From assembly GCA_944384425.1 (NCBI GenBank), contig CALWTI010000003.1, positions 1-48,776 on the forward strand: a DNA stretch of 48,776 nt. The letters are read 5' to 3'. Source of the DNA: an uncultured Clostridia bacterium (GTDB lineage: Bacteria > Bacillota > Clostridia > Christensenellales > UBA1242). The translations under genes and the position numbers were made by a program. This document shows, piece by piece, positions 1 through 48,776 of the stretch. How positions within the stretch are numbered: the stretch's first letter is position 1; each line of letters begins with the position of its first letter. The notes below the pieces were generated by a model that did not search any database, was not told the DNA's origin, and saw only the letters and a list, made by a program, of their open reading frames with translations.

Positions 1-52
1 CGCACGATTTCGTGCTGCCTTTGAAGTAGGGTTTTACCCGTTATATGAAAAA

Positions 53-80
53 CCACCAGCTAGGCTGGTGGATTTTTTTT
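53..80 (+). terminator. Rho-independent terminator, bidirectional-looking
   Basis: ccaccagc-tag-gctggtgg stem followed by T8 and preceded by an A-run; probably ends a gene upstream of the window. Confidence 0.7.
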
Positions 81-99
81 ATATAGAGCAAATAACATA

Positions 100-650
100 T
101 AATGGTACCAATTAAAATAAAAATAAGTAATACAGTACACATTACAACCAAATTTTGAATACAAGAATAATTAAGAGAAAAAAGTATGCTCTCAAAAGCT
201 AAGGTGAAATGGTAATACTCGAAATTACAAAAAACAACAATTTAAAACAAAAATCATTTATAAAGTACAAAAAACAATAAATTATATAAAAATTAAACAA
301 AATCATACAAAAAATAATAAAATAGTATAAAATAAAAGAAAATATAATATTAAAAAATATTTAATACAAATTATATACAATTAAAAACATTTTATAACAA
401 TAATAAACAAATAACAATTTTTTACAACAAAATAAAACAACAATAAAAAAAATACAACAATTTATAAAAAAATATATAAAAAACCAAAAGAATATTATAA
501 TATAAAACAAAATAAATCAAAAGCTATAAAAACCTAACATTTTACAACTTTAATTATCAATACAAAACATTTATCAATAAAATAAAACAAAAACCAAAAA
601 TTTAACACATATTGTTTAGAAACAACAATATAAAACAAAATTCATAAATA
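100..650. other. ORF-free, A-rich, strongly G-depleted low-complexity tract
   Basis: Hand count gives 5 G in 241-600 (360 nt). No ORF of 60 aa or more in any frame. TACAAAAAA(C/T)A recurs at 226, 266 and 306. Confidence 0.8.
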
Positions 651-700
651 TGCGACAATAATTTAAAAGTATAGAGCTTGTCTATGAACACGGCTAAACT

Positions 701-759
701 TGAAGATTGATGTTGCTTTTGTCGTGAAGATTGATGGCTATTTTTGTATTGAAGTTTGG
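701..759. repeat. About 2.5 copies of a degenerate 24-bp tandem repeat
   Basis: tgaagattgatg is exact at 701-712 and 725-736, with a partial third copy ttgaagtttgg at 749-759. Confidence 0.6.
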
Positions 760-963
760 CATAAAAATTTTATAAATTAAGTGGTTTAGATGAAAAAATT
801 TGCTTGCATTATTTTTAATATTATGTTATGTTATAAAAGTCATTCATTGGCAAATTAACACCCAGTGAACATTTTTTTGCGGTTGCCGATGCATTTTTTG
901 CAGGTTGCAAAAGGAGTTTTAAAACGCTGGGGAAGACTAAAAACAAGGAGGATAAAAAATTTT

Positions 964-1866
964 ATGTCAGTTATTTCAATGAAACAACTTCTTGAAGCTG
1001 GTGTTCACTTCGGTCACCAGACAAGAAAGTGGAATCCAAAAATGGCTAAATATATTTTCACAGCCAGAAACGATATCCACATTATAAACCTTGAACAGAC
1101 ATCTGAACTTATTGACAAGGCATACAGTTTTGTTAGAGATGTTGTTGCATCAGGTAAATCAGTGCTTTTTGTAGGCACAAAGAAGCAAGCTCAGGAGGCA
1201 ATTAAAGAAGAAGCTCTTCGTTGCGGAATGTTCTATGTCAACAATCGTTGGCTTGGTGGAACACTTACTAACTTCAAAACCATTAGACAAAGAATTGAAA
1301 GATTAAACAAACTCAATCAGATGGAAAAAGTTGGCGAGTTTGACCTTTTGCCTAAAAAAGAAGTGGCTTTGTTAAAGAAAGAAAGAGAAAAGCTTGAAAC
1401 TAACCTTGGCGGAATTAAAGATATGCATGAAATGCCAGGAGTTATATTCGTAGTTGATTCAACAAAAGAACACATCTGCGTAAAAGAAGCTAAAGCTCTC
1501 AACATTCCACTTGTTGGACTCATCGACACAAACTGTGACCCATCAGACATTGATTATGTCATTCCAGGTAATGACGATGCAATTCGTTCAGTTAAACTTA
1601 TTGCAAGCGCTATTGCAGATGCAGTTATTGAAGCTCGTGAAGGTGTTTCTGTAAACAAAGAACCTCAAGAAGAGGAAGATGTTGATATCAGCGCCGTTCT
1701 TTCAGAAGTTAAACCAACCGAAGTTAAAGAAGACGACGAAGAAAAACCTAAAAAAGCAAAGGCAAAAAAGCCAAGCAAGAAAGTAGAAAAAGAAGCAAAG
1801 AAAGAAGAAGCTGAACAACCAGCAGAAGAAGCAAAGCAAGACGAAAAAGAAGAAAAAGGAGAATAA
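964..1866 (+). CDS. rpsB: 30S ribosomal protein S2 with a long K/E-rich C-terminal tail
   Basis: [28 protein letters not shown]-terminus; aaggagg SD upstream of ATG 964; tsf follows. Confidence 0.95.
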
Positions 1867-1868
1867 TT

Positions 1869-2516
1869 ATGTTCACAGCACAAGATGTTGTTAAACTTCG
1901 TGCCAGCACTGGTGCAGGTATGATGGATTGCAAAAAAGCTCTTGAAGCAAGTGATGGAGATTTTGACAAGGCTGTCATTTGGCTTAGAGAAAAAGGTATT
2001 GCTGCCGCAGCAAAAAAGGCAGACAGAATAGCTGCAGAAGGTGCAGTTGGCTCATACATTCATATGGGTGGCAAAATTGGTGTTTTGGTTGAAATTAACT
2101 GTGAAACCGATTTTGTTGCTCGTAGTGAGCAGTTTTTAACTCTTTTAAAAGACATTGCAATGCAAATTGCAGCTGCAAGTCCAAAATATGTTCGTATTGA
2201 AGATGTTCCATCAGAAGAAGTTGAAAAAGAAAAAGAAATTCTTATTCAGCAGTCACTCAACGAAGGCAAGCCTGCTAATGTTGTTGAAAAGATGGTTGAA
2301 GGAAGATTGCACAAATTTTATCAAGAAGTTTGCTTGTTGGAGCAAGAGTTCGTTAAAGATACTTCAAAAACAGTTAAAGAAGTGATAAATGAAGCAGTTC
2401 TTGCTATTGGCGAAAAAATAAATGTACGTAGATTTGTTCGCTATGAAATGGGCGAAGGTCTTGAAAAGCGTCATGACAATCTTGCCGAAGAAATTGCAAA
2501 GATGACAAATAAATAA
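1869..2516 (+). CDS. tsf: Elongation factor Ts (short form)
   Basis: [21 protein letters not shown]-like N-terminus; position after rpsB; ggag SD. Confidence 0.95.
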
Positions 2517-2526
2517 TTATAAAAAA

Positions 2527-2549
2527 ATCCACATTATGTGGATTTTTTT
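2527..2549 (+). terminator. Rho-independent terminator after tsf
   Basis: atccaca-tta-tgtggat followed by a T-run. Confidence 0.8.
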
Positions 2550-2637
2550 GTGCAGTAATTCATAATTGCATTTTTTCATTTGATTTTATTAGTAAATTAT
2601 TGTAAAATATTTTTTAGTTTAAATTTAAGGAGTATTT

Positions 2638-3210
2638 ATGCAAGACGAAACAATGGTTAAAGACGTCATGTCAGGTTATGAAGAAGACCTAAAAAAAGCA
2701 CATGAGCATCTTTTGGGCGAATATCAAGTTATTCGTGCAGGTAGAGCTAATCCTCACATTTTGGATAGGGTTATGGTTGATTATTATGGGGCAATGACTC
2801 CACTCAATCAAATGGCAAACATTCAAGTGCAAGAAGCTAGAATTTTGGCGATAAATGTTTGGGACCAATCTCAATTAAAAAATGTTGAAAAGGCAATACA
2901 GCTTGCTGACCTTGGAGTTCAGCCAACAGATGACGGAAAAATTATAAGACTAATTTTCCCAGCACTCACAGAAGAGCGTAGAAGAGAAATTGTTAAACAA
3001 GTAAAAAAACTTTGTGAAGAATCCAAAGTCGCAATGCGTAGTGCAAGGCGTGATTGCCTTGATATGTACAAGCAAATGAAAAAAGACAACATGCTCAGTG
3101 AAGATGAATATAATAATCTTGAAGAACAAGTTCAAAAACTTCAAGATAAGTACATTGATATGTGCGACAAATCAAGTGAAGCAAAAGAAAAAGAGGTTAT
3201 GGAAATTTAA
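2638..3210 (+). CDS. frr: Ribosome recycling factor
   Basis: RAGRANPHILD and FPALTEERRRE motifs; about 185-aa size class; aaggag SD. Confidence 0.93.
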   Translation: MQDETMVKDVMSGYEEDLKKAHEHLLGEYQVIRAGRANPHILDRVMVDYYGAMTPLNQMANIQVQEARILAINVWDQSQLKNVEKAIQLADLGVQPTDDGKIIRLIFPALTEERRREIVKQVKKLCEESKVAMRSARRDCLDMYKQMKKDNMLSEDEYNNLEEQVQKLQDKYIDMCDKSSEAKEKEVMEI

Positions 3211-3413
3211 TGGACTACATTTTAATGCCACTTGACGAAGTTATAAGCATATTGACACAAAAAGGTATTAAATGTCGTGTGGTGTGCAACAATAATGGTA
3301 CGCTTGGTGACACTAAACTTGTGACTAATGTGAAAGTGCAAAATGATAGTGCAACTGTAACTTATGGCGAATTTTTGTTTAATTTAAAGGATAGTAATGT
3401 ACAAAAAGATTGA
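3210..3413 (+). CDS. Small hypothetical protein (67 aa)
   Basis: ATG overlaps the frr stop (TAATG); fills the frr-uppS gap; no recognisable motif. Confidence 0.4.
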   Translation: MDYILMPLDEVISILTQKGIKCRVVCNNNGTLGDTKLVTNVKVQNDSATVTYGEFLFNLKDSNVQKD

Positions 3414-4116
3414 TATGCAAAATTTGCCTGTTCACATAGGCATAATCATGGATGGAAATGGTAGGTGGGCAAAAAAGCGTTTGCTTCCACGACTTGCAGG
3501 GCATAAGGCTGGTGTTGATGCTTTAAAAAGGGTGACTGAGGCTGCACAAAAACTTGGCATAAAAGTTATTTCATATTTCGCTTTTTCAACAGAAAACTGG
3601 AAAAGAAGCAAACAGGAAGTTGATGGCATTTTTGATTTGGTGTTAAAAAATCTTAAAGAAAATTATGATAGATTTATTAATGGCAAGACCAAAATTATGA
3701 CCATGGGCGACATATCAAAACTTCCAAAAGAACTTTATGAACTTTTGCTAGATGTCACAGAAAAGACTAAAAACAATACAGAATTTATCGTCAATATTGC
3801 ATTAAACTATGGTTCAAGAAGCGAACTTGCACGAGCATTTACAAACCTTGCCAAAAAAGGCAAAACCACAATCACTGAGGAAGACATAAAAAGTGAGCTT
3901 TACACGCATGATCTTCCTGACCCAGACCTTATCATTCGCACAAGTGGGGAGATGAGACTGTCTAATTTTATGTTATTTCAAAGTGCTTACAGTGAGTTAT
4001 ATTTTCCAAAAATTCATTGGCCAGACTTTGATGAGAAACAATTAAAAAAAGCAATTATTGAATACCAAAGCCGTGAAAGGCGATTTGGTAATGTTAAACA
4101 GGAGAAAAATCAATGA
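3397..4116 (+). CDS. uppS: Undecaprenyl diphosphate synthase
   Basis: HIGIIMDGNGRWA and IRTSGEMRLSNF motifs. Confidence 0.95.
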   Translation: MYKKIDMQNLPVHIGIIMDGNGRWAKKRLLPRLAGHKAGVDALKRVTEAAQKLGIKVISYFAFSTENWKRSKQEVDGIFDLVLKNLKENYDRFINGKTKIMTMGDISKLPKELYELLLDVTEKTKNNTEFIVNIALNYGSRSELARAFTNLAKKGKTTITEEDIKSELYTHDLPDPDLIIRTSGEMRLSNFMLFQSAYSELYFPKIHWPDFDEKQLKKAIIEYQSRERRFGNVKQEKNQ

Positions 4117-5063
4117 AACAAAGAATTATCACTGGGGCAACACTGGTTGCAGTGTTAATACTTGTCCTTCTTGCAAGGCAACTTTCAACATACATTTTTG
4201 ATGCCTTCATACTTTTGATAGCAATGTATGCTTGCTTTGAGACAAGCCGTCTATTTGCAAAAATGGGAGTTTACAACAATAAATATTTTGCAATAGTGTA
4301 TCCACTCTTTGCATATGGTCTATATATTTTATGTCTGAATCTTGATATGCGCTGGTATATGCTAATACTCTTAGAACTTGCTCTTATTATTGTTTTTGTT
4401 ATGGCACAATGGTTTTTGTCTTTATTTATGTACAAGTCAACAAAAAATGAAATAGCAACAAGAAATCTTAAACTAAGAGTTGAATCTTTTTCTATATACA
4501 AAGCTATTCAAACAATGTATATTTACTTATATCCAGCTCTTTTGATGCTTTTCTTTGTGCTTATAAACGACATTTCAATAATGTCAAACTACTTTACGGC
4601 TTTAAACAACAACGCACTATTTTTAATTAGCACTTTTGGTCTTATTTTGGCTTTTTCTATACCTGTGTTTACAGACACATTCGCTTATCTTACAGGTTCG
4701 TTGTTTAGAGGTAAAAAACTATGTCCAAAAATCAGTCCAAACAAGACAATTTCAGGGGCTATCGGTGGTGCGCTTTGGGGTGCAATTTCGGCAGTTGTTT
4801 TGTACCTTATATTCAATGCTTTTGATATGTACAATGAGGTTTTTGTACAGATAGGATTCCAGTTTTGGCATTTTATCATTGTCGGACTTGTTGTATCTGT
4901 TGTGTGCGAACTAGGTGACTTGTTTGAAAGTTATTTAAAGAGAAAAGCAAATGTCAAAGATTCTGGCGACATTTTGCCTGGACATGGGGGAATTTTGGAT
5001 AGGATGGACAGTCATATTGTCTGTGCTCCGCTTATATTTATATTTTTAGTGATATTGTTATAA
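4113..5063 (+). CDS. cdsA: Phosphatidate cytidylyltransferase
   Basis: Polytopic membrane protein; C-terminal SYLKRKANVKDSGDILPGHGGILDRMDS signature; follows uppS. Confidence 0.92.
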   Translation: MKQRIITGATLVAVLILVLLARQLSTYIFDAFILLIAMYACFETSRLFAKMGVYNNKYFAIVYPLFAYGLYILCLNLDMRWYMLILLELALIIVFVMAQWFLSLFMYKSTKNEIATRNLKLRVESFSIYKAIQTMYIYLYPALLMLFFVLINDISIMSNYFTALNNNALFLISTFGLILAFSIPVFTDTFAYLTGSLFRGKKLCPKISPNKTISGAIGGALWGAISAVVLYLIFNAFDMYNEVFVQIGFQFWHFIIVGLVVSVVCELGDLFESYLKRKANVKDSGDILPGHGGILDRMDSHIVCAPLIFIFLVILL

Positions 5064-5072
5064 GGAGTAAAA

Positions 5073-6359
5073 ATGGCTATTTTAACCACGATAGGTTATG
5101 TTATACTTGCGATATGTGTACTACTTGTTATGGTGCTCATACATGAATTTGGTCACTACTGCATTGGTAGATGGCTTGGCTTTAAGATAACTGAATTTTC
5201 TATTGGTTTTGGTAAAGCGATATTTAGTAAGGTGAATAAGCGTGGAGAAAAAATTTCTTTGCGTATTTTTCCACTTGGTGGATATTGTGCTTTTGCTGGT
5301 GAAGGTGATGATGATGAACCGGAAAACGACAAAAAGCCAAACGATAAAGAAGAGAAAAATAATGAGGCTGTTGAGTTGACAGAAAGCGAAAAAAATGACA
5401 ACAAAACAGACAATATCACAAAAGAAGAAAAAATAGACGACAAAAAAGAAAAAAATACAACAAAAAATGAACAAACAACTGAGATAATTCAGCAAATAAA
5501 CGACATAACTGACGGCAAAGAAGAACAAAGCAAAAAAGTTGACCATAGCGGTGATTTTATAAATCAAAAGCCATGGAAAAGATTGCTTGTCTATATGGCA
5601 GGCGTAACTTTCAATTTTTTAAGTGCAATCATATTTTCTTTTATTTTACTAATTTCTTATGGTTATGACATTCCAAGAGTTGCATCTTTGGATACAAACT
5701 ATGCAAATCTCTACGGCGAACTTCAAGAAGGTGACATTATTTGGGGAGTGAATGGAACAAGAATAAGTTTCGCATTTTCTGGCACTTTATCGCAACTTTT
5801 AACTAAGGCTGGTCCCGACACTGATATCACGCTTGACATTGAAAGAAATAATGAAAGAATGGAAGTTATAATTAGACTTTCTGAAGAGACAGTGACTAAC
5901 GAACAAGGTGAAGAAGAAAAAAGGCTTGTTACTGGTTTCTCAACAGAAGCATATGTTCACAACTTTTGGGAGGCACTTGGCAGAAGTTTTGAACTTGCAT
6001 TTGGCTTTGCTTGGGTCGTGCTTAAAGGTTTTTGGCAAATCATTACAGGGCAAATTGCATTCTCAGAGCTTGGTGGCTCAATCTCAACTATTGGTATGAT
6101 GTCAGAGATTATGCAGACAAGTTTTGCAAACTTTTTAATTCTTTTGCCACTACTTGCTTCAAATCTTGCAGTATTCAACTTTTTGCCAATTCCTGCACTT
6201 GATGGTGGGCATGCCGTATTTACTTTACTTGAATGGATATGTGGCAGGCCTGTTGTCAGTCGAAAAGTCGAAAACTATATCCACTTTTACGGTCTGATTG
6301 TCTTGCTCTTGTTTGTTGTGGTGGTGGACATTGTTCACATTGCGGTAGTGGGGCTTTGA
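5073..6359 (+). CDS. rseP: RIP zinc metalloprotease (RseP/RasP family) with a long charged insertion
   Basis: HEFGHY and NFLPIPALDGGH motifs; central PDZ-like region; aaggag SD. Confidence 0.9.
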   Translation: MAILTTIGYVILAICVLLVMVLIHEFGHYCIGRWLGFKITEFSIGFGKAIFSKVNKRGEKISLRIFPLGGYCAFAGEGDDDEPENDKKPNDKEEKNNEAVELTESEKNDNKTDNITKEEKIDDKKEKNTTKNEQTTEIIQQINDITDGKEEQSKKVDHSGDFINQKPWKRLLVYMAGVTFNFLSAIIFSFILLISYGYDIPRVASLDTNYANLYGELQEGDIIWGVNGTRISFAFSGTLSQLLTKAGPDTDITLDIERNNERMEVIIRLSEETVTNEQGEEEKRLVTGFSTEAYVHNFWEALGRSFELAFGFAWVVLKGFWQIITGQIAFSELGGSISTIGMMSEIMQTSFANFLILLPLLASNLAVFNFLPIPALDGGHAVFTLLEWICGRPVVSRKVENYIHFYGLIVLLLFVVVVDIVHIAVVGL

Positions 6360-7936
6360 TGGAAATACTTGATAGGATAAACACCGAATTTGGTGGCAAA
6401 TATAATTTTCTTAGGGTGCAAAGTGTAACTTATAGCACCCGTTCTTTTTCTGCTCAAATAGTGTTTTTGTATCCTGAAAATATAACGAATTTTGAAGATG
6501 AACAAAAACTCGAAATTTCTGATTTCGTAAAGAAAGAACTTGCACTTGGTTGTGAAGTAAAAATAAAGTTTAAGCGCAGTTATCTTGATGAACCACTAAT
6601 AAAGAAAAATCTTTTTGAGTTTTTAAAAAGTTCTTATCCGTCAATGTTTGTATATGATGACGATGATATGATAACAATATCGAAAAATGCTGATAACATT
6701 GAAGTAAAGCTATCGCTTATGGATGTTGTGTATCAATATTTTACTGACAATAAGGTGAGCGAGAAAATATTGAATCATTTAAACAATGATTTCATTGCAA
6801 ACTTCAATGTGGTTTTGACTAAAAATAATAAAAATATTGATGACAAGATATTAGAAGAACACGAAAAACATGTTTATGACAATTTGCCAAAACAAAAAGA
6901 AGTTGAGCGTTATCCTGTTTTTGAACCTGAGCTTTTGGTTGGGCAAGATATCACTCCAATGCCTGAGCCAATTATAAACCAAGAAGATGCAAAAAGTTCT
7001 GTAATTTTGGCAGGCAAGATTTCTAATTTTGCAGATAAGACATACGTTTCAAAAAAGAACAAATTAAAAGGAATAGATGAGCCTAGTCACTACTTTACGT
7101 TTACGCTTACAGACTATTCTGGGAGTATTGATGCAATATATTTTGCACATAAGATCACTTACAAAAAGGTGAATGTGCTAAAAGATGATGACAGAGTACT
7201 TGTTGTCGGCGATATAAGAAAAGATTATGACAAAAAAAAGTTGTACATAAAAAGCATTTCGTTTTGTGTGATAGATGGTTCTGTTACTGCAAAAAAAGAA
7301 GAAAAAGTTGAAGAAGATAAACAGCCTATTGTCAAAAATGTTCATATTGCAGAATATAGGTTTGTAAAACCTGCGCCATATATTCTTGATAGGCAAGAAA
7401 ATTTGTTTGATGTCAAACCAAATTACAGTGATTATGTAAAAACACATACATTTGTGGTATTTGACTGTGAGACAACAGGGCTTAGCTGTGACTATAATGA
7501 AATAATTGAAATTGGTGCTGTCAAGATTGAAAACGGGCTTATAAAAGAGCAATTTCAGACTTTTGTTTGTCCTGAAAACGAAATACCAGACGAAATCACT
7601 CAGCTGACGACAATAACCAATGAAATGGTAAAAGATGCACCAAATGGTGAGCAGGCAATAACCGATTTTTATAAGTTTTGTGAAGGGTGTGTGCTTGTTG
7701 GGTATAATGTTTCTTTTGACCTTGGCTTTATTCAAAATACTGCAAAAAGGGCAAAATTATATTTCTCCAATGAAAGTGTAGATGCTATGGAAATAGTTAG
7801 AAAAAAAATGTATTTGTCGCGCTATAAACTAATAAATGTTGTGGACGCTCTTGGCTTAAAACTAAAAAATGCTCATAGAGCTATTGCAGATGCTATTGCA
7901 ACTGCCGAAGTGTTTTTGAAATTAAACGAGGTATAA
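6359..7936 (+). CDS. PolC-derived protein: PolC-like N-terminal domain, OB fold and DEDDh 3'-5' exonuclease, with no PHP or polymerase core
   Basis: OB segment FTFTLTDYSGSIDAIYF. Exo I FVVFDCETTGL, Exo II GYNVSFDLGFI, Exo III HRAIADAIATAEVF. ATG 6359 overlaps the rseP stop (TGATG). Occupies the polC slot before rimP. Confidence 0.8.
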   Translation: MEILDRINTEFGGKYNFLRVQSVTYSTRSFSAQIVFLYPENITNFEDEQKLEISDFVKKELALGCEVKIKFKRSYLDEPLIKKNLFEFLKSSYPSMFVYDDDDMITISKNADNIEVKLSLMDVVYQYFTDNKVSEKILNHLNNDFIANFNVVLTKNNKNIDDKILEEHEKHVYDNLPKQKEVERYPVFEPELLVGQDITPMPEPIINQEDAKSSVILAGKISNFADKTYVSKKNKLKGIDEPSHYFTFTLTDYSGSIDAIYFAHKITYKKVNVLKDDDRVLVVGDIRKDYDKKKLYIKSISFCVIDGSVTAKKEEKVEEDKQPIVKNVHIAEYRFVKPAPYILDRQENLFDVKPNYSDYVKTHTFVVFDCETTGLSCDYNEIIEIGAVKIENGLIKEQFQTFVCPENEIPDEITQLTTITNEMVKDAPNGEQAITDFYKFCEGCVLVGYNVSFDLGFIQNTAKRAKLYFSNESVDAMEIVRKKMYLSRYKLINVVDALGLKLKNAHRAIADAIATAEVFLKLNEV

Positions 7937-8006
7937 TAAAAAATAGAAAAATTATAAAAAATAATTGATTTAAATATATTAGTGTGATACACTATATATG
8001 CTAGAC

Positions 8007-8036
8007 TAAGAGTGGGCAAGAACTTGCCCACTCTTA
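8007..8036 (+). promoter_or_regulatory. Perfect 13-14-bp hairpin in the rimP-nusA leader
   Basis: taagagtgggcaag-aa-cttgcccactctta; no clean T-run follows; lies downstream of a candidate TTGATT-17-TACACT promoter. Confidence 0.5.
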
Positions 8037-8055
8037 CTTGTAGTAAGGAGTTATT

Positions 8056-8517
8056 ATGGCAAGTAAGGTCGTCACCATATGCAACGAGAAAATAAGTCCA
8101 ATAATTGAAGCACTTGGCTATGAAGTTGTTGAGGTTGAATATCAAAAAAAAGTTGATGGTATGAATTTGACTTTTTTCATTGATAGTAAAAACGGAATAA
8201 CCGTTGAAGACTGTGAAAAAGTTAGTGATGCAATTTCTGACGCTTTGGACGAGTTGGATCCAACGCAAGGTGAAACATATTTACTAAATGTCAGTTCACC
8301 AGGGCTTGACAGACCAATAAAAAACCATAAAGACTTTTTGAGAAATGAAGGCAAAATGGTTGAGGTGACTTTATACAAACAAATTGATGGCAAAAAGAAG
8401 TTTGTAGGAGTTTTGAAAGACTATACGGATAGTGATGTCACAATTTACATTGACGATAAACCATTTGTTTTTAAACATAGCGACGTTGCACAAATTAGTC
8501 CAGTTATTGAATTTTAA
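8056..8517 (+). CDS. rimP: Ribosome maturation factor RimP
   Basis: LLNVSSPGLDRPI motif; directly upstream of nusA. Confidence 0.9.
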   Translation: MASKVVTICNEKISPIIEALGYEVVEVEYQKKVDGMNLTFFIDSKNGITVEDCEKVSDAISDALDELDPTQGETYLLNVSSPGLDRPIKNHKDFLRNEGKMVEVTLYKQIDGKKKFVGVLKDYTDSDVTIYIDDKPFVFKHSDVAQISPVIEF

Positions 8518-8527
8518 GGAGAACGAA

Positions 8528-9658
8528 ATGATAAACAAAGATTTTTTTCAAGCATTAGAAGAACTTGAAACAACAAAGAAGATCAATGCCGACCAACTCA
8601 TTGAGGCACTTGAATCAGCTTTAACATCAGCTTATAAAAAGATGTATGGTGAGGCAAAAAGTGCTGAGGTGAAACTTAACCCAGAAAAAAACACTATTAA
8701 AATATATAGTTACAAAACTGTGGTAAGTGAAGTTGAAAATCCTGATAAAGAGATATCTCTTGAAGATGCCAAAAAAATTAAATCAAGTTATGAAATCGGA
8801 GATACCATTGCTCAAGAAGAAAACACAAAAGATTTTGGTCGAATTGCAGCACAAACGGCAAAACAAGTCGTTATGCAGAAGTTAAAAGAGATTGAGAAAC
8901 AAATTACACTTGGCGAGCTTAGCGAAAAAGAAGATGAGCTTTTGACTTGTGTTGTTAAAAGAATTGACCAAGGTGTTGTTTATGTTCAAATCGCAGGTTC
9001 ACACACCGAAGGTGTAATGCTTGAACAAGATCAAATACCTGGCGAAACTTTCCATGTCAATGACAGAATAAAAGTTTATGTAAAAAAGATTAAGGACAGT
9101 TTCAAAGGTGTTCAAATTCAAGTTTCAAGAAGTAACATTGGATTTTTGAGAAAACTTTTTGAAATTGAAGTGCCTGAAATTGAAAGTGGGGAAGTTGTAA
9201 TTAAAAACATTGCAAGAGACCCAGGCAATAGAAGCAAAGTTGCAATTATGGCAACAAAGCCACATATAGACGCTCTTGGTGCGTGCGTTGGTAATCGTGG
9301 TGTTAGAATAAATACTATAATGAGCGAAATCAATGGCGAAAAAATTGATTTAGTACCATATTCAGATGACCCAATGGAGTATATAGCAAACGCACTTAGT
9401 CCTGCAAAAGTCATAAGCGTTGAAATCAACGAGAGTTTGAAATCATCAAGAGTTATTGTCCCTGACGACAAATTGTCACTTGCTATTGGTAAAGGTGGTC
9501 AAAATGTTAGACTTGCCGCAAGACTTACGGGCTGGAAGATAGATGTCAAACCAGAAAGCTCAGTAAAAGGTGACCAAGATGTTAAAGAAGTTGAATATGA
9601 ACTAACTGACCTTGGTGATGATGACAGTTTTGCAACACTGGAAGACATTGATGAATAA
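8528..9658 (+). CDS. nusA: Transcription termination/antitermination factor NusA
   Basis: S1 and two KH regions (GACVGNRGVRI, AIGKGGQNVRLA); ggag SD before ATG 8528; the track extension to 8432 overlaps rimP. Confidence 0.93.
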   Translation: MINKDFFQALEELETTKKINADQLIEALESALTSAYKKMYGEAKSAEVKLNPEKNTIKIYSYKTVVSEVENPDKEISLEDAKKIKSSYEIGDTIAQEENTKDFGRIAAQTAKQVVMQKLKEIEKQITLGELSEKEDELLTCVVKRIDQGVVYVQIAGSHTEGVMLEQDQIPGETFHVNDRIKVYVKKIKDSFKGVQIQVSRSNIGFLRKLFEIEVPEIESGEVVIKNIARDPGNRSKVAIMATKPHIDALGACVGNRGVRINTIMSEINGEKIDLVPYSDDPMEYIANALSPAKVISVEINESLKSSRVIVPDDKLSLAIGKGGQNVRLAARLTGWKIDVKPESSVKGDQDVKEVEYELTDLGDDDSFATLEDIDE

Positions 9659-9668
9659 TTGGTGAATA

Positions 9669-9908
9669 ATGGAAGTTGTAAGAATGTGCGGAGTTTGTAA
9701 AAATAGATTACCTCAAAAAAAGCTTTACAGATTTACAAAAGATGAGGACAAATTTACTTTTACAAAGACAAAACGAAGTGGTCGAGGAATTTACATTTGC
9801 TCTGAGTGTTTAAAAAATTTAGATTCAAAGACTGCTAGCAGGGCATTTAGATGTAAAATTAGCGACGAAGAAGCAAATCATTTGAAAGAGGTTTTGATTG
9901 ACAGATAA
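9669..9908 (+). CDS. ylxR: YlxR/DUF448 RNA-binding protein
   Basis: MCGVC...RSGRGIYIC pattern; position after nusA. Confidence 0.85.
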   Translation: MEVVRMCGVCKNRLPQKKLYRFTKDEDKFTFTKTKRSGRGIYICSECLKNLDSKTASRAFRCKISDEEANHLKEVLIDR

Positions 9909-10209
9909 ACAACTAAATCAAATTAAAGGTTATCTAAACATTGCCAAAAAGGCAGGGTTTGTGATTGTGGGGCAAGACAATTTAAAAAATTATGATAAAA
10001 AATTGTATCTTGTACTTTATACAGAGCCCACAAATAACATTGTTTCAGTCATTAGTCGCATCAAAAGCACAACAATGTATCAATCAATATGTTTAGAAAA
10101 GCACGATTTTGATACGGTGACAAATATAGATAATTGCAAAATAATTGCCTTAAAAAACAAGGCAATTTCGGATAAAATAATTGAGTTAATAAGAGGTGAA
10201 GTGAATTGA
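9898..10209 (+). CDS. ylxQ: L7Ae-family protein (YlxQ-like)
   Basis: Position between ylxR and infB; AKKAGFVIVG segment; TTG start with agagg SD. Confidence 0.75.
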   Translation: MTDKQLNQIKGYLNIAKKAGFVIVGQDNLKNYDKKLYLVLYTEPTNNIVSVISRIKSTTMYQSICLEKHDFDTVTNIDNCKIIALKNKAISDKIIELIRGEVN

Positions 10210-12659
10210 TAAAACAAGCAGAAAATCAACAAGGCGGATTAAACAATTTAAAATCTATTTTTGGACTTCAAAGGAACGGAACAGTTCAAATACTGCTTCG
10301 TGATTTAAGAGCGTCAAAATCTCAGCTTGATGATGTTTTGAAGCAGCTTGTGGCAGACAAACAAGCGCGCGCTACTGCTGCTAGTCAAGAAGCTAAGGAA
10401 AAAGTAGCTCCTAAAACGCCTACTAGTTCATTAGAGCAACAAGCCCCAAAGCAGGAAGTTAAAGCCCAGCCTAGCAAGCCTCAACAACAACAAACTCAAA
10501 AACCAAACTTTCAAAATAAAACAAATTTCGACAAAAAAAGAGATTTTAGAAAGCCATTTAATCAAAATCAAAGACCTCAGTTTCAAAACAATCATATTCA
10601 ACAAAAACCTTTTGGCAACAGACCAAACAAAGGCAGTTCTTTCGTTAGCTCAAAAGCTAATTCAATTAAAATATTTGGACCAATGGAGAGCAGTAGTGTT
10701 CTTTCTCAACCAGAGCGTAATTTCGGCAACAAGAACAAATCAAATAGAAGTTTGGACGAAAAGAAACAGACAAACAAGCGTTCACTTCTTAGAAAGAACT
10801 TTATTGTCGATGACAGTATTGATTTCGATGGCGAAAGAATGGGTAACAGAAAGCTTGCTCACAAGAAAAAAGAGCAAAAAGTTTTTGTTGCTCCAAAAAT
10901 TGAAAACGCAGTCATAACAACAGAAGATGTAACGGTGAAAACACTTTCAGAAAAAACCGGAAGACCTGTTACCGAAATCATTAAGCAGTTAATGATTCTT
11001 GGAATTATGGCAAATATCAATAGTTCAATAGACTTCACAACTGCTGAACTTGTTGCAAGTGAGCTGGGCGTCAAGCTTGAACAAAAAATTGAAAAATCAT
11101 ATGAAGAGCAACTTCTTGACGATGTGAAAGAGCAAGAACACGATGAAAAAGATATGGTTAAGCGTCCACCAGTTGTCGCTGTTATGGGTCACGTTGACCA
11201 CGGCAAAACTTCGCTTTTGGATGCAATAAGAAAAACAAACGTTGTTGCAGGCGAAGCAGGTGGTATTACTCAAAAAATCGGTGCTTATCAAATAGATTAT
11301 AATGGTGAAAAAATCACTTTCATTGATACTCCTGGTCACGCAGCATTTACTGCTATGCGTGCTCGTGGTGCAAAAGTTACAGATATAGCAATTTTGGTTG
11401 TTGCTGCCGATGATGGAATTATGCCACAAACTATTGAGGCGATAAATCATATTAAAGCGGCTAATGTGCCAATGATTGTTGCAGTCAACAAAATGGATAA
11501 GCCAGAGGCAAATTTTGAAAGAGTTAAACAGCAGTTGGCTGAAAATGGCGTTCTTCCAGAAGAATGGGGCGGCGATGCGATACTTGTACCTGTGTCAGCT
11601 AAAAAAGGAACGGGGATTGATGAACTTTTAAAAACAATATTGCTAGTTGCCGAAGTTTCAGAGCTTAAAGCAAATCCAAAAGCAAGCGCCTTAGGCTCTG
11701 TTCTTGAAGCGGCACTTGATAAAAACCGAGGAGCAGTTGCGACTGTGCTTGTTCAGAATGGTACACTTCATATTGGTGACACAATCATAAGTGGTACTAA
11801 TTTTGGTAAGGTTAGGGCTATGTTTGATGAGAATGGCAAAGCTTTAAAATCAGCAGGACCAAGCACACCTGTTTCAGTCTTGGGACTAGATAGCGTACCA
11901 AATTCAGGGGATAAGGTGTTCGCCGTTGATGAAAAACTTTCAAAGCAAGTCATTGATGAGCGTATAAGCAAGGCAAAAGAGCAACGTTCACATTTGACAA
12001 GTGGCGTTTCACTTGAAGACTTTATGGATAAGGTGAACGAAGGAAAACTCAAAGCACTCAATATTATTATTAAGGCAGATGTTCAAGGGTCAGTTGAAGC
12101 ATTAAAGCAAAGCTTGTTGGCTTTAAAGAATGAAGAGGCTCGTGTTGTGTGCATCCATAGTGGTGCTGGTGCAGTAACAGAATCAGACCTTTTGCTTGCA
12201 CAGGCTTGCGGAGCTGTAATTATAAACTTTAACCTAAAAGTTTCATCAAAAATTGAACAACTTGCAGAGTCAATGTCTGTACAAATAAAGTCATACAAAG
12301 TCATTTATGAAGTTGTTGATGAAGTCAGCAAAGCTCTTAGCGGTATGCTCAGTGTTAAGTACGAAGAACAAGTCATTGGCCATGCCGAAGTGAGAATGAT
12401 GTTTAAACTATCAACAAGTGGTATTGTTTGCGGAAGCTATGTAACAGATGGCAAGGTTGCAAGAAATGCTTTTGTTCGTGTGTTTAGAGGAAAAGAAAAA
12501 ATTCTTGAAACATCTATCGTTGCTCTTAGAATTCAAAAAGACGATAAGGCAGAAGTTCCTTATGGCTTCGAATGTGGTATAAAACTTAAAGATAGTCAAG
12601 ATGTCAAGGTTGGAGATACACTTGAAGTATATCAAAAAGTTGAAATAAAAAGAGGTTAA
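10206..12659 (+). CDS. infB: Translation initiation factor IF-2
   Basis: [20 protein letters not shown] and NKMD G-motifs; Q/K/P-rich N-terminal region; start codon uncertain (TTG 10206). Confidence 0.93.
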
Positions 12660-12661
12660 TT

Positions 12662-13039
12662 GTGAGTAGTATAAGAACAGAACGTGCTAATTCCGAAGTT
12701 GAAAAAGTGCTAGCTGACATCATTTCAAATAGGTTAAATGATCCAAGGCTAAGCAATGAATTTATCACTGTGACATATGCACATCTATCGGTAGATTTTA
12801 GGCATTGCAAAGTCGGGATAAGTGTTTATTCTGAAAATGAAGATGTAGTTATACGCCAACTTCGAAAAAGCGAAGGGTATATTAAGCATGAACTTGTCAA
12901 AGAAGTAAAATTGCCTTACACACCAGAGCTTACTTTTGTTTTGGATGAAGGTGCAAAGCATAGTGACAAGATAAATGAAATTTTAAGTACACTCAACATT
13001 CCAGAGGAAGATGATGAAGGAAATACTGAAGAAGATTAA
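12662..13039 (+). CDS. rbfA: Ribosome-binding factor A
   Basis: Position after infB; RLNDPRL segment; GTG start. Confidence 0.88.
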   Translation: MSSIRTERANSEVEKVLADIISNRLNDPRLSNEFITVTYAHLSVDFRHCKVGISVYSENEDVVIRQLRKSEGYIKHELVKEVKLPYTPELTFVLDEGAKHSDKINEILSTLNIPEEDDEGNTEED

Positions 13040-13973
13040 ACATAGCAGTAAAGTGGCAGTTTTTGGTCATCAGTCGCCAGATGGTGACTGCGTTGGCTGT
13101 TTAGCTGCCATTTCTTTTTTATGTGAAAAATTTGGAAAAACTGTTGATGCTTTTGTCGATGATGAGATACCATCTCGTCTTTCATTTTTGGATACAAAGT
13201 TTATAAACAATTGTGAGTTTGATGAAAAGAACTATGATTTGTTTATCTCTGTTGATGTCGCAGATAAACATCAACTCGGGAAATATAGTGCTGTTTTTGA
13301 CGATAATCATAGCACTATATCAATAGACCATCACTCAATTCGTGACCTTGTTAGCAAAATAACATATGTTGACAAAAAAGCTTCTTGCTGTGAAATATTG
13401 TTTGAACTGTTAACTTTATCAAAATTCAAATTAAATTCATGGGTTGCCACTTTTTTATATCTTGGCGTCAGCGATGATACAGGTTGCTTTATGCACGACA
13501 GTACAACAAGTTATTCGCACTATGTCGCTTCAAAATTGTTTGATTATGGTGCAGATTTTGCAACAGTAAACTATCATCTTTTTAAACTTGTGACAAAGAA
13601 AACTTATGAACTTACTAAAAAATTAGACGAGATGGCTAAAACTGATAACGGCATTAGATACGTCGTTGTATCACAAAAATTCTTGAAAGATAACAATTGC
13701 AAAAAGTCTGATTTTGGTGATTATGTGAACACATTGCTTAATTTAGAGGGAACAAAAATATCTTTCACTATGATAGAAATTCAAAAAGATTTCTATTCGT
13801 TAAGTTTTAGGTCATTGAAAAACTATAATGTTGCAAATGTAGCAACAAAGTTTGGAGGTGGAGGACATTCTCAAGCAGCAGGTGGTAGAATAGGCGGGGA
13901 TAGAGATGTTTGTCTAAATAAAGTAATTGATGAGTTAAAATTGGAGATACAACATAAAGATGCAAGTATTTGA
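13011..13973 (+). CDS. nrnA: DHH/DHHA1 phosphoesterase (NrnA-like nanoRNase/pAp phosphatase)
   Basis: GHQSPDGD, SIDHH and GGGGHSQAAGG motifs. Confidence 0.85.
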   Translation: MMKEILKKIKHSSKVAVFGHQSPDGDCVGCLAAISFLCEKFGKTVDAFVDDEIPSRLSFLDTKFINNCEFDEKNYDLFISVDVADKHQLGKYSAVFDDNHSTISIDHHSIRDLVSKITYVDKKASCCEILFELLTLSKFKLNSWVATFLYLGVSDDTGCFMHDSTTSYSHYVASKLFDYGADFATVNYHLFKLVTKKTYELTKKLDEMAKTDNGIRYVVVSQKFLKDNNCKKSDFGDYVNTLLNLEGTKISFTMIEIQKDFYSLSFRSLKNYNVANVATKFGGGGHSQAAGGRIGGDRDVCLNKVIDELKLEIQHKDASI

Positions 13974-14652
13974 AAAAGACGGAATAATAGTTTTAAATAA
14001 ACCAACGCAGATGTCAAGTAGCAAGGCCGTTCAAATTGTCAAGTATGCTTTAAAACCTAAAAAGATAGGACATATGGGTACTTTGGACCCATTAGGAAGT
14101 GGCGTTTTGATTTTGGGTGTCAACAAAGCCACTAAATTATTTGATAAGTTTTTAAACAAAACAAAGACATATAAGACTATATTTTATTTTGGAAAACAAA
14201 CTGATACGCTTGATAGCGAAGGGAATGTTATCAAAGAAATTCCATGTGATATAAAACTTGATGATGTAATAAATATGACTAAAAGCTTTGTTGGAGAATT
14301 TGACCAGTTGCCTCCAATGTATTCGGCAAAAAAAATAAATGGTAAAAAAGCTTACGATTTGGCAAGAAAAGGTGAAACATTCGAACTAAAAACTCGCAGG
14401 GTTACCATATATGATATTAAGTGTTTATCAAAGGTAGACAAAAATACTTTTATGTTTGAAATAACATGCTCTGGGGGAACATACATTAGAAGTATTTGTC
14501 GTGATATGGCACAAAAATTATCAACATGTGGTACTATGCTAGCTATTGTACGCACTAAATGTGGTGATTATGGTATTGAAGACAGTTGTACTCTTGAAGA
14601 TATAAAAAATGATAATTTTAAACTGATTGAAACAAAAGAAGGTGAAATATGA
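13960..14652 (+). CDS. truB: tRNA pseudouridine-55 synthase
   Basis: GHMGTLDPLGSGVL catalytic motif. Confidence 0.92.
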   Translation: MQVFEKDGIIVLNKPTQMSSSKAVQIVKYALKPKKIGHMGTLDPLGSGVLILGVNKATKLFDKFLNKTKTYKTIFYFGKQTDTLDSEGNVIKEIPCDIKLDDVINMTKSFVGEFDQLPPMYSAKKINGKKAYDLARKGETFELKTRRVTIYDIKCLSKVDKNTFMFEITCSGGTYIRSICRDMAQKLSTCGTMLAIVRTKCGDYGIEDSCTLEDIKNDNFKLIETKEGEI

Positions 14653-15506
14653 TAGATAAAATTAGGTTTGGCCCATCTGGCAATCAAAAATTATTTTATG
14701 AACAAGGTCATAAACATAGTATTGAAGCACCTATGTGGCTTCACTCAATGGGACTAGATGCCTATGAGTTTTCGTTTGGTAGAGGCTTTACAATAAAAGA
14801 AGATACTGCCACAAAGATAGGAGAAGAGGCGAAAAAATATGATATTTTGATTTCTTGTCACGCTCCTTATTATATCAATTTGGCTAATCCTGACCCTCTT
14901 ATGATTGAAAAGTCTTTTGGATACTTTACAAGAGGGCTAACGCTACTTGAATGTTTTGGTGGTAGAGATTATGTTGTACATATAGGTTCTTGTGGCAAGC
15001 ATTCAAGAGAAGAAGCTATTAGTAACATAAAAACGAATTTGAAAAATTTACTTGTCATTTTAAAAAATGGCGATTTTCTTAAGAATGGAAAAAGACTTTG
15101 TATTGAGACAATGGGTAAGCCGCAGCAAATAGGGACATATGAAGAAATTATTGACTTATGTACTATGGATGAATGCTTGGTTCCAACATTTGATTTTGGA
15201 CACATAAACGCATTGACTGGCGGAACATTGAAGACATACGATGATTATAAAAAAATCTTAGATTTGGCTGTCGAGAAGCTGGGAGAAAGGGCAAAGTCAT
15301 GCCATATACATTTCTCAAAAATCGAATATGGGGCAAAAGGTGAGATAAGACACTTAAACTATGATGATACAGTTTATGGTCCAGATTTTGCACCACTTGC
15401 AAAAGCATTGAAAGATTTGAATTTCACTCCAACAGTAATTTGTGAATCAAAAGACTATATGGCGACAGATAGTTTAATTATGAAGGATATTTATGAATCA
15501 ATATAA
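14649..15506 (+). CDS. Xylose-isomerase-like TIM-barrel protein (AP endonuclease 2/Nfo-like family)
   Basis: CHAPYYINL, VVHIGS, CIETMG, FDFGH and HIHFS metal-ligand-like segments. Confidence 0.6.
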   Translation: MIDKIRFGPSGNQKLFYEQGHKHSIEAPMWLHSMGLDAYEFSFGRGFTIKEDTATKIGEEAKKYDILISCHAPYYINLANPDPLMIEKSFGYFTRGLTLLECFGGRDYVVHIGSCGKHSREEAISNIKTNLKNLLVILKNGDFLKNGKRLCIETMGKPQQIGTYEEIIDLCTMDECLVPTFDFGHINALTGGTLKTYDDYKKILDLAVEKLGERAKSCHIHFSKIEYGAKGEIRHLNYDDTVYGPDFAPLAKALKDLNFTPTVICESKDYMATDSLIMKDIYESI

Positions 15507-16056
15507 TGTTCATGAAATTGTTTCAAATTTATTTATGGAACATTGCTATATTATATATTCAGAGAATAACGCACTTATTATTGACCCAGGTGACGCATAT
15601 GAAGACATTGCAATGTTTTTGAAACAAAACAGCTTAAAACCACTTGCAGTGCTTTTGACACATGGACATTTTGACCATTGCCTTTGTTGCAGGAGACTTC
15701 AAAATGATGGACTTAAAATTTACATTCATGAACTTGATGAAGACAAGCTCCATGGCAATGGAAATTTGTCAAATTTGTTTGGAATAAACTTTGATCAGCT
15801 TTATGCAGACCAAAAACTCAACGAAGGGAGCATAAAGATTGGTGATTTTGATATTGAAGTTGTTCATACTCCCGGCCATAGCGAAGGAAGTGTGTGCTAT
15901 GTAATTGGGAATCATTTTTTTAGTGGAGATACTTTTTTTGAGAATGGAGTTGGACGGACAGATTTTTATGACGGAAGTATGCTTAAACTAAGACAAAGTT
16001 TGAGAAAACTGGAACAATATCTAAGAAAACCATACATTTTTCATTATGGACATTAA
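15493..16056 (+). CDS. Metallo-beta-lactamase-fold hydrolase
   Basis: LLTHGHFDHC motif and HTPGHSEGS. Confidence 0.85.
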   Translation: MNQYNVHEIVSNLFMEHCYIIYSENNALIIDPGDAYEDIAMFLKQNSLKPLAVLLTHGHFDHCLCCRRLQNDGLKIYIHELDEDKLHGNGNLSNLFGINFDQLYADQKLNEGSIKIGDFDIEVVHTPGHSEGSVCYVIGNHFFSGDTFFENGVGRTDFYDGSMLKLRQSLRKLEQYLRKPYIFHYGH

Positions 16057-16123
16057 AAAATACTTGCAACAATTTTTGGAATATGATAATCTTATTATGA
16101 TGTAATTTATTTAAGGAGAAAAA

Positions 16124-16684
16124 ATGATAACAGCAGGAGATTTTAGAAAAGGCGTAACATTTGAAATGGACGGAAATGTCTACACGGTTGTTGAATTTTT
16201 GCACGTAAAACCAGGCAAGGGTTCACCATTTGTAAGAACAAAGTTGAAAAATGTCATTACTGGACAGGTTATTGAAAGAACATTTAACCCAACAGACAAG
16301 TTCCAAGTCGCAGTGATTGAGAGAAAAGAGATGCAATATCTTTATCATGAAGGAGACTTGTATTACTTTATGGATATGGAAACATATGACCAAATTCCAT
16401 TCAACAAATCACAGGTTGCAGATGCAATGAACTTTATGACAGAGAATATGACAGCAACAGTGCAATTCTACAAAGGAACAGCATTTTCAGTTGAGCCACC
16501 AACATTTGTTGAACTCACAATTGTTGATTGCGAACCAGGTGTTCAGGGCGACACAGCAAAGTCAAGCTACAAGCCAGCAACACTTGAAACAGGCTATGTT
16601 ATTGGCGTTCCACTATTTGTTAACAGCGGTGAAAAAATCCGTGTTGACACTCGTGACGGAAGCTATATGGAACGTGTAAAGTAA
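16124..16684 (+). CDS. efp: Elongation factor P
   Basis: [16 protein letters not shown] motif; 186 aa. Confidence 0.95.
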
Positions 16685-16703
16685 TTTAAAATAAACATTG
16701 TCA

Positions 16704-16741
16704 AAATATGCAGTATTATGTAATATTGCATATTTTTTTTG
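16704..16741 (+). terminator. Rho-independent terminator after efp
   Basis: aaatatgcagtatt-atgt-aatattgcatattt followed by a T-run. Confidence 0.8.
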
Positions 16742-16795
16742 TGTTTAGTAATGAATTTATTTTTCTCTCACTATACATTGTTGTAGGAGAAAAAT

Positions 16796-17707
16796 ATGTT
16801 ACAAGAAATACTATCAGACCCACTAAAAAATATAATTAACTACAAAATATCATTGTCGCAACTTTCTGAAATTCGCCTAAGAGCAAACAAGCCAATTGTT
16901 GTTTTTGTTAAAGGACAACCATACTATGTTAGCGAAAAGGGACTTTGTTGCGATATTGATAGTGCAATGTTTTGTACGCAGGAGATGATTGCTGACATTG
17001 TTTACAAGGCAAGCGACTATTCTATTTATTCGGTAAATGACCAAATAAGAAATGGCTTTATCACCATGTCAAATGGCGTAAGAATAGGACTATGCGGTAA
17101 TGTTATTGAAGAAAATGGTGAAGTGAAAACTATTACCAATTGGTCAAGCATAAACATTCGCATACCACATCAAATAAAGAATATGTCACTTTGTGCTTTT
17201 GATGATATTGTAGATGAAACGGGCATAAAAAACACTTTAATTGTTTCTCCTCCCGGAGCAGGAAAGACTACTTTTCTGCGAGATTTTTTATACCAACTTT
17301 CTTCGCACAACTATTGCCTTAATGTCAGCGTGATTGATGAGCGTGGAGAAATTGCCGGTGGGGTGGATAGTAAACTTGATATTGGTAATTTTTGTGACAT
17401 CATAAGTTTTTGTAGTAAACCCATTGGCTTTATGCAGTGTATAAGGTCGATGAACCCAGGACTTATTGTAACAGACGAGATTGGTGATAAAGAAGATGCA
17501 AAATGTCTAATTGACGCAATGAATTGTGGCGTCAAGGTTATTGCGACAGCGCACGCATCAAGCATTGAAGAATTAAGACGCAAAGATTTTTTTGCAACTT
17601 TGCCATCACAATATTTTCAGCGTTATGTGCTTCTATCAAAAAGAGAAGGACCTGGAACATATGAGGGAACTTATAACGAAAAATTCTCAAAAATTGTGAA
17701 GTGGTGA
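16796..17707 (+). CDS. spoIIIAA: Stage III sporulation protein AA (ATPase)
   Basis: Walker A SPPGAGKTTFLRD; first gene of an 8-gene spoIIIA-type operon. Confidence 0.9.
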   Translation: MLQEILSDPLKNIINYKISLSQLSEIRLRANKPIVVFVKGQPYYVSEKGLCCDIDSAMFCTQEMIADIVYKASDYSIYSVNDQIRNGFITMSNGVRIGLCGNVIEENGEVKTITNWSSINIRIPHQIKNMSLCAFDDIVDETGIKNTLIVSPPGAGKTTFLRDFLYQLSSHNYCLNVSVIDERGEIAGGVDSKLDIGNFCDIISFCSKPIGFMQCIRSMNPGLIVTDEIGDKEDAKCLIDAMNCGVKVIATAHASSIEELRRKDFFATLPSQYFQRYVLLSKREGPGTYEGTYNEKFSKIVKW

Positions 17708-17710
17708 CCT

Positions 17711-18205
17711 ATGACCATAATTTTAATTGTCATTATAATTTTTTGTTTTGCTCTTATTGGCTTCAAATTTTCTTCTTATTATGTAAGCAGGAAAAAGTTT
17801 TTTTCATCACTAGTCCTTATGCTTTCAAACATGGAGGCAGATGTTGTGTTTAGTAGGGATAAGCTTGCCAATATTTTAAAGAAAAACACAGAGGTTTGTG
17901 CAAGTAAAGAGCTTTGTTTGCTATGCGAAAATATGGTGCTTGCGATTGAGAGTAAACAACTAATTGATGAGAAACTATTCGATAGCGTCAAAATATTAAA
18001 AACAGACGAAAAACAACTTTTGTATAAGTTTTTTTCTCAGCTCGGTAGATATGATGTGACGGCACAAAGCAAAGAAATCAAAACATACCAGACGAGAATA
18101 AATGATTATAATTTACAAGCGCAAGAGGAGTGCAAAAAATACTCGGGTCTTTTCATTAAGCTTGGAATAATTGTTGGCATACTTGTTTGTTTACTCATTA
18201 TATAG
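17711..18205 (+). CDS. spoIIIAB: Stage III sporulation protein AB
   Basis: Operon position; N- and C-terminal TM segments. Confidence 0.8.
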   Translation: MTIILIVIIIFCFALIGFKFSSYYVSRKKFFSSLVLMLSNMEADVVFSRDKLANILKKNTEVCASKELCLLCENMVLAIESKQLIDEKLFDSVKILKTDEKQLLYKFFSQLGRYDVTAQSKEIKTYQTRINDYNLQAQEECKKYSGLFIKLGIIVGILVCLLII

Positions 18206-18214
18206 GAGAATTTT

Positions 18215-18409
18215 ATGGGTGTTGAAGTCATTTTCAAAATTGCAGCGGTGGGCATTTTGACGACAGTGGTGGGGCAAATATTAAAGCAAAGTGGAAAAGA
18301 AGAAATTGCAACTTTCTCAACTTTGGCTGGGCTTATCATTGTGCTACTAATGGTTTTAGATTTAATCAGCACGCTTTTTGATACAGTACGAAATTTATTT
18401 GGCCTTTAA
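18215..18409 (+). CDS. spoIIIAC: Stage III sporulation protein AC
   Basis: 64-aa two-TM protein; IFKIAAVGILTTVVGQILKQSGKEE. Confidence 0.88.
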   Translation: MGVEVIFKIAAVGILTTVVGQILKQSGKEEIATFSTLAGLIIVLLMVLDLISTLFDTVRNLFGL

Positions 18410-18418
18410 GGAGGTGAA

Positions 18419-18805
18419 ATGGACATAGTAAAGATCATTGGAATAGGTCTTATTACAGTCATTGCCTCAATGCTGGTTAAACCCATAAAGCCAGAAGTTA
18501 GCATTATCATTGGACTTTGTGGCGGAATACTTATTCTAATTCAAACAGTTAACTACGTTGTTGATATCATAGATGCCTTTACAAACATTGTGGAAAAAAC
18601 TGGCTTAAATACAGGGCTATTGAAAACGCTTTTAAAAATAATTGGCGTAGGGTATTTGACTGAATTTGCTGCAAATATATGTCAGGACGCAGGTTCTAGC
18701 AGTGTGGCTGACAAGATATTGTTTGCGGGCAAGATAATAATTCTTGCAATGGCTTTGCCGATAGTCACTAGCATAATTGAAATTATTGTGGAGATATTGC
18801 CATGA
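18419..18805 (+). CDS. spoIIIAD: Stage III sporulation protein AD
   Basis: 128-aa polytopic protein; operon position. Confidence 0.88.
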   Translation: MDIVKIIGIGLITVIASMLVKPIKPEVSIIIGLCGGILILIQTVNYVVDIIDAFTNIVEKTGLNTGLLKTLLKIIGVGYLTEFAANICQDAGSSSVADKILFAGKIIILAMALPIVTSIIEIIVEILP

Positions 18806-20007
18806 AAAAATATCTTGCACTTTTGTTTGTTGTGGTTTTGGTTGTTTGTCCTTTTTTGTTTGCGGAAAATGCGAATGAAGTTGTTTACTGTGATGATGAA
18901 CTAACTTCATCTGAGATAGAGGACATAATTGAAGATAGCATTGAATCACAACTTGGAGATTTGGATTTTAGCGAACTTGAAGATGCACTTGATAACTTGG
19001 ATGAAGAAGGGCATGAGATATTTGGCAACGACTCTTTTGTTGACAAAATAAAGCAAATACTTAGCGGAGAATTCACAGAAAATGGTAATTCAATTTGGAC
19101 AAGTATTTTGCAATTGTTTTTTGATGATGTGCTGGCTTTTCTCCCCATTTTGTCACTGGTAATTGCAATAGCTGTGACATATAGTTTGGTGAGTGCTTCA
19201 AGACCTGCATCAAAGAATAAGTCGCTTGGTGATGTCATACACTTTGTTTGCTATGGTGCCATAATACTCGTTTTGGTCGGATACAGCGTGAATATGTTGA
19301 AGCTCACATCGACCACTTTACAAAATATAAAAACGCAAATGGATTTTGCTTTTCCAATTCTATTAACTGTTCTAACCGCAATAGGTGGTACTACTTCTGT
19401 GAGTGTATATCAACCTGCTGTGGCTGTACTTAGTGGTACCATTATTAATATCTTCACCAATATACTTATGCCAATATTTATTTTTAGGCTTGTATTTTCA
19501 ATCGTTGGAAACCTTAGCAACAATGTGAAACTAGACAAATTTGCATCATTTTTTTCAAGTCTGTTTAAGTGGATAGTTGGTGGAGTGTTCACCGTGTTTT
19601 CTGCTTTTTTAGCCATTCAAGGCATAACGGCGGGAAGCGTTGACGGAATATCATTTAGAACTGCCAAATACGCTATAAAAAACTCAATACCACTTGTGGG
19701 CTCATATTTGTCTGACGGGTTGAACTTAATTGTTGCAAGCAGTGTGCTGATAAAAAATGCAGTTGGTGCAGGTGGACTGATTTTGCTTTTTGCTACCATT
19801 ATTGTGCCAGTTTTGAATTTGATTGTCTTTATGTTGTCATTAAAATTAGTGGCAGCTATCTTAGAGCCTATCACTGATTCAAGAATATCTAACTTTATTT
19901 CAATGCTTGCAAAAAGTATATCGCTCTTGATTGTGATGATTTTATCTTGCGCTTTCATGTATGTTCTTATGGCGGGAATGATAATGCTTAGTGCAAACTT
20001 CTTTTAA
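18802..20007 (+). CDS. spoIIIAE: Stage III sporulation protein AE
   Basis: 401-aa polytopic membrane protein with signal peptide; operon position. Confidence 0.88.
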   Translation: MKKYLALLFVVVLVVCPFLFAENANEVVYCDDELTSSEIEDIIEDSIESQLGDLDFSELEDALDNLDEEGHEIFGNDSFVDKIKQILSGEFTENGNSIWTSILQLFFDDVLAFLPILSLVIAIAVTYSLVSASRPASKNKSLGDVIHFVCYGAIILVLVGYSVNMLKLTSTTLQNIKTQMDFAFPILLTVLTAIGGTTSVSVYQPAVAVLSGTIINIFTNILMPIFIFRLVFSIVGNLSNNVKLDKFASFFSSLFKWIVGGVFTVFSAFLAIQGITAGSVDGISFRTAKYAIKNSIPLVGSYLSDGLNLIVASSVLIKNAVGAGGLILLFATIIVPVLNLIVFMLSLKLVAAILEPITDSRISNFISMLAKSISLLIVMILSCAFMYVLMAGMIMLSANFF

Positions 20008-20019
20008 AAGGAGGAATTT

Positions 20020-20508
20020 ATGGATATTTCGGCTTGGATATTGTCAATTGCGGGAGTGAGCGTGCTTTCAATACTCATTGATTTATTTCTGCCCAGTGGT
20101 CAAACGAATGGCTATATAAAAACCATATTCAATTATGTGATAGTTTTTATAATAATCGCTCCACTTCCTGCGCTAATTGAGTCAGACATAGACACATCTA
20201 ACATATTTACAGAAACTGAGATTGTTTTGCAAGAGGACTACATTTATCAATTAAATCGCGACAAACTTACTATGCTTGAAAAGGGCATTGAAAGCACACT
20301 TGATTCAAAGGGGCTTAAAAATGTTGATATTTCTATTTCTGCTGACATTTTCACGACGGTTATGAAAATAGACACGATTTATGTCGATTTTAGCAATTTA
20401 GTTATAGTGGATAATGAGGAGCATATAGATATAGAGAATGAGGTAGTCGATGTAATAATCTCATTTGTGGATATAGAAAAGGAGAATATTGTTTTTAGTG
20501 GATACTAA
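20020..20508 (+). CDS. spoIIIAF: Stage III sporulation protein AF
   Basis: N-terminal IDLFLPSG segment resembling Bacillus SpoIIIAF; operon position. Confidence 0.78.
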   Translation: MDISAWILSIAGVSVLSILIDLFLPSGQTNGYIKTIFNYVIVFIIIAPLPALIESDIDTSNIFTETEIVLQEDYIYQLNRDKLTMLEKGIESTLDSKGLKNVDISISADIFTTVMKIDTIYVDFSNLVIVDNEEHIDIENEVVDVIISFVDIEKENIVFSGY

Positions 20509-21043
20509 GCAAAAAAAGATTACAATTTGGGAGAAGTTAAAAAACATCAAGCATTTTGAAATAATAATTGTCGTGGTGTTTTGTGCCATACTGCTACTAA
20601 TTTACAGTTCGACATTTTCTTCCACAAAAAGTGAGAAAAATACGTTGACTGCACTAACAACAGAGGAATATGCGGAGTACCTTGAGAATAAATTATCAAA
20701 TGTACTGTCACAAATAAATGGTGCAGGAAATGTAAGTGTGATGGTGACACTGGCTTGCGGAGTTGAATATGTTTATGCGACAAACGCAACAGAAGAAACC
20801 ACTTCTCAAACAAACAATGGAGTGACAACAACGCAGACCACAACGACCGAAGAACTTATTTTAGTTTCGCAGTCGGGCAAAGATTCTCCCTTAGTCATAA
20901 AAGAAAATTTGCCAAAGGTCAGTGGTGTGCTGATTGTGAGCAGTGGAGCAAGTAACATAAGCGTAATGCTTGAACTACAAAAGGCAGTTATGGCATTACT
21001 TGAAATTGATGCAGAAGATATAGAAATTTTGGTAGGTAAATAA
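20489..21043 (+). CDS. spoIIIAG: Stage III sporulation protein AG
   Basis: Single TM plus C-terminal ring-building-type domain (VSGVLIVSSGA); operon position. Confidence 0.82.
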   Translation: MFLVDTKQKKITIWEKLKNIKHFEIIIVVVFCAILLLIYSSTFSSTKSEKNTLTALTTEEYAEYLENKLSNVLSQINGAGNVSVMVTLACGVEYVYATNATEETTSQTNNGVTTTQTTTTEELILVSQSGKDSPLVIKENLPKVSGVLIVSSGASNISVMLELQKAVMALLEIDAEDIEILVGK

Positions 21044-21057
21044 AAAGGAGATTTATT

Positions 21058-21531
21058 ATGTTGAAAAAGAGGACAAAAATTATTATTTTGGTTGCTATGG
21101 TACTACTACTTGGAGTTACGGGATATTTAAACATTGCATTAAACAACAATGTGACAACACCAACATCTGGCACAGTTACACAAATGAATTATTTTGACAC
21201 ATATAGAGAAGACAGGCAAACAACTCGCGACCAAGAACTTTTGTATTATGACGCAATTATAAATTCTGAGGATTCAACAGCTGAGGCAAAAGCTAATGCA
21301 GAAGCTATGAAGCTTGAAATTGTTGACCAAATGGAGTCAGAACTTGTTATGGAAGGACTTATCAAAGCAAAAGGGTTTGAGGACGCCATTGTCACAACAT
21401 CTGCAAATAACATAAATGTCATAGTTAAGTGTGCAAGCCTTGAAAGCTCACAAGTTGCTCAAATTGTTTCAATAGTCCAAGAACAGACACAAAAATCTAT
21501 TGATAATATTAAAATAATTCCCGTAGAATAA
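21058..21531 (+). CDS. spoIIIAH: Stage III sporulation protein AH
   Basis: MLKKRTKIIILVAM N-terminal TM; operon position. Confidence 0.82.
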   Translation: MLKKRTKIIILVAMVLLLGVTGYLNIALNNNVTTPTSGTVTQMNYFDTYREDRQTTRDQELLYYDAIINSEDSTAEAKANAEAMKLEIVDQMESELVMEGLIKAKGFEDAIVTTSANNINVIVKCASLESSQVAQIVSIVQEQTQKSIDNIKIIPVE

Positions 21532-21607
21532 TTGCAAAAGTTTTTTAGGTATGTTATATTATTAAAAAATGGTGTAAACCTAATAATATAACAAAGCGAG
21601 GGCATTA

Positions 21608-21982
21608 GTGTCACAACTATATAATGAACTTCAAGAAGATAAAGGTAAAATAACTTGCGATAGAAATATTTTATTGTCCATAATCTCATTGGCAACAAAA
21701 GAGATAAGCGGTGTTTCCAGCTTGCAAGATAGTTTTTCGATGAAATTAAAAAAGTTGTTTTCAAAGTCAGATTCAACTGGCGTCAAACTAAAAATCGCTC
21801 AAAATGGTCAACTTATTATTGATGTGTATATAAGAATTTACAGTGGAAACAACGTTCCTGATATTGCATACAGAGTTCAGGACAACATCAAAAACAACAT
21901 AGTTTCTATGGTTGAGATGAGGGTTAATAAAATAAACATTCATATCGTAGGTGTTGATTTTAAAGCAGAGGAGCAAAATTAA
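21608..21982 (+). CDS. Asp23/Gls24-family (alkaline shock) protein
   Basis: ISLATKEISGV motif; conserved position before nusB; GTG start. Confidence 0.8.
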   Translation: MSQLYNELQEDKGKITCDRNILLSIISLATKEISGVSSLQDSFSMKLKKLFSKSDSTGVKLKIAQNGQLIIDVYIRIYSGNNVPDIAYRVQDNIKNNIVSMVEMRVNKINIHIVGVDFKAEEQN

Positions 21983-22006
21983 TCCACTATAAAAAGTGGA
22001 TTTTTT
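21982..22006 (+). terminator. Rho-independent terminator
   Basis: atccact-ataaaa-agtggat followed by T6. Confidence 0.75.
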
Positions 22007-22021
22007 GTGTGGAGAAAAGAT

Positions 22022-22411
22022 ATGCGAGCATACGCAAGAGAAATTGTTTTTTGTAAAGTATTTGAAACACTTTTTGGTTCAACAACCAACGAAGGTGATA
22101 TTTTTGATTTTGAACAATTGACAAAACCTGATGACATTGAGTTTGCCAAAATACTTTTGTCATGTTGTCTTGATAATATAAGCGACATAGAAAGTGTTAT
22201 CTCTTCAAACCTTAAAGACTACACTCTTGATAGATTATATAGAGTAGATAGGGCAATTCTTGATGTTGCAATTGCAGAGATAAAATACTATAAGCAAACA
22301 CCACCAAAAGTTGTGATAAATGAGGCGGTTAATTTAGCTAAAAAATATGGGAGCGAAAAAAGCTACGCTTTCGTCAATGGTTTACTTAAAAACGTCATAG
22401 GGGAGATTTAG
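22022..22411 (+). CDS. nusB: Transcription antitermination factor NusB
   Basis: MRAYAREIVF start with ggagaaaag SD; DRAILDVAIAEI; position before xseA. Confidence 0.88.
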   Translation: MRAYAREIVFCKVFETLFGSTTNEGDIFDFEQLTKPDDIEFAKILLSCCLDNISDIESVISSNLKDYTLDRLYRVDRAILDVAIAEIKYYKQTPPKVVINEAVNLAKKYGSEKSYAFVNGLLKNVIGEI

Positions 22412-23587
22412 GTGGAACAAAAAGCGTTGACGGTAACCCAAATTTCAACATACTTTAAGCAAATCTTCGACGCTGAAGAAATGCTTTTCAATGTCCGTGT
22501 AATTGGCGAAATTTCAGGGCTAAGCGTGGTTAGAGGCATTGCGTATTTTGTTTTGAAAGATGAAAATGCCACAATGTCCTGCGTGTGTTTCGACACTTCT
22601 AATTTTTCATATCAAAATGGTGATAAGGTTATTTTGACTGGCACGCCTAGATATTACATTAAGGGCGGGAAGCTTAATTTTAATGTTCAAAAGATTGAAA
22701 AGTCAGGACTTGGCGAACTATATCAACAATTTTTAAAGCTTAAAGAAAGTCTTGAAAAAGAAGGTTATTTTGATATTGCACATAAAATCGAAATGCCAAA
22801 AAACATCAAGCGTATTGGTGTTGTGACAAGTAGAGAGGGTGCAGTTATTCAAGACATTATAAATGTTAGGACAAGGCGAAATCCATACATTGATATTGTG
22901 CTTTATCCTGTTAAAGTGCAAGGCTATGAGGCTGAGTATGAAATTGCCAAAGGCATTAAATTTTTGGACGATTATGATGTTGATTTGATTATTGTTGCCC
23001 GTGGTGGTGGCTCTTTGGAAGACCTTGCTCCATTTAACACAAAAGTGGTGGCTGACGCAGTTTATGGTGCGAAGAAGTTTGTGCTTTCAGCAGTTGGCCA
23101 CGAAACAGATTTTACTATTTGCGATTTTTGTAGTGATTTAAGAGCTCCAACTCCTAGTGCGGCTGCCGAACTCGTTTGCAAAAACATGAGTGAGCAAATA
23201 GACAAATTCCAATCACTTTTGCCAAGGCTAAGACAAGCTATTCAAGAAGTTTATGTTAATAAATTTACAATGTACACAAGTCAAGCAAAAGATTTGTTGC
23301 ATTATTTTGAGGGCAAAAATTCAGCATATCAAACTGTATTATTAAAGCTTTTAATGAAACTAAAATATAATGCCGAAAAGTTTAATAATGATATTATGAA
23401 CAAATTTAGTGTACTCTTTAATAAACTTAATAAGCTAAATCCAAATGAGGCATTGAAACTTGGTTATGCAGTAATAAAAAAGCAAAATCAAATAAAGTCG
23501 GTTGATGAAGTAAATGTGGGCGATAATATTGTTGTTGAAATGTTAGACGGCGTGATTGGCGCCACTGTTACCAAAAAGGAGAAATAA
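22412..23587 (+). CDS. xseA: Exodeoxyribonuclease VII large subunit
   Basis: N-terminal OB region; VARGGGSLEDL motif; followed by xseB. Confidence 0.92.
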   Translation: MEQKALTVTQISTYFKQIFDAEEMLFNVRVIGEISGLSVVRGIAYFVLKDENATMSCVCFDTSNFSYQNGDKVILTGTPRYYIKGGKLNFNVQKIEKSGLGELYQQFLKLKESLEKEGYFDIAHKIEMPKNIKRIGVVTSREGAVIQDIINVRTRRNPYIDIVLYPVKVQGYEAEYEIAKGIKFLDDYDVDLIIVARGGGSLEDLAPFNTKVVADAVYGAKKFVLSAVGHETDFTICDFCSDLRAPTPSAAAELVCKNMSEQIDKFQSLLPRLRQAIQEVYVNKFTMYTSQAKDLLHYFEGKNSAYQTVLLKLLMKLKYNAEKFNNDIMNKFSVLFNKLNKLNPNEALKLGYAVIKKQNQIKSVDEVNVGDNIVVEMLDGVIGATVTKKEK

Positions 23588-23794
23588 ATGAATTTTGAAG
23601 AAAAATTAAAAAGGCTTGAAGAAATTGTGTCGCAGCTTGAAAGTGGAGAATGTTCTTTTGACCAAGCAATAAAGTTATTTGAAGAAGGAAAGGATATTGC
23701 AAAAGCTTGCTCTGAAATTTTGGATGCAAACAAGGGCAAAATCACAGAACTTGTCACAGAACTTGATGGCATTGTTGAGCGTGAAATGAAGTGA
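23588..23794 (+). CDS. xseB: Exodeoxyribonuclease VII small subunit
   Basis: FEEKLKRLEEIVSQLESGE; 68 aa. Confidence 0.92.
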   Translation: MNFEEKLKRLEEIVSQLESGECSFDQAIKLFEEGKDIAKACSEILDANKGKITELVTELDGIVEREMK

Positions 23795-23802
23795 TAAATC
23801 GC

Positions 23803-23831
23803 TTGAATTTTACATATATATATGATATAAT
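23803..23831 (+). promoter_or_regulatory. Near-consensus sigma-A promoter with extended -10
   Basis: TTGAAT, 17-nt spacer, TGaTATAAT; predicted start near 23837. Confidence 0.7.
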
Positions 23832-23835
23832 AAAA

Positions 23836-24413
23836 ATGAAGGTGCAGTATTCTAGTCAGTCTTAGCTGTTTGGAAGTTGATACAAAAAGCAACGAAGGGC
23901 ACAACTGTGAAGTTTCTGGTGCGTGCTTCGATTGCCCAAATTGGGGTGCGTGCTGGAAGTTAAGATTATTGGGCGAGTTATAACGGCATATAACCCCCGA
24001 CCCAATTTTCGCGGAGACCCAAAAGGGTGGCATGATAATTTTGTGGCACTGTTTGGGAAGAACCTGCATTGCGGTGAAACAAAAATAGCTGTGTGCAGCG
24101 TAGCCTGCTTTGAGTGGACTTGTAGGGATAGTGCGTTAAGGTAATTTAAAGACCGGCCAATCGATAAATCTACTTTGTATTTGAAATCAAGTTTGCAAAA
24201 AAAGCTAAGAACAGCTTAGACTGTCAAGGAAAACTTCTAGACTGTGACTTATGTCAAACATTTTGGGGATTATAGTGTGGTCTTAGTGGCGATTCGGTGT
24301 AAGCCTTTGCTTAAAAGGAAACTGCCCATACGGTGACGGTGGGTGCGAAGTTTGGGGAAATCCTACCGAACCTATGCCACAAGGTTTACTCAAAGTGTTA
24401 CCTTCATTTTTTT
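23836..24413 (+). ncRNA. Large (~580 nt) structured non-coding RNA, candidate OLE-like RNA
   Basis: No credible ORF. Hand count gives ~47% G+C in 23881-24000 against AT-rich flanks. Has its own promoter and a terminal T-run. Long-range pairings are 23836-43 with 24400-07 and 23857-68 with 24212-23 (11/12). Context xseB-RNA-membrane protein-argR-recN matches the ole/oapA locus. Confidence 0.6.
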
Positions 24414-24433
24414 ATTTATAAAAAGGAATTAAA

Positions 24434-25162
24434 GTGAAAAAGAAACCTAACCCGAAAAGCAAAACTGTAAAAAAACAAAATCAAAACAATAAACAACTTG
24501 TATGGTCGCTGAAAGTGCTTGTGCTATCGTTTGCTCTTTCTATGTGCTTTGGCGTGCTGAGCGAATTTTTTCTAAGTGGCACAGGAATAGTCATTGCGGT
24601 ACTTGTCATTGTCGTGTTTATGTCAATTTCTATTTTGACAGATATGATTGGTGTTGCTGTGACCGCTGCCGACATTCAGCCGTTTAGAGCTATGGCGTCA
24701 AAAAAGATTAGGGGAGCGAAAGAAGCGATAAAACTAATAAAAAACGCTGATAAGTTTACAAGCATTATTGCCGACGTCGTCGGTGACGTGTGCGGAATTT
24801 TGTCAGGTGCTGCCGGTGCAAGTATTATAGTTAAAATCGCCATTGATTCAGAATCTGCTCTTGGTATAATTATTGCGTCGCTGGTCAGTGCGGTAATTGC
24901 TAGTATGACAATATTTGGAAAATCACTAGGCAAGAAGTACGCAATGAAAAATTGCAATAAGATAATGCTTGTTGTTGGTAGAGTGATGAGCTGGTTTACT
25001 CCTCAGGGCAAAAAATCAAAGAAGTCTGAAACAAAAGAAGAACAAACAAAAGTAGAAGAGAAACAACTTTCGCTCGATGAAGAAGAAAGCCAAATCTCAC
25101 AAGATTCAAAAGGTGAGGATGAACAATCTACCAATAATCAAAATACAGACAGTGATAAATGA
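24434..25162 (+). CDS. 4-TM membrane protein with K/E/Q-rich tail, candidate OapA-like partner of the upstream RNA
   Basis: GTG start with aaagga SD; TM segments; conserved-looking IIADVVGDVCGILSGAAG; directly downstream of the RNA. Confidence 0.5.
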   Translation: MKKKPNPKSKTVKKQNQNNKQLVWSLKVLVLSFALSMCFGVLSEFFLSGTGIVIAVLVIVVFMSISILTDMIGVAVTAADIQPFRAMASKKIRGAKEAIKLIKNADKFTSIIADVVGDVCGILSGAAGASIIVKIAIDSESALGIIIASLVSAVIASMTIFGKSLGKKYAMKNCNKIMLVVGRVMSWFTPQGKKSKKSETKEEQTKVEEKQLSLDEEESQISQDSKGEDEQSTNNQNTDSDK

Positions 25163-25228
25163 GCTTGGCTTGGCAAGTAGGGTGAACATATAAAACGTTC
25201 AAATTGATAAGAGTTTGAAGAAGTAAGG

Positions 25229-25256
25229 GAATGTCGAATTACGGCATTCTTTTTTT
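25229..25256 (+). terminator. Rho-independent terminator
   Basis: gaatgtcg-aatta-cggcattc followed by T7. Confidence 0.8.
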
Positions 25257-25269
25257 GTTTTTTATAGTA

Positions 25270-25425
25270 TGCATAATTATTACATACCAATTTTATTTTT
25301 ATAAAATTTGTGAATATTCATAAAAAATCAAATGAATAATTATGCAAAAAATGCTTGCATAATTATAAATTACATTGTATAATAATTCCAAACTGGTTGA
25401 ATAAATATGCGTGCATAATTATTCA
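25270..25425 (+). promoter_or_regulatory. Cluster of ARG-box-like operators upstream of argR
   Basis: TGCATAATTATTAC (25270), TGAATATTCA (25311), TGAATAATTATGCA (25333), TGCATAATTATAAA (25356), TGAATAAATATGC (25398), TGCATAATTATTCA (25412). Confidence 0.65.
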
Positions 25426-25481
25426 TAGACGGCTGAATGCCTTTATTTATAAGAGTTTCAGCGTTTAAAGGAGATACAAAA

Positions 25482-25934
25482 GTGGCAAGGTCATCACGAC
25501 AATCTAAGATTTTGGAATTGATATCGACAAAGGAGATTTCATCTCAAGACGAGCTGGTTGCTTGTTTAAAAGCAGCAAATTTTGATATCACACAGGCGAC
25601 TATTTCAAGAGATATAAAAGAACTTGGTCTAATCAAAATTCAAACTCCTGACGGTAAATACAAATATTCTTTAATGGAATCAACTGACCAAAGCGTTTCT
25701 AACAAAAACATTTCAATTTTCAGAGAATCTGTTATTTCGATAAAACCTGCGGGCAACTTGTGTGTTATAAAGACAGTCAAAGGTCTTGCTAGCGGAATTT
25801 GTGCAATCATAGACAAACTTAATGTCGAAGATGTTATGGGTTCTGTTTATGGAGACGATACAGTTATGGTAATAATGCCAACTTCACTTTCTGCACAAAA
25901 AGCTTCGGCAACACTTGAACAATTTATAAGATAA
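25482..25934 (+). CDS. argR: Arginine repressor
   Basis: GTG 25482 after aaaggaga SD; RQSKILELI wHTH; C-terminal GDDTVMVI motif. Confidence 0.9.
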   Translation: MARSSRQSKILELISTKEISSQDELVACLKAANFDITQATISRDIKELGLIKIQTPDGKYKYSLMESTDQSVSNKNISIFRESVISIKPAGNLCVIKTVKGLASGICAIIDKLNVEDVMGSVYGDDTVMVIMPTSLSAQKASATLEQFIR

Positions 25935-25938
25935 GATT

Positions 25939-27621
25939 ATGTTACAAAAGTTATTGATAAAAAATTTTGCTATAATTGAAAACACAAGCCTTGAATTTTG
26001 CCAAGGCTTCAATGTTTTGATTGGTGAAACAGGTGCTGGAAAAAGTATTGTTTTGGATGCACTTAAATTTGTTCTTGGTGCTAAGGCGCAAAGAGAAGAT
26101 ATTAGAAATGGCGAAAATGAAATTTTTGTTAAAGCCACCTTTGTTGATGTTGGACACTCAACAGTAAATAAACTCAAAGAGCTTGACATTGAATGTGATG
26201 ATGTTTTGCTCATTAGTCGTACATATAATGTAGATGGCAAATCATCGGTTAAAGTCAACGGAGAAGTTGTTAGTGTTTCAATGCTAAGAGAAATTGGCGA
26301 AACTCTTTATGATATGTTTGGTCAACATGATAGTATCGAACTTTTAAACATTAAAAATCATTTAAAGCTTTTGGATAGTTTTGATAATGAAATGCTTGTT
26401 AAAGACAAGGAAAACATAAAATCGTTACTTTCAAACCTAAAATCTTTGCAAAGCCAAATCAACGAAATTGGTGGAGCTGGTGAGGATAGAGAGCGAACTT
26501 TGGATTTGCTTAAATACCAAATAGATGAGATTAAAAACGCCAATTTAAGCGTTGGTGAAGACGAACAACTTGACAATCAAATATCAAAGCTTTCAAATGC
26601 AGAGAAAATATCTTCCGCATTAAACATTAGCCTTAATAGTTTAAATTCAGCCGAGATATCAAACGCACTTTCATCTATGTCATCAATTTTGTCATATAGT
26701 CCCGAAATCTCTTCTGCTTATGATAGGCTCAAAAGCGTTGAAATAGAACTTGAGGACATAGAACAATCTATGCAAGAGGTATTAAGCTCGCTTGAATTTT
26801 CTGAGCAAGATTTAGACAATTTGGTTTTAAGACAAGAGCAGATAAAATCACTAAAAAGAAAATACGGGTCAACCATTGATGAGATTTTGACATATATCAA
26901 AAATGCCGAAACAAAATATGACAATATTTTGAACGCTGAAAGTACCTTGGCAAAACTCGATGCCGAAAAACAAAAGATAAATAGTGCAATTTATGATGCG
27001 AGTTTGTCACTGCATGAAAAGCGAGTTAAAATTGCAAATGCCCTTGAAAAGCAAGTTTTCCAACAACTTGCTGACTTGAAAATGGAAAACACGACATTCA
27101 AAGTTGGCTTCAAGCCAATATCTGAAAGCGCGGATAATGTCTATACCGTCGACGGACTTGATAAAGTTGAGTTTTTGTTCTCTGCAAACAAAGGTGAGGC
27201 TGAGAAGAGTTTGTCAAAGACCATATCTGGTGGTGAAATGAGCAGGTTTATGCTTGCGATTAAGACAGTGCTTGGCACAAAAGACGATGTCAAAACACTT
27301 GTCTTTGACGAAATTGATAGTGGTGTCAGTGGTGAGGTTGGGTATAAAGTTGGTGAAAAATTGTATTCACTTTCAACATCATCGCAAGTTATTTGTATAA
27401 CCCATTTGCCACAAGTCACCGCTCTTGCTGATAGACATATTTACATACATAAAGAAGTTGAAAATGGCAAAACAAAAAGCTGTGCAAAAGTGCTGGAAAG
27501 AGATGATTTGATTAAATATCTATCAACACTTTTGGGTGGTTATGATAGTGATACATCAAAACTTCACGCAAAAGAACTACTTGATTTAGCAAGTGAAAAG
27601 AAAGCTGATTTGAATAAATAA
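25939..27621 (+). CDS. recN: DNA repair protein RecN
   Basis: GETGAGKSI Walker A; SGGEMSRFMLAI; LVFDEIDSG. Confidence 0.93.
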   Translation: MLQKLLIKNFAIIENTSLEFCQGFNVLIGETGAGKSIVLDALKFVLGAKAQREDIRNGENEIFVKATFVDVGHSTVNKLKELDIECDDVLLISRTYNVDGKSSVKVNGEVVSVSMLREIGETLYDMFGQHDSIELLNIKNHLKLLDSFDNEMLVKDKENIKSLLSNLKSLQSQINEIGGAGEDRERTLDLLKYQIDEIKNANLSVGEDEQLDNQISKLSNAEKISSALNISLNSLNSAEISNALSSMSSILSYSPEISSAYDRLKSVEIELEDIEQSMQEVLSSLEFSEQDLDNLVLRQEQIKSLKRKYGSTIDEILTYIKNAETKYDNILNAESTLAKLDAEKQKINSAIYDASLSLHEKRVKIANALEKQVFQQLADLKMENTTFKVGFKPISESADNVYTVDGLDKVEFLFSANKGEAEKSLSKTISGGEMSRFMLAIKTVLGTKDDVKTLVFDEIDSGVSGEVGYKVGEKLYSLSTSSQVICITHLPQVTALADRHIYIHKEVENGKTKSCAKVLERDDLIKYLSTLLGGYDSDTSKLHAKELLDLASEKKADLNK

Positions 27622-27669
27622 CAAAAAAGCATATAAACTACCTTATAGATTTTTAAAGGTGGTTTTTTT

Positions 27670-28884
27670 ATGGTTAAAAAGATTGTACTTAAATTATTTG
27701 GTGTGTTGTTGGCTGTTTGTTTTGTCATAACTATAAAAAATGTTGATTTTGAAAGTATAGTAGCACTATGTGACGATACGCCCATAACGCTAGAAACTTT
27801 GGACAAGTTAAATAGCGAGCATTTGCTTGGAAATTTTGTGGATACAAAGCTGACGGAAGATATTTGGACAACGGGTGGAGTAAAAGAAAAGTCAACTTCT
27901 TTGGTGGTTAAACTATTTGGTTTTATCCCTATAAAAAAGACCACCGTTGTGGTGTGTGATGATGAGTCTGTGTATCTTGGAGGAGTGCCACTTGGTTTTA
28001 GTGTTTCAACAAAGGGAGTTATTGTTGTTGGTTCAAATAGCGTTTTGACCGATGAGGGTAAGAAGACCAATACAGAACTTGAAAATGGTGATATAGTCAC
28101 GAAAGTCAACGGCATTGATATCTTTAATGTTGAAGACATAAAAGAACAACTCGATAAAAGTAATGGCAATGATGTTGAGGTGACATATTTAAGAAATAAC
28201 AAAGAACACAAGTGCAGTTTAACGCCAATTTTAGATTCTGAAAGTGGTGAATATAAACTCGGCATTTGGATAAGAAATGACGCTCAAGGAATAGGCACAC
28301 TTACATTTGTTACTGAAGATAATGACTTTGGTGCGCTTGGCCATGCAATAACTGACTTTGAAACAGGTGCGACAGTGCCTGTTAGTGATGGGAATATCTA
28401 TCCTTGCACTATGCTTGGAATAACAAAGGGGAGTAAAGGCAAGGCAGGCGAACTTAGATGCTTGTTCGTCGAAGGTTCAATGTCAAATGGAACAGTAGAG
28501 AAAAATACCACTTGTGGAGTATTTGGTGACATCAACGAAGATACCACTCTTGTGGACAAAAATTTAAGTTGTCCAATTGCTTCAAGGCTTGTGGTCAAAG
28601 TTGGTAAAGCGAAATTGATTAGTGCAGTGAGTGGCATAAGGGAAGAGTATGATATTGAAATTATAAAAACATACAATCAACATTCTACAAATGACAAAAG
28701 TTTTATTTTTAGAGTTAAAGATGAAAGACTGCTTAATTTGACAGGCGGAATTGTTCAAGGAATGAGTGGTTCACCCATTGTTCAAGACGGTAAACTCATA
28801 GGCGCAGTAACACACGTGTTTTTGTATGACCCAACAAAGGGTTATGGCGTTTATGCCGATTTTATGCTTGATGAAGTTTCTTGA
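27670..28884 (+). CDS. spoIVB: SpoIVB peptidase (S55) with PDZ
   Basis: GIGTLTF, GALGH and QGMSGSPI motifs; position after recN. Confidence 0.88.
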   Translation: MVKKIVLKLFGVLLAVCFVITIKNVDFESIVALCDDTPITLETLDKLNSEHLLGNFVDTKLTEDIWTTGGVKEKSTSLVVKLFGFIPIKKTTVVVCDDESVYLGGVPLGFSVSTKGVIVVGSNSVLTDEGKKTNTELENGDIVTKVNGIDIFNVEDIKEQLDKSNGNDVEVTYLRNNKEHKCSLTPILDSESGEYKLGIWIRNDAQGIGTLTFVTEDNDFGALGHAITDFETGATVPVSDGNIYPCTMLGITKGSKGKAGELRCLFVEGSMSNGTVEKNTTCGVFGDINEDTTLVDKNLSCPIASRLVVKVGKAKLISAVSGIREEYDIEIIKTYNQHSTNDKSFIFRVKDERLLNLTGGIVQGMSGSPIVQDGKLIGAVTHVFLYDPTKGYGVYADFMLDEVS

Positions 28885-28919
28885 CGAATAATTGGGTTTT
28901 TTGTGAATAAACATATTAT

Positions 28920-29543
28920 ATGAAATCTAAAATGTTTGCAAAAAATCTGTATACGATGAGATATTCTCTCAAAGAATTTTGCGTTCAGAACAAATATAAA
29001 ATAATATTTTGCATCGTGTTTTGTTTGGTCGGCTTGCTTACAGGGATTTTGACTGCTATCAAAATTTTTGGAATTGACGAAGAAGAAATTTTTGAAAGTT
29101 TTAACTTAACGTATCAACTTGACGACCTTGAGAACTTTTCCGCTAATTTTTTTGGAAGGCTACTTTCTTATGAACTAGTGTTAATAATACTTGCAATTTT
29201 TTCACTACATCCTTCGCTATATGTTTTTGGTTGGTGTTTACTTGCTTATAGAACATTTTTGATAGCAGTTAACTGTACAATGATACTGCTTTGGTTTAGT
29301 TTTAATGGGGTGATAAAAGCTTTGCTTATTTTGTTGCCTTGCCAATTGCTTATGCTCGCCGTGATGATTGCATTTTTCTGTTATGTGAGTTATCAAATGA
29401 AAAATTGTAAATATTTAAAGCGTAGCAGATTAAAATCTATTTTGTATCCTTTTGTTATAGCTTCGCTTCTACTAACTATTATAAATTTGCTAGAAACTAC
29501 GCTATTATTTATTTTTAGGAGTAATGTTATACTTGTGATTTAA
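28920..29543 (+). CDS. spoIIM: Stage II sporulation protein M-like membrane protein
   Basis: About 207 aa with 5 predicted TM segments; N-terminal layout resembles SpoIIM. Confidence 0.55.
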   Translation: MKSKMFAKNLYTMRYSLKEFCVQNKYKIIFCIVFCLVGLLTGILTAIKIFGIDEEEIFESFNLTYQLDDLENFSANFFGRLLSYELVLIILAIFSLHPSLYVFGWCLLAYRTFLIAVNCTMILLWFSFNGVIKALLILLPCQLLMLAVMIAFFCYVSYQMKNCKYLKRSRLKSILYPFVIASLLLTIINLLETTLLFIFRSNVILVI

Positions 29544-29561
29544 TTTGACAATAAATTATTT

Positions 29562-30374
29562 ATGAAATATACTTTAATTATGAAATGTAATAAAGCAAAA
29601 AAAATTGCAGAGATATTGAAAAAGAAATATAAAATAGGCAATATCGACTATGCCATAGTGGCTGGTTCTGGGCTTTTAGATGCTGTGGTTGACCTTGAAG
29701 ACATAACCATAGTACCTTATGATAAAATAAGAATGCCTAAATCTCGTGTGAGTGGACACAGTGGAAAGTTTATTTTTGGAAAATATTGCGGTAAAAATGT
29801 TGCCGTCGTGTCGAGAGTTCACTACTATGAGTATGGCGATATGAACAAAGTTAGATTGCCATATGAAGTGCTTTCATATCTTGACACAAAAAAGGTTATT
29901 CTTTTGACTGCTTCTGGTGGAATAAACAAGACATTTAGAGTGGGCGATATAATGCTTATATCCGACCACATTAACTTCACAGGGCAAAATCCACTTGTTG
30001 CAATTAAAGACCTTAAATTTACATCAATGACAAACGCTTATGATAAAGATATGTTTAATAAGATGGCTCAAATTGCTGATGAAAATGACATAAATGTTAG
30101 ACAGGGAGTGCATATACAATTTTTGGGGCCAAGCTATGAAACTATGGCAGAGATTGCGTTCGCAAAATCAATTGGTGCAGATAGTGTATCGATGAGTACT
30201 GTATTTGATTGCATCATATGCAACTACCTTGGTATGAAAGTTGCAGGAATTGCAAGCATTGTCAATGTGTTCTCGGGTAATGATGAAAACTTAGATCACA
30301 AAAAAGTGCTTGATGATGCACAAAAAACTTGTCAAAAAATAAAAATAATATTATCTGAGTTATTAAAAGAATAA
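29562..30374 (+). CDS. punA: Purine nucleoside phosphorylase (PunA/PupG type)
   Basis: SGHSGKFIFG, SDHINFTGQNPL and SMSTV segments; start uncertain (29562 or 29580). Confidence 0.85.
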   Translation: MKYTLIMKCNKAKKIAEILKKKYKIGNIDYAIVAGSGLLDAVVDLEDITIVPYDKIRMPKSRVSGHSGKFIFGKYCGKNVAVVSRVHYYEYGDMNKVRLPYEVLSYLDTKKVILLTASGGINKTFRVGDIMLISDHINFTGQNPLVAIKDLKFTSMTNAYDKDMFNKMAQIADENDINVRQGVHIQFLGPSYETMAEIAFAKSIGADSVSMSTVFDCIICNYLGMKVAGIASIVNVFSGNDENLDHKKVLDDAQKTCQKIKIILSELLKE

Positions 30375-30421
30375 ATTTAAACATTTTGAAAAAACTACTC
30401 AATAAAAGGAGTAGTTTTTTT

Positions 30422-31579
30422 ATGAAAAAGTACTATGTATCAATATTTAGTGTTTTGCTTATCATTGCATTATCATTATGTAGTGGTGTTATGCCTTCGG
30501 TTAGTGCTGAAAACGACTTTTTGAAAAATGACGCAAAGGCATCACTTTTGGTCGATTATGAAACCGGCACCGTCCTTTATGAAAATAATAGCAACGCAAG
30601 ATTTCCAATAGCAAGTATGGTGAAACTTATGACGATACTATTAACATATGAAGCTATTGATAATGGCTCACTTACTTTGGATACAATGATAACAACTTCT
30701 GAAAATGCGTCAGGAATGGGCGGGTCACAGGTGTTTATTGACCCATATGTTGAATACCGGGCAGAAGATTTGCTCAAAAGCGTGGTCATGGCGTCTGCAA
30801 ATGATGCAAGCGTTGCTTTGGCTGAGTATATAAGTGGAAGTGAAAGCGCTTTTGTCTCTTTGATGAACAAGCGTGCAAGTGAACTTGGAATGAAAAACAC
30901 TTTGTACGCAAACTGCACAGGACTTCCTGCTCCCGAGCAATATTCAAGTGCTTATGACTGCTATTTAGTTTTGAAGCAACTTTTAAAGCATGAGCATTAC
31001 CACACATTAAGTACTATTTGGATGGACAAACTTGTTCATCCATCTGGTAGAGAGACCGAGCTAGTAAACACAAACAAACTCATAAGATATTATGAGGGTT
31101 GTGACTGTGGCAAAACTGGTTCAACATCAGAGGCGGGTTATTGCTTGACTGCATCTTGCATTCGTAATGATTTTAGGCTTGTCGCTGTCGTGATTGGTTC
31201 AAAAAATGGGCAACAGAGATTCACAGATGTTTCATCGCTATTTAACTATGGCTTTGCAAACTATGAAAACAAGTTAATACTCGATAGTCAAACTCCTTAT
31301 TTAACCGATGTTGAAGTAAGAATGTCAAAACAAAAAACCGTAGATGTCTATGCAAAAGAGAACTTTTATGGGTTATCACGCAAAGGTAATAACGACGAAT
31401 ACGAATTTAAGTATGAGCTTGATGAAATTAAAGCACCTATAAAAGCGGGTGAAAAAGTTGGTACACTACTTGTCACAAAACAAGGGCAGGTTGTTAAAGA
31501 AATAGATTTGGTTGTAAATAGCGACTTGCAAAAATTGACATATTTTGATTCAATAAAACGAATTGCAGAAAATTGGTAA
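30422..31579 (+). CDS. D-alanyl-D-alanine carboxypeptidase (S11)
   Basis: SMVKLMT (SxxK), SANDAS (SxN), KTGST (KTG); aaggag SD before ATG 30422. Confidence 0.88.
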   Translation: MKKYYVSIFSVLLIIALSLCSGVMPSVSAENDFLKNDAKASLLVDYETGTVLYENNSNARFPIASMVKLMTILLTYEAIDNGSLTLDTMITTSENASGMGGSQVFIDPYVEYRAEDLLKSVVMASANDASVALAEYISGSESAFVSLMNKRASELGMKNTLYANCTGLPAPEQYSSAYDCYLVLKQLLKHEHYHTLSTIWMDKLVHPSGRETELVNTNKLIRYYEGCDCGKTGSTSEAGYCLTASCIRNDFRLVAVVIGSKNGQQRFTDVSSLFNYGFANYENKLILDSQTPYLTDVEVRMSKQKTVDVYAKENFYGLSRKGNNDEYEFKYELDEIKAPIKAGEKVGTLLVTKQGQVVKEIDLVVNSDLQKLTYFDSIKRIAENW

Positions 31580-31657
31580 ATTAAAGTTGGTTTAGGCAAA
31601 AGCCTAAGCCAATTTTTTTCTTGCAAATTTCTCTTAATATATGTATAATACCTAAGT

Positions 31658-32323
31658 ATGTTATATCAATTATTAGGCTCGGGAATGCCTTTTTTGGAAA
31701 TACTAGCATTTATTTTAGCTTACATGATTGCACTTATGTTTTCTTTTTGTGCTCATGAGTTTTCTCATGCCTTTGTGGCATATAAACTTGGCGATCCAAC
31801 CGCTCGATCACTTGGAAGACTTTCTTTAAATCCATTAAAACACATAGATGGCCTAGGCTTTTTGTGCTTGATTTTATTTGGCTTTGGCTGGGCGAAACCT
31901 GTTGAAATTAACCCTATGTACTTTAAGCACTACAAAAGGGATATGTCATTTGTATCCATCGCTGGCGTGACAGCAAATCTAATACTGGCTTTCATTTTTA
32001 GCGGAATTTACTTTTTTGTTAGTCCACTGCTTGCCAATACTCAAAATATGTTCTTAATATTTTTGGACCTTTTCATATATTTTATGGTGATTTTGAATTT
32101 GTCGCTTTTGGTGTTCAATTTGTTGCCAATTTATCCTCTTGATGGCTTCAACTTCATCAAGGCACTCACAAAGCCTAACAATGCTTTTGTTAACTTTATG
32201 CTAAAATATGGGACAATCGTGCTTTTAATATTTTTAATCACTCCTATATTTGATTATATTTATATTTTTGTAACCAATGGCATTTTGAGTGTATTTAGTT
32301 TATTTTGGGGGTTGTTTGTATGA
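31658..32323 (+). CDS. M50-family site-2-type zinc metalloprotease
   Basis: HEFSHA and LLPIYPLDGF motifs; polytopic. Confidence 0.85.
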   Translation: MLYQLLGSGMPFLEILAFILAYMIALMFSFCAHEFSHAFVAYKLGDPTARSLGRLSLNPLKHIDGLGFLCLILFGFGWAKPVEINPMYFKHYKRDMSFVSIAGVTANLILAFIFSGIYFFVSPLLANTQNMFLIFLDLFIYFMVILNLSLLVFNLLPIYPLDGFNFIKALTKPNNAFVNFMLKYGTIVLLIFLITPIFDYIYIFVTNGILSVFSLFWGLFV

Positions 32324-33141
32324 CGGAAGAACAAATGATGAAAGATAGTGAAGACGAAGTTCAAATCAATGAAGTGGATGAGAGCAAGGTCTATAAAGTG
32401 CACCTTGAAAACTTTGAAGGACCACTGGATTTATTGTTGCAAATAATTAAAGACAATAAAATGGACATTGAAACTGTCAAGCTTGCAGATTTAACTGAAC
32501 AATACCTGGAATATCTTGATGAGATACAAAAGCTTGATATGGAGAATGCAAGCGAATTTATTGAGATTGCTGCACAGCTTATTGAAATTAAATCGAGAAC
32601 ACTGCTTCCACCAGACGAAGAGGAAGAAGTGGAGGACGATCCAGAGGTCAATCTTTTGGCAAGACTAAAAGAGCTTAAATTGTTCCGTGAGGCAAGTGAA
32701 AAACTAGCAAAAGATGAAGACCTTGACAAACTTTATAAAAAACCAGATAAGATGGCAGGAAATGTAAGGATTGTACTTAAAGATATGTCACTTGATTTGA
32801 TGCTTGATGCGTTTGCTAAAATGATGGCAACAATGCCTAAAAAAGTAGTTGAAGTTGAAGCTAAACAGATAGTCAAAGATAGGTTCACCGTTGCTGAAAA
32901 AATCCTTTCAATAAAAAGCATTATTCGAGAGAAAAAGATGATTAAGTTTACAGATTTGTTTGATGCGGACCTAACAAAAAGTGAACTAATCAACACATTT
33001 TTGGCACTGCTTGAATTGTTGAAAATGCAAATTATTAAAGCACAGCAATCTGAAATTTTTGGAGAAATTGACATAATTGCTAATGAAGAAGGAATAGATA
33101 AGGAGATTAAAATTGATGAACAACTTGAAGGAAGTTATTAA
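32320..33141 (+). CDS. scpA: Segregation and condensation protein A
   Basis: FEGPLDLLLQIIKDNKMDI motif; ATGA overlap with the upstream stop. Confidence 0.9.
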   Translation: MTEEQMMKDSEDEVQINEVDESKVYKVHLENFEGPLDLLLQIIKDNKMDIETVKLADLTEQYLEYLDEIQKLDMENASEFIEIAAQLIEIKSRTLLPPDEEEEVEDDPEVNLLARLKELKLFREASEKLAKDEDLDKLYKKPDKMAGNVRIVLKDMSLDLMLDAFAKMMATMPKKVVEVEAKQIVKDRFTVAEKILSIKSIIREKKMIKFTDLFDADLTKSELINTFLALLELLKMQIIKAQQSEIFGEIDIIANEEGIDKEIKIDEQLEGSY

Positions 33142-33862
33142 AGCCATTTTGTTCGTTTCGGGCGAAGGCGTTGAAAAAAGTGCTATTAGTGAAAAACTGC
33201 AAGTAACAGAAAAACAGTTAAATAATGCTGTTGAACAGTTAAAGCAGGAATTGAACAATGACAGTGGCATACACCTTATTGAGTACAAAAACAAAATTCA
33301 ACTTTGTTCAAATCCAAATTATGCAGAGCTGATTTCAACTGTACTCAATCCTATTCGTGAAAAAGCGCTCACAAAGGCAGCACTTGAAACTGTCGCAATC
33401 ATTGCATATAAACAGCCAATAACAAAGCTTGAAATTGAGGAGATAAGGAAAATAAACTCTGCAGATTATGCAATTCAAGTACTTTTAGACAATCATATGA
33501 TTGAAATTGTAGGCAGAAAAGATGCAGTGGGTAAGCCATATATGTTTGGTACCACTGATGAATTTTTGAAGCGCTTTGATTTAAAAGATTTGAGTGATCT
33601 TCCTGACTATGAACAGTTACTTGAAAGAATAGAGGTTATTAGAAATGAAACATATGATAATCAGCTTTCAAGTGACGGGCTATACAGAGATTATGATGTT
33701 CCACAAGAAGAGGAAGTACCAGACTTTTTGAAAGACGAAAAAGATGTTCAAAAGATAAAGGCTCAGGACAATGCTATGCTTGACAAAATCGATGCGATAC
33801 TTAAAGAGAACAACATTCAAAAGATGGATTTCTCTCCAAAGCCCGAAGAGAGTGCAAGCTAA
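33113..33862 (+). CDS. scpB: Segregation and condensation protein B
   Basis: AILFVSGEGV and ETVAIIAYKQPITKLEIEEIR motifs. Confidence 0.9.
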   Translation: MMNNLKEVIKAILFVSGEGVEKSAISEKLQVTEKQLNNAVEQLKQELNNDSGIHLIEYKNKIQLCSNPNYAELISTVLNPIREKALTKAALETVAIIAYKQPITKLEIEEIRKINSADYAIQVLLDNHMIEIVGRKDAVGKPYMFGTTDEFLKRFDLKDLSDLPDYEQLLERIEVIRNETYDNQLSSDGLYRDYDVPQEEEVPDFLKDEKDVQKIKAQDNAMLDKIDAILKENNIQKMDFSPKPEESAS

Positions 33863-33905
33863 GTATTTATAGTATAAATTTTGAAATTAAACAAACAATA
33901 GTGAT

Positions 33906-34475
33906 ATGGAAAGTTTATATTTTCTCATACCACTATTTTTTGTTGTGCTTATGATTTTCCCACTTTCGCTTAGGGTGAAACTTGCTTTGGATGTAAACAA
34001 AAAGCAAGCCATTACGAGCATATTTTTATGGAAGATAAAACTCATAACCTTGAAGGTATATGTTAAAGACAACAAACTATATCTTCTAACTAAACGCAAG
34101 AAAAAAGAAATTGAAATAAAACTTTCTATTAAAGAAATTTACTTTGTTGAAAGTATTGGTGAAAACTTAAAAGACAAAACAACACTTAGAAAAGTCAATT
34201 TTTATGGTAAAGTCGGGTTAGATGATGCAAAAAACACAGCAGTGGCCACTGGAAGTATTTTGATTGCTTTAAAAACTTTGTTTGCATACTTAAAAAATTA
34301 CAAACCAACTTGTTCGATGAGTGCCAACATTTCGCCTTGCTATGAAAATTCAGTGTTTATTTTGTGTGCATATGTAAGTTTTACAATCACCATATTTGAC
34401 CTTTTGTTTAGTTTAATAATTTCATTGTTTAGTTTAAGGAGTAAGGCATATGGAAAACAATCAAAATTATCTTGA
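33906..34475 (+). CDS. Membrane protein, YtfI/DUF2953-like by position
   Basis: N- and C-terminal TM segments; directly upstream of the ytfJ-like gene. Confidence 0.5.
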   Translation: MESLYFLIPLFFVVLMIFPLSLRVKLALDVNKKQAITSIFLWKIKLITLKVYVKDNKLYLLTKRKKKEIEIKLSIKEIYFVESIGENLKDKTTLRKVNFYGKVGLDDAKNTAVATGSILIALKTLFAYLKNYKPTCSMSANISPCYENSVFILCAYVSFTITIFDLLFSLIISLFSLRSKAYGKQSKLS

Positions 34476-34830
34476 AGAACTTATCAATTCATCTATTGAA
34501 AAAATAAGGAATTTGGCAGAAACAAACACAATAATAGGTGACCCAATCGTAAGTCCAACTGGAAAAATTATCATACCTGTGAGTAAGGTGTCAGTTGGTT
34601 TTGTTGTTGGTGGTGGACAATATAATTCTATCACCAAAAAACCACCTTATCCACTTGCAGGTGGGAGCGGTGGCGGGCTTTCTGTTACTCCAATAGGCTT
34701 TATTGTCGAAGATGGTGAAGAAGTTAAGTTTGTTGATGTCGAAGACAAGTCGGCATATCAAACTGTACTAAATTTAGCTAATGCACTTATCAATAAATTA
34801 GACAAAAAAGGTGTGAAAGATGAAAAATAA
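34450..34830 (+). CDS. ytfJ: Sporulation protein YtfJ (GerW family)
   Basis: IIGDPIVSPTGKIIIPVSKVSVGFVVGGG ... GGSGGGLSVTPIGFIV. Confidence 0.85.
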   Translation: MENNQNYLEELINSSIEKIRNLAETNTIIGDPIVSPTGKIIIPVSKVSVGFVVGGGQYNSITKKPPYPLAGGSGGGLSVTPIGFIVEDGEEVKFVDVEDKSAYQTVLNLANALINKLDKKGVKDEK

Positions 34831-35947
34831 ATTGTCGTGTTTTTTGTTATTATGTTTATTAATGTTTATTTTTGTACCAACTAACATCTCTGTAAATGGA
34901 CAAGTGTTTGCAGATACAAGTGCACAAGCTATGGTTGTTATTGAAGCCAATTCAAATAGGGTGCTTATGGCGAAAAATGAAAATGTGCAAAGAGCAAATG
35001 CGAGTACAACAAAGATTGCAACATTTTTGACAGTACTTAAACATTGCGAAAGCTTTGACGAAATTGTAGAAGTAGATGATAGGGCGATAGGAATTGAGGG
35101 AACATCAATATATTTAAAGAAAGGAGAAAAACTTACAGTAAGGCAACTATTATATGGTATGATGCTTGTGTCAGGAAATGACGCAGCAACGGCACTTGCC
35201 CTTCATATTAGCCCTTCAATACAAGAATTTGCTCAGCTTATGACAAAAGAGGCGAAAGCTTGCGGAGCGCTTAACACAACATTCAAAAATCCTCATGGGC
35301 TTGATGAAGACGGACACAAAACTACGGCTTTCGACCTTGCTCAAATAACAAGAGAATGTTATAAATATCCTATTTTTGAGGAAATTGTCACAACAGAGAA
35401 CACAAAAATACCAAACGGCGAAGGTGGTTATAGATATTTAAAAAACAAAAACAAATTGCTTTGGTCATTTGACGGGTGCAATGGTGTGAAAACTGGTTTT
35501 ACAGATGATGCAGGGAGGTGTCTTGTAAGTAGTGCAAAACGTCAAAATATGCACCTTATTTGCGTTGTGCTATCTTGTGGACCAATGTTTGAAGAAAGTG
35601 CAAGTATGCTCTCGAATTGTTTTTCTAAGTACCATATGGCAAATTTATTGCCACCTTATAATTACATAAAAAGCATACCTGTACAAAACAGTGACAAGAC
35701 TGATGTTAAAGTCTATACGCAAAGAGGTTTTTCTTATCCGCTTTCAAACGAAGAAGAGCAAAAAATTAAAATTGAGGTTATCACCGATGACTACTTGACG
35801 GCACCACTTGAAAAAGAACAAGTTGTTGGTGAAATAAAAATATATTTTGATAATCACTTGCTATTTTCTGAAAAAATATATACTATGGAAGATGTTAAAT
35901 CAAATAAGATGATTGACACAATCAAAAGAATTTTAGAAAACTGGTGA
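34820..35947 (+). CDS. D-alanyl-D-alanine carboxypeptidase (S11), second copy
   Basis: STTKIAT, SGNDAA and KTGFT motifs; signal peptide. Confidence 0.88.
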   Translation: MKNKLSCFLLLCLLMFIFVPTNISVNGQVFADTSAQAMVVIEANSNRVLMAKNENVQRANASTTKIATFLTVLKHCESFDEIVEVDDRAIGIEGTSIYLKKGEKLTVRQLLYGMMLVSGNDAATALALHISPSIQEFAQLMTKEAKACGALNTTFKNPHGLDEDGHKTTAFDLAQITRECYKYPIFEEIVTTENTKIPNGEGGYRYLKNKNKLLWSFDGCNGVKTGFTDDAGRCLVSSAKRQNMHLICVVLSCGPMFEESASMLSNCFSKYHMANLLPPYNYIKSIPVQNSDKTDVKVYTQRGFSYPLSNEEEQKIKIEVITDDYLTAPLEKEQVVGEIKIYFDNHLLFSEKIYTMEDVKSNKMIDTIKRILENW

Positions 35948-35949
35948 TT

Positions 35950-36666
35950 ATGAGAATAAACAAATACATTGCACTCTGCGGAGTCGCATCAAGACGAAAA
36001 AGTGAAGATTTTATTACAAGTGGCAAAGTTAAGGTAAATGGAGAACTTGTCACTTCACTGTCAACTGATATTGACATAGATAAAGATAAGGTAGAACTAG
36101 AAGGCAAGGTATTATCCCTGCCTTCTAATTATGTTTATTATAAGTTAAATAAGCCAAAAGGTTACCTTTGCAGTAGGGAAGATGGAACTAATAGAAAGAC
36201 AATTTACGACTTAGTTAAAAGTGATATGCGCCTATTTTCAATAGGTAGACTTGATTATGATACAGAAGGCTTAATTTTGCTAACAAATGACGGTGATGTT
36301 GCGCAGAAGATATCGCACCCAAAAAACAAAATAGAAAAAGAATATACTGTCAAAATTGAGGGTGGTATTGTTGAAAGCGAATTGGCTGTTCTTAGAAATG
36401 GCGTTATTGAAAATGGTGTAAGATTACCAAAAGCAAAAGTCACTGTTATTGAGCAAAATTCAAGTATGACAAAACTTAGCGTCATTATTCATGAGGGCAA
36501 AAACAGGCAAATTAGGCGAATGTTTGAATGTATAGGGAAAAACATAATACTTTTGAAAAGAGTTAGAATTGGAGAAATAAAGCTTGGTGGTTTACCAAGG
36601 GGAATGTACAAAAAATTAAATGAATATGAACTGTCTTGGCTATTAAGTAATATGGAGGAGATATGA
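35950..36666 (+). CDS. rluB: 23S rRNA pseudouridine synthase RluB type
   Basis: S4 domain MRINKYIALCGVASRRKSE; RLDYDTEGLILLTNDG; ATG 35950 preferred over GTG 35944. Confidence 0.88.
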   Translation: MRINKYIALCGVASRRKSEDFITSGKVKVNGELVTSLSTDIDIDKDKVELEGKVLSLPSNYVYYKLNKPKGYLCSREDGTNRKTIYDLVKSDMRLFSIGRLDYDTEGLILLTNDGDVAQKISHPKNKIEKEYTVKIEGGIVESELAVLRNGVIENGVRLPKAKVTVIEQNSSMTKLSVIIHEGKNRQIRRMFECIGKNIILLKRVRIGEIKLGGLPRGMYKKLNEYELSWLLSNMEEI

Positions 36667-37316
36667 TTATAGCGATTGATGGACCAGCGGGGTCAGGCAA
36701 ATCAACTTTGGCTATGCTCATTGCTGAAAAATTAAAAATTCACTCTTTTAATACTGGAATGATTTTTCGTGCAATAGCATACTTTTTGAATAAAAAAGGC
36801 ATGACTATTCATGATGAATCAAAAATTGCGACGCTTTTAGATAATTGTGATATTAAAGTTTATTTTGAAAATGGCCAACAAAAAGTTTACATTGACAAAG
36901 AAGATGTTTCAGAGTATGTATCTTTGCCAAGTGTTGCACACCTAGCGTCTGAGTTTTCAAAGTTAAATGTTGTTCGGGAACAAGTTAAGCAAATTCAACG
37001 AAAGTTTGCAAAGACTTATGATTTAGTCGTTGAAGGTCGTGACATAGGAACAGAAATTTTTCCAGACGCCGATTACAAGTTTTTTGTAATTGCAGACCTT
37101 GACACTCGTGCAATGCGTAGATATGAAACATTGAAAAAGACGATTCAAGGCGTTGATTTGAATGAAATAAAAGAAGACTTAAAAAAGCGTGATTACGAGG
37201 ATAGTCATAGGGAAATTAGTCCACTAAGGCAAGCAGACGACGCTATTGTAATTGACACAACAAATGACACAGTCAAGCAAAGCTTAGATAAGATACTTTG
37301 TTTTATTAGGAGATAA
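36663..37316 (+). CDS. cmk: Cytidylate kinase
   Basis: IAIDGPAGSGKST P-loop. Confidence 0.92.
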   Translation: MIIAIDGPAGSGKSTLAMLIAEKLKIHSFNTGMIFRAIAYFLNKKGMTIHDESKIATLLDNCDIKVYFENGQQKVYIDKEDVSEYVSLPSVAHLASEFSKLNVVREQVKQIQRKFAKTYDLVVEGRDIGTEIFPDADYKFFVIADLDTRAMRRYETLKKTIQGVDLNEIKEDLKKRDYEDSHREISPLRQADDAIVIDTTNDTVKQSLDKILCFIRR

Positions 37317-37317
37317 A

Positions 37318-37890
37318 ATGTTTTTTTGGTTAATAAAAATTATTGCATTTATACCATTTTGGCTTTTGTATCCAACAAGAGTAAAAAAATTTGCTAAAAT
37401 TCCCAAAGGCAAATGTGTGTTTGTCATAAATCACAGGAGCAACATTGACCCACTTATCATGCTCAATATGTTTTGGCGTGAACAGCATATTATCGCCAAA
37501 AAAGAGCTTTACAAAAATTGTATGCTTAGGGCAATTTTAAAGGGAATGAAAACTATTCCTATTGATAGAGAAAAAACTGAAATCATAACCATTAAACAGT
37601 GCTTGAAGGTTTTAAAAAATAACAAAATTTTAAGTATTTTCCCTGAGGGAACAAGAAACAAAACGGGAAAAGTGCTTGCTGAAATAAAAGAAGGAGCAGG
37701 ACTTTTGGCAATCAAAGGCGATGCACCGGTTGTGCCAATTTGGATAAAGAAAAAATCAAAACCTTTTTGTTTAAATACCATCTATGTTGGTGAGCCTTTT
37801 TCGCTAAACAAAGATCAACTTAAAGAAAGTTCAGAGATTATAAAGCAAAAGCTATTAGCTCTTCATGACCAAACAATCAAGAAAAAATAA
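37318..37890 (+). CDS. plsC: 1-acyl-sn-glycerol-3-phosphate acyltransferase
   Basis: NHRSNIDP (HX4D) and FPEGTR motifs. Confidence 0.88.
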   Translation: MFFWLIKIIAFIPFWLLYPTRVKKFAKIPKGKCVFVINHRSNIDPLIMLNMFWREQHIIAKKELYKNCMLRAILKGMKTIPIDREKTEIITIKQCLKVLKNNKILSIFPEGTRNKTGKVLAEIKEGAGLLAIKGDAPVVPIWIKKKSKPFCLNTIYVGEPFSLNKDQLKESSEIIKQKLLALHDQTIKKK

Positions 37891-37945
37891 TTTGATTTAG
37901 TGGACTTTATTTGTGAATGCTGTTAAATTATAATTAGGAGTAACG

Positions 37946-38974
37946 ATGGAAGAAGTAAAGTTTAATTTGAGTGAGATAGACAAGACATTTGCCAGATACA
38001 AAAAAGATGACATTTATGATGGCGTTGTAATACTTAAAAGAGATGACGGAGTTATATTCAATATAGGCGGGAAAAGTGATGCCTTTATTGATAAAAGTGA
38101 TTTTGAAGATTATGATGCCGTCAAAGTTGGTGATAGATTCAAAGTGGCAATACTTGGAACAAAGACTGAAGATGGAATGGTGTGCGTTTCAAAAAAGATT
38201 GCCGACCGAATTATCATAGGCTCGACAACGGCAGAAAAGTTAAGATTTGGTTCAGAAGTATCTTTTTATGTGACAGGAATAAAAGACGGAGATCTCGTTT
38301 CAAAACTTGGTGTATATGATTTGGTTGTCCCACATGATGAAATTGATACAAGACCAAAACATTTAAGCTATTATTTAAACAAACAGTTAAAAGGAATAGT
38401 TACTGAAATCAATCGTGATGACAAGCAAATTGTTTGCTCAGTGAAGATGTTAAAAGAACAACTACAAGAGTCATTAGAAAATCAATTTTGGAGCAGTATA
38501 TTTATCAACAAAGTTGTCGACGGCGTTGTTGAAAAAATTATGCCATATGGGGCTTTTGTTAAAGTTGATGGTATTTCATGTTTTATTCATATCTCTGACA
38601 TTGCATATGAAAGAGTTGAAAATATTGAAGATTACTTAAAAGTTGGTCAAACTTATAAGTTTAGAGTTATAAAGATTGATAAGCTTAATCACAAAGTATC
38701 ACTTGGTTTAAAGCAGTTAACTGAAAATCCAAGAAAGACACTTTTAAAGAAATTGGCAGTTGGTGAGAAGTACCCAGGCACTGTTGTCAAAATTCTTGCT
38801 TTTGGTGCAATCATAAAATTGGACGATATGAATATATCTGGGCTTTTACATGTTTCTGATGCAACTTCGTCTAATAATAAAAGAATTTATGAAATAGTTA
38901 AACTTGGTCAAAAAGTTGAAGTGGAAATTAAGAGCATCGACATAGAAAAAGATAGAATTAGTTTCAAGTTATAA
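37946..38974 (+). CDS. S1-domain RNA-binding protein (four S1 repeats, YpfD/RpsA-like; no IspH fusion)
   Basis: Repeated S1-type segments, e.g. GVVEKIMPYGAFVKVDGISCFIHISD and GTVVKILAFGAIIKL; follows cmk. Confidence 0.85.
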   Translation: MEEVKFNLSEIDKTFARYKKDDIYDGVVILKRDDGVIFNIGGKSDAFIDKSDFEDYDAVKVGDRFKVAILGTKTEDGMVCVSKKIADRIIIGSTTAEKLRFGSEVSFYVTGIKDGDLVSKLGVYDLVVPHDEIDTRPKHLSYYLNKQLKGIVTEINRDDKQIVCSVKMLKEQLQESLENQFWSSIFINKVVDGVVEKIMPYGAFVKVDGISCFIHISDIAYERVENIEDYLKVGQTYKFRVIKIDKLNHKVSLGLKQLTENPRKTLLKKLAVGEKYPGTVVKILAFGAIIKLDDMNISGLLHVSDATSSNNKRIYEIVKLGQKVEVEIKSIDIEKDRISFKL

Positions 38975-38990
38975 AGAACAAACACAACGA

Positions 38991-39027
38991 AAAAGGAGTT
39001 TTGCCATTTTGCAAAACTCCTTTTTGT
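38991..39027. terminator. Bidirectional rho-independent terminator between convergent genes
   Basis: aaaaggagttttgc-catttt-gcaaaactcctttt with flanking A and T runs. Confidence 0.85.
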
Positions 39028-39059
39028 ATTTTAGTTATATTGATAATAGATTAAGTTTC

Positions 39060-39641
39060 TTATTCGTCTAATTTTTTCTCGACATCATCTATTTGGTCTT
39101 GAAGTTTCTTTATTTCAAGCTTTCTGTTTAATGTGTCAAGTCTTTTCTTTAATTGTATTTCATCATCGAAATTTGGAGCAGGGGAAGATGAGTCGAGTGT
39201 TATTGTTGTCCTTCTACTTAGTCCAGTCAATTTTAAACCGACAACAAAGTAAATCACCTGAAAAACTTCTACGCCAAGTATAAGTCCTATTGGCAAAACA
39301 TATGAAAGATAATCAACAAAAGTTATGTCTGACATTGCAACATATACTCCAAGTGCAATCGTCGCCAAAAATGTCAATAAAATCATAATATAATAACATT
39401 TTGCAAGGGTGTATTTGCCATCAAGTTTTTTTGTTGTAACAATGTCGCATAGTGTCAACAAAAGCAAAATGCTAGCAACAGTGGTGAGAGTTATATCAAG
39501 CCATGTTACAATCGAAGTTTGAAGATATAATCTTCTTGCTGAAAGAAATATTGCGGTTACTAGACAGATAAAAGTTATTACGATCATTGTTCTATAAATC
39601 AATGATAAAAGTACTCTTTTTTGTTTGTTATCCATAAGCAC
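39060..39641 (-). CDS. Hypothetical 4-TM membrane protein with C-terminal coiled coil
   Basis: Hydrophobic segments plus KKRLDTLNRKLEIKKLQDQIDDVEKKLDE; SD (gaggtg) upstream. Confidence 0.7.
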   Translation of the reverse strand: MLMDNKQKRVLLSLIYRTMIVITFICLVTAIFLSARRLYLQTSIVTWLDITLTTVASILLLLTLCDIVTTKKLDGKYTLAKCYYIMILLTFLATIALGVYVAMSDITFVDYLSYVLPIGLILGVEVFQVIYFVVGLKLTGLSRRTTITLDSSSPAPNFDDEIQLKKRLDTLNRKLEIKKLQDQIDDVEKKLDE

Positions 39642-39743
39642 CTCTTTTGTAGTTATGATATATTAAACTTAAAAAAAAGTCAAGAGCATTAAAATACTTG
39701 CGTGATATAAGCAAATGAGATATATTAACACTGTGGAGTTATT

Positions 39744-40475
39744 ATGAAAGTTGCACTTATAACAGGCTCGTCAAGGGGAATTGGCAAAGATATAGCAAAA
39801 GTATTTGCAAGGCAAGGTTATGCCGTGGTTATTTGTTACAACAAATCAAAAGAGTGTGCAGAAAATTTGTGTGAGGAAATTGTTAAAAACGGCGGAAACG
39901 CCATTTCAACAAAACTTGATGTTACAAATATAGATGAGATAAAAAATATGCTAAGCTACACAATTAAGTGTTTTGGTCATATAGATGTGGTTATAAACAA
40001 TGCAGGAATTGCTCATAAAGCACTTTTGATTGACGAAGACGAAAGCACTATAACCGATATTTTAGATACAAATTTAAAAGGCACAATAAATGTTACAAAA
40101 TATGCGTTACCATATCTATTAGAAAATGGTAAGGGCAAAATCATCAACATATCATCAATTTGGGGCATGGAAGGGGCTTCATGTGAGGCTGTATACTCCG
40201 CCTCTAAGGCTGGAATAATTGGCTTTACTCGTTCAATAGCAAAAGAATATGCCTATAACAACATAACAGCTAATTGCATTTGCCCAGGTGTTGTTGATAC
40301 CGATATGAATAAAAATTTGTCAAAGCAGGAACTTGATGACCTTGTTTCAAGTATTCCTCAAAAACGTATGCTTAAAGGTGAGGAAATAGGTAATCTTGCA
40401 CTGTTTTTGGCAGAACAAACTGGTGATTATATCACAGGACAAAGCATAGTTATTGATGGTGGATTTTTGCTATAA
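39744..40475 (+). CDS. Short-chain dehydrogenase/reductase (FabG-like)
   Basis: ITGSSRGIGKDIA, NNAG and YSASKAG motifs. Confidence 0.88.
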   Translation: MKVALITGSSRGIGKDIAKVFARQGYAVVICYNKSKECAENLCEEIVKNGGNAISTKLDVTNIDEIKNMLSYTIKCFGHIDVVINNAGIAHKALLIDEDESTITDILDTNLKGTINVTKYALPYLLENGKGKIINISSIWGMEGASCEAVYSASKAGIIGFTRSIAKEYAYNNITANCICPGVVDTDMNKNLSKQELDDLVSSIPQKRMLKGEEIGNLALFLAEQTGDYITGQSIVIDGGFLL

Positions 40476-40499
40476 AAGCGTTTATTATAATTATAAAAA

Positions 40500-40531
40500 A
40501 TAGCCACAAACTCAAAGTTTGTGGCTATTTT
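40500..40531 (+). terminator. Rho-independent terminator
   Basis: tagccacaaac-tcaaa-gtttgtggcta followed by T4. Confidence 0.8.
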
Positions 40532-40553
40532 AATGGAAGAAAAGAAGATGCTA

Positions 40554-40629
40554 TGGAGCTGATAGCCGGAATCGAACCGGCGACCTATTGATTACGAATC
40601 AATTGCTCTACCGACTGAGCCATATCAGC
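40554..40629 (-). tRNA. tRNA-Thr (anticodon CGT), CCA encoded
   Basis: Reverse complement GCTGATATGGCTCAGTCGGTAGAGCAATTGATTCGTAATCAATAGGTCGCCGGTTCGATTCCGGCTATCAGCTCCA folds as a full cloverleaf; anticodon loop TTCGTAA. Confidence 0.93.
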
Positions 40630-40687
40630 AACACATATCTATTATATAATATTTCCTCGATTTATTAAAATGTTTTTTAAAAATAAT

Positions 40688-41290
40688 TTATATTTTTCTA
40701 ATAATAGCAACTACTTTTCCGACAACGCTTATGTTTTTGCCTTCGATTGGTTGATATAAAGGGTTTGCAGGATGCAACGATATCTTGTCTTCGTTTTTAT
40801 AAAAATATTTAACAGTTGCTTTATCTTCAACCATAGCGACGGCAATTTCTCCATTTTCAACGGTGTTTTGAGAATGAACTATTGCCAAATCTCCGTCATT
40901 GATTCCTGCATCAATCATACTGTCGCCTCTTACTTTTAGTGCAAAAAGAAGACTATCATCATAATTTCCGATAAGGGAAGAGGAGATTACGAGTCGTTCT
41001 TCAATATTTTGCTCTGCAAGAATTGGTTGCCCAGCCGCAACTCGCCCGACAACAGGGAAATTCACAGTTGGTATTTCTTGTTTAACTAAATCAATACTTC
41101 TGCTTTTGAATCCAGATTTTTTAATGTAACCAGCGAGTTCAAGTCTATCAAGATATTTTTTTACGGAGTTTATTGATTTTAGATTGACATTTGCCGAAAT
41201 TTCACGATAGGTTGGTGGATATCCAGAATTTTTGGTATATTCTTCAATAAAAGATAATATATCTTGCATTTTTTGTTCTGACTTTTTCAT
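40688..41290 (-). CDS. lexA: LexA repressor
   Basis: N-terminal wHTH (GYPPTYREI); GDSM catalytic Ser motif; C-terminal VVGKVVAIIRK. Confidence 0.93.
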   Translation of the reverse strand: MKKSEQKMQDILSFIEEYTKNSGYPPTYREISANVNLKSINSVKKYLDRLELAGYIKKSGFKSRSIDLVKQEIPTVNFPVVGRVAAGQPILAEQNIEERLVISSSLIGNYDDSLLFALKVRGDSMIDAGINDGDLAIVHSQNTVENGEIAVAMVEDKATVKYFYKNEDKISLHPANPLYQPIEGKNISVVGKVVAIIRKI

Positions 41291-41337
41291 ATTTTTTCCT
41301 TTTTCGGTTTAATAATAACAAACTTTTAGTCAAAAGT

Positions 41338-41351
41338 CAAACATTTGTTCT
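41338..41351 (-). promoter_or_regulatory. Cheo-type LexA box overlapping the lexA -35
   Basis: Minus strand AGAACAAATGTTTG (GAAC-N4-GTTT), followed by TTGACT-17-TATTAT. Confidence 0.7.
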
Positions 41352-41358
41352 ATTTTTA

Positions 41359-42384
41359 CTACCTAAGTTTTACTTTATCGGCCACACTGCGTCTTATATC
41401 TTCGCTCATTGCTGCATAGTGCTTTTTGGTTGTATTTACATCTTTATGTCCCAAAACTTCTGCAACAACATAAATGTCGCCGGTTTCACGATACAAATTT
41501 GTGCCGTAGGTGCTTCTTAATTTGTGAGGTGAAATCTTTTTAAGTGGCGAGGCGATTTTGCTATATTTTTTAACTAAGTTTTCAACTGCACGAGTTGTTA
41601 TTCGCTTTTTTTGAAGTGACACAAAAAGGGCATTTTCTTTGCTGTTTTCAAGCCATATTGCTCTGTCATCAAGCCACTTTAAAAGCGCATCTTTGACTTC
41701 ATCAGAAAAGTACAAAATCACTTGGTTTCCACCTTTGCGTGTAACTTTAAATGAGTTGTTGTCAAAATCAACGTCATTTATATTTATGCCCACGCATTCG
41801 CTGACACGAATTCCAGTTCCAAGAAACAGGCTCAAAATAGCAACATCTCTTGACCTTGTGTGCTTGTTATAAGCTTGTTGGCGTTTTGTCATATGGTCGG
41901 GACAATCTGCTTCATTGATGAGCTTTGCCACTTCATCGACTTCAAGGCGTATGATGTCTTTGCTATGTATTTTGGGTGTGTCAACTTTTGCTGCAACGTC
42001 GGTTTTTATATTGTCATTTTTAAAGTTGTATTTAAAAAAGCTCTTAATAGTCGAGATTTTTCTTGCTTTTCCTTTTTCGCCATTATGATAAGTTTTTCCG
42101 TTATATTCATAATAGGTAAGATAGCTCAAATACATTTCAATATCACGAATTTTCAAGCTTTCTAGGTCAGCAAATGTAATATCTTTTACATTTTTTTTAA
42201 ACACGTTGTTTGCTAAGTAATTGAAAAAAATTTCCAAATCTTTGCTGTAATTTAATCTTGTTAATGGTGAAGTGTAATTTTCAATTGACAAGAAAAAATT
42301 CAAGCAATAGTCGGGGAGTTTTTCAAGACTTTTACTTATTCCATTTTGACATTTAATTTCACGTTCTTTAACAAAATCACTCAT
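41359..42384 (-). CDS. Xer-family tyrosine recombinase (XerC/D/S-like)
   Basis: SAM-like N-domain (LTRLNYSKDLEIFFNYL); catalytic TGIRVSE, VTRKGGN, HKLRST and LGHKDVNTTKKHY. Confidence 0.88.
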   Translation of the reverse strand: MSDFVKEREIKCQNGISKSLEKLPDYCLNFFLSIENYTSPLTRLNYSKDLEIFFNYLANNVFKKNVKDITFADLESLKIRDIEMYLSYLTYYEYNGKTYHNGEKGKARKISTIKSFFKYNFKNDNIKTDVAAKVDTPKIHSKDIIRLEVDEVAKLINEADCPDHMTKRQQAYNKHTRSRDVAILSLFLGTGIRVSECVGININDVDFDNNSFKVTRKGGNQVILYFSDEVKDALLKWLDDRAIWLENSKENALFVSLQKKRITTRAVENLVKKYSKIASPLKKISPHKLRSTYGTNLYRETGDIYVVAEVLGHKDVNTTKKHYAAMSEDIRRSVADKVKLR

Positions 42385-42462
42385 ACCGACATTTTAGCAA
42401 AACAAAAACAAGTTGTAAATAAATTATTGACTAATTGTTTGATTTAAGTTTATTATAATAAT

Positions 42463-43422
42463 ATGAAAAATCAAATTTTTTCTTTTGATAAAGCGTATAT
42501 TGAAACTTTTGCAAGAGGCGTAAGTTATTCATATGTTGAAAATGCTTATAGCATTTTTCTTGATATTTTAGATGAATCAATGCAAGCTATCACGAAATTT
42601 CGACCTGTTGTAACAGACTATAATTGCCAAATAGTAAATGAATGTTTAAACGATGCACAGCTTCAAAATTCAACACTTGATATTTTTATGAATATAAAAT
42701 CTCCACAACTTGAGCTTGGCTTAGTTAAACTAAACAAAAACTATATAAAAAAATGGTTTAACAAGTTAAAATTGGCATGGTCAAGCAATAAAAAACCAAA
42801 GAAAAAAAGATGGTGGCAAAGAAAAAATAAAACAAAAACCGACAAAAATGACGAAATTAAAATAGGCGAGAAATATGATTTTCAGGCATTTAAGAAACAA
42901 TTGATGCTTGAACTAGCAAAAAGATTTACACCAAAAACAACAATATATGTGTCAAGTTATGGTTTGCTTGTTCTTTGTAGCGAAGATTTGGGCATGGACA
43001 TAAATCTTTTTATATGTTTTTCAAATGGTGAAAAATACACTTTATTCAATGAGCTGACAATGAACTTGACTTACATTGAATTTAAAGATAGAGAAAAAAA
43101 TATTCACACAAAAAGATTAAGTACAAATGATAATTTTGTAAAAGCGCTTAGAATTTTCAATGGTTTGTATAGAAATATTTATTCAAAGCCATTAAATCAA
43201 ATTTTGCTAGAAAGTGTTTTGTATAATTGCCCAGATGAATTATTTGAAAACAATGCTTATGATATGTTTATAAAACTTATAAATTTTATAAATGTAAGTG
43301 CTATGCAAACTTTTAAATCAATAACAGATGACGAAACTTCAATAATAAAAAACAATTTAATACCACAAAGCGAAATTTATGATTTTGTGAACTTTTTAAA
43401 GAATTTGGCAAAATTACTATAA
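42463..43422 (+). CDS. Orphan 319-aa protein, possibly a degenerate nucleotidyltransferase fold with a polybasic insertion
   Basis: No SD. TTGACT-18-TATTAT ends 6 nt before the ATG, so the mRNA is possibly leaderless. Carries a KKPKKKRWWQRKNKTK insert. The C-terminal LLESVLYNCPDELF resembles NTase-family helices. Confidence 0.6.
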   Translation: MKNQIFSFDKAYIETFARGVSYSYVENAYSIFLDILDESMQAITKFRPVVTDYNCQIVNECLNDAQLQNSTLDIFMNIKSPQLELGLVKLNKNYIKKWFNKLKLAWSSNKKPKKKRWWQRKNKTKTDKNDEIKIGEKYDFQAFKKQLMLELAKRFTPKTTIYVSSYGLLVLCSEDLGMDINLFICFSNGEKYTLFNELTMNLTYIEFKDREKNIHTKRLSTNDNFVKALRIFNGLYRNIYSKPLNQILLESVLYNCPDELFENNAYDMFIKLINFINVSAMQTFKSITDDETSIIKNNLIPQSEIYDFVNFLKNLAKLL

Positions 43423-43445
43423 TTTTCGCCTATTCTATGCCTTAT

Positions 43446-43473
43446 TATTCGCAAAAGCTGTCTTTTGTGAATA
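43446..43473. promoter_or_regulatory. dif-like 11-6-11 recombination site, left prophage junction
   Basis: TATTCGCAAAA-GCTGTC-TTTTGTGAATA; arms are 10/11 inverted repeats; identity with the copy at 48684 begins within the spacer. Confidence 0.6.
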
Positions 43474-43538
43474 TTTAAACATCTTTGACTGTATCAATGT
43501 AGTTTTCGAGCACTATTCTCATCAAATCGCTTGTTTTT
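43462..43538. repeat. Direct repeat, left copy (identical to 48700-48776)
   Basis: 77/77 identity at an offset of exactly 5,238 bp; the right copy is cut by the window end. Confidence 0.95.
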
Positions 43539-43618
43539 CTACGTTTTTCGCTTGCTAGTTGCTTGAAATTGTCTATTGTTTCTTGTTTTAGTCTAATACC
43601 ACAAAATACTTTTTGCAT
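43475..43618 (-). CDS. Ribbon-helix-helix (CopG/Arc-like) DNA-binding protein, 47 aa
   Basis: MQKVFCGIRLKQETIDNFKQLASEKRRKTSDLMRIVLENYIDTVKDV. Strand-helix-helix pattern; aaggagg SD 7 nt upstream; below the ORF-track cutoff. Confidence 0.75.
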   Translation of the reverse strand: MQKVFCGIRLKQETIDNFKQLASEKRRKTSDLMRIVLENYIDTVKDV

Positions 43619-43657
43619 TTATATACCTCCTTTTAATTAAATTTATTTGTTTAATTT

Positions 43658-43692
43658 TGTTAAACATTTTAACTATATATCATTGTTTAACA
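43658..43692. promoter_or_regulatory. Two TGTTWAACA palindromes in the RHH promoter region
   Basis: tgttaaaca at 43658-66 (inside GTTAAAcatTTTAAC) and tgtttaaca at 43684-92; a third copy lies at 48673-81. Confidence 0.5.
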
Positions 43693-43906
43693 TTTTGCCA
43701 ACAGTTTTTTCAAAAAATTTTGTTTGTTGCTCCCCTGCCCTACCCTAATAGTATAGCGCTTGCGCGTGGGGTATGGGGTTATTGACCCCATTAAAGCCCC
43801 AAATAACGCATTTTTAGAGCCTAGAACGAACGAAACGAACGCGGACGAGTAGTTATATACCCTCAACACTCTTTCGTGTGTTTATGAGCCTAAAAAAAGG
43901 CAAAGC

Positions 43907-44956
43907 TTAGTTTTTTCGCTTCGCCTTTTTAATTCTCTCACGTATGATATCCTCTTTTTGCATTAAATATTGCTTTTCTGTCAAGCTTGTGTTTTTTAAC
44001 ACCTTTTCTCTGTTCCATTTTGCCATAAATTTGCGCTGTTCTTTTATCTCTTCGATTTTCTCTGGGTTTTCTAGTTCGTATAACAAATCAAAATATCTTG
44101 GTGGCTTCGCTGATCTTACATTGCCCTTTCCGTCAGATAAGAAAATTTCGTCACTTTCATATATCAAGTCTTTGTTTTTTTCAAAGTAATTTTTGCCAAT
44201 GCCCGGCTTTCTTGACATTCTGACGAATTCAGGCACAAGCCCTTGCTTTTTATACCACTCTGCATCAATTCCCTGTTGTTTCTTCATAACATATCTAGCA
44301 GTATATGCGCAAGTTTCCCAACTTAACTTGCCAATAGATATTATGCCATTGCCCCAAAGTTCTTCTATGGCTTTAGATGTAAATATCTGGTCTTCTTGAA
44401 AATTCTTAAACATTGGTTTTTTGTCTGGAATAGGCATGTTGAATATCAACGCGTGATAGTGTGGCCTTTTTGTTTTGTCGCCATACTCTCCACATGCATA
44501 AAATCTTATGCCTGGGTTTGTATCTGTCTTTTTCCATCCGTATGTATACTCCCAATGCCGTCGCAACCGTTTAAAAAAGTTTTGCAAGTCCTTGGGCTGT
44601 AAAGTTCCCTTTATTGACTTTTCCCCGGTTTCTTTGTCAACATGTTCGACAGTGTGCAGATGTGCATCATCATAAGTGAGAGTTACAAAGTAATTTTCTT
44701 TCCACTGTTTAGCTTCTAGCATACATCTGTTGGCCCACGTCTTGGCATAGTCCATCCGACATCCAAGGCACTTACCACAAGGAACTTTAACTACTCTTTT
44801 TTCGAGCCAATCGTCAGTGATTTTTTCTCCGTAATAGTATTCTGCAACTATTAGCTCTGATGCTATTTTGCTTTCCGTTGTTATTATTAGCTTTTTCTTG
44901 CCACTTGGAAGAGTTAGCCCGGTATCACGCATAAGTAATGGATGAAAGCATGTCAC
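43907..44956 (-). CDS. Microviridae replication initiation protein (VP4/A-like, HUH)
   Basis: CGKCLGCR, YFVTLTYD, RPHYHALIF (HUH) and YTARYVMKK motifs; GTG start after ggagg. Confidence 0.92.
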   Translation of the reverse strand: MTCFHPLLMRDTGLTLPSGKKKLIITTESKIASELIVAEYYYGEKITDDWLEKRVVKVPCGKCLGCRMDYAKTWANRCMLEAKQWKENYFVTLTYDDAHLHTVEHVDKETGEKSIKGTLQPKDLQNFFKRLRRHWEYTYGWKKTDTNPGIRFYACGEYGDKTKRPHYHALIFNMPIPDKKPMFKNFQEDQIFTSKAIEELWGNGIISIGKLSWETCAYTARYVMKKQQGIDAEWYKKQGLVPEFVRMSRKPGIGKNYFEKNKDLIYESDEIFLSDGKGNVRSAKPPRYFDLLYELENPEKIEEIKEQRKFMAKWNREKVLKNTSLTEKQYLMQKEDIIRERIKKAKRKN

Positions 44957-44985
44957 GTTTTCCTCCTTTTAAGATTAATCAAAAT

Positions 44986-45049
44986 GTCGACGTGATCGTC
45001 GACGTTGAGCTCAGCACAAATACTATTACTTGATTATATTTGTGCTGAG
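44986..45049. other. Two perfect hairpins in the VP2-VP4 intergenic region
   Basis: gtcgacg-tgat-cgtcgac (44986-45003); ctcagcacaaata-14 nt-tatttgtgctgag (45010-45049). Confidence 0.8.
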
Positions 45050-45063
45050 TGACACAAAATTGC

Positions 45064-45507
45064 TTATTTTAGCAATTTTAACAAACTGATTGCTGTGTTT
45101 ACAATGCTTGTTGGACTGTCTTGTTTTTTGCCGTTTGTGCTTGCAATACTTTTGACAAGTCCCGCGGCTGCATTAATGTTGTTAGCAAGTGATGCGCCAT
45201 GATTATTATTATTAGTGAATGCATTATTTCCACTTGCTGCCATTCCTGTTGGTGTGCTTGCGCCACCCTGTTGGAAGGCAAGCGCCGGGTTAAGCCCGGC
45301 CGCTTCCATGTCTTTAATTGCCCGTTGATATGATGTGTTGCTCATGTATTCTTCCCACTGTCTTTGTTTAAGCGCTTCTTGTGCGTTGAATTGGCGTGTT
45401 ATTTCTGCTTGTTCGGCATTGTACTGCCTTTCTTTTGCTGCTGTTCCAAAGCCTAGCCAATCCTTTATGTTTTCCCACGTACCTTGATTTTGATAGTTAA
45501 ACTCCAT
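45064..45507 (-). CDS. Microviridae DNA pilot/minor capsid protein (VP2-like, short)
   Basis: NTSYQRAIKDMEAAGLNPALAF motif typical of VP2; G/A/N-rich C-terminal half. Confidence 0.85.
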   Translation of the reverse strand: MEFNYQNQGTWENIKDWLGFGTAAKERQYNAEQAEITRQFNAQEALKQRQWEEYMSNTSYQRAIKDMEAAGLNPALAFQQGGASTPTGMAASGNNAFTNNNNHGASLANNINAAAGLVKSIASTNGKKQDSPTSIVNTAISLLKLLK

Positions 45508-45517
45508 AAATCACCTC

Positions 45518-47290
45518 TTAATTATGGTCAATTAGTCCTGGGATGCTGTACATTGGCATTGGCCTTGCTGCTTTTATTGAAAAGTAGAAGTCGCATGTAA
45601 ATTGGTCACTTACTGTACTTTGTACTGCCAATGTTTGGTCAATTGCTTCTGTTCCCTCGTCGTTAAATTCTTGGCTTAATGTAGGCAATGTTTCAAATTC
45701 TAGTCCGTAGTGCCAAATATTTCCATTTTTTTCCGCATTACTTCGTAGTTGACCTGTGATCAAGTTTGGGTTATATCTGTATTCTGCCCATGCCTCCTGG
45801 TAGCCGAACACTTCATTGTCTTTATTATTGTCTTCTTCTGTTTTTTGACTTCCTGCTTGAGTTATGTAAAGTTCTTTGTTTAATATAGGTTGTTCCCCAA
45901 TGTTTGCTAATGCTGGCCAATAATAGTCAAATCTTCTAGTCCTTGACCAAAGTTTGTTAATGCCTTGTTGGTAACTATTTACAACTCTTACACATGCTAG
46001 TCCAATTATGAACCCGTGCTCAGTGAAAGATTTTGTGAAGCTTCGATTACTCCCGGCAGTGTTTGAAAATGCTGCAGCATTTCCTTGTGGTGAATTTTCT
46101 GTACCTTCGCTTGTTTGTAGGACTTGCATCATGTTTATTGGACAACGTTTTCCGCCCAGGTACTCCGGCCTTTGTTGGCGCGCATCTGCTGACGTTACCC
46201 CGAAATTGCTTTTAATAATTTCGATATATCTAGTTCCTCCGCGCGCATCTTTTTCGAGTTGTCTTTGTACAGCAAAGGCAAGACGTATGTCATTTATGTT
46301 AATTGCTGTTGCATTTGTTAGGTCGGCTATCATACCGCTTAGATTTGGATCTGTTGTTAGTCCCATTATTGTTGGATTTGATGGCGCTGCGTTTACTGAT
46401 GTTATTTTATCTCCTGTGTTCTTTCTAGTTTCTTCGCTTGATGCATATAATCCTGTTATGCCGTTTTTGGCTGGCTCTGTTACTCCTTCTAGTATATTAT
46501 TTGTTGTTGCAGTTGCTGCTACTAAGTTCCATGTGTAGTCATTTACAGTTGATGCCCCTGGTGCTTCAAGTCCTATTGCTGTCCCATTTCCTATTACGGG
46601 AGCACTGTCTCCAAGTGGTATTGTTATTGGGCTACCTTTTTGTGGTTCAGGCAGTGCACTTGTAAAGTAGTCGTGTAATTTTGCCACCTTCAAACATTTT
46701 GTAGTTCCTGCTTGTACATATTTCGCTGTAGGGAATGCTATTATGTTGCCATCCACATTTTTTTGCACGTCTAGTGGTGCAATTATATTTTGGTTTCTGA
46801 ACCATTCATTGTAGATTAGTACATATCCTCTGAATGGTAGAGCGTTAACTCCTTTTTCTGGTCTTGTAATGTTTTGTAATCCTATGCACTTTTTTGTTGG
46901 AATTCCCATGTGGTCGCCGATGCTACCCGGTTCATATGTTGTTATTATTGTTGGTATCTGATATTCTGTCTCTTCTTCGTCCCATTCTCCCGTTTTATTT
47001 TCGCCCATAAATTCTGGCCAATGGTCCCAAACTAATCTGTTTGGTACAAAGAAATAATATAGGTCCAAGTATGCTGTATCCATAACCGGTTTTAATGGCG
47101 TATTCATACGAATAACATATCCGGTATCAATGTTGAATGTGTCCCCCGGTAATATTTCTTGTACGAGAATTGGGACTAATTCACCCTCATTAAAAGTTGT
47201 TTTGTGACCGTGACTTAGGTCGAATATGCTTCTTTTTATGTCCACATTTGGTAGTTTGCTAAAATGTAGTTCTGTGTTTCTATTCGCCAT
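45518..47290 (-). CDS. Microviridae major capsid protein (VP1/F)
   Basis: FSKLPNVDIKRSIFDLSHGHKTTFNEGELVPILVQEILPGDTF N-terminus; 590 aa; aggagg SD. Confidence 0.93.
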   Translation of the reverse strand: MANRNTELHFSKLPNVDIKRSIFDLSHGHKTTFNEGELVPILVQEILPGDTFNIDTGYVIRMNTPLKPVMDTAYLDLYYFFVPNRLVWDHWPEFMGENKTGEWDEEETEYQIPTIITTYEPGSIGDHMGIPTKKCIGLQNITRPEKGVNALPFRGYVLIYNEWFRNQNIIAPLDVQKNVDGNIIAFPTAKYVQAGTTKCLKVAKLHDYFTSALPEPQKGSPITIPLGDSAPVIGNGTAIGLEAPGASTVNDYTWNLVAATATTNNILEGVTEPAKNGITGLYASSEETRKNTGDKITSVNAAPSNPTIMGLTTDPNLSGMIADLTNATAININDIRLAFAVQRQLEKDARGGTRYIEIIKSNFGVTSADARQQRPEYLGGKRCPINMMQVLQTSEGTENSPQGNAAAFSNTAGSNRSFTKSFTEHGFIIGLACVRVVNSYQQGINKLWSRTRRFDYYWPALANIGEQPILNKELYITQAGSQKTEEDNNKDNEVFGYQEAWAEYRYNPNLITGQLRSNAEKNGNIWHYGLEFETLPTLSQEFNDEGTEAIDQTLAVQSTVSDQFTCDFYFSIKAARPMPMYSIPGLIDHN

Positions 47291-47717
47291 CTTTTACCTC
47301 CTGTTGTTTTGGTTGTTCGATTTTATAAGCTTTTAAAATATCTTGCTGAGTTATTTGCTCCCCGCTTATTATTTTTTCTTTTAGTTCTTCTGGCATAGCC
47401 TGGTATTTTTGCCCGGCATTTTGCGCCATTGCGTTTAGGTCATTAATGTTATTTGGTGTTATGGTGCTGTCACCGTAGTTAAGTGCTGGTTTTTTGTAGA
47501 GTACTCCCAAATCTCCATTTTTGAAGCGTTCAAGGATGTTGTATATCATTGTGTCTTCTTTGCCCTCTTGAATTTTGGCGTAAACGTTAACTTTGCCGGT
47601 TTCTTTGTAGTCAATTGACCCATCTTTGTTGGTTATGCGTTTAATTATTCTTCTAAATCCGTCTCCTGTTGCCCCTTTGCCTTGTTTTGGCGGATTTTGC
47701 ATTGTTAGAAATTTCAT
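47280..47717 (-). CDS. Microviridae internal scaffolding protein (VP3-like)
   Basis: Position upstream of and overlapping VP1; EDTMIYNILERFKNGD resembles the VP3 DINxIxxxFxKTG segment. Confidence 0.7.
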   Translation of the reverse strand: MKFLTMQNPPKQGKGATGDGFRRIIKRITNKDGSIDYKETGKVNVYAKIQEGKEDTMIYNILERFKNGDLGVLYKKPALNYGDSTITPNNINDLNAMAQNAGQKYQAMPEELKEKIISGEQITQQDILKAYKIEQPKQQEVKDGE

Positions 47718-47738
47718 GTTACTCTCCTTTTAAATTTC

Positions 47739-47858
47739 CTATAAATAAGCTCTTTCTATTGATTGTAGTATTCTGATTGCTTCAAGTGGTTTTATTTTGT
47801 TTTTAAATAGAATTTTTGTAATTTCTTCTATAATTTCAACTGCTTTTTTTTTATCCAT
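47739..47858 (-). CDS. Small phage ORF (39 aa), not in ORF track
   Basis: MDKKKAVEIIEEITKILFKNKIKPLEAIRILQSIERAYL; ATG directly follows the upstream stop; ggtgag SD. Confidence 0.5.
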   Translation of the reverse strand: MDKKKAVEIIEEITKILFKNKIKPLEAIRILQSIERAYL

Positions 47859-48116
47859 TTACTCACCTTCTTTTATAATAAAGTCATTTGCTTTAGCAAT
47901 ATATTTTGGTTGGGTTGCTGTAATCTCTCCTGTCTGGTCGTTGTACTCGCCCATTGTCCACAGCTCTTTGTCGTCTGGATAAGTGTTGACTTGGTTTGGC
48001 TGTTGTGCTTGTGCCATTCCGCTAAATGCTCTTACTGCTACCGCGTCATTTTGCATCACAAAAGGTGCTGTAAATCCTATTTTTGTATCTTTTATTGCAT
48101 ATATTTTACTTATCAT
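47859..48116 (-). CDS. Conserved-looking small microvirus protein (85 aa; VP5-like?)
   Basis: IYAIKDTKIGFTAPFVMQNDAVAVRAF N-terminus resembles small gokushovirus-type proteins; gaggag SD. Confidence 0.7.
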   Translation of the reverse strand: MISKIYAIKDTKIGFTAPFVMQNDAVAVRAFSGMAQAQQPNQVNTYPDDKELWTMGEYNDQTGEITATQPKYIAKANDFIIKEGE

Positions 48117-48226
48117 TTTTTTATCTCCTCTATTTTTGTTTGATTTTTTAAAATGCCCTTTGGGTCTTTTTTCTTTAATATTTTTGGCTTGTAAATTTCT
48201 TCAAGCCATTTTTGAATTTTATTCAT
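48113..48226 (-). CDS. Small basic phage ORF (37 aa), not in ORF track
   Basis: MNKIQKWLEEIYKPKILKKKDPKGILKNQTKIEEIKK; ATGA overlap with the next gene; weak SD. Confidence 0.4.
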   Translation of the reverse strand: MNKIQKWLEEIYKPKILKKKDPKGILKNQTKIEEIKK

Positions 48227-48326
48227 TTTTTAATCTCTAGTTATAGTCTTATGCCTCCCCTGTTAATATTAGGGTCAACATTGACTTTTTTTGTTTTGCG
48301 TGCTGTTCTTGAAAAAATTTCGCTAT

Positions 48327-48638
48327 CTATTCGTTTTCTTGTTTTACTGCGCATCTTTCAATCTCCTTTTTTAAGTTTTTTTGAACTGATTTTGTTATGT
48401 ACGTTCCTAGGTCGTCTTTTATTGCGTCTAGTACGAAATTAGTTATTCTTGTTGTACTTGCTGATGTTCCTAGCAAGTTCTTTGCTTGTTTAATGTAAGT
48501 AGGCAATGTCTTTGCTATGTTTGCTACTGTTTCAAGTGTGTTTTTGTTTTTTAGTTTTATCATAATAATTAAGTATACAAACATACTAAGTGCGTTAATA
48601 GCGACTGTCCCTATACTTACCCAATTTTCAATACTCAT
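48327..48638 (-). CDS. Phage single-TM membrane protein (103 aa)
   Basis: Strong aggagg SD; N-terminal TM IGTVAINALSMFVYLIIMI; first gene after the att site. Confidence 0.75.
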   Translation of the reverse strand: MSIENWVSIGTVAINALSMFVYLIIMIKLKNKNTLETVANIAKTLPTYIKQAKNLLGTSASTTRITNFVLDAIKDDLGTYITKSVQKNLKKEIERCAVKQENE

Positions 48639-48683
48639 ATTACCTCCTTTTTTGTTAAATATTGAATAACATTGTTAAACAAA

Positions 48684-48711
48684 TATTTTAAAAAGTTGCC
48701 TTTTGTGAATA
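48684..48711. promoter_or_regulatory. dif-like 11-6-11 site, second copy (attP-like or attR)
   Basis: TATTTTAAAAA-GTTGCC-TTTTGTGAATA. Right arm is identical to the 43446 site; left arm matches 8/11; spacer differs at 2 of 6 positions. Confidence 0.55.
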
Positions 48712-48776
48712 TTTAAACATCTTTGACTGTATCAATGTAGTTTTCGAGCACTATTCTCATCAAATCGCTTGTTTTT
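48700..48776. repeat. Direct repeat, right copy (identical to 43462-43538), truncated by the window end
   Basis: Covers the 3' 62 nt of an RHH-gene copy plus 15 nt downstream. Confidence 0.95.

Follow-up and report, generated by a model that had tools for sequence, protein, structure and literature searches.

The stretch of DNA analysed here, a single whole contig of 48,776 nt (the window), very probably represents the region around the chromosome terminus in an uncultured Christensenellales-type Clostridia bacterium from the chicken gut, where a single-stranded-DNA phage, a gokushovirus-like microvirus, has integrated at the host dif site. Four attachment sites (attB, attP, attL, and attR) were recovered from public assemblies and reads, and their comparison places a reciprocal exchange between a terminal palindrome of the host and its mimic on the phage, with the junction at the spacer boundary beside the good phage arm.

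Two dif-like sites with an 11-6-11 arrangement of arm, spacer, and arm lie in the window (Table 1). A sequence-only reading of the same DNA had taken them for tyrosine-recombinase targets with the crossover at the point where the two copies start to agree, and the comparison of all four att sites supports this core of it. Its two 28-nt sequences and their coordinates are exact, and a recount of its figures agrees: the arms at 43446-43473 are 10/11 inverted repeats, the left arms match at 8/11 positions between the copies, the spacers differ at 2 of 6 positions (positions 2 and 5), and rightward the copies are identical, exactly so from 43462 and 48700 over 77 nt to the window end. Since 11-6-11 inverted repeats with at least 10/11 matches are not rare in the window (seven against about 1.4 expected), the case rests on comparison with the empty site, attP, attR, and the equivalent sites of other species.

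Table 1. Coordinates of the att sites, the microvirus genes, and the neighbouring host genes in the window.
Feature	Position	Strand	Basis or remark
lexA	40688..41290	-	TIGR00498, 204 bits against a cutoff of 111; neighbour of xer
XerS-like tyrosine recombinase, 341 aa	41359..42384	-	Pfam Phage_integrase 1.6e-34; proposed catalyst
319-aa gene between xer and dif	42463-43422	+	Weak matches to CD-NTase C-terminal domain, anti-phage nucleotidyltransferase (E ~3e-4, far below cutoff)
attL, hybrid dif	43446..43473		TATTCGCAAAA-GCTGTC-TTTTGTGAATA; by comparison with attB of L001/L002 and attP of L003
Crossover interval C-TTTTG	43462..43467		Common to attB and attP, across the spacer/right-arm boundary
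Complete gokushovirus-like microvirus unit, 5,238 bp	43462..48699	- (all genes)	100% identical to L003
RHH/Arc-like protein, 47 aa	43475..43618	-	PHROG 3180 Arc-like repressor E 4.5e-4; RelB-like E 1.4e-4, below cutoff
Replication initiation protein (VP4-like, HUH Rep)	43907..44956	-	PF23343 3.7e-19; PHROG 942 1.3e-114
DNA pilot protein (VP2-like)	45064..45507	-	PHROG 27063 2.5e-29
Major capsid protein VP1 (F protein)	45518..47290	-	PF02305 7e-154; PHROG 514 1.4e-205
Internal scaffolding protein (VP3-like)	47280..47717	-	PF09675 Chlamy_scaf 1.1e-15
VP5-like DNA-binding protein	47859..48116	-	PHROG 1670 6e-24; Phage_ORF5 on the identical gene in L164
103-aa protein, first gene downstream of attP	48327..48638	-	No Pfam or PHROG match
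attP, the phage's own dif-like site	48684..48711		TATTTTAAAAA-GTTGCC-TTTTGTGAATA; same as the circle junction of L003
Second pass over the phage genome start	48700..48776		Exact 77-nt repeat of 43462-43538; contig stops there

A look-up of the 319-aa host protein led to phage-free contigs from other samples (L001 and L002). The equivalent point in them is occupied by attB, a perfect palindrome, TATTCGCAAAA-GCTGTC-TTTTGCGAATA; their host flank matches the window at 98.07% identity and is colinear exactly to the end of attB, beyond which the DNA is unlike the window, from a YgjP-like gene onward. The empty-site comparison that the sequence-only reading had proposed thus puts the junction at 43446-43473 and nowhere else. 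Looking up the 103-aa phage protein returned the Logan contig L003, whose 5,268 nt with a 30-nt terminal overlap form a closed circle of 5,238 nt that is 100% identical to the window phage. The junction of this circle is the second site of the window, attP, an in silico equivalent of the proposed PCR across attP in circular forms.

Because attB stands in phage-free hosts and attP in the circle, the site at 43446-43473 is attL: the host left arm (43446-43456) and host spacer (43457-43462) are followed by a phage right arm (43463-43473) that departs from the host arm by a single change, T43468 (C in the host). Because attP is the junction of the L003 circle, the site at 48684-48711 is the phage's own attP and not the far prophage junction; it combines a degenerate left arm (8/11 to the host), the spacer GTTGCC, and a good right arm (10/11 to the host). 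The earlier description of this second site as dif-like stands, with the correction that it is a circular or tandem junction rather than the other prophage end; attR lies off the window. The contig runs from the host through attL, once round the phage, and into attP, and the phage repeat runs off the contig end after the exact 77 nt. This stop probably marks where a de Bruijn-graph assembler met the repeat; 77 nt is a usual k-mer size in such assemblers.

The sites were also assembled from public chicken-gut runs: attL independently in X1, X3, and X4, which come from two studies, the phage circle in X2, taken from the same sample as X1, and attB in X5. No attB contig was seen in X1, X3, or X4. 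Alignment of reads to the related contig L004 at 88% likeness yielded attR as a 331-nt X1 contig that links the phage left-arm side to the host right flank. This contig has one mismatch to attP over 48676-48711 and differs from the attB of L004 at 20 letters, of which 18 are placed outside the site and the remaining two equal the number of spacer differences. attR would accordingly read TATTTTAAAAA-GTTGCC-TTTTGCGAATA, its spacer being deduced from the mismatch counts rather than letter by letter. Across attB, attP, attL, and attR, the last host-specific base is 43461 and the first phage-specific base is 43468, and the 6 nt common to attB and attP confine the crossover to 43462-43467. Sequencing depth in the X1/X2 sample was 14.7-18.5 for the phage and 3-5 for the host (5 for the attR contig), a ratio of 4-5 which indicates that circular or tandem copies coexist with the prophage.

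Two further observations concern these sites. Run X2 contains a 151-nt contig, falling on L004:3432-3464, with a dif-like site two mismatches away from attB, whose flanking DNA is unrelated on either side; a sister species may have this site as its dif, or another element may carry it as attP. Promoter-like -35 (TTCACA, within the good arm) and -10 elements on the minus strand overlap attL (43444-43471) and attP (48682-48709) and point to the 103-aa gene, at a level near chance in AT-rich DNA, and no claim is drawn from them.

The phage carries the complete gokushovirus-like Microviridae gene set, VP1 to VP5, on its 5,238-bp circle. No integrase or recombinase was found in Pfam or PHROGs among the phage ORFs scanned, drawn from all those of at least 35 aa, and the ORFs left without assignment, two of 37 aa and one of 60 aa, are too small for a recombinase. 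For the 103-aa protein, only weak tblastn matches came from the genes at the equivalent position in two diverged prophages (L165 and L166). The RHH gene ends with its stop codon 1 nt from the right arm of attL, and its homologue in the L166 phage gives weak RHH_1 matches; adjoining attP as it does, it is a candidate lysogeny regulator, on a weak assignment (E ~1e-4). A G+C-rich island with a hairpin (GGGGTATGGGGTTATTGACCCCAT..., DNA fold z ~-2.3) lies between Rep and the RHH gene at 43735-43800 and could be a replication origin or complementary-strand origin. GenBank phage records hold no close relative, the best match reaching ~65% nucleotide identity over the capsid gene only. A scan of IMG/VR with the single VP1 protein gave no match, and a profile scan recovered 80 microvirus contigs (43-52% identity); the dif-like motif was absent from all of them, a result that is uninformative on attP.

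The rest of the window is host DNA. From 1 to 39 kb it is ordinary chromosome with ScpA/B, PBP5, Cmk, S1, and other genes, and the 5.2-kb microvirus is the sole phage. A large prophage across this region, considered because all its genes lie on one strand, was rejected in view of the host genes ScpA/B, PBP5, Cmk, and S1; the bias in strand is related to replication. At the contig start, ahead of the first long ORF, positions 222-670 hold a degenerate, A-rich array of 10-, 20-, and 40-nt repeats (AACAAAATAA-like). On the host side, left of the att site, are an SDR gene, a tRNA-Thr gene, lexA, the gene for a 341-aa tyrosine recombinase (hereafter xer), and the 319-aa gene, whose position is kept in closer relatives (L004-L016 and L021). 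lexA adjoins xer in most related loci.

The position of attB is that of a replication terminus. In L001 the GC skew flips sign at the site, from positive on its left to negative on its right, and genes converge on it. A scan for the recombinase in one genome per species gave 80 loci. All are from metagenome-assembled Clostridia, for the most part under the label Christensenella or Christensenellaceae. Upstream of xer, 52 of the 80 have a palindrome of at least 10/11 matches with an AAAA-N6-TTTT core; the other 28, several with short flanks, had no site by this definition. The skew is positive left and negative right of the site in 34 of the 43 loci with enough flank. The comparison with related genomes that had been proposed for predicted dif sites, done here by palindrome position and skew, thus finds the same type of palindrome beside xer and a change of skew sign there. 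The distance from site to xer is 1,061 bp in the window (the site lying upstream) and usually 64-1,150 bp among related loci, extending to at most 5.2 kb where the locus is rearranged (2.3-5.2 kb in L037, L044, L021, and L080). In two of these (L037:19-46 and L044:2682-2709), the YgjP-like and PadR-like genes stand between xer and dif. Other integrated elements were considered for the interval between xer and site in L037 and L044 and rejected, as it holds the usual YgjP-like and PadR-like host genes in rearranged order; this is a local rearrangement around the terminus in which the site and its gene neighbours are kept.

The arms vary among species (TATTCGCAAAA, TATGCGTAAAA, ATTGCGCAAAA, TCTTCGCAAAA, and ACTTCGTAAAA), with both sides always changing together, and the 6-bp centre is free to vary. 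Changes on both sides are seen at 10 of 17 mirrored positions, and none of 500 shuffles reached the observed covariation score. Sites were chosen as palindromic in their 11-nt arms, so that only the outer flank columns are unbiased; symmetry extends into these columns, which lay outside the site selection, to ~14 nt per arm. A hairpin in DNA or RNA could also show such covarying dyad symmetry. Judged by terminus skew, xer linkage, and arm covariation, the host site behaves as the predicted chromosomal dif. The sequence-only reading had counted 7/11 positions shared with E. coli dif in each arm; the count is right, but it is weak evidence in AT-rich DNA and the likeness is superficial, the core being AAAA-N6-TTTT and the adjoining gene XerS-like, not XerCD.

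The recombinase encoded beside the site has the catalytic residues R193, K217, H287, R290, H313, and Y323. Its best NCBIfam match is XerS (NF003462), aligned over the full length at 190.2 bits, short of the 267-bit cutoff; scores lower than that for XerS, and likewise below their cutoffs, were obtained with XerA, XerC, and XerD (172 bits against 335 for XerC and 160 against 330 for XerD). The top PDB matches are XerA and XerD. The gene is present in phage-free genomes and kept beside the site in related loci, and linkage between xer gene and dif is a hallmark of the single-recombinase systems XerS and XerH (PMC5357621). The perfect dyad symmetry and the symmetric covariation speak for a single protein that binds the two arms. 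The probable catalyst is the adjacent Xer-like protein, which would act alone, on both arms, and the palindromic dif and XerS-like gene likely form the dimer-resolution module of Christensenellales-type Clostridia. No description of a Xer/dif system for this order was found in the literature searched.

A mechanism can be outlined from established tyrosine recombinases and other Xer-exploiting elements (PMC5357621, PMC7062461). The phage, lacking a recombinase of its own, would borrow that of the host, with the neighbouring Xer-like protein binding both arms as a single species. Monomers on the good arms would cleave alongside them and swap one pair of strands, and the resulting Holliday junction would be completed by a second exchange or by replication. 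Recombination of host attB with phage attP left two hybrids. One, attL, holds the host arm, the host spacer, and the good phage arm, a near-intact dif on the xer side; the other, attR, off the window, joins the degenerate phage arm and phage spacer to a host arm and is half-degenerate. In the window, attL keeps 21 of 22 arm positions of dif and the native spacer. The 2/6 spacer difference and the crossover abutting the good arm fit the exchange of one strand pair; full exchange followed by replication of the heteroduplex spacer gives the same junctions half the time, so one event with a known attB cannot establish the single-strand route. Three features of an Xer-exploiting integrative element (IMEX) are present, namely no recombinase of its own, a dif-like attP, and integration at the terminal host site beside xer, and on these the element is classed as an IMEX of the enterogokushovirus type, with probable dependence on Xer.

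The same arrangement recurs in other hosts. A capsid search gave many relatives on long contigs, and of the six looked up, five diverged microvirus prophages (L165; L166-L168; L172; L173; L174), with VP1 52-53% identical to that of the window, lie at the same locus as single copies. They share one orientation, with the Rep/regulator end towards xer, and are contained with both junctions wholly within contigs of 38-229 kb. In each, the xer-proximal site is a perfect palindrome, and the distal site, 4,981-5,377 bp away, has the same first arm (10-11/11), a similar spacer (4-6/6), and a degenerate second arm (5-9/11). Circular relatives closer to the window phage (VP1 91% and 75% identical) have a perfect good arm TATTCGCAAAA, an A/T-rich degenerate arm, and the spacer GGCAAC or its complement, and the attP layout of the window phage is found in the close circular relatives L175-L179. 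Read as GGCAAC, the spacer of the window phage is the dif spacer of the sister host species L006-L008 and not that of the present host.

Several features of these relatives are worth recording in their own right. The orientation of the attP spacer with respect to the arms is reversed in the closest circular relatives (L175:5272-5299, L176:891-918, and L177:4875-4902) compared with L003 and L178 (GTTGCC versus GGCAAC). An HTH_3 (Cro/CI-type) gene lies on the opposite strand at L172:11602-11859, where the other prophages have the RHH gene, so the regulator module beside attP is swapped in this phage. A third site in L173 (12151-12178, TATTCGTAAAA-TCCAAC-ACTTATACAAA), with one good and one degenerate arm, is found on the xer side, 487 bp past the perfect dif; it may be a mini-element or what an element left behind when it was lost. 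A related prophage in a different host (L169:7700-13800, L170, and L171; VP1 52%) sits beside BMC microcompartment genes, not at the xer-lexA locus, and has a gene for a 267-aa tyrosine recombinase directly after Rep; contigs carrying its capsid are mostly 5-10 kb. On the host side of the distal site in L165 (3430-3667), ~37 nt resemble a phage end. In the phage-free L027 (4963-5249), a 73-aa ORF between the YgjP-like gene and dif has 82% nucleotide identity to the terminal ORF of the L165 prophage. The L165 sequence was considered as a contradiction of the integration model and set aside: since L027 without a phage has the same remnant, it is better explained as an old phage end. Both look like what remains beside dif of earlier integrations.

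Could the junction in the window be an artefact of assembly, a free circular microvirus joined to a host contig through palindrome-like sequence with no integration at all? The contig does end after an exact 77-nt repeat, typical of graph assemblers, and the excess of phage over host depth (~4-5x in the same sample) shows that free or extra copies exist. However, the exact identity of attB and attP at the junction is limited to ~6 nt, with scattered matches besides, which is too little to join k-mer graphs, and attL was assembled independently in X1, X3, and X4 and attR in X1, runs in which no attB contig appeared. With five other prophages lying with both junctions inside contigs of 38-229 kb, a chimera is scarcely credible. 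We also judge it very unlikely that the palindrome serves just as a hairpin or terminator, whether of the RHH gene (as the sequence-only reading had allowed) or of the convergent host genes, with the phage entering by another route such as its HUH Rep. attB folds strongly (-11.8 kcal/mol, z -7.2) and lies between convergent genes, and other 11-6-11 palindromes in the window are terminator-like; yet the palindrome is perfect in phage-free hosts that have no RHH gene, no T-run follows it, neither site is called terminator-like, and dozens of species have it linked to xer and to the change of skew. The reciprocal swap of arms around a 6-bp spacer is, moreover, the signature of a tyrosine recombinase and not of HUH nicking.

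The chromosomal dif might instead be recombined by another host pair of the XerC/XerD type encoded elsewhere, with the adjacent XerS-like gene having a different role. The classical 11-6-11 layout with 7/11 positions per arm shared with E. coli dif would suit such a pair, many Bacillota have XerC/XerD (PMC3025954), the adjacent protein scores below the XerS cutoff, and the host genes surveyed were those of the contig. Perfect dyad symmetry with symmetric covariation nevertheless favours one protein, the close gene-site linkage is that of XerS and XerH (PMC5357621), and the core, AAAA-N6-TTTT, is like those of difSL and difH rather than the CATAA-N6-TTATG of XerCD sites, all of which makes a separate pair unlikely. 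As to the second copy, a head-to-tail prophage array in the chromosome, rather than a free circle, deserves appreciable if minor weight. Tandem arrays are known for CTX-type Xer-exploiting elements, the phage to host depth is ~4:1, and the contig passes from phage end through attP to phage start; against this, the closed 5,268-nt circular contig is also expected from free replicative forms or virions, and the five other prophages are single-copy. Short reads cannot separate tandem from free copies, and both may coexist.

Beyond the integration event itself, we propose, with confidence a little short of even, that Christensenellales-type Clostridia resolve chromosome dimers by a single-recombinase Xer system not met with in the literature searched, in which a XerS-like enzyme encoded beside lexA acts on a symmetric ~14-6-14 dif near its own gene, and that a clade of gut gokushoviruses mimics one arm of this site and enters by exchange of a single strand pair. 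Microviruses are among the most abundant viruses of the human and animal gut, and we know of almost no gut microvirus with a known host or lifestyle. The recovery of four att sites and the same arrangement in six host-phage pairs provide firm host links and a testable integration mechanism. If the proposal is true, exploitation of Xer by a phage would be seen for the first time in a Gram-positive system with a single recombinase, and many "orphan" gut microviruses would gain a host. The module could also be used as a marker of the replication terminus in metagenome-assembled genomes of a large, mostly uncultured order, its dif site as a place to seek further integrated elements, and its simple symmetric substrate for asking how a single Xer recombinase orders strand exchanges.

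The closest known parallel is provided by the enterogokushovirus prophages of Escherichia and other Enterobacteria (e.g. EC6098; Kirchberger & Ochman, 2020, PMC7062461), likewise integrase-less gokushovirus-type microviruses of ~4.3-5.3 kb at the chromosomal dif, where integration needs XerC, XerD, and the phage dif motif. In both, one near-canonical and one degenerate dif motif flank the prophage, the phage motif is placed in a short stretch of non-coding DNA, and prophages are found alongside circular forms (PMC7062461). Unlike them, the present phage has a host in a Gram-positive-type Clostridia lineage, a fully palindromic target beside a XerS-like gene instead of XerCD/dif, an RHH (in L172, HTH) regulator beside attP, and a distant VP1. 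In 2020, gokushovirus prophages had been reported from Enterobacteria alone (PMC7062461), and the first from Gram-positive bacteria were merely listed in 2022 (PMC9239249). Integration of temperate gokushoviruses at dif is known; new here are the uncultured Clostridia host and, as far as the literature searched goes, the palindromic dif linked to a XerS-like gene. The Alpavirinae proviruses of Bacteroidetes (Krupovic & Forterre, 2011, PMC3091885) are also gut microvirus proviruses for which Xer/dif-type integration was proposed from sequence, in another phage subfamily and host phylum, whereas attB, attP, attL, and attR were all recovered here. CTX-phi of Vibrio cholerae and GGI-type elements share one conserved and one divergent arm, a crossover beside the conserved arm, non-identical spacers that fit exchange of one strand pair, and possible tandem copies; CTX-phi differs in using a folded single-stranded hairpin of two inverted sites, where attP here is a plain double-strand-type 28-bp site, and in using XerC and XerD, where a single recombinase would act here.

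On the host side, the XerS/difSL system of streptococci and lactococci and XerH/difH of Helicobacter and Campylobacter (PMC5357621, PMC2965235) resemble the present one in their longer recombinase (~355 aa for both XerS and XerH and 341 aa here, against 298 aa for XerC/XerD), in a dif genetically linked to xer at the terminus, and in arms that end in AAAA and begin with TTTT; XerS is also the best family match. difSL and difH are imperfect, asymmetric 31-bp sites with an 11-bp centre, whereas the arms here are perfectly symmetric (11-6-11, or ~14-6-14), xer and dif can have one gene between them, lexA is conserved beside xer, and the score stays below the XerS cutoff (190 versus 267). Classical XerCD/dif is alike in its 28-bp 11-6-11 layout and terminus location, but the arms here are identical, which argues against two different binders (XerC and XerD), and their core is CAAAA/TTTTG in place of CATAA/TTATG. 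Similar reasoning underlies LME-1 and XerL-dif of Legionella (PMC9765430), where an integrated element also pointed to an unrecognised single-recombinase system with an uninterrupted palindromic terminal dif; there, xer lies >400 kb from dif, the element is a large episome and not a microvirus, and the system has been proven by genetics, whereas the one described here is known from sequence.

Follow-up and report, generated by a model that had tools for sequence, protein, structure and literature searches.

A temperate microvirus, a small single-stranded-DNA phage without an integrase of its own, occupies the chromosomal dimer-resolution (dif) site of an uncultured Clostridia bacterium from chicken gut, and the exact repeat with which the 48,776-nt stretch of DNA analysed here (the window) ends is probably a product of assembly. 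In the reading that we favour, the sample contained the integrated prophage plus circular copies of the same phage, and the contig re-enters the cycle and stops one assembler k-mer (77) later. The 5,238-bp period of the repeat is exactly one genome of an integrase-less gokushovirus-like microvirus. The interpretation offered in an earlier note on this DNA is partly supported.

Terminal repeat and phage genome

Comparison of the window with itself reproduces the perfect direct repeat that the earlier note had described as reaching the window end: 43462–43538 equals 48700–48776 at 77 of 77 positions, with a spacing of 5,238 bp. The last base of the second copy is the last base of the window, and the right edge of the identity is fixed by the window end only. 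With a per-base match probability of 0.276, about 1e-34 chance repeats of 77 nt are expected in the window. To the left of the repeat there is a weaker match of 11/16 over 16 nt (43446–43461 against 48684–48699), and exact identity begins at 43462 because a 28-bp dif-like site carries a spacer mismatch at 43461 (T versus C). Only 12 nt of the repeat (43462–43473) belong to a recombination site, while the other 65 nt lie in the phage genome, which is read again there. The 77 bp were correctly called far longer than a Xer core in the earlier note, which nevertheless missed the genuine 28-bp Xer/dif-type core at the left edge of the repeat (43446–43473 and 48684–48711). It also placed the 3′ end of a ribbon-helix-helix (RHH) gene in the repeat, and the stop codon and about 20 codons of this 47-aa ORF indeed lie there; the second RHH copy that it expected to follow does so only as the same phage genome, in a circle or a tandem unit, read again.

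Table 1. Location and assignment of the repeat copies, attachment sites, phage genes and host recombinase gene in the window
Feature	Position	Strand	Remarks
Host Xer-family tyrosine recombinase, 341 aa	41359–42384	−	PF00589; ∼1.06 kb from the site, 5′ end facing the site
attL	43446–43473	.	Hybrid TATTCGCAAAA GCTGTC TTTTGTGAATA; left arm and spacer host-type, right arm phage-type (T at 43468)
Complete microvirus genome unit, 5,238 nt	43462–48699	−	0 mismatches to the closed circle L002; all genes on the minus strand
Repeat copy 1	43462–43538	.	Last spacer base, 11-nt right arm and first 65 nt of the phage genome (RHH gene 3′ end)
RHH-like protein, 47 aa	43475–43618	−	Weak matches: Arc-like repressor (PHROG, E = 4.5e-4), RelB-like antitoxin, ORF56 copy control (NCBIfam)
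Rolling-circle replication initiator (Rep, VP4-like)	43907–44956	−	PF23343, E = 3.7e-19; phrog_942, E = 1.3e-114
DNA pilot protein (VP2-like)	45064–45507	−	PHROG pilot-protein families, E down to 2.5e-29
Major capsid protein VP1/F	45518–47290	−	PF02305, E = 7e-154, full length
Internal scaffolding protein (VP3, Chp2-type)	47280–47717	−	PF09675, E = 1.1e-15
ORF5/VP5-like DNA-binding protein	47859–48116	−	PF20577, E = 2.8e-20; phrog_1670
Hydrophobic phage ORF, 103 aa	48327–48638	−	No family match; phage gene nearest attR
attP-type phage–phage junction	48684–48711	.	TATTTTAAAAA GTTGCC TTTTGTGAATA; arms 8/11 and 10/11 to the host dif; also closes the L002 circle
Repeat copy 2	48700–48776	.	Re-entry into the same phage genome; truncated at exactly 77 nt by the window end

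The seven phage ORFs (47–590 aa) were compared with Pfam, and subsets of them with PHROGs and NCBIfam, and none matches a recombinase. The genes on which a gokushovirus-like assignment rests (F/VP1 capsid, VP4, VP3, VP2 and ORF5/VP5) are all found, and the circle of 5,238 nt falls within ∼4.3–6.3 kb. No external scaffold or spike gene was found in the phage, the ORFs beyond the matched ones being small and without match. The closest deposited phage capsid is 52% identical and comes from rodent faecal viromes, with a host that is not known. As a single query the capsid retrieved no close relative from the genome or viral contig collections, and an alignment query was required. A search for contigs that encode the 103-aa ORF gave the closed circle L002 described below and no other, and thus none with attR.

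TTGTTWAACA palindromes occur at 43657–43666, 43683–43692 and 48672–48682, within the two short intergenic stretches of the phage that border the RHH gene and attP. Elsewhere in the 48.8-kb window the motif is found in one place; the six strand-matches compare with 1.9 expected, and 2 of 100 shuffles reach six. It is possible that these motifs are operator sites of the RHH protein. A GC-rich segment at 43725–43800 (cccctgccctaccc...gcgcgtggggtatggggt...) lies in the Rep–RHH intergenic region of a phage that is otherwise AT-rich. It contains a GGGGT...ACCCC hairpin and has no Rfam match, a scan of 40–48.8 kb having returned tRNA-Thr only, and the fold of the Rep–RHH intergenic region is not significant (z = −1.66). 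This segment could be a replication or packaging signal.

Attachment sites and the host dif locus

The empty target site (attB) is seen in two phage-free contigs of the same species, L003 and L004; L003 is 286 kb long and matches the host flank with 98.1% identity across 10.5 kb. The empty site is a 28-bp dif-type site of 11-6-11 format (11-nt inverted arms, 6-nt spacer) that reads TATTCGCAAAA GCTGTC TTTTGCGAATA, with perfectly inverted arms, and is followed by the host right flank GTTTAGCAAAATTAAAAAG... / GTTTAGCAAAATTAAAAAGTTATTTTTTAC. Comparison with this empty site and with the site of the phage (attP) identifies the left junction as a hybrid of the two (attL; Table 1). The attP site lies in a 74-nt intergenic region of the phage circle, and a site scoring at least 18/22 is obtained in 1 of 300 phage shuffles. 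The spacers of attB and attP differ at two of six positions, and attL retains the host spacer.

The right junction (attR) is provided by a 331-nt contig of depth 5 from run X2. It matches the phage over 48676–48711 only, with one mismatch, and then continues exactly into the host right flank of the empty site. These are Logan contigs with k = 31, and 48676–48706 is the first 31-mer able to include 48706, the sole right-arm position that differs between attP (T) and attB (C). As the contig starts precisely at 48676, attR should read TATTTTAAAAA GTTGCC TTTTGCGAATA; its junction to the host flank is read directly, while the arm base at 48706 is deduced from this k-mer logic. With the host spacer in attL and the phage spacer in attR, the crossover is therefore placed between 43461 and 43468, at the border of right arm and spacer. 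The hybrid sites are equally well explained by a single strand-exchange pair that replication then resolves, the route known from the Vibrio phages that are integrative mobile elements exploiting Xer (IMEX), and by a full reaction followed by segregation of the heteroduplex spacer.

These junctions place the integrated phage exactly at the host chromosomal dif. The IMEX features found are the lack of an own recombinase, a dif-like site on the element, insertion at dif and reciprocal hybrid attL and attR sites. Direct repeats that flank a prophage are normally att cores, and the earlier note had considered such a long core as an alternative, in which the 77 bp or more were duplicated on integration. 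The empty site and the attR contig refute this reading, whose probability we consider negligible: the empty site and the junctions have only the 28-bp dif in common, in attR the host sequence takes over directly behind 48711, and the empty site lacks the phage gene whose coding end makes up the other 65 nt of the repeat.

It is also very unlikely that the phage exists only as a free circle that was misjoined to the host through a shared dif-like k-mer. Metagenome assemblers do misjoin at shared repeats, and the host dif and attP have an arm in common at 10 of 11 positions, but the exact stretch shared by attB and attP is only 6 nt long (C TTTTG), far under any k. Moreover, three runs from two studies each yielded attL in an independent assembly (contig L001 in X2, and X3 and X4), attR was assembled in X2, the two hybrids are reciprocal as expected from a single crossover, and related phages are embedded in host contigs of 36–157 kb.

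Pattern searches returned no match to a right-flank 30-mer or to the left flank plus site in species-representative genomes, none to attP or attL in the viral contig collection, and none to the right arm plus right flank in JGI metagenome contigs. The attP spacer GTTGCC (48695–48700 in the window) is identical to the dif spacer of L053 (3262–3289), a related host species (BRZ_KC__bin26) with 75% nucleotide identity to the host flank; the host in the window has the spacer GCTGTC. Possibly the phage is adapted to a host of the L053 type or came from one.

At least 119 GTDB species (L005–L123) have the pattern TATTCGCAAAA-N6-TTTTGYGAATA, with one occurrence per locus; among them are Christensenella, Lachnospiraceae, Oscillospiraceae, Defluviitaleaceae and many uncultured Clostridia. 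The spacer of the site is variable across the loci, mostly SYTGTS, and the polarity of the spacer relative to the xer gene follows a majority trend only. At 47 of the 71 loci that could be tested, GC skew changes from positive on the left of the site to negative on its right, and three loci have the opposite arrangement. In 63 of the 71 the skew is larger on the left than on the right (p = 1e-11), and 20 of 138 same-side control splits give the positive-to-negative pattern. The skew switch is also seen in the window and in L003, together with a flip of gene orientation at the site. Orthologs of the 341-aa recombinase (45–97% identity) lie 64–3,000 bp from the site in 57 loci, and their 5′ end faces the site in 52 of the 53 strong matches. 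Because the site is conserved and single-copy, lies at a GC-skew switch and is linked to a Xer gene that faces it, we take the target of the phage to be the host dif.

The 341-aa recombinase is the candidate catalyst of integration. Its best NCBIfam match is XerS (NF003462), over the full length, with 190 bits against a cutoff of 267. It stays below every curated Xer cutoff, the XerA, XerC and XerD models score similarly, and the nearest solved structures are XerA and XerD; this exact protein is not on record. The link between the recombinase gene and a site at a GC-skew switch, together with the perfectly symmetric arms, is reminiscent of single-recombinase dimer-resolution systems, namely XerS/difSL of streptococci and lactococci and XerH/difH. 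Assignment to XerS/difSL agrees in the gene adjacency at the terminus but fails on the score, which lies under the equivalog cutoff, and on the site sequence. difSL is 31 bp long and asymmetric, whereas the site described here has 28 bp, perfect symmetry and another sequence. No paper that describes this dif site was found, and a search on the site sequence gave unrelated papers only. Site and gene together look like an undescribed dif/Xer module in Clostridia.

The other host genes to the left of the phage encode an S1 protein, an SDR, tRNA-Thr and LexA. A 319-aa protein is encoded between the xer gene and dif (42463–43422, plus strand) and has homologs in 14 dif loci. It has weak similarity only, to a CD-NTase C-terminal domain and to an anti-phage nucleotidyltransferase (NF053871, E = 3e-4). 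A role in defence is conceivable for its gene, which lies next to the place where the phage integrates. In six other genomes a degenerate second dif-like site is observed 70–1,900 bp from the perfect dif (L041 1960, L094 5766, L113 7067, L073 3681, L097 1008 and L059 720), and these sites could mark small Xer-exploiting elements or remnants. The first 860 nt of the window are very A-rich (23% GC) and non-coding, and contain about ten degenerate copies of a 40–47-nt unit at spacings that are mostly multiples of ∼10 nt.

Probable circular copies, possible tandem copies and the probable end of a contig

Run X2 is a chicken-gut metagenome that contains 95% of the query words, and X1 and X2 are from one sample. 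In X1 the phage is assembled as a separate contig (L002) of 5,268 nt, i.e. 5,238 nt plus a 30-nt (k − 1) terminal overlap, which as a circle matches 43462–48699 without mismatch. It carries the same junction as the window at 48660–48739, and the joint in this run leads from 48699 to 43462, going back by 5238. Contig L001 from X2 carries attL, and attL, attR and attP are thus all present in one biological sample. The attP junction is found in X1 and in the window and not in X2, and attL and attR are found in X2 and not in X1. No attB-type loose end was found among the sample contigs placed on the window.

The mean k-mer depth in this sample is 18.5 and 14.7 for the phage contigs, 2.1–3.7 for the host-flank contigs and 5 for attR. 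The phage-to-host ratio, a check that the earlier note had named, is ∼3–7, a crude value given that depths and junctions are taken from assembled contigs, in which each depth is an average over a contig and a rare junction can go missing. The excess over the host flanks indicates that most phage genomes are not single integrated copies.

An array of at least two head-to-tail microvirus copies at dif would produce the same phage–phage junction. After a first integration, attL would be a near-perfect dif (21 of 22 arm positions, host spacer), and a second integration into it would give the exact attP that is seen at 48684–48711. Because this attP is identical in both cases, sequence alone cannot separate a tandem from a circle. 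The contig would then have broken at the second copy, as identical copies collapse in a de Bruijn graph. We regard a true tandem array, which the earlier note had listed first among its readings, as unlikely but as the one serious competitor. The required junction is present both in the window (48684–48776) and in X1 (48699 to 43462), a related phage–host pair has two units in tandem at its dif site (L125, see below), and tandem arrays are usual for Xer-integrated vibriophages. Microvirus concatemers are often found in assemblies (PMC9239249). On the other hand, a depth ratio of ∼3–7, crude as the depths are, would require a long array and is too high for a dimer, an isolated circular contig was assembled in X1, and circular forms routinely accompany integration in the best-studied analogue (PMC7062461). 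None of this evidence against an array is decisive.

A further proposal of the earlier note was a full prophage beside the remnant of an earlier copy, in which case identity would decay soon after 48776. Degenerate second dif-like sites near dif in other genomes (L041, L094, L113 and others) mean that remnants of Xer elements may exist in the clade. This arrangement is nevertheless highly improbable for the window, as the only joint detected in the sample (48699 to 43462) leads on through a complete and identical 5,238-nt genome, no deletion joints were seen among the sample contigs, and in the attR contig the host flank follows immediately on an intact phage end.

We favour the integrated prophage accompanied by free circles. 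The host Xer recombinase, presumably the one encoded next to the site, would act on the dif mimic carried by the phage (attP) to integrate it, and the sampled DNA would comprise the integrated phage (attL and attR) together with an excess of circular copies (attP junction), either replicative form or excised genomes. We infer that the phage–phage junction stems from such circles rather than from an array because of the excess in depth, the isolated circular contig and the precedent of E. coli lysogens. Lysogens of E. coli gokushoviruses always contain circles, and XerCD keeps excising and reintegrating the phage (PMC7062461). In the de Bruijn graph the host-left edge would enter a 5.2-kb cycle from which a low-coverage edge exits to the host-right flank. 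The assembler would proceed from the host through attL into the phage, follow the attP branch of higher coverage and halt on re-entering the phage edge already used, leaving a terminal self-overlap of exactly one k-mer (77).

This is in agreement with the assembly wrap-around of a circular genome that the earlier note had also put forward, and which is the best supported of its readings: a closed circle of 5,238 nt has the identical junction, the phage is ∼3–7 times as deep as the host, and the repeat length is a standard assembler k. The usual largest k of SPAdes is 77, and SPAdes-style contig names are present for this host in the same collection. The window end is likely to be the end of a contig made with k = 77; the odds that an arbitrary cut would coincide exactly with a canonical k are of the order of 1 in 1,000. 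Cyclic de Bruijn paths are known to end in an exact repeat of standard k length with a period equal to the circle length, and L002 has the same signature with k − 1 = 30. The window differs from this case in that the cycle is joined to a 43-kb host path, and the contig end overlaps an internal position instead of the other end.

The phage contigs of X2 and X3 end at 48663 and 48670, several bases before the start of the attR contig at 48676. The gap between 48663 and 48676 exceeds what the attP/attR branch explains, and may be a contig-cleaning artefact or reflect a minor variant near the T-run at ∼48650. Runs X3 and X4 (study P2, 'synthetic metagenome', 2025) contain the same host flank, attL and phage at low and roughly equal depth. 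Their occurrence there suggests that a cultured lysogenic strain of the host exists.

Related phages and other Xer-exploiting systems

Related microviruses, with capsids that are 37–56% identical, are present in other Clostridia or Bacilli MAG contigs. In L051 a complete phage lies between two dif-type sites 5,193 nt apart; as in the window, one site is perfect and the outer arm of the other is degenerate. The sites of L127, a 157-kb contig, are 5,185 nt apart, and in L130 and L058 the phage adjoins a dif-type site. In the window the stop codon of the RHH ORF lies 1 nt from the att site, and RHH homologs likewise adjoin the att site in L127, beside one of its two sites, and in L128, a wrapped free genome in which the gene is next to attP. 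A tandem is found in L125 (6265–16674), a 36-kb rabbit-gut Clostridia MAG contig with two 97.9%-identical units and a period of ∼5,173 nt. The differences between these units cluster in the first ∼500 nt past each junction, and the array ends at a perfect-armed dif variant, TTTGCGCAAAA GCCTTC TTTTGCGCAAA. The leftmost junction has ∼45 nt in common with the stretch just before this variant, a hint that another copy or a remnant may lie further left. The dif mimic is absent from the four nearest deposited free microvirus genomes and is therefore specific to a lineage and not clade-wide. A lineage-specific dif mimic has likewise been reported for enterobacterial gokushoviruses (PMC7062461).

For E. 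coli gokushoviruses, integration through Xer/dif is established (PMC7062461), and it has been proposed for microviruses of Bacteroidetes (PMC3091885). The prophages of the E. coli enterogokushoviruses (EC6098; Kirchberger & Ochman, 2020, PMC7062461) resemble the one described here in being integrase-less and in carrying a non-coding 28-bp 11-6-11 dif mimic beside a gene end. On one side they are likewise bordered by a conserved dif and on the other by a phage dif that is more degenerate, and their circular and integrated forms coexist. They differ in the host, which is a Clostridia bacterium here, and in genome size (5.2 kb here versus 4.3–4.7 kb). Their dif is of the XerC/XerD type, whereas the site in the window has perfectly inverted arms of unrelated sequence and a single linked XerS-like gene. 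In our phage an RHH gene abuts attP, and the dependence of the phage on Xer is predicted from sequence.

The Bacteroidetes proviruses BMV1–7 (Alpavirinae; Krupovic & Forterre, 2011, PMC3091885) are equally integrase-less and are flanked by dif-like imperfect direct repeats, and host Xer was proposed to act on them. They belong to another microvirus lineage and host phylum, and evidence from GC skew at the terminus and from empty sites is available only here. The Vibrio IMEX phages (CTXφ, VGJφ and TLCφ) are ssDNA phages that integrate at dif via host Xer, with an attP spacer non-homologous to the dif spacer and a crossover at one spacer border, and their life cycle includes tandem arrays and circular replicative forms. 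Unlike the present phage they are filamentous Inoviridae that use XerC/XerD, and CTXφ integrates irreversibly through a folded ssDNA attP. The attP described here is an ordinary duplex-type 11-6-11 site, and since both junction sites stay dif-like, excision should be possible.

For hosts of Gram-positive lineage, only two isolate microvirus prophages had been reported by 2022, and assignments based on MAGs were distrusted as unreliable binning (PMC9239249). These two, in Erysipelatoclostridium and Mammaliicoccus sciuri (Kirchberger et al., 2022, PMC9239249), share integration in a Gram-positive-lineage host with our phage but come from other host orders. The host linkage is supported here by contigs with attL, with attR and with the empty site.

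The Clostridia microvirus works like the known Xer-exploiting systems, and every IMEX feature that can be tested in sequence was found. Gut Clostridia are an unusual host group for a prophage that hijacks Xer in this way. What it adds is a solid link to a Clostridia host and a dif/Xer module for which no description was found. Tentatively, and with more doubt than confidence, we propose that Clostridia possess an undescribed chromosome-dimer-resolution module, consisting of a 28-bp dif with perfectly palindromic arms (TATTCGCAAAA-N6-TTTTGCGAATA) and one linked XerS-like recombinase, and that it is exploited by a group of temperate microviruses of Gram-positive-lineage gut bacteria, whose conserved RHH gene abutting attP would possibly control lysogeny or Xer recombination.

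An exact repeat of 77 at a contig end, with the period of a small phage genome, is best read as an assembly signature and not as a giant att site. Beyond this, the window and its companion contigs provide a fully resolved set of attB, attP, attL and attR for a microvirus in a Clostridia host, where such host links are rare and distrusted (PMC9239249). They also identify a dif site and its linked Xer gene for a large set of gut Clostridia. This dif site could help to predict which hosts orphan gut microviruses infect, and to detect further Xer-exploiting elements in the genomes of these Clostridia.

Follow-up and report, generated by a model that had tools for sequence, protein, structure and literature searches.

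The window analysed here (the whole stretch of 48,776 nucleotides) comes from a low-GC, uncultured Christensenellales-like Clostridia bacterium of the gut and, towards its right end, passes directly from chromosomal genes into the genome of a microvirus, a type of single-stranded-DNA phage. This raises the question of whether the phage is truly part of the chromosome and, if so, which enzyme put it there. The host dif is the site by which a bacterium untangles its chromosomes, and the first-pass annotation had read the locus as a complete, integrase-less prophage at a dif-like site beside an Xer-type gene. Our results make it likely that this is a temperate gokushovirus-like microvirus, the 5,238-nt circle of which enters the Clostridia chromosome via the host Xer/dif system, as do the integrative mobile elements exploiting Xer (IMEX).

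Results

A complete and intact microvirus

Positions 43462-48699 hold a single complete gokushovirus-like microvirus of 5,238 nt, the unit length proposed in the first-pass annotation, as set by the direct repeat 43446-43538 / 48684-48776 and by a closed circle described below; the proposed start, 43446, is instead the first base of a hybrid dif site. The ten genes (VP1 to VP5, four small ORFs and a CopG-type RHH gene) are all intact, all on the minus strand and each preceded by a GGAGG-like Shine-Dalgarno sequence, and profile searches, including those with PHROG families, gave no integrase-family match among the ten ORFs. As had been suggested, the phage is more G+C-rich than the host (37.1% versus 34.1%). 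The low-GC character of the host is likewise borne out, and a SpoIVB homologue is encoded at 27670-28884.

The capsid and Rep models, the search for which had been proposed as a check, both matched. The VP1 major capsid protein (45518-47290, 590 aa) matches Phage_F (PF02305) over its full length (E-value 7.1e-154) and phrog_514 (1.4e-205), and is 52% identical to its nearest GenBank phage and 91% identical to its nearest metagenomic relative. VP4, the HUH rolling-circle replication initiator or Rep (43907-44956, 349 aa), matches PF23343 (3.7e-19) and phrog_942 (1.3e-114), with the motifs CGKCLGCR, FVTLTYD, HYHALIF (the HUH motif) and YTARYVMKK (the Y motif). The VP2 DNA pilot protein (45064-45507, 147 aa) matches phrog_27063 (2.5e-29) and 16 further PHROG families, most of which carry a DNA pilot or minor tail annotation; the VP3 internal scaffolding protein (47280-47717, 145 aa) matches Chlamy_scaf (PF09675, 1.1e-15), and VP5/ORF5 (47859-48116, 85 aa) matches PF20577 (2.8e-20) and phrog_1670 (6e-24). 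The F/VP1 capsid, the HUH Rep, VP2, VP3 and VP5, and a genome size within the ~4.4-6.3 kb of such small circles, place the phage in the Microviridae (gokushovirus-like, 'Family 3' type).

Of the small ORFs, that of 39 aa (47739-47858) has no family match, but a gene of the same length is called in two Logan contigs, L001 and L002; a basic ORF of 37 aa (48113-48226) likewise matches no family. A second 37-aa ORF (48241-48354), rich in arginine and lysine, matches phrog_10695 (1.6e-6), is conserved by tblastn in 12 related prophages and is probably a DNA-binding or packaging peptide. The first gene after attP, an ORF of 103 aa with an N-terminal hydrophobic segment (48327-48638), has no family match and a weak homologue in one integrated relative, L083.

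A decaying or domesticated remnant, unable to make virions, could in principle underlie any prophage seen in a metagenome-assembled genome (MAG), and nothing specific to this locus favours that reading. The ten intact ORFs, each with its ribosome-binding site, argue against it, as does a sister phage with 87% nucleotide identity, which is seen as circles in several samples. Logan contig L002 (run ERR4096378) is a closed circle of 5,238 nt with 0 mismatches to the unit, closing through the attP junction with a 30-nt overlap (k-1) and without any host branch; the phage is therefore autonomous, and we consider decay extremely unlikely.

The host Xer gene and its palindromic dif

A host Xer-family tyrosine recombinase of 341 aa is encoded at 41359-42384 (minus strand) and is the candidate enzyme of integration and excision. 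Its best NCBIfam match is XerS, followed by XerA, XerC and XerD, but at 190 bits it falls below the XerS equivalog cut-off of 267; among PDB chains, XerA (5hxy) and XerD (1a0p) come closest. The motifs GIRVSE (191), RKGG (216), HKLR (287), LGH (311) and KHY (321) fit the conserved tyrosine-recombinase catalytic residues R, K, H-x-x-R, H and Y. Between this gene and dif lies a conserved host gene of 319 aa (42463-43422, plus strand), which has a homologue at the equivalent place in L083, L089 and L106, and which weakly resembles CD-NTase/oligonucleotide cyclases in their C-terminal part (PADLOC 'Cyclase', 1.5e-5, partial; a weak precomputed PF26305 match is recorded for its orthologues).

The host dif is a 28-bp perfect palindrome, TATTCGCAAAA-N6-TTTTGCGAATA, kept ~1 kb from the XerS-like gene in about 37 related Christensenellales-like genomes or loci, and orthologues of the recombinase lie ~1 kb from a palindromic site in 80 loci. 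GC skew changes sign at the palindrome in 22 of 26 related loci, and in the window gene strand and skew switch at ~40.5 kb. The site thus has the features expected of dif: a single 28-bp copy in the window, inverted arms and a place at a GC-skew switch or terminus. Across related loci the arms co-vary, such that palindromy is preserved. From arms that are both palindromic and co-varying, we infer that the genome would have no second Xer, and the XerS-like recombinase probably binds both dif arms as a single species.

A precise host-phage junction

The clade dif consensus has one match in the window, where 0.01 are expected by chance, and this match is attL (43446-43473), a 28-bp hybrid dif-like palindromic site, TATTCGCAAAA-GCTGTC-TTTTGTGAATA, with its left arm and spacer (GCTGTC) from the host and its right arm from the phage. 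The uninterrupted site TATTCGCAAAAGCTGTCTTTTGCGAATA is present in eight same-species contigs (L003/L096, L091-L095, L097 and L098; ~96% nucleotide identity where compared), in which an intact dif is followed by a YgjP-like gene, PadR and RNase Y. In these empty sites the right arm reads TTTTGCGAATA-gtttag, whereas the window has a T at 43467 and then phage sequence. The crossover must therefore lie between 43461 and 43467, a 7-nt interval at the border of spacer and arm that falls at equivalent points of two 28-bp dif-like sites, making the hybrid junction a precise one.

The phage-to-phage junction, attP (48684-48711), reads TATTTTAAAAA-GTTGCC-TTTTGTGAATA, i.e. a degenerate arm, a spacer and a near-perfect arm, with 8 of 11 identities to the host dif in one arm, 10 of 11 in the other and a 6-bp spacer (11-6-11). 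It is overlapped by a promoter-like TTCACA-16-AATATT running from 48709 to 48682. The phage spacer (GTTGCC) differs from that of the host (GCTGTC) at two of six positions but is identical to that of a neighbouring species (L005-L007), which suggests that the principal host of the phage may be other than the window host.

The left host junction and the phage-to-phage junction are the only ones in the window. The right host junction, attR, is absent from it and was not found in public contigs carrying the YgjP-like flank or the 103-aa phage gene. A complete prophage is consequently only presumed: the phage genome is complete and its left junction a hybrid, but a right-hand boundary was found neither in the window nor in the public contigs that could be reached.

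The missing attR is also one of the observations that would fit a phage that is only episomal, in a lytic or carrier state, and a host-phage join that is an assembly or library chimera. To this may be added the contig end, which has the form of the assembler's 77-nt loop closure, the identical free circle in another run and, according to passages of PMC9239249, the error-prone nature of microvirus-carrying MAG contigs. A chimera would, however, have had to break at the homologous position of two dif-like sites. The longest identical host/phage stretch across the site is six consecutive bases, far short of a shared k-mer able to join the graph, and a de Bruijn join at k=31 or k=77 therefore needs reads that span the junction. 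A different assembler working on run ERR4096379 (the independent k=31 Logan contig L001) gave the same hybrid junction in one unbranched contig. Since many relatives have integrated at sites of this kind and show both junctions, we regard a chimera as very improbable and proceed on integration at dif.

Relatives integrated on both sides

At least seven relatives carry microvirus prophages with dif-like sites on both flanks (L083/L084, L100, L102, L103, L105, L106, L107 and L161). In their layout a host arm, spacer and degenerate arm precede the phage, and a perfect dif follows it. The junction arms of the window, and those of at least seven relatives, match the palindrome of each respective host in 11-6-11 sites, and the L083/L084 prophages occupy the same chromosomal neighbourhood as that of the window, in contigs of 167 kb and 91 kb. 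Integration at a dif-like site beside an Xer-type gene, as first supposed, is thus borne out; the exact host dif/attP hybrid, the same-species empty sites and the two-sided relatives in the same neighbourhood go beyond that supposition.

The contig end and the number of copies

Rather than entering a right host flank, the contig continues through attP, so that a large share of the sample's phage DNA may exist as free circles or in tandem. Beyond attP the phage sequence begins afresh with the 3' part of the RHH gene (48700-48776, minus strand), an exact copy of 43462-43538 that extends for 77 nt to the window end. The first-pass annotation saw here a possible tandem arrangement, and a true array of two or more head-to-tail prophages at dif, as in CTX-phi arrays, would indeed give an attP junction after the first copy; in a 36-kb contig, one relative, L108, has two tandem copies (period 5,173 nt) that stop at a perfect dif. 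Yet the 'second copy' amounts to 77 nt, and 77 is the SPAdes k of the project (BRZ) that supplied the sister phage and the closest host MAG; the sister-phage SPAdes contig from that project, L255, has a terminal self-overlap of exactly 77 nt. Since the end repeat equals the assembler's k, a tandem copy is indistinguishable from a co-existing free circle; the replicative form would yield an identical graph, and the circle in ERR4096378 is closed without a host branch. An array is hence possible but doubtful, and the repeat that had been taken for it is explained equally well by a free circle that was collapsed into the assembly graph.

The RHH gene and the adjoining control region

The phage-borne RHH gene (43475-43618, minus strand) encodes a putative DNA-binding protein of 47 aa (CopG/ORF56-like), and 1 nt separates its stop codon from the attP arm. 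Alone, the window protein matches RHH_1 at an E-value of 0.021 and 15.2 bits, against a threshold of 20.5, and the Arc-like phrog_3180 at 4.5e-4. A profile of seven homologues supports the original assignment, matching pRN1 ORF56 (2k9i, 2.2e-6) and CopG (2cpg, 1e-3), and all seven homologues match RHH_1 (best E-value 1.7e-7). Six of the seven genes end within ~20 nt of the attP arm of their own phage, and that of L100 at ~58 nt.

Between the RHH and VP4 genes, an intergenic stretch (43619-43906, minus strand) contains G+C-rich hairpins, with a DNA fold of -38.6 kcal/mol (z = -3.4), a promoter-like TTGGCA-18-TATAGT running from 43701 to 43672 upstream of the RHH gene, and TTGTTAAACA palindromes at 43657-43693, features that point to a putative control region. 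The RHH protein may keep the carried phage quiet, as a repressor or through copy control. The idea of a compact lysogeny module built around it does not extend to the integrated relatives L105 and L107, in which there is no space for an RHH gene.

Discussion

A mechanism by which the host would do the work of integration

We propose that an integrase-less phage hijacks the chromosome-dimer-resolution system of its host. Its attP would act as a dif mimic, with the near-perfect arm directly after the RHH stop codon, a 6-bp spacer and a degenerate arm. Recombination between dif and the double-stranded replicative form, with crossover at the border of spacer and good arm, would generate attL at 43446-43473 and so retain a functional dif on the side of the Xer gene, whereas the other side would be expected to carry a crippled hybrid site, predicted as TATTTTAAAAAGTTGCCTTTTGCGAATA-gtttagc. 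Because the spacers differ at two of six positions, exchange of only one strand pair is envisaged. The absence of a recombinase of its own and an attP resembling the host dif (11-6-11) are two hallmarks of an IMEX; of a third, a pair of hybrid sites flanking the element at the chromosomal dif, the left one is seen here and both are seen in relatives. We infer that the host Xer protein catalyses integration and acts alone.

HUH endonucleases are able to join DNA strands, and VP4 is intact, so a phage function of this type might be thought to catalyse integration in place of the host Xer. The junctions nevertheless lie at dif-like 11-6-11 sites that match each host's palindrome, to which no Rep nick-site logic fits, and the enterobacterial precedent requires XerC, XerD and a phage dif motif (PMC7062461). 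Catalysis by VP4 is thus scarcely credible, and the host Xer is retained as the candidate enzyme.

In a wider reading, towards which we lean only slightly, Christensenellales and allied gut Clostridia would possess an undescribed single-recombinase Xer system, comprising an XerS-like gene and a palindromic 28-bp dif, which is exploited by a broad radiation of temperate gokushovirus-like phages carrying an 'RHH repressor + attP' lysogeny cassette. In this reading the 6-bp spacer would be the sole determinant of insertion orientation, and the promoter that drives the main phage operon would be cut in two by integration.

Comparison with known systems

No description of such an XerS-like gene with a palindromic 28-bp dif in Clostridia was found in the literature. 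The established single-recombinase systems, XerS/difSL (Lactococcus, Streptococcus), XerH/difH (Helicobacter) and XerA/dif (archaea), likewise have a recombinase gene linked to the terminus site and presumably one protein acting on both arms. However, difSL is 31 bp with unequal, asymmetric arms (PMC5357621, PMC3025954), whereas the window site spans 28 bp, its 11-nt arms are perfectly symmetric and the accompanying protein stays under the XerS equivalog threshold.

With respect to the RHH gene, CopG of pMV158 and ORF56 of pRN1 are RHH copy-control repressors of 45-55 aa, similarly borne on rolling-circle replicons; the putative phage regulator differs in lying downstream of the Rep gene and adjoining attP.

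According to the first-pass annotation, integrated microviruses are known mainly from Bacteroidota and some Enterobacteria. Microvirus prophages are recorded in isolates of Erysipelatoclostridium and Mammaliicoccus sciuri (Kirchberger et al. 2022, PMC9239249), and such prophages in Firmicutes are hence not entirely new, although those hosts belong to other orders, and the relevant passages of that paper do not describe an att site, Xer linkage or a regulator. The host clade is new for a microvirus prophage exploiting Xer/dif, and the system apparently a single-recombinase one. The Alpavirinae proviruses of Bacteroidetes (Krupovic & Forterre 2011, PMC3091885) are also microviruses with dif-like sites, for which use of the host Xer was predicted, but belong to another microvirus family and host phylum, with a mechanism that is predicted only.

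The IMEX of Vibrio and Neisseria (CTX-phi, VGJ-phi, TLC-phi, GGI; PMC5357621) use host Xer at dif and have, as here, an attP that pairs a good arm with a degenerate one; tandem arrays are possible, and single-strand exchange occurs where spacers differ (PMC5357621). They are, in contrast, filamentous phages or genomic islands of Proteobacteria and depend on XerCD. CTX-phi integrates as folded ssDNA (PMC5357621), whereas for the window phage either ssDNA or dsDNA may be the substrate.

The closest parallel is with enterogokushovirus EC6098 and the Escherichia gokushovirus prophages (Kirchberger & Ochman 2020, PMC7062461), for which integration by XerC/XerD at dif via a phage-borne dif motif has been proven experimentally. 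These phages are likewise integrase-less, carry a 28-bp dif mimic, leave one conserved and one degenerate site beside the host dif and co-exist with free circles. They differ in their Gram-negative host, XerC/XerD pair and asymmetric dif, in that VP1 of the window phage is at most 52% identical to that of any GenBank microvirus, and in that a CopG-like RHH gene abuts attP, while the EC6098 paper mentions no repressor; in the present Clostridia, a palindromic dif and one linked XerS-like gene take the place of the enterobacterial arrangement.

Results

The phage unit encodes ten ORFs, all on the minus strand (43475-48638), which together make up a complete gokushovirus-type microvirus. Profile matches identify VP1 (45518-47290; Phage_F, 7e-154), VP4/Rep (43907-44956; PF23343, 3.7e-19; phrog_942, 1e-114), VP2 (45064-45507; pilot-protein PHROGs, 2.5e-29), VP3 (47280-47717; Chlamy_scaf, 1e-15) and VP5 (47859-48116; PF20577, 2.8e-20), accompanied by a conserved basic 37-aa peptide (phrog_10695), a 47-aa CopG-like RHH protein (43475-43618) and three more small ORFs; a GGAGG-like ribosome-binding site precedes each gene. 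The 103-aa, 39-aa and first 37-aa ORFs have no match in Pfam or PADLOC, and Rfam gives no known RNA in the phage. The first-pass annotation had described an intact, integrase-less microvirus that is richer in G+C than its host, and this description stands: the hallmark motifs that it listed are all in the window, profile searches return strong capsid and Rep matches within a full gene set, none of the ten ORFs is an integrase, and G+C is 37.1% in the phage versus 34.1% in the host. The closest GenBank microviruses ('bajarodmic', 'Sigmofec' and Microviridae sp. genomes from rodent and pig faeces) reach at most 52% VP1 identity; the VP1 of a metagenomic sister phage is 91% identical. Four related loci (L105 at 10244, L107 at 10230, L108 at 10266 and L132 at 10746) have a conserved 28-nt palindrome, CACAATTAC(C/G)T-TTCTTG-ATGTAATTGTG, between VP2 and VP4, which is not a dif site and might be an origin or terminator.

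On the host side, a scan that took the adjacent Xer protein as query retrieved 80 related loci (uncultured Clostridia and 'Christensenella sp.' MAGs), and 37 of these have the palindrome TATTCGCAAAA-N6-TTTTGCGAATA, or a co-varying form, at a distance of about 1 kb from Xer; in the window the palindrome occurs 1 time versus 0.01 expected by chance. The arms change in concert with palindromy retained (TATTCGCAAAA/TTTTGCGAATA, TATGCGTAAAA/TTTTACGCATA, TCTTCGCAAAA/TTTTGCGAAGA), a pattern that would be expected if a single protein binds both. Over 1-40.5 kb nearly all host genes are on the plus strand and GC skew is positive, gene orientation and skew both reversing from about 40.5 kb; the palindrome coincides with a sign change of the skew in 22 of 26 related loci. 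L028 is among the few loci in which the skew does not turn negative past the palindrome (+0.098), and the right flank of dif there may contain an insertion.

As proposed at first pass, a Xer-type recombinase gene adjoins the integration site (41359-42384); its 341-aa Xer-family tyrosine recombinase product has motifs that fit the catalytic residues conserved in such enzymes. The best NCBIfam match is XerS, at 190 bits versus an equivalog cut-off of 267, and difSL is 31 bp long, whereas the window site is 28 bp and symmetric. Because of this score and this site, the system apparently resembles a single-recombinase Xer system yet is not a member of the XerS/difSL type. From these sequence features, we identify the palindrome as the putative dif of the host and the neighbouring gene as its putative Xer.

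A tRNA-Thr(CGT) gene (40554-40629, minus strand) and lexA (40688-41290, minus strand) adjoin the Xer gene, the lexA-Xer pairing being seen again in many relatives, and an argR-recN-spoIVB cluster (25437-28884, plus strand) lies upstream. Between Xer and dif, many genomes have a conserved gene of about 320 codons (window 42463-43422, plus strand; L083 14123-15094; L091 1138-2097), whose product weakly resembles the C-terminal portion of CD-NTase/oligonucleotide cyclases (PADLOC, 1.5e-5; PF26305, weak match) and could be a defence-type nucleotidyltransferase right at a phage integration hotspot. Further upstream is a full-length OLE (ornate large extremophilic) RNA (23823-24420, plus strand, 417 bits), followed by a gene for a 242-aa membrane protein (24434-25162) with a weak CNNM-domain match. 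Anaerobic Firmicutes are where this RNA is typically found, and its occurrence in a Christensenellales-like MAG from the gut may merit attention.

The left junction, attL (43446-43473, 28 nt), reads TATTCGCAAAA-GCTGTC-TTTTGTGAATA, with one 11-nt arm on either side of a 6-nt spacer and the two arms inverted relative to each other; attP (48684-48711), where phage meets phage, reads TATTTTAAAAA-GTTGCC-TTTTGTGAATA. Likeness to the window breaks off at 43476-43477 in all close relatives. Phage-free strains, with which the first-pass annotation had suggested a comparison, are represented by same-species contigs (L003/L096, L091, L092, L093, L094, L095, L097 and L098; about 96% nucleotide identity where compared) that hold an uninterrupted dif site, TATTCGCAAAAGCTGTCTTTTGCGAATA, then gtttagcaaaatt, a YgjP-like gene, PadR and RNase Y; the sequence of this empty site, attB, is ...TATTCGCAAAAGCTGTCTTTTGCGAATAgtttagc. 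In the window the left arm and the spacer GCTGTC are host-type and the right arm is phage-type (T, not C, at 43467), after which phage sequence follows. Since host arm and spacer here meet the phage right arm, the crossover can be placed in the interval 43461-43467, at the spacer/arm border, which is where tyrosine recombinases cut.

A false contig join would undermine this reading. The longest identical run common to attB and attP across the site is 6 bases, so a de Bruijn graph with k=31 or k=77 needs junction-spanning reads to join them, and the same hybrid site recurs in an independent k=31 Logan contig, L001 (run ERR4096379), that corresponds to window 43024-48663 with one SNP. An assembly chimera is thus rejected. 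L001 is unbranched where it crosses the junction, suggesting that integrated phage is the prevailing form there in this run. The sole difference between L001 and the window, C to T at 43698, turns the TTGGCA -35 element of the promoter-like site that precedes the RHH gene into the consensus TTGACA; as a single SNP it may be without meaning. In another run, ERR4096378, the phage is a closed circle of 5,238 + 30 nt (L002) with 0 mismatches to the window unit, which argues for an autonomous replicon, and the possibility that the unit is a remnant is rejected on this basis. Integration mediated by VP4 was also considered and rejected. Overall, the join probably reflects real Xer-type recombination at dif.

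The right side is less complete. The 5,238-nt period is set by a direct repeat (43446-43538/48684-48776), the exact portion of which, 77 nt (43462-43538 = 48700-48776), extends to the last base of the window. The sister-phage contig L255, from the BRZ sample series that is also the source of the closest host MAG (L003), self-closes with exactly 77 nt, the assembler's k for that contig. As the 77-nt end repeat of the window fits the same k, its last 77 nt are an assembly-graph loop closure, running from host edge through phage cycle to entry vertex. Reads of the attP junction exist, and are equally compatible with a tandem second copy or with free replicative-form circles in the same sample. 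Tandem integration at the window locus is possible, though unproven, given that the relative L108 has a true tandem array. There, two head-to-tail copies that repeat every 5,173 nt (L108 6300-16700), with partly diverged copy ends, extend up to a perfect palindromic dif, TTTGCGCAAAAGCCTTCTTTTGCGCAAA.

The expected right junction, attR, with the predicted sequence TATTTTAAAAAGTTGCCTTTTGCGAATAgtttagc, is absent from the window. The contigs of five members of the 90% cluster of the YgjP-like gene, the first right-flank gene of the empty-site contig L003, are all empty sites with no attR, and a look-up with the 103-aa phage gene that would adjoin attR matched only the window and the free circle. 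The missing attR is the main gap in the prophage case. The first-pass interpretation was largely right, although in calling the prophage complete and possibly tandem it went beyond what the window reveals.

The spacers bear on the direction of insertion. In phage orientation, attP of the window phage is TATTCACAAAA-GGCAAC-TTTTTAAAATA and that of the sister phage (L255-L258, 87% identical in nucleotides) is TATTCGCAAAA-GTTGCC-TTTTTATAAAT, so that arm order is the same and the spacers are reverse complements. With palindromic arms, direction can be dictated by the spacer alone, and the sister phage is predicted to insert in the opposite orientation; the reversed spacers would also explain why insertions in either orientation relative to the Xer gene occur among relatives. 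The window attP spacer, GTTGCC, differs at 2 of 6 positions from the GCTGTC of the carrying host, and equals the dif spacer of a neighbouring species (L005, L006 and L007; 88% Xer amino-acid identity). This mismatch suggests either a wider host range or, by analogy, one strand exchange that replication then completes, a route known from some Vibrio integrative mobile elements exploiting Xer (IMEX) (PMC5357621).

Related prophages occupy equivalent sites. A single-protein VP1 scan of GTDB genomes gave no match, but a VP1-alignment scan of GTDB species representatives succeeded, with 76 loci, and VP1 homologues of 50-55% identity are found on long contigs. L083 (167 kb) and L084 (91 kb), each from more than one sample, share the chromosomal neighbourhood of the window, in the order RNase Y, PadR, YgjP-like gene, TCTTCGTAAAA-CACAAA-TTTGTAGTATA, phage ending with an RHH gene, TCTTCGTAAAA-CACAAG-TTTTACGAAGA (a perfect palindrome), a 323-aa gene, SerRS and Xer. 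Seven loci (L100, L102, L103, L105, L106, L107 and L161) likewise have the phage bounded by a degenerate hybrid at one end and by a perfect palindrome at the opposite end, with Xer, often with LexA, nearby in five; L107 carries both, and neither was detected in the retrieved flanks of L100. A loose half-site regex for dif arms was uninformative among 80 IMG/VR relatives (32 loci matched versus about 21 expected).

In a different host (L086-L088), a microvirus with about 52% VP1 identity lies between a BMC/Fe-ADH locus and a gene for a 267-aa Phage_integrase-family protein, which directly follows VP4. Long scaffolds of three cultured strains, Oscillibacter sp. PC13 (L132, in which a tyrosine recombinase gene abuts VP4), Muriventricola aceti H5_61 (L156) and Phascolarctobacterium faecium DSM 14760 (L117), contain VP1 relatives (42-47% identity); as cultured carriers of related prophages these are possible experimental systems.

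The phage-borne RHH gene noted at first pass finds support at family level. Alone, the window 47-aa protein gives a weak RHH match, but six related phages have homologues in the same place, after VP4; five of these end no more than about 20 nt from the good attP arm, and the L100 homologue ends about 58 nt away. All seven proteins match RHH_1, and their joint profile matches pRN1 ORF56 (2k9i, 2.2e-6) and CopG (2cpg, 1e-3), both copy-control repressors of rolling-circle replicons. That the window protein is a repressor or copy-control protein is a serious, if still tentative, possibility. It is not needed for integration in the group, since neither L105 nor L107 has space for one. A promoter-like TTGGCA-18-TATAGT precedes the RHH gene, and a second, TTCACA-16-AATATT, for the long operon, overlaps attP, such that integration would swap its -35 element for host sequence. 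Palindromes of TTGTTAAACA occur upstream of the RHH gene and next to attP; this 'operator' motif is not enriched across the window (24 matches versus 18 expected), and that it clusters in both control regions of the phage is a weak lead. We regard these promoter-like sites and palindromes as possible leads, not as evidence.

Discussion

To our knowledge, almost nothing is known of how microviruses persist in gut Clostridiales. The window locus and its relatives provide sequence-level evidence for lysogeny of Clostridia through a borrowed host Xer, with att sites resolved to a single base and a candidate repressor named. Microviruses rank among the most abundant phages of the mammalian gut, and Clostridiales are the predicted hosts of many of them, a prediction made for gut gokushoviruses from CRISPR spacers (PMC10159846). 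A by-product is the exposure of dif/Xer in a little-studied bacterial order, by the same logic as for the Legionellales (PMC9765430).

Our literature search found no account of microviruses that integrate at a Clostridia dif, of a palindromic 28-bp dif with a linked Xer, or of an RHH-attP cassette. Kirchberger et al. 2022 (PMC9239249) described the first Gram-positive microvirus prophages, in two isolates, and treated MAG-borne cases with distrust. The closest known system is the Escherichia enterogokushovirus EC6098, for which the phage dif motif, XerC and XerD are all needed for integration and in which integrated and circular forms co-exist; that study found no gokushovirus prophages outside enterobacteria (PMC7062461). 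The IMEX-type lysogeny strategy of microviruses is therefore already known; what appears to be new here is the host clade, along with a Xer system that is different and apparently relies on one recombinase, and a candidate regulator.

Follow-up and report, generated by a model that had tools for sequence, protein, structure and literature searches.

Ribbon-helix-helix (RHH) proteins are obligate dimers which place a two-stranded beta-sheet into the major groove of repeated or palindromic DNA sites. CopG of pMV158 and ORF56 of pRN1 autoregulate cop-rep operons on rolling-circle and plasmid replicons, with pMV158 arranged in the order dso-Pcr-copG-repB, and the residues of the CopG beta-strand that contact DNA are well established. 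Other members of the superfamily, NikA and TraY, are the partners of HUH relaxases.

Repressor genes are also found beside the attachment sites of phages which rely on the Xer recombination of their host. In the IMEX phages of Vibrio, a repressor gene lies next to a dif-like attP, together forming a "lysogeny module" (PMC12715192). Where the attP combines a degenerate arm with a non-homologous centre, TLCphi needs the additional factor XafT (PMC6744903, PMC9226527). Among the Microviridae, the Bacteroidetes proviruses and enterogokushoviruses are described, in PMC3091885 and PMC7062461, as Xer-dependent prophages flanked by dif-like sites that occur in circular and integrated forms. Microviruses infecting Gram-positive hosts were not noted until 2022 (PMC9239249). 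So far, temperate microviruses have been portrayed as being carried along passively by the host Xer system. In PMC3091885, PMC7062461 and PMC9239249, term searches returned no mention of a repressor or dedicated regulator, and no link of RHH or CopG proteins to Microviridae appears in the literature searched.

In the locus described here, a 47-aa RHH gene, termed rhh, ends directly beside the dif-like attP of a temperate microvirus, and its product is most likely the phage's own transcriptional repressor, of a kind not yet described for Microviridae.

The phage genome in integrated and circular form

The window (the whole stretch of DNA analysed, an entire contig of 48,776 nt) consists of low-GC bacterial chromosome from position 1 to approximately 43445 and, from 43463 on, of a gokushovirus-like microvirus with every gene on the minus strand. 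Its layout is host, attL, one full phage genome, an intact attP and the start of a second phage copy. A direct repeat (43446-43538 and 48684-48776) is spaced by 5238 nt, with the second copy reaching the window end and the last 76 nt identical, and it includes the 3' 64 nt of a second rhh copy (48713-48776, minus strand) cut off by the window and contig end. The 5238-nt spacing, together with a repeat that runs into the window end, indicates a tandem or circular second copy. Duplication of the attachment site was considered as the origin of the long repeat and rejected: past an intact attP, the contig enters phage sequence a second time. An earlier note on this DNA had placed the 3' end of rhh inside the repeat, which is literally true; the repeat itself had been misread, however, and the att core measures 28 bp (11-6-11) with no overlap with the rhh frame.

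Gene calls for the phage, based on ORF listing, Pfam, PHROG and the gene annotation of other contigs, comprise Rep/VP4 (43907-44956), the pilot protein VP2 (45064-45507), the capsid protein VP1 (45518-47290), the scaffold protein VP3 (47280-47717), a 39-aa ORF (47739-47858), an ORF5-like gene (47859-48116), a 37-aa ORF (48113-48226), a VP8-like 37-aa ORF (48241-48354) and a hydrophobic 103-aa ORF (48327-48638), all on the minus strand. The last of these is the first gene past attP, and neither Pfam nor PHROG gives a significant match for it. None of the phage ORFs was recognised as an integrase; the Pfam scan took in part of the small ones.

The phage genome of 5238 nt is found both integrated and as a circle. 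The public contig L002, of 5268 nt, has a 30-nt terminal overlap and thus represents a circle of 5238 nt. On this circle the 103-aa gene comes next after rhh, and every stretch of L002 sampled is identical to the phage of the window. In the chicken-gut run X2 the circular joint was assembled, with a phage depth of 15–18x against ca. 3–5x for the host, so that the phage is 3–5 times more abundant than its host, with the circular junction in the same samples. Given this abundance of the circular form, any repression is either leaky or accompanied by many cells producing phage. A look-up of the 103-aa protein, aimed at attR, returned the circular contig only, so that no attR was seen, and no metatranscriptome or RNA-seq run was found to contain the phage.

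Attachment sites and the host dif

An empty host site is available from other samples, in L015 (a 286-kb contig) and L016, both of which carry the identical flanking 319-aa host gene and no phage. Its sequence, attB, given like the other att sites on the plus strand of the window, is TATTCGCAAAA-GCTGTC-TTTTGCGAATA, with perfectly palindromic 11-nt arms. In the window, attL (43446-43473) reads TATTCGCAAAA-GCTGTC-TTTTGTGAATA, that is, host left arm and host centre followed by the phage right arm, and carries T at 43468 where attB has C. The intact attP (48684-48711) reads TATTTTAAAAA-GTTGCC-TTTTGTGAATA, is identical to the junction in the circular contig L002 and has a degenerate left arm. Compared with attB, attP has another base at 2 of the 6 central positions. 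The composition of attL, with host arm, host centre and phage arm, places the crossover at the border of the central region and the rhh-proximal arm.

Several features point to attB as the chromosomal dif. Both the GC skew and the orientation of the genes change over at the att locus, the same palindromic-arm site is present in at least 120 Clostridia species (among them Christensenella, Ca. Stercoripulliclostridium, Lachnospiraceae and Defluviitaleaceae), and a recombinase gene is linked to it. This host gene (41359-42384, minus strand), 1.06 kb from the dif/att site, encodes an XerS-like tyrosine recombinase that matches Pfam Phage_integrase (1.6e-34) and has XerS as its best NCBIfam match, at 190 bits, below the cut-off of 267. 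Among the matches listed, 58 of 120 Clostridia loci hold a homologue of the recombinase near the dif-like site inside the fetched locus, at a median distance of ca. 700 nt. In keeping with an IMEX, attP is dif-like and matches the host dif, no integrase was recognised in the phage, and integration is at the chromosomal dif. Judged from integrated copies and the matching dif, the hosts of the phage clade appear to be Clostridia.

The rhh gene and its product

The minus-strand frame at 43475-43618 encodes the 47-aa protein MQKVFCGIRLKQETIDNFKQLASEKRRKTSDLMRIVLENYIDTVKDV, a translation exactly as quoted in the earlier note, which had also described a strong Shine-Dalgarno sequence; this is AAAGGAGG at 43626-43633, 7 nt before the ATG, and it is invariant in L002, L003 and L006. 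A single nucleotide lies between the stop codon (43475-43477) and the 28-bp dif-like site at 43446-43473, which bears out the previous description of rhh as the last phage gene before that site. As many as 111 ORFs of at least 30 aa overlap the region of 36–48.8 kb, and chance frames of 47 codons are frequent in such AT-rich DNA, hence the reality of rhh must rest on evidence beyond frame length. This is provided by selection and by recurrence. Relatives are found at 94% and 74% identity, pairwise dN/dS against relatives is 0.13–0.19 with dS up to 1.1, and independent pipelines have called the same ORF as a gene on other public contigs. Thus, rhh is a real gene and not a chance ORF. Its absence at the empty site L015 and presence in the circular L002 support rhh being phage-borne rather than a host gene.

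Membership of the RHH superfamily, as predicted from profiles and a structural model, is sound. On its own, the protein reaches 15.2 bits against Pfam RHH_1 (PF01402), below the cut-off of 20.5, yet all seven aligned syntenic family members match RHH_1 at E<=1 (best E 1.9e-9) and the homologue L318 exceeds the cut-off at 26.4 bits. The protein also matches the PHROG "Arc-like repressor" (phrog_3180) with E=4.5e-4. A match to CopG- or Arc-type RHH profiles had been proposed beforehand as a check, and the family profile, compared with the PDB, aligns end to end with ORF56 of pRN1 (2k9i, E 0.003) and with CopG (1b01/1ea4). An AF2 model built on a 10-sequence alignment (pLDDT 90.2) is extended over residues 1–11, followed by a helix at 12–24, a turn and a second helix at 29–46; the model is of a monomer, and the beta-strand is not called by DSSP. 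Almost all of the best 50 Foldseek matches in the PDB are RHH proteins (TM 0.6–0.86), including ORF56, the PutA RHH, CopG-DNA complexes, Arc, AmrZ, SvtR and RHH antitoxins, with pRN1 ORF56, CopG and Arc the closest. The strand-helix-helix pattern read by the earlier note from the letters is thereby found again by profile, PHROG, model and fold comparison alike. A preceding AF2 run with the three closest sequences had given one long helix (pLDDT 80), an uninformative result superseded by the 10-sequence model. By analogy with the superfamily, the protein would dimerise and bind DNA.

Weaker similarities extend to other RHH groups. The family has weak matches to the antitoxin families RelB-like and CopG_antitoxin, the homologue L320 matches NikA-like (E 1.3e-4) and the homologue L244 matches TraY (E 7e-4). 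The homologue of the microvirus mar32 is 52% identical over 40 aa to proteins of the Clostridioides difficile phages phiC2, phiMMP03 and CDKM9. The padloc library gave no match for the RHH protein. At 47 aa, the protein lacks a sensor domain, and nothing in the sequence suggests a route of induction.

Promoter, palindromes and transcription unit

The putative promoter of rhh, P(rhh), lies at 43672-43701 on the minus strand, with a -35 element TTGGCA (43696-43701), an 18-nt spacer and a -10 element TATAGT (43672-43677), and no other sigma-70-like site on the coding strand of this phage scores 10/12. In 10 of 12 genomes its equivalent is the best or tied-best such site on that strand, with the -10 ending 38–57 nt before the ATG, and in the variant X1 the -35 is the consensus TTGACA. 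An intrinsic terminator follows at the end of the Rep (VP4) gene (43888-43930, minus strand), where an RNA fold of -17.2 kcal/mol (z -4.3) is succeeded by U7; no comparable terminator hairpin is present between rhh and the next gene. Since P(rhh) is the strongest promoter and a terminator occurs after Rep alone, rhh is, on the circle, the promoter-proximal gene of a genome-length, single-strand transcription unit running from P(rhh) to the post-Rep terminator. In the prophage, P(rhh) and rhh are complete and face outward at the attL end.

Two 9-bp palindromes, both on the minus strand, bracket the -10 of this only strong promoter. The first, O1 (TGTTAAACA, 43684-43692), lies inside the P(rhh) spacer at -74 from the ATG; the second, O2 (TGTTTAACA, 43658-43666), lies 5 nt downstream of the -10, around the expected transcription start, at -48, and a further box, TTAAACAA, occurs near it at 43647-43654. 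Binding of RHH dimers at this pair would be expected from their placement. The O2 position of -48/-49 is kept in L006, L003, mar32 and bajarodmic 527, and O1 is absent in L006. The centres of O1 and O2 are 26 bp apart, a spacing unusual for cooperative RHH tetramers. A third palindrome, O3 (again TGTTTAACA, 48673-48681, minus strand), is situated at the entry to the remaining genes: the degenerate attP arm is 2 nt away on one side and the 103-aa gene starts 34 nt downstream, with a further box, TTTAACAA, near it at 48652-48659. A sigma-70 scan gave no convincing conserved promoter at O3.

The distribution of these sites is non-random. The 5.2-kb phage contains three copies of the palindrome TGTTWAACA where 0.19 would be expected (P ~0.001), all three in non-coding DNA within two regulatory regions, and the related TTWAACAA boxes cluster at the same two places. 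For nine genomes combined, a motif common to the rhh promoter region and the post-dif region beats 1000 of 1000 shuffles, the signal of single genomes being weak. The intergenic region also contains strongly conserved GC-rich hairpins, 60–100 nt from the boxes. A LexA (Cheo-box) site was considered in the GAACGAAC-rich stretch at 43828-43848 and rejected, the stretch being neither palindromic nor conserved in L003.

Related microviruses and covariation of protein and palindrome

Conservation of the ORF in related phages, another check proposed at the outset, is borne out by syntenic homologues (Rep, RHH, dif-like site) in 16 microvirus genomes. Without exception, the order runs Rep, an intergenic region of 250–350 nt, RHH, a dif-like 11-6-11 site and an ORF of ca. 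90–150 aa. Carriers in GenBank are microviruses from rodent, marmot and moose faeces, namely Dipodfec UOA04_Rod_907, Sigmofec UA08Rod_6125, mar32, bajarodmic 400, bajarodmic 527, Peromfec RodF8_36 and Alces MP12 5423 microvirus. In these records the homologue is labelled "hypothetical protein" or left unannotated, with a UniRef auto-label of "RHH CopG domain-containing" for mar32. Further homologues lie on Logan and ENA contigs of at most 5.9 kb, and one on a MAG contig (L244). An exhaustive HMMER search returned 678 representative proteins at E<=1e-3, of which 27 reach E<=1e-10, the latter 27 clusters (50% identity) being taken as the clade. The ten closest new representatives are all on contigs of at most 5.5 kb, and all 12 closest relatives checked are on contigs of at most 5.6 kb, several of them short fragments.

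The gene is closely linked to the attachment site. In the first set, a dif-like site follows the stop codon at 3–33 nt (within 35) in 13 of 13 RHH-positive genomes; among genomes added later, L327 has its site at +28 nt after the stop and L326 its best-scoring site at +88 nt. Three related RHH-negative genomes are without a dif-like site, and a fourth shows a weak dif-like match only, on the other strand. The co-occurrence of RHH and dif-like site is significant by Fisher's exact test (P=0.0016), in what is a small, non-random sample. In MG945312, also RHH-negative, a dif-like site follows a 72-aa ORF that matches RHH_1 weakly. The spacing between O3 and the arm is 0–19 nt in the relatives, and 0–2 nt from the distal arm in approximately 6 of 9 genomes. 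A search of IMG/VR with VP1 found no relatives, and two scans of IMG/VR with dif-like half-site patterns gave mostly chance matches; in these, only L105 has an RHH gene adjoining a dif-like site, while L038 and L140 carry perfect host-type dif sites. An apparent in-frame Rep-RHH fusion in L105 was discarded, as it depends on an artificial circular wrap of the 4495-nt contig.

Across the relatives the palindrome keeps its positions, with a sequence that differs by lineage and changes together with residue 7 of the beta-strand. Over beta-strand residues 5–9, F-x-G/A-x-R is paired with TGTTWAACA (the window, L006, L003, mar32, bajarodmic 527 and Alces), x-S-x-R with TGTAWTACA (L012 and L023) and x-C-x-R with TGCAWTGCA (L017 and L020). 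L326, a genome added later, combines a Cys residue at position 7 with TGCAATGCA boxes, the same pairing as in L017 and L020. Each palindrome is nearly confined to the rhh regulatory regions of its own genome, and in the CopG alignment register RHH residue 7 falls on a DNA-facing position of the beta-strand.

Proposed function of rhh

The favoured explanation is that rhh encodes a small, dimeric and autoregulatory RHH transcriptional repressor of a temperate, Xer-exploiting microvirus, to which a probability of roughly 0.6 is assigned. It is favoured because the TGTTWAACA sites are non-random and placed where operators would be. Within the same explanation, the host of this phage is probably a Christensenellales-like gut Clostridia bacterium. 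In the proposed mechanism, RHH dimers would bind O1 and O2 and repress P(rhh), and with it all phage expression, including that of an incoming phage, so that autorepression at these sites could provide both immunity and a CopG-like dosage control. Dimers bound at O3 may block transcription entering the late genes. As attP lies 1 nt past the rhh stop, integration cuts the operon after rhh; host XerS-like recombination would thus sever the unit directly behind the gene, leaving P(rhh)-rhh intact at attL, with the replication and structural genes promoter-less at attR behind O3, until excision would rejoin the late genes to the promoter. O3 might serve as a roadblock, in weak promoter control or in an Xer-related role.

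A bolder form of the repressor model is tentative and rather doubtful. Here rhh and attP would constitute a lysogeny switch with a single gene, driven mostly by topology: integration would sever all replication and structural genes from the only strong promoter of the phage, and RHH at O3, beside the degenerate attP/attR arm, would insulate them from host read-through and bias the XerS-like recombinase, giving directionality without an excisionase. If true, a 5-kb ssDNA phage with no integrase would have a novel means of being truly temperate in Gram-positives.

Restriction of the protein to a governor of copy number or expression, comparable to CopG and ORF56, would mean that it adjusts how much Rep is made and how many copies of the replicative form are present in a carrier state, with no specific role in lysogeny or immunity. 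The plasmid copy-control proteins ORF56 and CopG are indeed its best matches in structure and sequence, the succession of probable origin, promoter and rhh, with rep in the same unit, mirrors that of pMV158, and the circular form is abundant. This reading is nevertheless unlikely. RHH and dif-like attP co-occur strictly in the sampled genomes, the three RHH-negative relatives being without the site, which connects the gene with temperate growth rather than with replication as such; moreover, O3 abuts attP in most genomes.

That O3 lies so near attP also bears on a role as a Xer accessory or directionality factor, whereby RHH at O3 would recruit, block or orient the XerS-like recombinase and promote integration, or prevent or trigger attL x attR excision. 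The adjacency of rhh and attP is conserved across the genomes examined, an operator copy is located 0–2 nt from the distal arm in about two thirds of those compared (~6/9), and an attP with one degenerate arm and a non-homologous centre is the setting where TLCphi needs XafT. Such a role is nevertheless quite improbable. The distance from O3 to the arm ranges between 0 and 19 nt, the promoter location of two of the three palindromes points to transcription, and we know of no RHH protein among Xer activators. The excision directionality factor raised by the earlier note is likewise improbable, its sole basis in the sequence being the one operator copy 2 nt from the degenerate attP arm.

A contribution to replication in the manner of TraY or NikA, with RHH bending DNA by the hairpins and aiding HUH Rep nicking or rolling-circle termination, is very unlikely. 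The NikA-like and TraY matches of L320 and L244 and the 60–100 nt between the boxes and the conserved GC-rich hairpins would suit it, but the palindromes bracket the -10 element and not the hairpins, O3 is distant from the putative origin and, to our knowledge, most microviruses replicate without an RHH-type accessory protein. An orphan antitoxin-like RHH, suggested by the weak RelB-like and CopG_antitoxin matches, or a non-functional or spurious ORF, is barely credible given the lack of a toxin partner, the purifying selection and the synteny, promoter and Shine-Dalgarno sequence kept in 16 genomes.

Implications of the repressor model

A whole clade of gut microviruses carries the conserved regulator, the candidate operators and attP as one module, which offers a concrete, testable answer to how a 5-kb phage may control lysogeny. 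The clade also supplies natural specificity variants, with G/A, S or C at beta-strand position 7 set against TGTT, TGTA or TGCA half-sites. In addition, the exploitation by a phage of the palindromic dif of Clostridia and its linked XerS-like system is shown here.

Comparison with known systems

CopG and ORF56 are the nearest counterparts of the protein. Like them, it is a stand-alone RHH protein in the range of 45–55 aa, for which they are the top sequence-profile and fold matches, and it is encoded by the promoter-proximal gene of an operon containing a replication initiator, with palindromes that overlap its own promoter. In contrast, the carrier here is a virus, all structural genes lie between rhh and rep, and the gene is directly followed by a Xer att site and then by a further candidate operator to which binding is presumed.

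Arc and Mnt of P22 and the "Arc-like repressors" (phrog_3180) of C. difficile phages share the RHH fold and a phage origin. Those proteins, however, are accessory regulators of 40–55-kb tailed phages which possess CI-type repressors and integrases, whereas here the RHH protein is the only recognisable regulator of a 5.2-kb ssDNA phage.

With the dif-integrating temperate microviruses, the phage shares dif-like flanks, dependence on host Xer and circular forms beside integrated ones. It differs from the Bacteroidetes proviruses and enterogokushoviruses in its module of RHH, operators and attP, which, by term searches of PMC3091885 and PMC7062461, is absent from them.

A parallel in organisation is the IMEX module of CTX-type inoviruses and dif-type PM2-like phages, with RstR/P16 and XafT/P15. 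In both cases an integrase is absent, a repressor gene lies beside a dif-like attP, and the prophage genome starts with that gene (PMC12715192). A second, XafT-like gene was not found here in the 103-aa ORF or in the small ORFs covered by the Pfam scan. The repressor here is of the RHH fold, unlike the other folds of theirs, and it belongs to a member of the Microviridae in a Gram-positive Clostridia host, where the phage uses a dif with palindromic arms and a linked XerS-like recombinase.

The intergenic region and its neighbouring genes

The intergenic region between Rep, the phage VP4 gene, and P(rhh), the promoter of the ribbon-helix-helix (RHH) gene, spans 43705-43906 on the minus strand and holds blocks that are invariant across the circular phage contig L002 and the related phages of L003 and L006, examples being TTTAGGCTCATAAACACACGAAAGAG and the hairpin GGGGTCAATAACCCC. 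Within this set, the synonymous sites of the RHH gene itself have almost reached saturation in the L002-L003 comparison (dS of approximately 1.1). The region probably serves as the replication origin. A polymorphism at window position 43698 falls in the -35 hexamer of P(rhh), which reads TTGGCA in the window and in L002, and the consensus TTGACA in L001, the attL-junction contig from the chicken-gut run X1.

An apparent Rep-RHH fusion is found in L105, an IMG/VR contig of 4495 nt, which carries RHH at one end and the C-terminus of Rep at the opposite end, such that circularisation of the contig as given would join the two in frame. The usual 250-350-nt Rep-RHH intergenic region is absent, however, and an incomplete contig is therefore the more likely explanation.

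On the other side of attP, the first ORF (48327-48638, minus strand) is always approximately 90-150 amino acids long, in the window phage and its relatives, and gave no significant family match. In the window copy, the N-terminal segment is hydrophobic. This ORF may encode a lysis or membrane protein, and its expression would then be under the control of the putative operator O3 (48673-48681, minus strand).

The contig end

At 48684-48776 the contig stops exactly 76 identical nucleotides into the repeated phage sequence, the result expected of a k=77 de Bruijn assembler closing a loop. No attR was seen anywhere in the sequences examined, and thus a tandem prophage and an episome both fit the second phage copy.

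The host dif locus

Between the host recombinase gene xer and dif lies a plus-strand ORF of 319 amino acids (42463-43422) with a low GC content of 27%, which is a host gene, since the empty site carries it too. Its weak matches are to CD-NTase C-terminal and anti-phage nucleotidyltransferase/cyclase families, and it is possibly a defence gene placed beside dif. A diverged relative of the phage, its RHH protein 74% identical, is integrated at the equivalent place in the ENA/Logan contigs L003 and L005, where an orthologous 320-aa CD-NTase-like gene adjoins it and attL reads TATTCGCAAAA-GGCAAC-TTTTGCGAATA; the dif locus has therefore been targeted repeatedly by this phage clade.

The host dif itself (window 43446-43473; 8984-9011 in the empty site L015; Clostridia loci L198-L317) has perfectly palindromic 11-nt arms, TATTCGCAAAA-N6-TTTTGCGAATA, an arrangement kept across at least 120 Clostridia species. 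Among the matches listed (L198-L317), a XerS-like recombinase gene lies approximately 0.3-2.4 kb from dif in 58 of 120 loci; lexA adjoins xer. Together, dif and the neighbouring XerS-like gene appear to form a dif-linked Xer system, of either the XerS/difSL or the XerH/difH kind, in which there may be just one recombinase.
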